From Schmidtea polychroa (Eukaryota): a stretch of 64,000 nucleotides of DNA. The position numbers were made by a program, and so were the translations under genes. The DNA lies in NCBI GenBank assembly GCA_044892525.1, contig CM097885.1, forward strand, positions 252,092,001-252,156,000, written 5' to 3'. Of the stretch, positions 1 through 64,000 are shown piece after piece. Position 1 is the first letter of the stretch, and the number at the start of each line of letters is the position of its first letter. The notes below the pieces were generated by a model. The model saw only the letters and a program-made list of their open reading frames with translations. It had not been told where the DNA came from and made no database searches.

Positions 1-3000
1 TTATTAAAAAAAAATTAAAATTTCCATTTCCAATTCAGCTCATTGTCGTGATATTAGCAACTGTAATATCTTACTTTTTCTCATTTTCCAGCAAATACAA
101 TGTTCCGATTGTTGGAAATATACCGAAAGGGTAATATATTTTTTTAATTATAAGAAATTTTTTCAATTTTCACCTCTGATTTATTTTTGATTGGCATTGT
201 ATTTAAAAAAATTGACTATGAATCAGTAAAGATATCGATGTGTTTTTTTAATATTTTTACAAAATCACTTGAAAAAGACTGTATAGGAAATTCGTAAATA
301 TCAAAAAAATATCGATATCTTTATTGATTTTTTGAATTAATATCTTAAACTCTTTATATCTTTATTTATTTAATCAATTTTTAAATAAATCCAATGTCAA
401 TTGAAAAGAAATCAGAGGTGAAAATTGAAAGAAGTTATTTTTAACCGGTGTCCAATAAGTTAATATTTGAAGTAAGAGTTTTACAAATTTTTAATATAAA
501 TTATATTTATAAATCTGCTGTTTACTCTATTTCAATGATACTCAACTTCATATATTTGTAACGTTACGCCGGCCACAATACTATACTGGTATGACAAAAA
601 TGGCAATCCTATCCGGTGTCACTAACTGTGCATTAAAGTCGAAACGAATCTCAAGATATACGAAATTTAGAATGCCAGAATTCATTTTTTTAAAAATCAT
701 GTTCCTTTGATAATAAATGTGTTTAGGACCGCAGGTTGAGTATAGTAGCTCTCTATTGGATATGTGATTGTCAAAGGTAACACTGGACTTGTGGCGTGTT
801 GCTTAGTTGCATTATGTGATTGATTAAATATTTGATTAGGGTTTGCTGTTAATTCAATATGCCTCAACTTTCTCATTATTTTCATAAGTAAGTTTGAAAA
901 ATAAACAAGAATTCCCTGCTATTTACATGTCTAAAAATGGGATTTAACTCTAAATTATTAAATTGTTGAACCAACTAAGCATGGGATCATAATATTCCAA
1001 CAAGCCTAAGACTTTGCAAATATAATTGAATCCATGGATAGATTGTAAATATTAATGTGGATAAATTAAGTATTTTATTCCGGCAATTTTCTTAAAAACA
1101 AATGTAATTTTTGTCACAGATCATGTAGATGCGTTGAATTGAAATCTTTTTTTGACAATTGGTAATTGTATTATAAGAACTTCTTTCGATTTTCACCTCT
1201 GATTTCTTATCAATAGACATCGTATTTATTAATATCACTTGAAAAAGGCTTTGCCGAAAATCCGTGAATATTAAAAAAAACATCGATATCTTTACTGATT
1301 CATAGTCATATTTTTAATAAATACAATGTCAATTGGTAAGTGGGCTATAGATGAACTATTCTAAAGGATTAGTGATCTATTTTAAGGCATGTTTCATTAA
1401 CAAAAAATAAAAACTTTAAAGCTAATTTTAGTTCAGTAATATTTTATCAATGACATTTTGTTCCTTTCTGTTACCGTCTAAATGGGTTATCGAAATCATC
1501 AAGTGATAATACCAAATTGATGAATACCATAACAAATTCTTCTAATACCGATGTCATTGAAATAAACCAATCTTACCAATTCTTTCATATCTTATGACTT
1601 TCAGAATTTTTTGTTCTTTTTTAGATTAAATAATGACTTTTAATTTTCACGAGAGGATAGCAAAGGAAAAAGTCTTATTTAGAGGCGTTGCTAAAGTAAG
1701 CATATCTATTCTCCTCTAATAATAAACCTATTGATATAATTACATATACAAAATTACGTTGAAGTTTCTATATACCAATGATAATAAATAAATTGTTAAA
1801 AAATTACACAGAATGATGCTTGTCCTCTAAAACTAATATCTAAACATTTAATAAAAATTAAATTAAAATTAGCTTTTCATTCAGTTTACCCTATCCAATG
1901 ATTCCTGATATTTCAATTTGGCCAAGGGTTTTTATTGATGCCCTCATTTTAGCAGTTGTTGGATTTGTCATGAACAGTGCCTTGGTAAAGGTATACTGCC
2001 TCAAATTTAATTACGAAGCGGATTACAATCAAGAATTAGTGGCGTATGGTTTATCAAATATTTTCGGTTCGTTCTTCTTTTGTGTAATGTCAGCCGGTGC
2101 TCTTGCTCGCTCAGCTGTTGTCGTTCAGGTCGGCATGAAATCCCAGGTGAAAATAGTATAATAGATTTGTTTTATTCATAATTTATTCGCTTTTGTAACA
2201 AAAATAACTGCTATCAATTTTATCGAATTATTAGAAAGTGCAATCAAAAACGTTTTACGATTTATTTCGACAGTTTTACTACCATCACCAGGTAAGATTG
2301 AAACGACAATAGATATTATTGATTTAATAAACAACTTATTATTATTATTTAAAAAATCTATAATTTCATTTCAAAATTCAATTTTTTAAATTAAATTATT
2401 TTCAAAAAAGATATTTAAAATCTTTAAAAAATGATATTCAATTTACACACAAAATAATTTTAATTTAAACAATAAATCTATAAATTAAAAAATATTACTT
2501 AATAATTTAATCTTTAGACTTGAAAATAACAAAAAATAATCCACATTCAAAATTATTGAAATGACAGTTGTTAACAGTATTTTGCACATTCATTTCTGAT
2601 TTTAATGATTCTATTAACAGCACATCGGTTTACTTTTCATCAAATAATCTGTCAAATCTCTCCCTGTTAAGTCCATTCTACGAATCGCACGAGGCCATAC
2701 ATAACTGTCATAATATCTCTAGCACACCATCTGCGGAATCTTAAACGACACCTACTGTACGAGCTGAAGCGTACATATCAGGAATATTGAATGTTTCAAA
2801 CATGATTTTGAGTCATTTTTTCTGTTAGTTTCAAAATAAAAACTAATAAGAAAAACTGGATGTTCTTCTGTCGCAATTTTCAATTCATTGTAAAATGTAT
2901 GATCCCAGACCTTTCTCATAGCATCCAAGTTTGAAACCATGACATGTTCAATTGGATAATTCAAAGTTAAATCACCTCTTGCAGACTACCCCTCATCACA

Positions 3001-6000
3001 TTTTCACTCATACCAACCATAACTCATTGTCCTAATTGACCACAAATTGAGACAAACACATCTCTTGGAGCATCGTCCCGATGCATTTCCGATTGATTGT
3101 CAATAACCAAAGTGACATCCTTTTCCATTTTCTTTGTAATCAAAAATTTGAATAAAAAAACTGAATTCCGACGAATAAGTCTTTTATTATTAAACACTAT
3201 TTCAATCGACCATAAATCTACTTCAACAAAACAAAATTCCCAAACACGAATAATTCCAGTAAAGTCCAATAAATTTTAGAAGAATCGACAATTAATACTC
3301 AGCAATCAAAAGCATATACAATTATCAACTCAACTACTCTCGTCTGCCACCAATAACACACATGTGTGCGCACACAGACGCGACTAGTAAGAATTAACCA
3401 GATTCACATGACATATTCCCAATAATTATTATAAATTTTAATAAAATCCTCAAATTAGAAATCAATATCAAAATATTGAAATATTATTTTCTGATTTTAT
3501 TTGATTGAACAATTTAAAGATTATTTGAATTTTTAATCAATTTTGAAATTTCAAAATTTGAAAATATTTATTTGAATACTTGGTCGTTTTTAACCAGAAC
3601 AAGAAATTAATCTTAACACTAGATTTACGGGTAAAATAGCCGCAAAAATAGGTATACCTAATTCGATAAACGAAATGAGGGAGCGGGTAGAAACGAGTAA
3701 TTAATATTTACCTATATTTCATGACATATCTAAAAACCAACATATGTATTCAAAAAATAATAAATCAGTATTATATATATGTAGCAATAGAATTTAATAG
3801 ATATGAAATTTGAAACCCGTCAAATTGACGGGTTTCGTAAATCTAGTGTTAAAGGAAAATTGTAAAAACTGTTAATTTTTCAATTTTTTCTGAACCAGGT
3901 TCCCACATATTTTAGCTTCATTCAACTTCCATAGAAACATATTCAAATTTCTGTTTAGCAATTTAACATAGACAAACATTGTTGCAGTTCAGGTGGAATT
4001 TTGAAATAAGAAAAAAGTTAAATATAAAAATAATTTCAGATTTATACATAAATACATTTACAAAAAGAATTTTGGGATGAATTTTTTAAGCGAGAACCTT
4101 TTTATTTATAGAAAAAACAAAATAACAAAAAATAATACAATAATAATAATAAAAACTTACGAATTTTTAAAAACAAATTTTGAAAATATATTATCTGTTA
4201 TTTATCTGTTATCCGATTAAATAATGATCATGTTCTGGTTACACTTGGGTTATGCGAGTGAAGGTTTTTATTAATTAATTAAAGTCTTTCTAAAAAAAGA
4301 TATCACTAAAAAAGAAAAATGTTTATATAAAATTAGAAATTATAGAAATTAATTGGCGTAAAATTGCACCTGGTCTCATGTGCGTTTAGAATGAAAGGAA
4401 ATGTATGAAAGTAAATGTCCTTTAAAATTCTGATATATTGTGATTTTCAATGTATATTTATAATAATTGACTATAAAAATAACTTTAAATAATTTTTAAA
4501 TTGGATTTTTTAAGTTGAAGTTTTTAAATTAAAAATTAAAATGGCTTTTTAAAAAAAGAAGTTTTATTAATGAAAAATTTTAAATATGTTTTAAATATTG
4601 AAATATTTTGATAAATGGTTTTGAAAATATTTTATTCAACACGGAAAATTTGTTTGGAAATTATACAATATTTCATTAAATAAATATTTGGAATTATGTC
4701 TTTAACTTTTGAACCGGATTTACAAAACAATTTAGAAGGTATTTTAGCAGCTTCTAATTGTATTATTTTCTATAATAATAGGATTAAACCTTTCCACTTA
4801 TCTTGGTATTTTTTTGGGTTTAGTACTCATTATGGCAAGATTGTTTGCCACATTCTTAAAAACTGTTTCTATTACTCCACACGGCAAGAAGATCAATTAT
4901 TATTGAAAATGTCTATATGCATGCATCGCTTATTCAGCAGCGTATATTAATTTAAATATGAATGGAAGAAACAAACATGGGGAAATTAATATGAGTTTAA
5001 AGGGTTAAAAACATTGAATAATATTTTATAAAATCGATCATTTTATTCCATAAACTTCCCCCTCCCCAATTATAACCGCGATAATCAAACTATGAACCAC
5101 CAGACTTTGACAATTTCATTTAATTTTTTTCATCTTTTTTTGCAATTTTAGACTAATGTGTTACAATTAACAAGAGTTTTCGGCACTGCAATCTATCTAA
5201 ATCATTTGAAAATGAATATTAAATGCAATATTGTGAGACAGTATAAATTGTTATGTTTCAAAATGAATTCACGAAGCACAATTAATTGACATTGTTTCCA
5301 ATAATTCGTTGAAACAACATATTAAAATCAAACAATTATTATACAGTTTAATATATGGCTTAAAGAAATTGGGTGTAAAGAATTCCTGATATTGTTAGGA
5401 ATCCAGAATTCGAAGTTCCTTTTGTTACGCTGTGTAATCTATTGAAAAAGGATAGCCATAACTGATTATGCAAAACATATACAATTCATATTATTTACTG
5501 ACTTGATATAATAAAGGTAACATTATTTTTCGCTGCTTTTGGAAATATTTAAATAATGTTTCTGAACTTTGACGTTCCACGTTATAAATGAATCTGAAAG
5601 TCTTCATCGCGTACTTTTCCTCAATGTTCATAGAATAGCTAGTTTTGTTTTTGATGTGTTAATTGAGTATATTACGTAAAGCTCATTTACAGTGGCGGAC
5701 AAAAGCTTAGCTGAACTACATACTTTTGATGACAATAAATAATTTATTACAATACTCTTAGTAAATAATTATCAAATGTTTTTGATGCAATATAGTCTAA
5801 ATTTAGAATTAAAAAAACCAATTGCAGCTATATTTAAGCCTGATTTCTCTTACTTGTCCGTATTAATTATATTTACATGCATCGAAAATAAAAACTTTCG
5901 TAAATTTTAACGTGTCACATAGAAATCTTGCAGAAGGTAAAATATTCTGAGAGGCAAATAGCATCGAGATTAGTAGGACACTCATTGACTAGTTTAATAG

Positions 6001-9000
6001 TTTCAGGATTTAATTTTCCATGGAGTTATTTATTAAAACATCGCTGTGAAAGGTTCCCTGTTACCGCTAAACATAATGATTCGCAGCTGTCATCAAGAAT
6101 CCATTGATATCAGCTCGTCATATTCTTGGTAAATTACCTGATAATTCCAATACTAGCATTTGTACTATTCAAAGACGGCTTACTCACAAATTCAAGCTTG
6201 CAGCCTATTGTCCAACAGCAAAGCCACGTCACTCTAAAAAGAACATTGCAGATCGACTGCCTTTCTGTCATTGCTACAAAGACTGGGCATTTTTTGATTG
6301 GAATAAAGTCATGTTTGCTAATGAGGTTAGTTTACAGTCGTTCCATTGCAATTATCCATATGTTCATCGAATCCCTAATCAGCGTTATCATTCGCGATTT
6401 ACTATCAATAATGTAAAACATTCCCTGTCCGCGATGATTTTGTCTGGCATTAGCATTACTAGAACAGGTGGAATTTGATTCATGCCTTCAGGCACAACAA
6501 TTAACTCCACTGTGTAAGTACATGGCAGATCATAATTGCACCCACAGAGCTCCATGTCACTCAGCAAAAGTTGTGCAAAAGTGGTTCATTGAACTAAATT
6601 TTCCTGTGGTGCCTGGTTAAGAACCCCTCATTTGTGCCTGATTTAAAACAAAAGATACAGGAGGTTTGGTCAACAGAAATCACTCCTGTTTATTGCTACA
6701 GCCTAGTGGATTTTATGCTAGCAAAGATTGCTGCTGTCATCAAAGCTAAAGTATTACATACTAAGTACTGATAACTGCTTCAATATGTTTGTTAATTTTT
6801 AAATTGATTGTTAACTGTTATTTAATAAATTTCTATAATAAATTTCTATTTTGTCCGCCACTGTAATTGCATTAGTGTAAGTTGATTTGAACATATAACA
6901 ACTATTCTAATGATAATTCACATAATGCCCCGACCGTTTTCATCTATCACACAATCATTCATCATTATCTTTACTGAACTTTAAAGAAAATGATTAATCT
7001 AGGTTTAGTCCGACTGAAAGTTTTTTATTTATCATTTTAGCACTTTAATTGAATCTTAAATCTATTTCTATTCATTTCCTTTTTGGAAATACCATTAATT
7101 TTAAAATTGTTTATTTAAAAAAAATCTATTTTATTTATCGTAAAAATGTTATTAATTAATTTAATTTTGTGAATGAATATTGTTTGATTCGGTTTATTGA
7201 ATTCCTCATTTATGCATTACTATATTGATAGATTTTCCTCGAAATTTTTGTTTGCATATTATTATTTGAATTAATAAAATTTAATTATAATTTGACTTTT
7301 AATTATGGACACCGTAAATATGAAGATATTTAATGGCTAAAGGAAACTAGTTATGCAATTATCTATAAATTTTGTTTTATTGATTATTCTTATACTTTCT
7401 TTTCATTCACCTGCTTACTTGTGATGCTTACTGATTTCTATTGGTTCTTTTGGTATGTATAAAATTGAAGGTCATTTTAAATATCCAATCAAATCAATAT
7501 GTAAATTAATTTATCCTAATGGCATTTGATTCGTACTAAATGAAAAGAATTTTCCAAAACTTTTTGCCAAAGTGCAAGAATCAATAATATTTACAAATAA
7601 AAAAAAATTCCTTAGATTTTTAATTTTAGAAAGTTCTTCAAAAATTTTATTATTCTTTAATTATAATATTGGATTTATTTATTACGTCCTGAATTCATTT
7701 GGTATCGCCTATAATTATTATTCAAATCATAATTTTCCAACATCATTTATGAATATTATTGAAAGTTAATATATAAAGCTTACAAATATTTTATTGCAGT
7801 AATTCAGATGGCTTATTAGCCAGACTTTCTGAGATTGCGTTTTTATTACTTAAATACCAATGTGACAAAATTTGGTAAATATATGCATAAACTTAAGTAA
7901 AAGTATCTATAAATTTAATTTAATAAATTAAACTATATACATATTACTACATATATATATAGTTTAATTTATTAAATAAAGTGTTACAATGTTTTCATTT
8001 TTTAAACATACAAACGTATTTTTCAACGTGCTTGAAGATTCACTAAACTAATCGTAATACTTATAATACTAAATTGAATTAAATTGTTAGGTTCGTATAG
8101 TCAGGGACGTAACAAGGCATTATTGCGCCTTGTGAGGTTCATATCTGGCGCCCCCAGCATGCGAATTCAAACCTTAAAATTAAAAATAATTAAAATGTGA
8201 ATTATTAATTAAAAAATGAAAGATTTAAACATTTTCTTTTCAATGATTTGTTGTTTTTTTTCAAAGGCAGGTGAGAACAATATGGCCACTGCGATTTGTA
8301 TAATAATGTCATGGTGGCGATTTTACAAAATACACACCTAATGCACGTTAATGGACAAGTCCAACCAGTAATGGTAAAAGATAAGATAGGCTAGCTAGAG
8401 TCGTTTTTCGTGCATGACATTTGATAATTTTTTTAATTATTCATATTTTTTGGTAATACTAACATTTTACATCCCAATTTTGCGCCCTGTGCGACTGCAC
8501 CGCTCGCACCACCCTTGTTACGGGCCTGCGTATAATGCGGATGCGTCTAACACAGTTGTTTTATAATGAACTCCATACAATGTATATTTGCGAACTTTAA
8601 AATAGTTCTTTAATTTAATAAATATACAAATAATTTGATGATTTACTAATATTTATTAAAAAATACAAATAAAAAGTAATATTGGATATCGCAAAAATCT
8701 GTTAGTTTAAAGGATAAGATCGGTTGTTCAAACGAAAGCTGGTACTAAGATTTAAAGATTTCTAAACAAGTTTTGTGGGTGCCCACAAGATTATGAGATC
8801 AACACAGAAATTTTAGTCGATGTATTGACCTAAGATATGATCTTCTAAGATTTTAAACAAAATGATGAGCTCAAGGATATAATAACAAAAATTGCTTGAA
8901 TCCGTTTTTCAGAACTACAATTAGCTGAACTAAAACTTAAAATGCAATAAATGCTATTAACGTAATAGTTATCCTAATTCAGTGTTTCTCAAACTTTTCT

Positions 9001-12000
9001 CGCTCACGACACACTAAAAAATTTAAAAAAGCTCGTGGCACACCTGCCCAAAAATCAAATATTTTTACAAATTTTTTGACTTTCCAATGATATATAAAAA
9101 AGTTACTTTTTAGTCTATACTAATTAAATATGATTACGAGAGATTTTTATAAGGTAATAAATACAACTCTTTGTAATTTTGATCCACAGAAGCGACTTTT
9201 TCATAGTAAAAAGCTTGATACAGTTTTTGTAAATTTTTTTTATTACCAACTTTTTTGGGAAAAAAAGTCTTGCGGCACACCTGGTTCAACCTCACGCCAC
9301 ACCGTTTGGGAAACGCTGTCCTAATTTATAATAATTTATAGTAATTTATAATAATTCAAAAGAGAATAGAAAAAACTAAATACCAACGATATCTTTCTAG
9401 TCATATATATGAGTTTACCTTTAATTAATTTATTTATTGTAATTTATTATTAATATATTTATTAATACATTTGTCCAAACATCAATTACGTTGCCACTGA
9501 CCATTTACTCAATATGATTCTAACGTTTTGGGTCGCACCGCTTATTGAGCACCTCTGTCAATCATTATTTAAACAGAACTAACCATAATAAATGTCAGAA
9601 AATCTAGATAGCTTTATTTAATTAAGTGTCAAATTTTTATAAAAGATTTTGGGTACCACTGATTTAAGGTTCCTTAATAACATTTCCAAAATGGTACCTT
9701 CCAACCTATAAAAAAAATGAAAAGTGTAAATATTTTCTTAGGAGGTTTTATATTTCAATTTTTAATATAGATACTTCTTTCGTAATGGACTGTCCTGTTA
9801 TTAGTATTTCACAACCCACGTATGTCAAACAATTTTTAATGTATCTACTGTTTGTTACCCGGTTGATTGTTAGGCTATTTTTCAGCAGTTTCTGCAAAGT
9901 ATTCAAGCCTAAAACATTTTTAGTTTAGATATGTAATGTTTCCTGTTTATATTTTTCTATGGATGTTTTTCATTACCAATGTTCATTATACGTTTTGAAA
10001 ATGTTTCTTGGAATTACAGAAACCATTGATATACAATTTCTATAATATTAAAAAGAAATCAATAATGTTATATTATACAAACATACAAACTCACTTTGAT
10101 TTCACGTTGATGTTCTCATATATATTGCAATGAGATACGCTTTACACTATCTAAATCGAAAAAGTGGAAGAAAAATTAAATACTGCACACAAACACAGCA
10201 CATACTAAAAAAGACATGCAAATATTCGATATATAGGAATGCACTGCTGAGATATGTTTCGGTTAAATTCATTCTGATATCCTGGCTGTTATCGGTGTAA
10301 TCTCTTCTTTCAGATTTTGAATCTTCTTCTATACACGCTATTCTTTGATATCGGTGTGGAACATCTTTCCGTAACGAAAAACAATCTCGGAACCCGTGTC
10401 CTTCCTTGCCACATATCAGACATTTTTTCCCAGTGGACACTCATACCTTTTGTGTCCCCTTTCGCCACAGCAAAAACAATCACCTACCGTTAATTTTGGG
10501 ACCGATCCTTGTGGTAGTCCTCTACTTTCGTTGTACAGCCTCCTTGCTATATTCTTCGTGGATATTGTTGGGAGCTTCCTTTCTGAGCTATTCTGGATTC
10601 TCGCATTTCTCAAGAATTGTTCTCTTGGAGATTGTTCTCGACGACCATAGTTATTTCCTTCATATTGTATTGGTCCGCGTATATGATTTTCGTCTCTTCT
10701 TAATCTGTGTTGACTAAATGACTCTTCTGAAAGTCTTCTTTGTGGTGATGTAGGCATGGGATCTTCGGTATTCCTTTGAATTCTCATCTGCCCTCCCTCA
10801 GTCACGCTATCGTATGTTCTTTGACCGATTGCTTTAATAAATTCCATTTTATTGTTTCCATTTTTGTTACTTTCAAATATTTTCGCCAATGATCTCGTTT
10901 CTTCAATTTTTGTTTCTGGTTTCGTCAATATTATCTCCCGCAGTCTTTATTTGCGATGAGGTCTTGAACAATATCTTCTTCTGATCGTCCTGAATTTATA
11001 ACTTCAGCTAAAGCTTTTCTTAGCCGTATCTCAAAAGCTGCAAACCTTTCATCATCTTTCTGTTCCATAGCTGCCAATTCTCTGATTTTGTAATTGTGAA
11101 CGTATGTAAGAACCACGCTTTGGCTTTCACATCTGTTGTTTCTGTTTCTCTGACGTTTCCCCACAATGTCTTTGCTTCTGCCACCAATAACACATCGAAA
11201 GTGCTTGTCAATCGCTGTCCATTTGTCAGCAGACATTCTTCTATATCCCTGATCCATTCTTCGGCTTATTTTAAACCTCGTCCATCATATCGTCTGATGT
11301 TCAGTGTGAGCATGTCTTGGCATGATTTCGGTAGGCATTCTAATAGTGATTTTCTCGATTTCGAAATGGTGTTGATGTTCTGATTTTCGGCGTGGTGCCA
11401 GTTAAATCCAACTTTAAATCCATCTTTAAATCTGACATAAATTTATTATATAACAAGTTTTTAATTTTTCACAAAAACAACCAACTCCAATTATTAAAAC
11501 AAATTAAGCTATCCAACTGTTTCTATATTAACATTATTTTAGATAATTTTTAGACAAATATTTTTGGCGATTACTCTAATTATAATTAAAAAAATATATC
11601 TGACTTACATTATATCGAAATAATTCCAAAATGATTCTAAAATAAATTTCATAAAATTCCTAAAAAATGCTGAAAAGTAATAAAAATAATTTATAATTCA
11701 AATGTTAATTAAAAATACTATTTAGGAACTGGAATAATGATCTCATAATTATATAAAATCAAAATTAAAGCCTTAAAATTTGCTTAAAATATAAAACCTT
11801 ACCTAAAAGTCATTTCTAAATTGGCTAAAATAAATTTTCTGGAAAATAAAATTCATTTAATGGGCAGTCAAGCGTATTATGCAATTATATATTCGTTAGT
11901 GTTTTTAGTTTTGATAGTTTTAAAATTTTCTTGTTTCTCAAAATTATATATATAATCAAACTTTATTCAATCACAAATAATAATAATGAGAATATTAGTA

Positions 12001-15000
12001 ATATTAGCTGGTACCAGTATTAATTAAATGTTAATTAATTAAATGGTTATATAAGCTAAAAAAATGAAATAAGTTTCGATTATAACAGTAATCCTTCTCA
12101 ATTTCTGAGAATTTAGCTGTTTCAATTTTTAAATGATTTTTGATTTTCCTTTTTTGATTTTCTCTCTTCTCATTGGATGAAATAAATAAAAATATTTGGA
12201 AAAGTGATTTATGACAAACTTTTTGCATTTAAACAAAAAATTATACTTATTCCGTAAAAGAAAGTCATATGGCAACAAATTCTCAAAAAGTTTCAAGTAT
12301 ATTGAAATATCCATTTCTTTTGCTTACATGTTAGAAACAGTGATCTCAAGTCTCATTCCTCAGATAATTAAGTAGTGTTAATTTCTGCATTTCTGGGTGA
12401 AAATTACTCATACAATGAATTAGATACTGATTTAAATAGTTTTGTCGGAAATTTTAAGAATTCCCTTTTTAAATAGTCTTTGCCTCGCATTGTTACTGTT
12501 GAAATAATTCCTAGGAAATTTCTTGTTGAAAAATGAAATCATTTTGCTAAACGCAAAACTTGTTATTCAACAAAATCCTTAAAGTAAAACGAAATTTCAA
12601 ATGGGAATTATTAATAATAAAATTATTATTAATAAAACTTTATTTTTTTAATTTTCAATTTTAAAATAAAATGATATCGTATTAGGTCGCAACTATCGTG
12701 TCATGTTTCCTGATGGTTTTTGTCCTGCTATTTATCGGACCGCTTTTTGAGAGCGTTCCAACAGTAAGTGGTCATGCAATATTTTTGTCAACTTTATCCT
12801 ATTTTAGTCCGTTTTATCGTCGATTATCGTCGTGTCACTCAAAAGTTTGCTCATGCAAATTACTGAAGTTCCAGGTTTATATAAAAATTCTAAATATGAC
12901 TTTGTTCGTTTCATTTTTGGAATTTGGTGAATATTTATCTCGTTTTTAAATTTCCAGGACGTTTGGATGGTTTCATTTTTGTCAACAGTTTTTTTGAATG
13001 TTCCATATGGATTAGTCGCTGGATTTCTATTTAGTCTGCTCACTATTATTATAAGATTACAGAATCCCCAGTCTCAGTTGCTTGGCCAGTTACCTGGAAC
13101 TGATCTCTATAGAAATATGAAAATATTTAAAAGTGTAAGTTACAATATTATATAACGGACGCTCTTTTTATCAGTAGATATATAAAGCAAGGATATATAA
13201 ATATATTTTAAATTTTTAAATTAAATTTTAAATGTTTAAAAATTTTTAAAATTAATTTAGTTATTGTAGGAATAATGTAATATTAAACAATTAATGTTGT
13301 TTTAATATTCTGAAAATGTGGTAAAAATAGAATTTGAAAAACGTTTTGTCTTACAGTTATAATTTTTAAAATTAATTAATTGTTTTTATTTAATAAAAAA
13401 GTTATTGAAACGCTCTTTGCAAAATTTTCTTCAATAAATTACTTCAACAGAAGTGAATTTTATATTTGAATACGTTGTTGAATTCAAGTGAACTCCAAGT
13501 GGATATACGCCATGTTTACAAGTTTGCAGATATTTTTTCTGTGATTTAGCTAATTTGCAAGTGATGTGATTTCCAATGTACCAGGGAAAGCATGCAATAG
13601 AGTTGAAGCAGCAATATTGTATACTTACCTGGCGCGAAGAGAAATCTTAGTACTGATGAGAGACAAAGCTCGAAACTAGTCTACTATTGGGATTTGCACT
13701 GGGTATCACAAAGTTTGTGATGTTTATATTATTTTAATGTTAGACATCCGTAAAAAAATGTTACTCCAAACGATAGTTTTTTGAATTTTTCTATGTTATG
13801 CTTTTCTTCTACATTACTTATCAAGTGCTTTATGTCATTTGTACTGGCAACCTTTAGACTTGATTTTTGTATTTCCTCGTCAAGCAGATTAAACTATATA
13901 TAATAGAAAATTCGCGGTTATTTTGATTTTTTGATTTTATAATGAAAGATTCTTTAGCCGTTCCACAAAATGAATAACATCTTCTTTTTACTTTCTTTTG
14001 CAGTCCAGATGATTGATCAATGAAATTAATTTCCATCTATCATTGCATTTTTACAGAGTCATCTTATTTCATCCTTTTATCGTTAGATATCGCAATACTT
14101 TTATAAAACGAATCTAATCTGTTCCGAGAAGAGTCAGATGATATATAATAATGTACAATAATGAAGTCTACATGCTTAGATGAGAGTTCATCAACAATCT
14201 CAGTACAATCACCAGATTAAGTGCCCATGCTTTCCTGGGAACATTGATTGCTGGAGGCATGACAGAAAAATTGCCGAAGTCCTTATTGTTCATAAATCAA
14301 TATTTTTAAATTTTTACTCAATTTTAAAGTTTTAGTATAATAATTTTGTTTTACTATATGGATAAATAAATATTTATAATCTATTATTTCTTTAAATTAA
14401 AGGCAGTAATATGAAATTTCATGAAATATTTATTTTATCCGGTTAAGTTGAATTTCCTTTGTCTGGTTTCCTAAACTTAATAATAACCTGCACAAATACG
14501 GATACTATAATGGACCTCTACCTACGTTATTACTTAAGGTTTATAAAGTAGAAAATTAGTTTTCAAGTATCTTTTATTAAAACAAAATAATATATTATAA
14601 CGATAGAATGACGTCAGTCAAGCTATTGTTCTGAATGGTAAAATAGTTGAAATGCTTTGACCTATTCTGCTAGCAGTGTGCGTTAGTTAGAAACTTTACG
14701 TTTGCGTATTGTCTGCCTTTATATTTTTATGAGATTGATGAAAGTCAAAATACAATTAAAAATCTCGGATCACTCACAAATTGAGCTTGCTATATAATTA
14801 ATGACATTAGTGGCATTGAATCCGATGTGAAATTTAGATAATTCATCACGTTTAGAAATCAAATATTTTCAGATATTTCTATTAGTGATTTTATGCAAAT
14901 AGTCTCTTTTTCTTACGATACCAAAACCATTGCTATTATGGAATTCTCAGAACTTGAAATCTAGCGACGTAGTTGTTTCTGTCTTACCTAAAGTCATAAC

Positions 15001-16460
15001 CAATAAACATTTCCTCATTTTTATTTTTGTGATATACAGAAAATATAAGTCTTTCTCACTAGGACATGTCACAGTGGAGGATCAGAAGGAACAATGTGAT
15101 TGAAATGAATTGCAAAAATTTATAATTTTCGTGTACCCATTATGAAAGACGGAATTCATTGTTGTTTAGTATATAGAAAAGTGAGTGAGAGTGATTTTTT
15201 GTTTATGAGCAAGATGCAGTTAATGTAAAGGTATATATATATATATATAAACTCTGATTACAAAAGTCAAGATCTCAGAATGAGAGACTTCAAAATCAAA
15301 GCGCTTGTTGTCTCAAATCTTCAAATATAAATTACTTCCTATTATTATGAAAAGGTTTGATCCATATATACTAAAAAAGAAATAATGTATGTTATCATAG
15401 CAATACTATCTCGCCTTAAAACATTAAAAGAAAACTTATGAAGCTTTATGAATTAACAAAATTAGTGATTGACTCTTTTCTTGGAACAGATTAGATTCTT
15501 TTATAAAAGTCTGACGATAAAAGGATGAAATAAGATGACTCTGTAAAAATGCAATGATAGATGGGAATTATTTTCATCGATCAATCATCTGGTCTGCAAA
15601 AAAAAGTAAAAAGAAGATGTTATTCATTATAAAATCACAAAATCAAAATAGCCGCGAATTTTCCGTTACATATAGTTTAATCTGCTTTAGAAGGAAATGC
15701 AAAAATCATGTCTAAAGGTTGGCGGCAGTACAAGTGACATATATCACTTGATAAGTAATGCAAAACTTCACGTTGCAAGCATAACATAGATAAAATCAAA
15801 AAACTACCGTTTGGAGCTAGCTACTTGAATTCAACAACGTATTCAAATATAAAATTCATTCTGTTAAAGTAATTTTAAATTATTACTTTAGTTATTTGAA
15901 AATTATTACTTATTTACTTTAATTTCTCGGAAGACATCGATTCTTAAAAATATCTTACATTAATTATTTCCCTTATTTAGTTTAATTTACTTTTATTTAC
16001 TTAATTTAAAATTATTACTTAAATTTCTCAGGTGCCCTAATTTACTTAATTTTAAATATAATACCATAATTTCTTCAAAATATCTTACGATAAATTTAAA
16101 AATTATTACTTAAATTTACTTATTTTTTTAAATTATTACACTAATTTCTCAAAAGACGTCGAATCTTCAAAATGTAGTACCATAAATTCCTGTACAAAAG
16201 TCCTGGGATAAAAAAAATACTTAGATTTTTTTTAACGAAGGCCTAAGTTTAATATAAAAGTCACTCAGACAAAATACTCCCCCAAATATAGTGTGATATT
16301 CACATGACCATGATAGTCCACTGGAGCACAGGCCTTTTTATTGAGAAAGATATTTAGGGTTTTTAAGGTAAACTTATTTATAGGCTTTTTATTCGAGACT
16401 AAAAAACCCTCTGACTATAGTGAGAGTTTCAGATTGACATTCAATCAAAAAAAAAAAAAA

Positions 16461-16496
<36 letters not shown>

Positions 16497-17400
16497 TATA
16501 AAAATAAATATTAAAATTAATTAATTTAATTTAATTAATTTACTTCACTAAAACAAAAATTTTAATTAATCAATGATTAATTTTCGAATACGGTATCATC
16601 TCGATCAAATTCATTTGCTATAAATCGTCAGTACCCAATGTTTAAAATGCTCTTGTCGGAAATCTTTTTAACATTGGCTTGTTCAAACTGTACGCAAACT
16701 TGTTAACCATTTCTGGATTTCTGTTTCCGAATTCGAAACTCGTCTCTTTAATTTTGTCATTTCACCGAAACCTTTTTTGTCTTCGGGATTCGTCCAAATC
16801 TTCTCCATTACAACAAGAAGATTTAAATTTAAAACTAGGTAATGAGGGGTTAGCACCCATTGTTTATGATTGATTTCTTATTACTCCACCTGATAATGAT
16901 AATGCCAATGGTATCAATGCGCCAATAAAACCTCCTTGTTGTTTAAATATATTTTTCTCATTTGTTTACGATTTTTATTATTTACTAACGACAGCAAAAT
17001 GTTTTTTGTGTTTATTCAATAAATGCTTTTTGGATTGCATGACAGAAATCNNNNNNNNNNNNNNNNNNNNNNNNNNNNNNNNNNNNNNNNNNNNNNNNNN
17101 NNNNNNNNNNNNNNNNNNNNNNNNNNNNNNNNNNNNNNNNNNNNNNNNNNNNNNNNNNNNNNNNNNNNNNNNNNNNNNNNNNNNNNNNNNNNNNTCCCCT
17201 TTGAATTTGAACGATATTGACGTTTTCATATACAGATACACACACACCTTTATGACCCCTAAAATAAAATATAATTTTCATAAATTTTAATAAAATTACA
17301 TGTATGTTCTTAAAAGTTGTTGAAATATTCCTTATTTATTGACCATTACACACATGCGCGCACACAGTCAATTTTCAACCTCCAAAGAATGTTTGTATGA

Positions 17401-17464
<64 letters not shown>

Positions 17465-20400
17465 TTTATATATATATTTCTTCAGTTATATACTTTTATT
17501 TTAATGTTACTAATCCATGGACAAACTGCTGCGAATTTGAGGACCATAAAGTAACATTCAAATATCACTTCATTGAATCGTATGTCCTAACTTTATCGAA
17601 ATGCTAAATTTTTTTTTCATATTTTATAACCTCTTTAATTCAATTTTTGTTTCAATCCTTTTTTTTCTTTAATAAATATTCGTTGAATGGCATTGCAGTC
17701 TTTCGCCATACTATAATGGTGGTTCGCAACATATACTCTAATTGCTTCAGAATGAACAATGGCATTGAATAAAAATGCGTCCTTGGCTGCACTTTTTGAT
17801 AAAATTTCATTTAAACTCTTTTTTTACGAAACTTTTAATTAATGATGCCTCAAAATTTTATTCCTAACGGTGCAACATATTAGATAGTTAATTAAACCAG
17901 TAGTATTACCCCTCTTACAACTTAGCCGTGCTCCATAACCATATCATTTAGGTCTGTTTTTTCTATTGTTTGAAAATGATTCCAAGCTTCAGATTTTAAT
18001 TTCTTATAATTCTTATAACCAATAATAATTATATTAGTTTGTCTCATTTTTTAAATATTAGAATTATTAATTCCTAACTACTCGATTATAATTACCCGCG
18101 CAGCTAACAAAAATGTTTCAAAATGTTTCAAACCTTACGTTTGATTTACAATATCTTTATCTTCATTTTGTGTATTTGCACTCACTGTATCTTTTATTTC
18201 TTTTTATTTTATATTCAATTGTTTTCAGGCCGTAGAAATACCAGGTATTAAAATATTTCGGTATGATGCTCCACTCTACTTTGCCAATGCAGAGCATTTC
18301 CAAACGAAATTGTACAAAAAAACTGGGTTGGATCCACGTAGAGTTAAACCATTGAAGAAAGACCTCACTATTGAAAAGAATATGAATCAAATAAACAGTG
18401 TTGAAGCAGTAGTGGATGAAACTACTACATTAAGAATACACGAAAACAATATCAAAGTTGAGATTACAGAAGAAAAGAACTCGGTCCCATCCATGGAAAT
18501 CAGTGACACTAAATATATTGTTGTTGACCTGTCGTCTGTTAATTATGTAGATAATGTTGCCATCAGGATTCTTGAAGAGGTTAGTAAAACTTTATACAAT
18601 TTGTTATTTTGTGTCAGAATTTTATATTTCAAATACTTTATCTGTTAGATTCTACTTATTAAGGAAATACTTTACCGCAGATAATCCTAATAATAATTTA
18701 TTTATTATTATAAGATAACGCCAATCAAACTTTTTTTTCACGATTAATTTCGACAATTTTCCAGTCATCATCAGGTGGGATATAATAACTCATTAAATTA
18801 AGGATTTTAAACAAATTTATTAATTATATATAAAAATATTTTTATTTTATAAAAAAATAATTATTTTTTAAAATTTTAACATTTAACATTTAATTTAATA
18901 ATTTAAAAAAATTTTTATTAATTATTTAATTTAATACAACAATTAATACATAGAATATAAAAAACCTATTTAAAATCTTATTTAAAAACGCTCAAAACAC
19001 AAGTATTTACAGCATTCTGCACATTTATTTTCGGATTCAATGATTTTATCAACAACGCCTCACAAATCACACGTTCCCAATATTTATCGAAATTTTACAA
19101 TAAGGGCTGTAAGATTAAAATCGGTATGTCTGATTTTAAAATTTTATTAAAAAATTTCAGTCTACGCTGGAAAGCAATTAGAAAATAAAAACGATATTGA
19201 ACGACTATAGCATACCAGTAGGTTCGACACTTCATTTGTCACTCAGGCAAATGACGAAGGGATTTTAGAAGAAGGACTGTGGAAAAAGAGAATGATAAAA
19301 GGAAAACTAACGAGTTTGAGAAACAAGATTCTCAATGATATAAATGGGAAGGAAGTCAGTGAATGATTGGATGAATATGAAAATCAAAAGGAGAGTCTAG
19401 ATGAAGAATTAGTGGATCTGATAACTATTAGTAAAAAATTGCAAAGATTGGATTTCACTGAAATGTTAGATAAAGATCTGCAAGAGATCGAGGGAAAACA
19501 TCAAATAATTGGGGCACTGATGGAAAGAAAAGCAAATCAATCTTTTAAGGAAGAGAAGGAAAATGAGAATGATGATACAATCAAGAAAAATAATTCAGTG
19601 CGTAAAATAAAACTAGAAAGTACAAAAGATTACAATACCTGTCTTTGAAGGCAAGATGAAAGAGTATGAGCCGTGGAAAGCAGCTTTTACTGCGTCTGTT
19701 GACGAAGCGGAAGGTGACGAGGTTGAAAAGATGTTTCACCTGCACAAGTACCTTCACGGAGGGCCGTTAAAGTTAATTGAAAATCTAGGATATTCGGCAG
19801 AAGCCTATCAAATGGCTAAAGAGAAGTTGGATAGGCGATATGGTGGGGATTAAAGGATATATCTATTACTTTAATACTGTAAAATAAATGGGGGGGGGGG
19901 ACAAGAGCTAATAGATAATCAGAATAGGGTGAAAAACCCGTGTTGTCAACAAAATTATTTAATTAGAGCTACACAAATTGAAAAATAAAGGAAACCCCGA
20001 GGCAAAAGGAATCCTAGTTTAATTTAAAAAATTTGTTAGCAAAGAAAACCTGGGGAGGTGTAAATAAAATTGGCAACCTCAAGAGGATCCCTTCCAATAA
20101 ACTAAGATAAACTAAAAGTGAATTCAATTATGAAGACGGTATAAAAGTTGGAGACGAGTTATTGAAATCCCCAGTTGTTCGAAGACAATTTAAAGAAGTA
20201 TAAGTATTAATTTTAAACCCAGTCAATATTAAATTGATTTTGAGCGTACCAGAAAGGAAATCTCTCATTGGAAGATTTGTCGAAACGCGAAAAGTTACAA
20301 GTGTTATTGAAGTGTTGTAAATAATTGCGGTAATTTTGAATAAACGTTATTATGTTGGGTTAGTTCGATTGATTTGAAAAAGGATATAGAGTAATTAGAA

Positions 20401-20961
20401 ACTAGTACCGACTTGTAACAAATTTCCAACAGATGCTTATGTATACATATTCCCCATTCAATTTTTAACTAAAATATCTAAATATAACTAAAAAATCTGA
20501 AAAACCTTTAAAGTAATTGTTAAGATTTTTTAAAAATCGAATCTAGAAATTGTATAGGATATTATTATGTGTTTGTGTTACAAATTGTTAATGAGTGTCA
20601 TTAATACGAGGAATCAAGCAAATAGTAACCAATAAATGCTTAAAAAGTCATTGTTATATTCGATGTTTTGTGAATTATTCTTCGAATTTTTTAATTTTAT
20701 CCTATTTAATTTGTTCGACAATGAAATGTGGCCAACCTAAATATTGAATGAAAATGACAATTGAACGTTCACATTCAAATATAGGTCTATTCCTCCTATC
20801 GGAAGCTGGGAATTCAACTCTTTCTAACGGGACCGAATCATAGAATCAGAAAAATGTTAACGAGATCCAAATTCGCCGAAGATAACCTAAACCGAATTCT
20901 GTACGTCACAATCCATGATGCGATTCTGTCGATATTGTTGATCAGAGATTTGCATTTGTAA
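1..20961 (+). CDS. SLC26 family anion transporter (prestin/SLC26A5-like), copy 1, 5'-partial
   Basis: Manually spliced in-frame exons with GT-AG ends: <1-130 (..[24 protein letters not shown]), 1885-2146 (..[32 protein letters not shown]), 12686-12763, 12808-12903, 12958-13134, 18229-18579 (STAS: [28 protein letters not shown]), 20785-20961 (..[11 protein letters not shown]). Motifs match the SLC26 TM8-TM14 and STAS regions. Confidence 0.93.
150..440. mobile_element. Foldback-type MITE (family with partial copies at ~1171-1335, ~34060-34204, ~35665-35828)
   Basis: Inverted repeat tttcaattttcacctctgatt (161-181) / aatcagaggtgaaaattgaaa (410-430), further internal inverted segments (gatatcgat, attgactatgaatcagt), and recognisable dispersed copies in the window. 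Confidence 0.7.
2256..2294 (-). ncRNA. Degenerate Penelope-type minimal hammerhead ribozyme
   Basis: Minus strand reads UAC CUGGUGA U GGUAG UAAAA CUGUC GAAA UAAA UC GUA. Stem I (UAC/GUA) and stem II pair, but core A6 is changed to G and stem III is imperfect; homologous to the 45908-45946 motif. Confidence 0.5.
2600..3130 (-). pseudogene. act: Actin pseudogene (N-terminal part), antisense in an SLC26 intron
   Basis: Fragments [67 protein letters not shown] and [15 protein letters not shown] are collinear with actin; they carry stops, frameshifts and deletions. Confidence 0.88.
3617..3848. mobile_element. piggyBac-type MITE
   Basis: TTAA at 3613-3616 and 3849-3852 flanking TIRs cactagatttacg / cgtaaatctagtg; subterminal palindrome gaaacccgtcaa-a-ttgacgggtttc at 3812-3836. 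Confidence 0.75.
5690..6863 (+). mobile_element. Tc1/mariner transposon, decayed transposase
   Basis: TA TSD (5688-5689, 6864-6865); 15-bp TIR cagtggcggacaaaa / ttttgtccgccactg; ORF remnant 6104-6478 with HTH_Tc3-like TIQRRL..KP..RL.FC..YKDW..W.KVMF(A)NE (first catalytic D lost). Confidence 0.9.
8102..8528. mobile_element. hAT-type MITE
   Basis: TIR cagggacgtaacaagg / ccttgttacgggcctg; 8-bp TSD cgtatagt / cgtataat (one mismatch). Confidence 0.8.
8980..9318. mobile_element. hAT-Charlie-like MITE, copy 1
   Basis: TIR cagtgtttctcaaac / gtttgggaaacgctg; perfect 8-bp TSD tcctaatt; second copy at 23028-23326. Confidence 0.9.
10147..11400 (-). mobile_element. LTR-retrotransposon gag remnant (frameshifted, two CCHC knuckles, no pol)
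   Basis: ORFs 10931-11257, 10416-10928 ([14 protein letters not shown]) and 10147-10440 ([14 protein letters not shown]); PBS-like TGGCACC.. on the minus strand ending at 11400; no paired LTRs found. Confidence 0.75.
13440..14130. repeat. Dispersed repeat with an inverted second copy at ~15480-15875
   Basis: 15480-15875 reverse-complement aligns to 13440-13490 plus 13765-14125. The ~270-bp segment 13499-13762 is absent from the second copy and is bounded by the direct repeat actccaa (13492-13498, 13763-13769). Confidence 0.8.
13648..13686 (+). ncRNA. Intact minimal type I hammerhead ribozyme (GUC cleavage after 13681)
   Basis: UAGUA CUGAUGA GAG ACAAAG CUC GAAA CUAG UC UACUA: perfect core, 5-bp stem I, 3-bp stem II and palindromic stem III ACUAGU. 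Stem I extends via AAAUC(13642-46)/GAUUU(13691-95) and ACCUGGCGC(13627-35)/GCACUGGGU(13696-704). Confidence 0.85.
16461..16496. repeat. (AAT)n microsatellite after a poly-A run
   Basis: Direct reading. Confidence 0.95.
16576..16808 (-). pseudogene. Polinton/Maverick-type integrase N-terminal fragment
   Basis: [34 protein letters not shown] / [35 protein letters not shown] matches the Polinton integrase pattern IYYDP..FG..KL..I..WL..TLHKP..FP...GIDDLWQADLVDM..YSK.N; contains a frameshift and stops. Confidence 0.7.
16864..17050 (-). pseudogene. Polinton small basic 'QxGGF' protein remnant, immediately upstream of the integrase fragment
   Basis: [51 protein letters not shown]: a basic helix followed by a QxGGF plus hydrophobic stretch, as in Polinton small ORFs and adenovirus pX-like motifs; truncated by an N gap. 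Confidence 0.55.
17403..17456. repeat. (TA)n microsatellite
   Basis: Direct reading. Confidence 0.95.
17640..18000 (-). pseudogene. Ac-like hAT transposase fragment (BED zinc finger region)
   Basis: [11 protein letters not shown].. / [18 protein letters not shown].. / [24 protein letters not shown], read across frameshifts. Confidence 0.5.
18712..19165 (-). mobile_element. Penelope-like element 3' fragment with 5' inversion and hammerhead
   Basis: Minus strand encodes [34 protein letters not shown] (GIY-YIG tail) followed by a 3'UTR homologous to 45880-46130; 19105-19160 ([18 protein letters not shown]) lies in the opposite orientation. Confidence 0.85.
18739..18777 (-). ncRNA. Penelope-type minimal type I hammerhead ribozyme
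   Basis: CAC CUGAUGA U GAC UGGAAAAUU GUC GAAA UUAA UC GUG: intact core, stem I CAC/GUG, palindromic stem III AUUAAU. Confidence 0.75.
19250..19853 (+). mobile_element. BEL/Pao retrotransposon gag remnant (DUF1759-like)
   Basis: Coiled-coil ORF 19367-19648, then [53 protein letters not shown] (19656-19853). Confidence 0.75.
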
Positions 20962-23027
20962 ATCATTTCCAATTTTAATTGTATTTTCAATTAGTTTCGA
21001 TAGAATAAGTATTTGTGAATTTTATACTTTTGAAATTATTATCTAATTGAATTTGTGAAATCGTAGTTAGCTTGAACCGATCAAGTGTTGGATATCGATT
21101 TGCACAAATTGTTGATCAAGGTTAATGGTGCTTGTGATCGATTGTGATCAACTGATGGAGAAATCATCAAGGTGTTGTCAATCATTTTCAGTCATGATGA
21201 ATTGATTTTATTTATTTTTTTATTTATTTATTTTTATCGCCACCTCTTTTACTGTGATATATTGATTAACTTGTGTAGCGGTGCTAGGTTCATTTTGTTA
21301 TGGAGCACTGCATGGATCCTAGTGAAACTATCAATTTGAACCTTCAGCAGAGAATTTTGTATTGTAAGTGTTTTAAAAGTTCTTTAGGTACTTTAGCATT
21401 TGGGTAGGTGTGATAAATCAATTATAGATAACATTGATCCTTGACTAAAAATGTCTGAAAAAAATTAAAGATTCTTTAGTAAACATCATTGAATAATAAA
21501 TGTGAATGGTATATAAATACAAAACACAATAGTTGGCTGCTACAGCTTATCTATATTTCCAAATTTATTGAAACGCAAATATCTAAGTATCGAGTTACTA
21601 TAAAAAATGGAATTGTCCCACTTTCAAAATAAACGTCACACATTCAACTGGAGCCCCGGTAGGCCCGTACTGGTTCTCAGTGAGTTCTAGTAAGTGCGTA
21701 CGGATATTTTATTTTACAAATCAATAAAAATTTGGGAAGTGTAACGGTTCCAAAGGAAATTAAACCCCATCATTGCGTATATTGATCATGAAGTGAATTT
21801 ACTGCAGCCAAATAAAATAAAAATAGTGATAATTTAAAATGGAAACTGATATAATAACATCTTACAGCTATGTGATCCCCAAATTTAAGTATGGTTGCCA
21901 TGATAACGGTTCATATTTTCATCGAATATTACGTATATTAAAAGACTTCAAATCTTTAAATTAAAAATTTTATAGGAAAACCTCGGAGACCTAGTGAGAG
22001 GAGACAGATATTGAATATATTTGATGAATCAATTCAGATCTATATTGAAAGGATTCATTAGAATATTACAGCATTCACCTTACAATTAATTTTGTGTATG
22101 CCTTCTTTCCTTTCAAAATGTATATAAAAAGAAAATTATTCAAATGGAACATATTTTTATCACATATCGTTGGTGCATAAATGTTCAGCATTTCCAGCAT
22201 ATAATAATATATCCTAAAGAAAGAGAGTACCAAAACACTGAAAAAGAGGCACACAGCACTAAACAAAAGAAATTAATATAAAGACACACACTACACTTTT
22301 AATTGTCATTTGCCATTGGCTATTGAAAGTGGTGATACTTTACAACCGAATATTTCCTATTGTGAAGGTGTGTATCGATAAAGGAGGTTGATTAAGACTT
22401 GATGATGTTACAAATATTCAAATTTAATTGGTGGAGACAAATACTAGTTTAAGATCTTTTGGCAAGTTTGGAATTAAGTATGTTGGCTATTTTGTGGAAG
22501 TCGGTATCACTGTCTAACTCTTTAGTGTCCTTTTTTTCAAATCGAACAACATAGCACAATAATATTTATTCGAAATTACCACAATTACACTTTTATTTAT
22601 TACACACTTTAATAAAACAAATTCAGTTTACACCAATTTTAGTAACTTTTTACTCTGCAAACTTTTCAATTTCAACCTCAATCTTGCACAAGGATATATC
22701 TTCCAATGGGAGATCTCTTGTTCTCGTAAGCTGAGACTCAAAATGGTTTGGTTAGCGCTAAGTTTAATTTTCTTTTACTCTCTTTCAATTCACTGTCAAT
22801 CTTCTTCCTACGACCAACTGGCAATTCTGTTTACTTGACAATACCTTTTATATCCATCCCATAATTGCATCATTTCCTCATCAAATTAATTTTGATATCT
22901 TTTTTCCGGGTTTCCCTTTGCCGACCTGATTGGATTGATCACTCGGGTTTTCTCACCTGCTCAAGTTTCCTATTAGCTAATTAATTTTTAATTAATTTTA
23001 CGCTTTTGTAATTATTGCCTTCTAGGG

Positions 23028-23326
23028 CAGTGTTTCTCAGACTTTTCTCGCTCGCGGCACACTTGCCCAAAAATCAAATATTTTTACAAATTTGTTGATT
23101 TCCCAATGATATATAAATAAGCTACTTTTTAGTCTATACTAATTAAATATGATTACGAGAGATTTTTATAAGGTAATAAAGACTTTTTTTGTAATTTTGA
23201 TCCACAGAAGCGACTTTTTCATAGAATATAGTTTTTGAAATTTTTTTTTATTACCAACTTTTTTGGGAAAAAAAGTCTTGCGGCACACCTGGTTCAACCT
23301 CACGGCACACCGTTTGAGAAACAATG
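23028..23326. mobile_element. hAT-Charlie-like MITE, copy 2
   Basis: TIR cagtgtttctcag / tttgagaaacaatg; perfect 8-bp TSD ttctaggg; highly similar to 8980-9318. Confidence 0.9.
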
Positions 23327-24508
23327 TTCTAGGGACTTTCATTAACTTTATTTTTATTATATTTGAACTCGTCTCATTGTTCGGCATCTACCAATACCAG
23401 TTTCCTCCTGAAGATATTCATTTTGATTGTTTTTTGATTTTTTAATTAATATTTTTGTACTTAAAATTATTATTGTGAATTTGAGGTATTATTGATTTTC
23501 ACTTTGTTTTTGTGCCTATCTCATTGAACACCAACAAGTACATCAGATTGTTTAATACTATTTGGTAATTTTTTTTGATTCTTGATTGAGCTGTGTGAAT
23601 TGGTTGAGTTAATAATTGGATCTTTTCAGGTTTGATGGAGGATTGAAGTATGTTGTAAGATGTAATGTTGTTATTCGATTTTTTGCTGGTTGATGGTAAA
23701 AGATTGTTAATCTCGACAGATGGTAGCATAGAGAAATTGATTGTGTCGCTGTCACAGATTTTGTATTATTCATTCGGTTTTTGCCGGGACTTTTGACATT
23801 TATGTGAAGAAATATGTAATGAAAATACCGATAATCTCATATAAAAGCACATTCGACATTATTTTATATGAGAGGTAATTTCTCTATGTACAATTATATA
23901 TGTCGATGAGGACGTCTAACATCTTACCTTTAATTATAATATCGAATCAAATAAAATCAAATTCACTGGTATTTTTATTTTTGGGAATATAAATAGTACA
24001 AAAAAGGCGCTACATTACTTCTATGATAAGGGCGTTAAGCGACCTCTGATCGTAGCTGATTATTGAATTCCTGTATTTAACAACATTGAAATAATTTATT
24101 AAATAGATTTGTTTAAATAATATTAATATAAAGCGCATTGTTATTATTTGGTGCGAGTCCCTGGGATTTCAATTTAGAGTAATAATAATTATGTTAAACG
24201 AAATTTCCTTACTAATAAAACATCGCATTTATAGACTTTAAATAATAAAAGTAATGAAAAAACCTTTTAACTGTTGCAACTACTTTAATTAATAAGTAGT
24301 GCTTTATTAATAAATGATTATTTATATTATAAAGTTTGACGAAAGTGATTTAAACGTAAATTTGAAAGACCATTTTTGAGGGCAGGGGGAGGTAAAAAAC
24401 AAAAGAGATTTAAAAGTAATTTTGAAGAGTATATATATATATATATATGTTATTTCTCAATTCAATTTACTATAAGTCTAGATATCTGTACATTGTCGGA
24501 TAGATGCG

Positions 24509-27500
24509 CAGCCCGTACCGTGACACCTTTTGACGGGGGGCCCAGACTCTCATTAAAGGGGCCAGTAATTCTCGTGTAAACTAAGTATTTTATGAAAACA
24601 GACTAGTCACTACTCACACTTTGCACTCCGAAATGTTCAATTTAAAAAAAAGGAAAGCAAAATCGACATTTTGTCTGAGCATTATTTTGCTACATTATTG
24701 CATATACTAGTATATAGGAAATGATTTTCGCACATTTTTTAGGAACAAACACAAAAAACAAAGCTGCATGTATTTGCACGACGGACAATTGGACATACAA
24801 AGACAGAACACACAGTCACACAGATTTGAAAACTAAAGGTGAGTGCAATAGAAATTACACAGGAACTAGATCCAGAAAAAAGAAATTACGTGTGAGATAT
24901 CGACATGACTCAAAATAGCTGCAGTCGACGATTTTTCATTTCATGAAACCGCCGAAGAAACTCATCAGATTTGATGTTATTACTGATGTCACTTTCAAAT
25001 GAGAGCAATACAAGGTTGGCTTTACGAAAATGGCTCATCGACGTACGAAAGGGAGTTAAGACACGAGATAAAGTACTGAAAGTCGCCTCACATGTGACAG
25101 TTGAAGCACCGATTGTCAGTGCAGAAGCTGCAAGACGATAGACAGATGGAAAAGCATCTCGGTATGAGTACAGTTCTTGCACTAACTGATGAACGTTTGT
25201 CACAGTACTGGCTCTCTTCAATAGGAAAACCTTTGCAGTTTCAAATTCATGTTGGGTTTCGCTTAGGTCCACGCCACACAGTGTCGCTAAAGTCTTTAGA
25301 TCCTCAATATTCAAAAAGTTTGCGTGATCAGTCTTGAAACATACAAGAGACTTATAAAGGCTTCTGTTGGTGACACCGAAGCGTTTTGTTAGTTCCTGCA
25401 GAGTCCTATCAACGACTTCGTAATACATCTGGCGATATGCGCATCTGATAGGCAAGGCCTGGTGTTCTGGCTGTCCCACAGATCCGAACACAATGAAGTT
25501 GTCTAATTTTGAGTTCATCTGAGTTCTTCTTCTTTTTGGTGTCTGTTCCATATCCATTTGACCTTCGAATTTCCCAAAAAGAACTTGGAATTCCTCTTCA
25601 TTGCGTAGGCTGCGAATGCGCTCTATGACGGCATCCATAACATCACATGCTGAAGAAAGGTCCATTGCTTGACCCTGCTAGCTATTGTTGGCTGCTTCAA
25701 GGATAGTCAGCAATGAGAGCACCATGTGTGCAATGAACTGAAACTCCACTTCATTGACTCGATGCAAAAGTCCAGTAGCTTCCAATTGAATATCAATTGA
25801 AAAGTGAGAATGTCTACTAGAACACATCTCAAGCAAATTCACAATTGTATCATAATTAGTTGTTATTGCCTGAGTCGTCTGCAAGTGTCCTGTCCAACGA
25901 TGTTCCATGAGCCGTGTCAATTTATCGCCTTGATATATGGCCGCAACCTTAGGATATGACAAAAATGTGTATAAGTTTCTGCATATGTCGAAGAAGTCCC
26001 GCAGTTTTTGGCACTCAGAAACGGCACACACAACAACCAAATGCAACTTGTGGTTGAAGCAATGGACATACGGAATTTCTTTTTGTAGACGCTCCTGAAG
26101 CAAGGCCTGCACCCCACTATGCTGTCCAGACATAACAGCGGCTCCATCATAGCATTGGGAAATTATATTTTTAGGATCCAACTGAGCCTCTTTCAAGGTT
26201 GTCAAAATTACATCTGTGAAGGCCTCTGCATTGAGAGCACTTGTTCGGGAAATGCAGATTAAGTGCTCCTGAGGTTGTCCTGCTGAGACAAACCTTATGG
26301 CAATCGACACATTCTCAGTCCCTGTTCGATCTTTGGTACCATCCACCTTCAGAGTAAAATATTCAACATCCGCAGACTTGCACTTCTTAACAATTGACTC
26401 GTGCACTTTTGATGCCATTAACGCGATAATTTCATTTTGAATTCGAGGTGATGTGTACGTGATGATTCGAGCCAGCTCAGGATTTTTCTTAACAGTGTAT
26501 TCGAAGAGACGTAAAAATAGACCACACGGAAGCTTATCATCCTCATCAATATCATCTCTACTGAAACTGTCACCACGAAAGGCTAATTCATTTGTCACAA
26601 GAAACTTTACAACGTCAACGATTTCGTTGACATAATAACGGTTGTTCTTCAGCTGTGTTTCATTAATCAAAGTGCAAACTTCCTCACCTTTTTCACATCT
26701 CAGCTGTTTCTCTTTCCAGCGTTCCATGGCATGGATGTGGCCAGCAGAAGATTCATGCTTTTGAAAACCTTTTCCTTTTTCTAAAGCCGATTTCCAATTT
26801 CGGAATCCTCCTGTTCTGAAAGCACTTTCGCCAGCAGAGCCGGGCAATGAAAATTTTCTACAGCAAAAGCAGAAGACTGCATCTTTCTCAATAGAGTACT
26901 CCAAATATGGTCTTCCATTATACCACACAGACGAAAATGAGCGTTCCCTTGAACCAAACGAAGTCTTTGGGAAATTTACATCAGTTGGCTGGCGTGGCAT
27001 TTCTTCACCCAGATCACATTTAGTAGATGACAGAGTCTTAGCAGGTGCACAAGAAGATGAGGACATCACTGCACTGTCACGGATACATGAAATAGCAGGT
27101 ACAGATGAAGGACTAGCACAAGTTGAGGACATAGTAGCAGAGATACTATCACTGGATGAAGTGACTGAAGTCACAGAATTCTTTGGAATGACTTGGAAGA
27201 AATTCATGATACTCTTTTGTGTCGACATGTTCTAATACGATGAAAATAATGTTACAAAATATGATCAATTAACATGTCACTCTGCCATAGGAGTGAGTTG
27301 AGTATAATGACATGTGATGTGCTCTCATTGGCCTATCTCTCTACCATCGTATAAAGACCACAATGCACCCACTCCATGCTCTGACACTCAATCATGCCTC
27401 CATTGCGTTGTTACTGCCTGTGAGGCAGGAAAGACAGACAGCACGCACCCTATCCACGCCACCGACATCACATGCCAGTCTCTTCCAGTGAGGCAGATAG

Positions 27501-27719
27501 ATGGAACATCCTACCCCCGTCCACACTACATAAACCTCTACATGTGCAACTCACGCACACCCATGTCAATGCATGTGTGCACGATAGCAATTTTTCTTTT
27601 ATCAAACATATTGAATGTAATTTTTTATTCACGTCCGTTTTTTTATTTGGGGGGGCCAGACTTGCGTTTGGGGGGGGGGCGGGCCCTCCTGGCCCCCCCC
27701 CCCCGACGGTACGGGCCTG
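24509..27719 (-). mobile_element. Full-length hAT transposon (3211 bp)
   Basis: Perfect 8-bp TSD tagatgcg (24501-24508, 27720-27727); TIR cag-cccgtaccgt / acggtacgggcctg; GC-rich subterminal regions. Confidence 0.95.
24910..27228 (-). pseudogene. hAT transposase (TTF-type Zn finger, DUF4371, hATC dimerisation; ZMYM1-like) with a single in-frame TAG
   Basis: ORFs 25678-27228 and 24910-25665 share a frame (..NNS-TAG-QGQAMDL..); motifs FCFCCRKF, FTLKVDGTKD, SQCYDGAAVMSG, VHCFNHKLHLVV, TRLMEHRW, STVTCEATFSTL. Confidence 0.92.
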
Positions 27720-28004
27720 TAGATGCGTATATCTTTCTTAGTGCATTGCAGTCAGAACTACGGGACAAATGAAAAATACATCCGATTAGGTTTACATTCT
27801 TCAAAATTACAATTTTAAATTAATTGTGCTTTGGTATTTTAACCACAAAATATGTCATGTTATGTATAAATTGTTTGTTATAAGTAGGTTCAATTTGGAA
27901 ATAGTTTATTTATTATACATATGTCCCATTTGGATAAAACTTCTTTTTCAACCTTTGTTCATTTTTAAATAAATAGTTATACATGGCAGTGATTTAATAT
28001 TAAG

Positions 28005-28110
28005 AAAACGCCAATCAAACATTCTTTTCACGAAATATTTAGACAGTTTTCTTGTCATTATCAGGTGGGATATAATAACTATATAAATTAAAGATTTTAA
28101 ACAAATTTAT
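28005..28110 (-). mobile_element. Penelope-like 3'UTR fragment with inactivated hammerhead (28029-28067)
   Basis: Homologous to 45885-45990; the core reads CUGAUAA..UAAA (G8 and G12 mutated). Confidence 0.7.
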
Positions 28111-28977
28111 TATTTTTATTAATTATATAAAAAAATTTCATTCTTTTTAAAAATTAAAATTAAAATAAAAATTAGTTTTAAAATTTTTGCATTTATTTTA
28201 CAGGGCCTTTACTAGAACTTGAAATTTTATATGCTTGCGGAACCCTTTTAGAAAATTTTTTTCGCGAAACCCTAATTAACGTTTTAAAATGTAAGTTTAA
28301 TTAAAAAACCTTCGCATAACCCATTTTGAATACCAGTGCTCCAGTTATACTTATACCAAGGTTCATTTCAATGAACAAATGATAAAGATTTTGTCTGTAA
28401 ATATTTAATGTGAATATTTGACTCTTTTATAAAAACCAGACAAACCATCAAAGGAAATGGACAGTTCTTTCACAAATCTACCCTTTAGCAAACTAAGGTG
28501 GTCATGTTGTCGATTTAAATTATAAATTATTGTAAAATTTTCAAATTCCTGTATAACGTTGCAAGCCTTTATGGGAAAATTGCGCATAAGAAAATCCAAT
28601 AATAGATTCTACGCTTTATAATTACGCAATAAAATGTGTCTAGGAAAAATAGCGAATCATTACGCAATAGAACAGAACTGCGCCCTGAGTCCAATTACCA
28701 ACCTAAATCAAAAAATGCAAAAACTTTAATTTGCACTGAAAAATGTTATTCAATTATTTTACGGTTGAATTGCTGCCGATAAGAATGAAGCTGATGCGTG
28801 TATGTACGATTGCGGGGTGCGTGTATGTATAATGGATTTCATTGGTCAGAAATAATTTAGTAATATTTTCATCATTTGAAACAATTTTATTTCGATCATT
28901 TGTTTTAAACAACCACAAGTAAACAACAAATTAGTGACGGAAGAAATCCGCATTTAGAATCAAGGAAACACAAAATT

Positions 28978-31900
28978 ATGGGCGAAGCTCCGAAATACAA
29001 AGTCGAACGGCCGATTTATTCATATGCAACTTTTACGAATGATTATGCGGAGGTGGAAAAACCTTTTGACATACTGAAAACTTTAAATTACAAATCAAGA
29101 CTTAAACAGCTCACGTTTCCGATGGTACTTTATTATATTATGCCATTTCCATTCATTATGGCGTCTTTCTATAAATTCCGGTTCATTTTTAATGACATCA
29201 TTTCGGGCATTACGATGCTCGTGTTTCACATTCCACAGGGTAAATATATTTACTGTTGAATTTATTGTTGAAATATCTTCTTGGTTTATGAAGGAATGGC
29301 ATTCGGTTTGTTAACTGGAGTTCAGCCAATAAATGGTTTGTACGCATCGTTTTTCCCACCAATTATTTACTTCTTATTTGGAACTTCTCGCCACATTTCA
29401 CTCGGTATGTTTCCTAAATGATTCGTTGAAGGATCTTTTATGATTTTAACAGGAACATTCTCAATCATGAGCCTCCTATCAAGCGTTCCGGTTATGAGAG
29501 AGGCTAAAAGGCCACTTAATAACAGTTTGATGGTTAACGGTACAATGCCTCAAATAATGAGTTATGAGATGGTAAAATTGCAAATAGCTATCGCTACAGC
29601 TCTGCTGGCTGGAATTATACAGATTATAATGGGTTTATGCCAATTGGGATGTATCATGAATTATGTTAATATTACTTTGATTGGTGGATTTACAACGGCT
29701 ACGGCATTTCATATAATTCTTTCTCAACTTGGATCTATGCTGGGCTATTCTGTTAAGAGATATTCAGGAGTTGGTGAGTTACCCTACGTAAGTTCCTTTT
29801 ATTGTCTAAATTTGAAAATATTTACATGATTGAACCTTTATGATGGACATCCCATAATAGAAAAGAAAACTCCTGAGATTGATTCTGCCTAAAAATCAAC
29901 AGAAATATAAGAAATATGAGAAATCCTTGTAGGGAAATCCAATTGTCATCTCAAAGATAAATCAGAAATGTAATATAAAAGTAAAAAATGAAAACAACTG
30001 ACGCTTCAAGAGGGACAATATAAGCATATGCACTATCAAATAGAATGGTAAAGAAATAATATTACTTGATAACAGGCAGGGATTAAAATAAAATATTCTC
30101 ATTATATTTTGAAATATATAATCAAGGTAAACTATTTTGTGGTCAATTCTGATATTGTATAGAAGGGGGGGGGGTGTTGTTCTTTTTTGGGTGCCCCAGA
30201 ATCGGTCAACTGGGATTGTGTGTGTGTGTGTGGTTATTTGTTTTTTTCTTTGAGCTACCAGAAAATAGTTGAATCTAGATTTGGTTTTTGGAATTGTTTA
30301 GGAATCGTGTTTGTTTGTAATGATAGGATTTTTTGACAGGAATAAATATTTGGACGTCTCTGGTATTGTTTTTGGATTTAATTTGACTGTGGAAAATATG
30401 ATCAATCAAGATTGTGCTCTTGTGACTCTATGATGAAAATGTTTTAAATGATATCAACAATACCTAATAATTTATGAACCACCTTTATATTGGTATGATA
30501 TATAGATTTAACATTATAAGAGGGAGCAAGATTTAATTTTATTAGATCCTCATGTATATCATTATATAGGATTTACCAGTGTTGATAAGCTATTGAATTG
30601 TTAGAATTTAAATATAAATGCTATTAGAGTTTATAATGATTGGTATCAGTGGCGTAACTAGTGGACGCAGGACCCTGCGTTGCGGGGGCCCAAAATTATT
30701 ACTAAAAAATATTTACAATCATTTTCTGAAACTTTTCCCGCAGTTATATTTGCCTACAAACATAAAACTATCATTGAATAGCGACTGTTGTGAATAACTA
30801 TGTATTAAACTTTAACCGAAAAATTTAAGTGGAAATATTTTACATTGCGCGGGGGGCCCAAATTTTGAAGTTCCGCCACTGATTGGTATCCGATATGTTT
30901 ACATGGTTTCACATACCGTTTATCGATTTTTGTTAATTTGTTTATGATATAACATTACTAACATTACCAATCTATTGAAGCAGAATATACCGTAGTTCAG
31001 CATATATGGGAAAAAACTAACTGTAACTCGCTTTTGGATTACATGATGATTTATCTTAAATTAGATGTCATTTTACTTTCAGATTACTTGCAACAGTTAG
31101 GGAAAAATCAATAGTCCATAATTGATTAAAACTCTACCTTTTTAGGTATTCTGGGAATATTTTGTAATTCTGCTCTCATAGAAAATTCTATTGAATTACT
31201 CCAAAATATGGAAATTTATAATTTCTTTGAAGGTAAGATTCGCAGGGGTTTACTTTCTGTTAATAAACATCATGTAAAAAAATTGAAAATGTTAAATAAA
31301 ATAAAATTTTGGATGATTGTGTGAATGTTGAATTGGAACTGCTGACATTCGGTTATATCTTCCTGATAGATTTAAAAATACTTTTATATATTCACGATGA
31401 ATTGGACGAATTTTCCGTTACTACTGAAAAGATGTGTGCGTCCGGCTCAAAAGTGGAGGAGTTGATGCTTATGCACTATCCCAAGAAAAAATAATCCCAT
31501 GTAAAAGTAATAAATATTTATCGCAACATTCGATACAAGCAGCCTGCAATAATCAAGAGTTACATTGACACAAATACAAACTTAGAGTAGTATAACAAAA
31601 AACTCTTGATAAAAATATTTATTTAACTATGACAAATTTAGGAAAGCGTTTTAATTTAAGGTTGTGTATCTCTACCCAAAAACTTTAAACATATTGCACA
31701 AAACCAAAATTTTAAGAAAAGCAGTAAAAATATTTTTATTTTTAACTTTAATATTACATTTGTCTTTTATCTTTGAGATGACAATTGGATTTCGCGTACA
31801 AGAATTTTTTATATTTCTTAGATTTCTGTTGATTTTTAGGCAGAATCAATTTGATGAGTTTTCTTTCCTAATGCCCACCTTATGAATTTGTAGGCTTTTC

Positions 31901-34900
31901 AAAAATTAAAATATAAACATTTAAAAAAATTTTTAAATTGTCTATGTAAATAGTCATAGGAGACTTTTTTTAATAAATATTTTATGATATTACTTATTAA
32001 AAGAAGTTTCTATGAGCTAATTAAAGAAGCTTTAAAAATTTTTTTATTGTTTTGTTTTGAATTTTAAAGGAAATTTAATTTAAAAAGATTTTTTAAATTC
32101 TTCAAAAAATTTTATTTTGATTCAGTTTATTCTTTGCCAATGAGAAGTAAGAAAAAGGAAATAAAAGAGAAGATCAAAAAGCATTTGAAAATTGAAAAGT
32201 CCTATTTTTATAGTTGGAAATTCTTTCATTTTATTAAATATTAAATATAAGGTATACTTCGCAGCAAAAGGAATTTGATTTTTTTCAATCAAGCCATCTT
32301 GTATAGAATTAAATTCTACCTATACATTGTTTGAGTGAATTACAACCTTGAAACGACTGCGATGACGTAGTTTTTGTGAAAATTGAGAAACCCCACTGGG
32401 CTGGAGTCCACACATCTATTTATTTCTAGTACATAATATGCACAGAGGACTGAATATACTTAACCCTTTATAGGACAAATTAATTATTTTGGAATTTGAA
32501 TTTTAACTAATATATTTTAATATATTTATTGTCTAGATAAAATAAATTTGATAAATAAAAATAAAAGTATTTCTTAGTCCGTCATAAAAATCAAAGATTT
32601 CATCGGTTGATATATGGACCAAAGATTGTTTGGAGTCGTGTAAGAAATAAATTTATGTAATAAAAAAGAGATTTTGTACAAAATTTTATTACAAAAAAAT
32701 ATAAAAATTTCAAACCAGTATTAATTATATTTTTTTACTACCATTCTTGTGAAATGGTTCAAAATACAAAAGACACAACGGCACATTAAACTGTTTACAT
32801 ACACATACAGTTCTTTTTGGATCTTTTACAGTACTATAAAAGGCACTTACTTTAGTTATGTTGGCCTAAACAAGAGGATTTCGATGTAACAACGAGATAT
32901 TCACGCAGTTAGAACAATTAATTAACCAAAGAGCGTTCTCGACAAAGTAGTGAAGTATTAAAGTTGATGTTTATATGGGCAGTATTAGAAATATAGACCT
33001 TAACCCTCTCCGTATATTTGTCGAATATATTCGACATTAAAGCAAGATGTCACTTCCAGTTTCATAGGCCATTGCAAAAGTACATCGTTTTCACCGCGCA
33101 TTATGAAAAAGAAAACAGGAAGATGTGTCCCTTTTCCAGCTTTGAATCCATCGGGATGAAGCTGAAGGCACATTTTGTAACCGTTTTTGTGGGAATAGAA
33201 CGGGTCACTATAAATATCAGCATTATTTTTTACACGGAGAGGGTTAAAGCAACTGATTAACCGATTCCAGCCTTTGCCCTATAAAGGGTTAATAAGTACA
33301 TCTAGATACCTAAAATATTTTTACTGAGTTTAATTTGTTTTATTTTTATTTCAGAAATTATATTTATTTTTATCAAATATAAAAAATGTCCATCAAATCA
33401 CTTTGAGCCTGTCCATCAGTTGCTTGTTGATTTTGTCATTATTTACAGTATTTATCAATCCTGTTGTTAAAAAGAAGTTTGATGTCCCAATTCCTATTCA
33501 ACTGATTTTAGTAATTTTGGGTACAATAATTTCATACTTCGGCTCATTTGACAGCAAGTATTCAGTAAAGATTGTCGGAACCATTCCAAAAGGGTAAAAC
33601 AGTTTATTTCAATTAAATTAATTATTAAAAAAATTATTTAAATTAGTAATCAAATATTTTTGTGTAAATGCCATAATAGAAATTCTTATGTTGTGTTTTA
33701 ATTGTTTAAATTGTTATTAGATTTCCCTCACCGATGGTTCCAGATGTTAAAATATGGCCAAAAATTACTTTGGATGCAATCGCATTGGCAATTTTTGCTT
33801 TTGTTATGAATAGCTCTTTGGCAAGGATATATGCTTTGGAATTTGGTTATGATGTAAATTTTAATCAAGAACTTGTGGCATACGGATTATCAAATGTGTT
33901 TGGATCGTTTTTCCAATGTATTCCGACTTCAGCATCAATGACGAGAACTGCAGTCGTAGTAGATGTTGGCATGAAATCCCAGGTTATGTGGTTTACAATT
34001 TATTCATATTATTAAGGGCATGTAAAACGTTTAAAAAACGGTTCAAAACACTTGAATTTAGCCGACAAATTCACTTGAAAAAGCCAGTGCCGCAAATTCG
34101 TGAATATCCGAAACATCGATATATTTACTGATTCATAGTCAAGCATTTTAATAAATACAATGGAAAAGAAATCAGTGGTGAAATTGGAAAAAAATTTCTT
34201 ATAAGACAAACGGTATAGCCCTAAAAAGCAGAATAAATATAAAAATGAATTAATTTATATTGCAAATAAAAGTGAAGCATAAAATTTCGGCACCTTTGAT
34301 CTGAATTATAATTAAATTAAAACTAAATTATAAAGTATCTAAAATTTAATAATTAACCCTCTCCGTATATTTGTCGAATATATTCGACATTAAAGCAAAA
34401 TGTCACTTCCAGTTTCATAGGCCATTGCAAAAGTACATCGTTTTCACCGCGCATTATGAAAAAGAAAACAGAAATATGTGTCCCTTTTCAAGCTTTGAAT
34501 CCATCGGGATGAAGCTGAAGGCACATTTTGTAACCGTTTTTGTGGGAATAGAACGGGTCACTATAAATATCAGCATTATTTTTTACACGGAGAGGGTTAA
34601 TATTTAAAACAAAATATCTAATTCAAAGAATTCAATTATTATTTGCACAATATAATTTTGTTAGTAGTATAAATAATATGAAATAATAATTATAATTATG
34701 TTGCCGTAATTCATAAGATATTACAGATTTTATTCCAGATTTGATGTTACGTTTATTTTCGTTTACTTTTCCTCTATCTATCTGATATAAGCACGTGTTT
34801 TATCTATATTTTTTATTTTTTTTTGTTGTAGAAAATCTATTGCATGAAATACATGCATAGAAAAGAGTGTAATTTTAACATTTCGATTTTTTGTGTAGGG

Positions 34901-36692
34901 GGGGGGGGGCGCTGGATAATTTTACTGTTGTAAAGGAGGCGATTCTTTCAATATGGTTAAGAAACACTGATCTATCATATATGTTTTTATGTCTTACAAT
35001 TACTCAATTTTCAGAGAAAGCACAAAAATAAAACTTTTTGATTAGTTCGCAATATTCGTAATCATCAATAAATGATTGGTTGGGTTATATTATCAAAAGC
35101 TATCTTATTATATTATAAAGAAATTATTTTAAAAGAAACTGCAATCACTTAAAGTATTTACATTTAGTTGGCCAGTGTAGTATCTTGCATTCTGATGATA
35201 TTTGTGTTATTATTCATCGGACCTTTATTTGAGCATTTGCCGAAAGTAAGCATTCTTTCTTTCTACATTTTAATATCTTCATTAAAAATATTGATAATAG
35301 TGTGTTCTGGCAACAATTGTTGTGGCGTCATTGAAAGGAATCCTTTGGCGAGTCAAAGAGCTTCCTAAACTATATAGTTTGTCAAAACTTGATTTTGTAA
35401 GTGATATGATATTTAATTGAATAAGAAATTTTTCTTTTGTTTTAGGAAGTTTGGATCGTATCCTTTATGGCAACAATTCTTTTAAATGTACCTTATGGGT
35501 TATTTGTTGGATTCATATTTAGCTTGATGACAGTTTATATGAGGTTTCATAATCCAAAGAGTTCAATTCTTGGAAACATACCGAATACAAATATATATAA
35601 AAATATCAAGACTTACAAAGATGTATGTACTAGAAGATCAAAAGTTTATTATCATTATTGCTATTGCTTTCCATTTTCACCTCTGATTCCTTTTCAATTG
35701 ACATTGTATTTATTAAAAAATTGACTATGAATCAGTAAATATATCGATGTTTTTTTTCAAAATCACTTAAAAGAACCTGTTCCCAAAATTCGTGAATATC
35801 AAAAGAATACATCGATAAGACAATTTTTNNNNNNNNNNNNNNNNNNNNNNNNNNNNNNNNNNNNNNNNNNNNNNNNNNNNNNNNNNNNNNNNNNNNNNNN
35901 NNNNNNNNNNNNNNNNNNNNNNNNNNNNNNNNNNNNNNNNNNNNNNNNNNNNNNNNNNNNNNNNNNNNNNNNNNNNNNNNNNNNNNNNNNNNNNNNNNNN
36001 NNNNNNNNNNNNNNNNNNNNNNNNNNNNNNNNNNNNNNNNNNNNNNNNNNNNNNNNNNNNNNNNNNNNNNNNNNNNNNNNNNNNNNNNNNNNNNNNNNNN
36101 NNNNNNNNNNNNNGACAGTAGAAATACCAGGTATCAAAATATTTCGATATGAAGCTCCTATATATTTCGCTAATGCTAACCATTATCAAAATAAATTATT
36201 CAAAAAGGTTCGAGTTGACCCTCGTATTTTAACCGACCTATTGAGTAGTCCGAATTCGGAGGTTTACAAAACTAAAACCGAAACCTCAATGTTGCGTCCA
36301 GTGGAAAAACCATATAAAGTAATGAAAATGACTGGGATCGATGGCATAATTATTATTTTATATTTTAGGACTATGAGTCGAATAAAAATCTGAAATTCAT
36401 AATTCTAGATTTCCGGCCGGTCAACTACGTAGACAATGTTGCCGTTACAGTATTGAGCGAAGTTAGTCAAGTTTTGTAAATTGTATCATCTTTAATTCCC
36501 CCGGTTCAGATTTATAAACTGTACCAAGAGATAGGAGTCTTTGTGTACATTGCCGAACCAAATTTCAGTGTTAAAAGGTCTTTGACCAAAGCTGAATTTG
36601 CAAAAGATCGTATTGACAAAATAACATTTGTCTCAATCCATGACGCAGTTTTGAAAATTTTATCAACATTGATGTACCTTGACAAGATGTAA
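28978..36692 (+). CDS. SLC26 family anion transporter (prestin/SLC26A5-like), copy 2, complete
   Basis: Exons 28978-29239, 29294-29404, 29453-29787, 33355-33593, 33721-33982, 35168-35245, 35301-35396, 35446-35622, 36115-36318, 36369-36461, 36510-36692, all GT-AG (one acceptor partly in an N gap) and frame-consistent. Signature [47 protein letters not shown] motif and STAS domain present. Confidence 0.95.
30647..30881. mobile_element. hAT-type MITE
   Basis: TIR cagtggcgtaact / agttccgccactg; perfect 8-bp TSD attggtat. Confidence 0.9.
32464..33288. mobile_element. piggyBac-type MITE (outer), host of a nested MITE
   Basis: TTAA at 32460-32463 and 33289-33292; TIR ccctttataggacaaa / tttgccctataaaggg. 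Confidence 0.8.
33004..33243. mobile_element. 240-bp piggyBac-type MITE, copy 1 (nested)
   Basis: TTAA TSD; TIR ccctctccgt / acggagaggg; near-identical copy at 34357-34596. Confidence 0.92.
34357..34596. mobile_element. 240-bp piggyBac-type MITE, copy 2
   Basis: TTAA at 34353-34356 and 34597-34600; same TIRs and length as 33004-33243. Confidence 0.92.
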
Positions 36693-39055
36693 TACTTATT
36701 GTTGATTTTCGGTTAATATGAAATTAATGGTTANNNNNNNNNNNNNNNNNNNNNNNNNNNNNNNNNNNNNNNNNNNNNNNNNNNNNNNNNNNNNNNNNNN
36801 NNNNNNNNNNNNNNNNNNNNNNNNNNNNNNNNNNNNNNNNNNNNNNNNNNNNNNNNNNNNNNNNNNNNNNNNNNNNNNNNNNNNNNNNNNNNNNNNNNNN
36901 NNNNNNNNNNNNNNNNNNNNNNNNNNNNNNNNNNNNNNNNNNNNNNNNNNNNNNNNNNNNNNNNNNNNNNNNNNNNNNNNNNNNNNNNNNNNNNNNNNNN
37001 NNNNNNNNNNNNNNNNNNNNNNNNNNNNNNNNNNNNNNNNNNNNNNNNNNNNNNNNNNNNNNNNNNNNNNNNNNNNNNCGTGTGTTACTTATTATACGGT
37101 ATGTTTGTTATTGCACGACAATCTAAATATTGGATAAAACAAATAATCTTTTTTTAATTTCTTGTAAATTTTTGATCTTGGTATATAAATTTGAGCTGAA
37201 TAACAAGTAACCTGCATGATTGTTATTTGTTATTTATACGACATTGAGAAACGTACTATTTTGAAGCCTACATTGAAATACGCATTGAACGTTTTCTAAG
37301 CCTATTCGATATGCCCACGTAAATAGAATAATATATGGTAATTAATCAAGCGATGCATTCGCCAATATATTTTTATCCGTGATTACTTATGTTGAGATTT
37401 GTTCATTATAAGTAAAATATTTTAAAATATTTACTGAAAGAATTGCTTGGAACATATCTCTAAATACTCTTTAACATTTACATGAAATACTTTTACAACT
37501 CCTGTTATACATAGTAATGCAAGAGAACAAAACATTTTCAGCTGAAGACATTTATTCAGCAATGTAAATATTTGTAAACTATAGAACACCTTCCAACAAA
37601 TATACAAAAATAGGCATCGGTCTAACCATTAACATTAATATTTTCATCTTTCTCACTGTCAGAAATAAAATATAAATGTAGAATCGATTAATTTTTGAAT
37701 GAAATATTAAATAAACACAAAAAATGCAAAATGCAAAATGCAAAATAATAAATAAAAATTAATTTATATTAAAAAAATTCCAAAATCAATATTTCTTGTG
37801 AGAAAGAATGAGCAGGTAACCGAATGGAAAGTTAAAGACGAATATATTGATTTTAAATCAATGAGGGGTTCCCTGAGAACGTAATATCGAAAGTTAATTA
37901 ATTAAAATTGTTGGGGTTTAGTTTGTAAAATCAATAACTACTATCTGACTCTGAGCGTGTTATATTCAACAACAATAATGAATTCCGAACAATATATAAC
38001 TTTATTTAATTCCAGAAATTGTTATAAAATTATAATGACACCAGTTACTTATTGCAACTCAAATGTATTCGGGTGCTTAATTGGGAACATTTTTATTGTA
38101 CGGTCACTTAACTGCTGCTAGTGGCTGACACCATGCACAATTGATCCGGTTGCTTTCATGCCTTGACTCAGGACTTTAACAATTTATGGCTGTTAGTTTG
38201 ATTATCTCTGGCTTAATGATTTATTAATTATATTTCTTTTTAAAATTTAACAACTAAATTATCAAAAAATCAAATTAAATAACCTAGGAATCAAAAGAAA
38301 TAAGAATTATTTAAGAAACCAATTAAATAGCATAGAATATTTTAGAAAATGGCCATTTCCATGGTGGCGGCAAATTTGTATAATTTAACAAAAAATAAAT
38401 AAAATATAAAATTTAGAAGATAAAAATAATCATAATTTATAAAAAATCGCAAATTAGCGTAAATCACAATCACTATCCAGGATGGAGCTGCGAAGAGCTA
38501 ACGTTGATGTAAATCAGCCGACAATCTTCCCGATTTCCAAATAATTATGAAAAATGAAGCCAGCCGAATAAGTCTTGTCTGATTGAAGTGCGTGCCGATA
38601 AGAAATGAATTACCCACCATGGCACACATTACACGCAATCCGGAACCACTGACATGACAGGGGTAAGAATAGCAAATGCACCGCCAACTTAAACTGATAG
38701 CACACTTCAAATGCCAGAGATGATTCAGTACCGAGTCATTAACAAGACCTACACCCAGCAGAGAAGCCCATACACGCATCTAAGCACATCCTCGTAACAT
38801 CGCACACCAATCACCAATAGGCAGGGCCGCCGAGAGGACTTTTGGGGCCCGGGGATATACTTCTTGTGGGAGCCCCTGCTAAGAGCGTGAAAAAAAAATT
38901 TTCCCCTCGGACTTTGGGCTATTTATAAATGAAGCGGTAAACCGAAAAATATCCTAATTGTTATTAGAACAATGTATTCATCAATAATTCTCTTACAAAA
39001 ATGAAAACGTTTACAACTAAAATTACAAAAAAAAGTACAAAAAACAAATTATTTT

Positions 39056-62190: not shown

Positions 62191-63417
62191 TTACATCTTG
62201 TCAAGGTACATCAATGTTGATAAAATTTTCAAAACTGCGTCATGGATTGTGACAAATGTTATTTTGTCAATGTGATCTTTTGCAAATCCAGACTTGGTCA
62301 ATAACTTTTTCACTCTGAAATTTGGTTCGGCAATGTACACAAAGACTCCTATCTCTTGGTACAGTTTATAAATCTGAACCGGGGGAATCAAACATAAAAC
62401 AATTTACAAAACTTGACTAACGTCGTTCAAAACTCTAACGGCAACATTGTCTACGTAGTTGACCGGCCGGAAATCTAGAATTATGAATTTCAGATTATTA
62501 TTCGACTCATAGTCCTAAAATATTAAATTATAATCTTCGATCCCAGTCATTTTCATTACTTTATATGGTTTTTCCACTGGACGCAACATTGAGGTTTCGG
62601 TTTTAGTTTTGTAAACCTCCGAATTCGGACTACTCAATAGGTCGGTTAAAATACGAGGGTCAACTCGAACCTTTTTGATTAATTTACTTTGAAAATGGTC
62701 AGCATTAGCGAAATATATAGGAGCTTCATATCGAAATATTTTGATACCTGGTATTTCTNNNNNNNNNNNNNNNNNNNNNNNNNNNNNNNNNNNNNNNNNN
62801 NNNNNNNNNNNNNNNNNNNNNNNNNNNNNNNNNNNNNNNNNNNNNNNNNNNNNNNNNNNNNNNNNNNNNNNNNNNNNNNNNNNNNNNNNNNNNNNNNNNN
62901 NNNNNNNNNNNNNNNNNNNNNNNNNNNNNNNNNNNNNNNNNNNNNNNNNNNNNNNNNNNNNATACATCTTTGTAAGTCTTGATATTTTTATATATATTTG
63001 TATTCGGTAATTTTCCAAGAATTGAACTCTTCGGATTATGAAACCTCATATAAACTGTCATCAAGCTAAATATGAATCCAACAAATAACCCATAAGGTAC
63101 ATTTAAAAGAATTGTTGCCATAAAGGATACGATCCAAACTTCCTGAAACAAAAGACAAATTTCTTATTCAATTAAAATCATGACTTACAAAATCAAGTTT
63201 TGATAAATTATATAATCTTGGAAGTTCTTTTATTTGTGAAAGAATTCCTTTTAATGACGCCACAATGATTGTTGCCAGAACACACTATTATCAATATTTT
63301 TGATGGAGATATCAAAATGTTGAAAGAAAGAATGCTTACTTTCGGTAAAGGTTCAAATAAAGGTCCGATGAATAACAATACCAACATCATCAGAATGCAA
63401 GATACTACACTGGCCAA
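62191..63417 (-). CDS. SLC26 family anion transporter, copy 3 (inverted close paralogue of copy 2), 5'-partial
   Basis: Exons 63417-63340, 63284-63189, 63142-62966, ~62760-62560 (start in an N gap), 62514-62422, 62373-62191; same intron positions as copy 2; upstream exons lie beyond 64000. Confidence 0.92.
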
Positions 63418-64000
63418 CTAAATGTAAATAATTTGACATTTAAATCATTGACGGGATAGCCATGAGAAAGAGATGGGGAGTAAATTGAAAACTATATTCA
63501 AAATTTAAATTTTAAAAAAATATTGAAGTCTTAAATTTTACAGTTCCCTACAAGATGGTGCATGTTTATTTATTACAATATATTTATGAAAAAACTTAAT
63601 TTTAATAAGTTGATAAGACGAGTATTTTGATGAACTATGACTCAAAAATCAATAATTAAAAGATAGTTTATATTAATCATATCTTTGTCAATCATGCATT
63701 TGTATTACACGTGTCATTGTTAATCATGTACTTATATTATAACTTATTAGCCATAAAATGCAATTGTTTTATTAACACAATATTTAATTATTATAATTTT
63801 ATTTTATTATTATTATTATCAATATTATTATTTTTTTTGTAAGGAAACAGTAAGGAAACAGTCGGAAAATAACAGTTCTTATTTCTGTATATAGACTAAA
63901 TTAAACAAAGTGTGTTTGTCCAGATACTGCTGTACTTTTGGATCTCTTGGTTAGAGTAGATAGACCAAGATGGTTGATAGCTCGTTCAGTAAGACTATCA

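Follow-up and report, generated by a model that had tools for sequence, protein, structure and literature searches.

Hammerhead ribozymes of Penelope-like elements and retrozymes

The type I hammerhead ribozymes of animals and of Penelope-like elements (PLEs) have as their hallmark a short, palindromic helix III, and they function as dimers; most hammerheads of this kind are single motifs that have been attributed to truncated PLEs, and helix II comprises 4 bp in the canonical animal motifs and 6-8 bp in the PLE minimal hammerheads (Cervera and de la Peña, 2014; PMC4209133). The non-LTR retrozymes likewise carry type I hammerheads with a very short palindromic helix III (Cervera and de la Peña, 2020; PMC7229834; Li et al., 2026; preprint 10.64898/2026.07.22.740005). 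They are recognised as tandem arrays in which at least two units, about 150-450 bp long, each contain a type I hammerhead, and dispersed monomeric copies are reported to be common (Li et al., 2026).

The element described here is a 264-bp insert found in a 64-kb stretch of DNA, the whole of which is referred to as the window. It shares the very short palindromic helix III of the non-LTR retrozymes, its length and its GC content (35%) fall within the range published for them (PMC7229834; 10.64898/2026.07.22.740005), and like them it lacks LTR, PBS and PPT and is flanked by a target-site duplication of more than 4 bp (7 bp in this case). In contrast to the tandem families, however, it is a single unit with a helix II of 3 bp instead of the usual 4, and it fits only the monomer retrozyme derivatives of the 2026 preprint (10.64898/2026.07.22.740005). 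With the PLE minimal hammerheads the insert has in common the dimer-dependent design and the palindromic helix III, but neither their long helix II nor their unpaired base between A9 and G10.1 is present (PMC4209133), and no similarity was found between the insert and PLE terminal sequences.

A short insertion in an intron of an SLC26-like gene

The intron that received the insert is about 5.1 kb long and belongs to a gene resembling those for SLC26 proteins and sulfate permeases; insert and gene have the same orientation (Table 1). A preliminary description of this DNA had noticed a segment bounded by ACTCCAA direct repeats and missing from a sister repeat, and both observations hold. The sister is, however, an inverted copy and not a direct one, and at the place that matches the target-site duplication it has a single CTCCAA. 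The insert marks a recent insertion into the intron.

Table 1. Positions in the window of the insert, of its predicted elements and of the surrounding host sequences
Feature	Position	Strand	Basis
Upstream exon of the SLC26/sulfate-permease-like host gene, donor GT at 13135	12958-13134	+	Paralogue tblastn, Pfam on neighbouring exons
Left arm of the host inverted repeat, split by the insertion	13436-14136		blastn of left against right region, repeat search
Target-site duplication ACTCCAA, left copy (7 bp)	13492-13498		Same heptamer after the insert
Insertion (264 bp, 35% GC), probable solo copy of a hammerhead-bearing retroelement	13499-13762	+	Missing from the sister arm
Predicted imperfect hairpin of about 20 bp, with the U1-like stretch as its 3' arm	13581-13632	+	Minimum-energy fold of the whole insert
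12-mer ATACTTACCTGG, identical to the consensus U1 snRNA 5' end	13621-13632	+	Direct reading
Type I hammerhead motif	13648-13686	+	Direct reading, structural descriptor, partial Rfam alignment
Segment able to pair with 13626-13634 (alternative long stem I)	13696-13704	+	Local fold only
Near-perfect palindrome, 7-bp hairpin	13705-13721	+	Direct reading, local fold
Target-site duplication ACTCCAA, right copy	13763-13769		Direct reading
Right (inverted) arm of the host repeat, empty site near 15816-15823	15470-15875		Repeat search, blastn
Following host-gene exon (STAS domain), with the acceptor TTTTCAG before it	18228-18648	+	Pfam, paralogue tblastn

Neither a second copy of the insert (blastn) nor a tandem array was found in the window, and a repeat search detected no direct repeats within the insert itself. 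Exact-pattern scans of viral, metagenome and prokaryotic genome contigs gave no copies, comparison of the open frames of the insert, treated as pseudo-proteins, with assembled sequencing runs gave no further ones, and a full-text search of papers for the hammerhead sequence gave no match. Because no second family copy was found in these searches, there is no covariation, no family proof and no identified autonomous partner. The scan of viral contigs returned only a phage hammerhead, which is unrelated. A hAT ORF that was looked up had no exact record; a protein 98% identical to it is present in a JGI metagenome and in three assemblies of sequencing runs, whose accessions were not found in any paper.

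Several other types of short mobile element were considered for the insert and rejected: a tRNA-derived SINE, as ARAGORN detected no tRNA-like head; a MITE with terminal inverted repeats, as the ends of the insert are not complementary; and a tandem retrozyme array, as only one unit is present. Folded as a circle, the insert is predicted to be 65% paired, which is only modestly better than shuffled sequences (z about -2.3). Its sense strand also includes a run of six T at 13533.

An intact-looking type I hammerhead near the 3' end of the insert

Direct reading of the insert confirms the hammerhead proposed in the preliminary description, with a predicted cut at 13681|13682, after C17 (13681). 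Helix I is formed by UAGUA (13648-13652) and UACUA (13682-13686) and provides the open end of the molecule, as expected of type I. It is followed by the core CUGAUGA (13653-13659), which supplies C3 to A9, by a 3-bp helix II (GAG/CUC, loop ACAAAG, 13660-13671), by the GAA of G12-A14 (13672-13674) and by helix III, a loopless palindrome ACUAGU that runs from A15.1 to U16.1 (13675-13680). The G10.1-C11.1 pair is present, position H17 is a C, and both direct reading and a structural descriptor show that all core positions as well as helices I and II are present.

No hammerhead model of Rfam matched at gathering level. When matches up to E<=10 were admitted, the sole ribozyme among them was RAGATH-1-hammerhead, with 19.4 bits against a threshold of 56.3 and an alignment that covers the core while helix III is deleted; such a sub-threshold score is expected, since helix III is absent as a hairpin. 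When two hammerhead monomers were cofolded, the outcome was a trivial extended duplex, which was left out of the argument.

A probable retroelement origin

Penelope-like elements and retrozymes form a known class, and the insert is an ordinary member of it. Specifically, it is probably a solo retrotransposed copy of a non-autonomous hammerhead element of the PLE/non-LTR-retrozyme lineage, inserted in sense in the SLC26-like intron and carrying a 12-mer that does not derive from U1. The relation to retrozymes and Penelope elements had been put forward in the preliminary description, and three lines of evidence support it: the type I hammerhead with its loopless palindromic helix III, the short AT-rich insertion with its target-site duplication, and a PLE remnant with minimal hammerheads in the same genome. 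The remnant, which lies in the window, is degraded and 5'-truncated and carries a second hammerhead family, with covariation in helix II and a palindromic helix III; a GIY-YIG domain in its PLE relatives was missed by Pfam and seen by direct inspection of their C-termini. In this PLE family the hammerhead is about 50 nt from the 3' end. The insert is arranged alike, as a 5'-truncated insertion in which the hammerhead comes close to the 3' end, the cut site being 81 nt away from it. A blastn search within the window detected no similarity between the insert and the remnant.

From the published families, we infer a retrotransposition route for the insert, its dependence on dimers and its inactivity as a monomer. 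Elements of this type would be transcribed as multimers with one hammerhead per unit. As the loopless palindrome ACUAGU cannot close as a hairpin, the hammerheads would pair as dimers, and the resulting double ribozyme would cut after C17. Cleavage would free a unit-length RNA, which may circularise and could be copied back into DNA in trans by the reverse transcriptase/endonuclease of a PLE. With no second hammerhead close by to pair with, the insert can be expected to cleave itself poorly, and this would account for its tolerance in sense orientation within a pre-mRNA. At present, the value of the insert is mainly one of annotation, as one more dispersed copy of a hammerhead-bearing retroelement. 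It also shows that dimer-dependent hammerheads are represented in this genome by at least two families.

The U1-like 12-mer and its predicted pairing

Upstream of the hammerhead, 13621-13636 reads ATACTTACCTGGCGCG, and its first 12 bases agree at 12/12 positions with the U1 5'-end consensus AUACUUACCUG, the 11-nt form of which is quoted in PMC3033335. The preliminary description placed the 12-mer correctly, and the 27-nt offset from helix I that it gives, counted from 13621, is also right; the 12-mer itself lies 16 nt upstream of that helix. The window has a single occurrence of it, compared with 0.006 expected for the two strands together.

Identity with U1 snRNA (Rfam RF00003) is limited to these first 11-12 bases (PMC3033335), and the stem-loops and Sm site of U1 are absent. 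The Rfam U1 covariance model found no match in 13400-13900 even at E<=10, and 13621-13800 includes no Sm-like site. Moreover, the motif is not at the 5' terminus of the unit, where a single-stranded U1-like end would be expected; it starts at base 123 of the 264 of the insert and is predicted to be paired. An origin of the 12-mer from U1, or a U1-like activity, is therefore not supported by anything found here, and neither is the U1-headed chimera initially envisaged.

In folds of the whole insert, the 12-mer pairs upstream with 13581-13593, with a pairing probability of at least 0.83 for 10 of its 12 bases, and this pairing survives when the active hammerhead helices are forced; folded alone, 13576-13640 reaches -22.6 kcal/mol. 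The minimum-energy fold of the whole insert is, like that of the circle, only modestly better than shuffled sequences (z about -2.3). The 12-mer is thus predicted to be the 3' arm of an internal hairpin and not a free donor-binding arm, and cleavage would therefore not expose it, contrary to the earlier suggestion that self-cleavage unmasks a donor-complementary sequence. The long stem I that had been proposed between 13626-13634 and its downstream complement, together with the hairpin of the near-perfect palindrome, which is indeed present, does form when 13615-13725 is folded alone. This local structure is not better than shuffled sequences (z -1.2), and the stem is unused in the whole-insert folds. 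The 12-mer may be either a chance match or a splice-signal-like remnant.

Other readings of the insert

An unlikely explanation, although the first of the alternatives, is that a sense-strand intron of PLE type ends here, with the stretch as its 3' part and the likeness to U1 as a by-product. In this layout, UACUUAC would be the branch region, and the AG that follows it at a distance of 23 nt (13649-13650) falls on the 5' edge of helix I. This recalls the Penelope intron of Drosophila virilis, which terminates where helix I begins, so that spliced and unspliced RNA carry different hammerheads (PMC4209133), and introns also occur in the pseudo-LTRs of PLEs (PMC8557442). The branch-like A13627 stands at a typical distance from AG13650 and, should the branch region be functional, chance need supply only about 5 more bases of the match with U1. 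However, the insert has no convincing sense donor upstream, the best candidate being CAA|GTGATG at 13561, the tract before the AG is purine-rich, and the short introns of the host gene have no clear branch consensus of their own; the reading is, besides, based on one sequence.

Less likely again, the motif would be a functional minus-strand splice donor, CCAG|GTAAGTAT (13629|13628), through which part of the element would be exonised in an antisense transcript. This alternative, already raised in the preliminary description, draws on a perfect extended consensus of the type used by real introns of this genome (ACA|GTAAGTGG, AGT|GTAAGTTA), on the fact that CAGGTAAGT occurs nowhere else in the window, and on candidate acceptors (…AATTAG and …CACAG) that can be picked out by eye on the same strand, about 80-90 nt further downstream. 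Its surroundings nonetheless lend this alternative little support: the only gene identified here is on the plus strand, no phase is open for more than 17 codons upstream of the putative donor, and the window offers no evidence of a minus-strand gene or promoter.

It is very improbable that the hammerhead is a look-alike produced by chance in AT-rich DNA and the insert some other short repeat. The short helix II, the missing Rfam match at threshold and the failure to find family copies, and thus covariation, in the sequences searched would all fit such a view. The structural descriptor, however, recognised only this one site in the 64-kb window, and among 400 first-order Markov sequences of 64 kb each an equal match (helix I of at least 5 bp) appeared in two, or 0.005 per window. 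In addition, the motif sits inside a discrete mobile insertion, and the genome has other dimeric hammerheads of the same design, with compensatory changes. The hammerhead is not a chance match.

The least probable of these explanations is that the 12-mer was selected as a mimic of the U1 5' end: in the element's sense RNA, this donor-complementary arm, coupled to the hammerhead, would act as a guide or as a decoy for splice sites. Improbable to the same degree, such a mimic would let the RNA of the element engage the 5' splice sites of its own intron or of host pre-mRNAs. Should other copies prove to conserve the U1-like stretch together with the ribozyme, the insert would gain in importance, as the recognition of splice sites would then be tied to self-cleaving RNAs of retroelements. 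The overlap of intron and hammerhead in the Drosophila Penelope hints at such a connection, which, to our knowledge, has never been shown. Apart from the rarity of a 12/12 match so close to helix I, the idea of a mimic is favoured by the sense orientation of the insert within a pre-mRNA whose real donors are of GTAAGT type. The nearest precedent for a guide arm, to which the mimic would be analogous, is provided by the endonuclease-lacking PLEs Athena and Coprina, in which the hammerhead likewise adjoins short stretches complementary to a cellular sequence (PMC8557442). In these telomere-attaching elements, however, the stretches are repeated reverse-complement telomeric units at chromosome ends, whereas the insert has a single intronic 12-mer and shows no sign of targeting, its target site ACTCCAA not being donor-like. 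The lack of a U1 body and of an Sm-like site, the internal position of the motif and its predicted pairing in every whole-insert fold also speak against a mimic, and after a cut at 13681 the 12-mer would remain paired, at a distance of about 50-60 nt from the newly created end. A metagenome contig (L060) carries an independent minimal hammerhead with the 11-mer 19 nt before its helix I, but this hammerhead shares no other homology with the insert, and one such co-occurrence among metagenomic hammerheads is close to chance (0.02-0.2 expected by our own estimate). The 11-mer of L060 arises at the junction of an 18-nt tandem duplication.

An Intronic Insertion Carrying a Type I Hammerhead

The repeat around the insert has a sister copy in inverted orientation, which lacks the 264 bp found between the two ACTCCAA copies and displays one CTCCAA only at the junction. 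The duplication and this empty site thus identify 13499-13762 as a discrete insertion that is flanked by a target-site duplication of 6-7 bp and came later than the repeat that it interrupts. This bears out the preliminary description, which had reported a segment flanked by actccaa and missing from the sister repeat, except that the sister copy is inverted. Neither a tRNA-like head nor tandem repetition was detected in the insert (35% GC), and there is no second copy within the 64-kb window.

The window also holds three copies of an SLC26/sulfate-permease-like gene, recognized by translated paralogue comparison and by their Pfam Sulfate_transp and STAS domains. In the first copy (plus strand), position 13134 closes an exon whose donor is AGT/GTAAGTTA, and the following exon starts near 18228, after TTTTCAG. 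The intron between them, which spans about 5.1 kb, therefore contains the insert in sense orientation. This intron is swollen by repeats, the neighbouring introns of the gene being just 41-51 nt long with GTAAGT-type donors; introns this short are a feature of all three paralogues. The equivalent intron of the other two paralogues is largely a masked N run (35829-36113; 62759-62961). The second paralogue contains 267-bp direct repeats (32981-33247 and 34334-34600; 96% identical, 1353 bp apart), which may be a further small element of the LTR-like type or the product of a segmental duplication.

From 13621, the plus strand reads ATACTTACCTGGCGCG, and 27 bases further lies a complete type I hammerhead, present as previously described; its C17 predicts cleavage between 13681 and 13682. 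The perfect palindrome ACUAGU is unable to close on itself because a 2-nt loop would result, and helix III is therefore possible only between two hammerheads. Animal type I hammerheads have a helix III of 1-2 bp with a palindromic loop of 2-4 nt and work as dimers (Cervera and de la Peña, PMC4209133).

A structural descriptor (CUGANGA, helix II of at least 3 bp, GAA, A-U closing pair, H17 and helix I, with either a hairpin or a palindromic helix III) matched exactly one site in the window, 13648-13686. Only 2 of 400 first-order Markov sequences of the window's size and composition matched it with a helix I of at least 5 bp, which argues against a chance motif. Rfam gave zero matches at gathering thresholds over the entire window; under permissive settings, the sole ribozyme match in 13400-13900 was RAGATH-1-hammerhead (19.4 bits for a threshold of 56.3, E 0.99), in an alignment where the core is matched and helix III deleted. 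The curated models therefore miss this loopless variant, a known limitation for such motifs. In sequence terms, 13648-13686 is a real hammerhead of known kind.

Features of the window, with positions, strand and basis or remarks
Feature	Position	Strand	Basis or remark
Helix I	UAGUA 13648-13652 with UACUA 13682-13686	+	sequence read
Hammerhead core CUGAUGA	13653-13659	+	sequence read
Helix II, GAG/CUC, 6-nt loop	13660-13671	+	sequence read
GAA	13672-13674	+	sequence read
Six-base palindrome ACUAGU	13675-13680	+	sequence read
C17	13681	+	predicted cleavage 13681/13682
Target-site duplication ACTCCAA	13492-13498 and 13763-13769		sequence read
Host repeat, left arm	13436-13489 and 13764-14136		repeat comparison
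Host repeat, right arm (inverted)	15470-15875		80-96% identity to left arm
SLC26-like paralogues	12686-20937; 29440-36689; 63430-62194	+; +; -	paralogue comparison and Pfam
Second-family hammerheads	18774-18739; 45943-45905; 48648-48684	-; -; +	
Degraded canonical Penelope-like element (PLE)	45864-48730		inverted terminal copies flank reverse-transcriptase/endonuclease remnant; one minimal hammerhead in each
Third terminal copy of PLE	18695-19160	-	

Origin and Folding of the U1-Like Stretch

All bases of the 12-mer at 13621-13632 agree with the consensus 5' end of U1 snRNA, 11 nt of which are quoted in PMC3033335; the 12-mer occurs once in the window, versus 0.006 expected. Past these 12 bases, no feature favours a U1 interpretation, which is not supported: no Rfam U1 match was obtained in 13400-13900 even at E<=10, and no Sm-like site was found across 13621-13800. 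In addition, the 12-mer starts at base 123 of the 264 of the insert, which is therefore not the 'U1-headed' chimera that had been proposed.

Folded alone, 13615-13725 adopts the long stem I of the preliminary description (13626-13634 with 13696-13704, z -1.2); in the whole insert, this is predicted to be replaced by a hairpin of about 20 bp, in which the 12-mer is the 3' arm and pairs with 13581-13593. This pairing is common to the linear, circular and hammerhead-forced (core open) predictions, with a computed energy of -22.6 kcal/mol for the region 13576-13640 and a predicted pairing probability of at least 0.83 for 10 of the 12 bases. The hammerhead-competent fold is predicted just 3.8 kcal/mol over the minimum. 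Self-cleavage, suggested earlier to unmask a donor-complementary arm, would thus leave the U1-like stretch paired and unfreed in these models.

Candidate explanations for the presence of so exact a 12-mer are a sense intron remnant, an antisense donor, or chance. A splice-signal origin in the sense orientation would be reasonable, since in the Drosophila virilis Penelope the 5' edge of helix I is where the intron stops (PMC4209133); in the insert, the AG at 13649-13650 is preceded, 23 nt away, by a branch-like UACUUAC. Alternatively, CCAG/GTAAGTAT on the minus strand may splice a non-coding antisense exon: it is a perfect donor, of a type in use in the S. polychroa genome, and CAGGTAAGT at this site is unique in the window, but the identified gene is on the opposite strand and at most 17 open codons precede the site in any phase. 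As for chance, an 8-base subset of the motif, TTACCTGG, occurs at 13090-13097 in the exon immediately before the host intron, showing that sub-strings of the motif arise by chance here.

Search for Relatives of the Insert

Further copies of the insert family were found neither by pattern scans of viral, metagenome and prokaryotic genome contigs nor by pseudo-protein search with the open frames of the insert, and its hammerhead was not found in published full texts. A scan for hammerhead cores preceded by the U1 11-mer at a distance of 15-45 nt yielded 72 metagenome and 15 viral loci, nearly all of them ordinary coding sequence without hammerhead helices. One genuine minimal hammerhead was present among them, in contig JGI24703J35330_11632427 (L060; 1336-1410, minus strand), with helices I and II of 5 and 6 bp, a bulged base in helix II, and the palindrome ACAUGU. 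Its 11-mer, 19 nt upstream of helix I, arises at the junction of an 18-nt tandem duplication, and the element has no similarity to the insert beyond the 12 bases selected for. Hammerheads number thousands per invertebrate genome (PMC4209133), and chance co-occurrences in the metagenome collection would amount to 0.02-0.2, a rough inference from published densities and not a measured value; the L060 case makes a real association only slightly more likely. At the opposite end of this contig (1-122), a long palindrome whose building block is the 3' half of a comparable hammerhead (…CGAAACATGT…) suggests a head-to-head element junction. In two IMG/VR viral contigs (L093, 6710-6742; L094, 2966-2998), the same complete hammerhead is present without any difference; its helix III forms a long hairpin, and it is of the ordinary phage type and unrelated to the insert.

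Penelope-Like Elements and Other Repeats

PLE terminal repeats contain minimal variants of the hammerhead, most of which appear in genomes as single motifs and are ascribed to truncated PLEs (PMC4209133). In a second hammerhead family of the window, CUGAUGA is followed by an unpaired U, helix II shows compensatory changes, and the palindrome of helix III is AUAUAU or AUUAAU. Between the copies at 45943-45905 and 48648-48684, which are inverted, 46173-47656 (minus strand) matches residues 318-819 of P0292, an 831-residue relative, in four pieces and two frames at 46% identity, the N-terminal 317 residues having no counterpart in the remnant. In the relatives, which are about 830 residues long, a reverse-transcriptase domain occupies the centre and a GIY-YIG-type motif pair the C-terminus, with two cysteines between the motifs in two of the three inspected; this arrangement is given as diagnostic of the PLE endonuclease (PMC8557442). 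The P0292 contig also bears a second-type hammerhead just upstream of the P0292 ORF. Canonical PLEs whose dimer-type hammerheads lie close to their 3' ends are thus present in the S. polychroa genome. Similarity within the second family stops about 50 nt past the cut site; in the insert, 81 nt separate the cut site from the 3' end. No tie between the insert and an autonomous element was established.

Classical type I motifs are also found in non-LTR retrozymes, which are AT-rich tandem units of 150-450 bp with target duplications >4 bp (PMC7229834) and which, according to a 2026 preprint, derive from PLE terminal regions, with common and dispersed monomers (10.64898/2026.07.22.740005). The insert fits these elements as a monomeric copy, but differs from them in not forming a tandem array. 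It is probably a retrotransposed solo copy, whose ribozyme would need a partner and hence be largely silent in the intron.

Other elements are present in the window. A hAT-family transposase gene (24910-27228, minus strand; DUF4371 and hAT dimerisation domains), whose reading frame is interrupted once, shares 98% identity with a protein of 779 residues that is found in a JGI metagenome and in three sequencing-run assemblies, and a second, more diverged copy lies at 39563-40953 (minus strand). What looks like a short non-autonomous LTR-type element (42250-44999, plus strand) consists of two 300-bp direct repeats, 98% identical, enclosing ORFs in which a zinc knuckle and an aspartyl protease of retroviral type are present but no polymerase. 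Finally, inverted repeats of at least 500 bp (51345-52016 and 53488-54193), 97-98% complementary and about 1.5 kb apart, each contain masked N runs.
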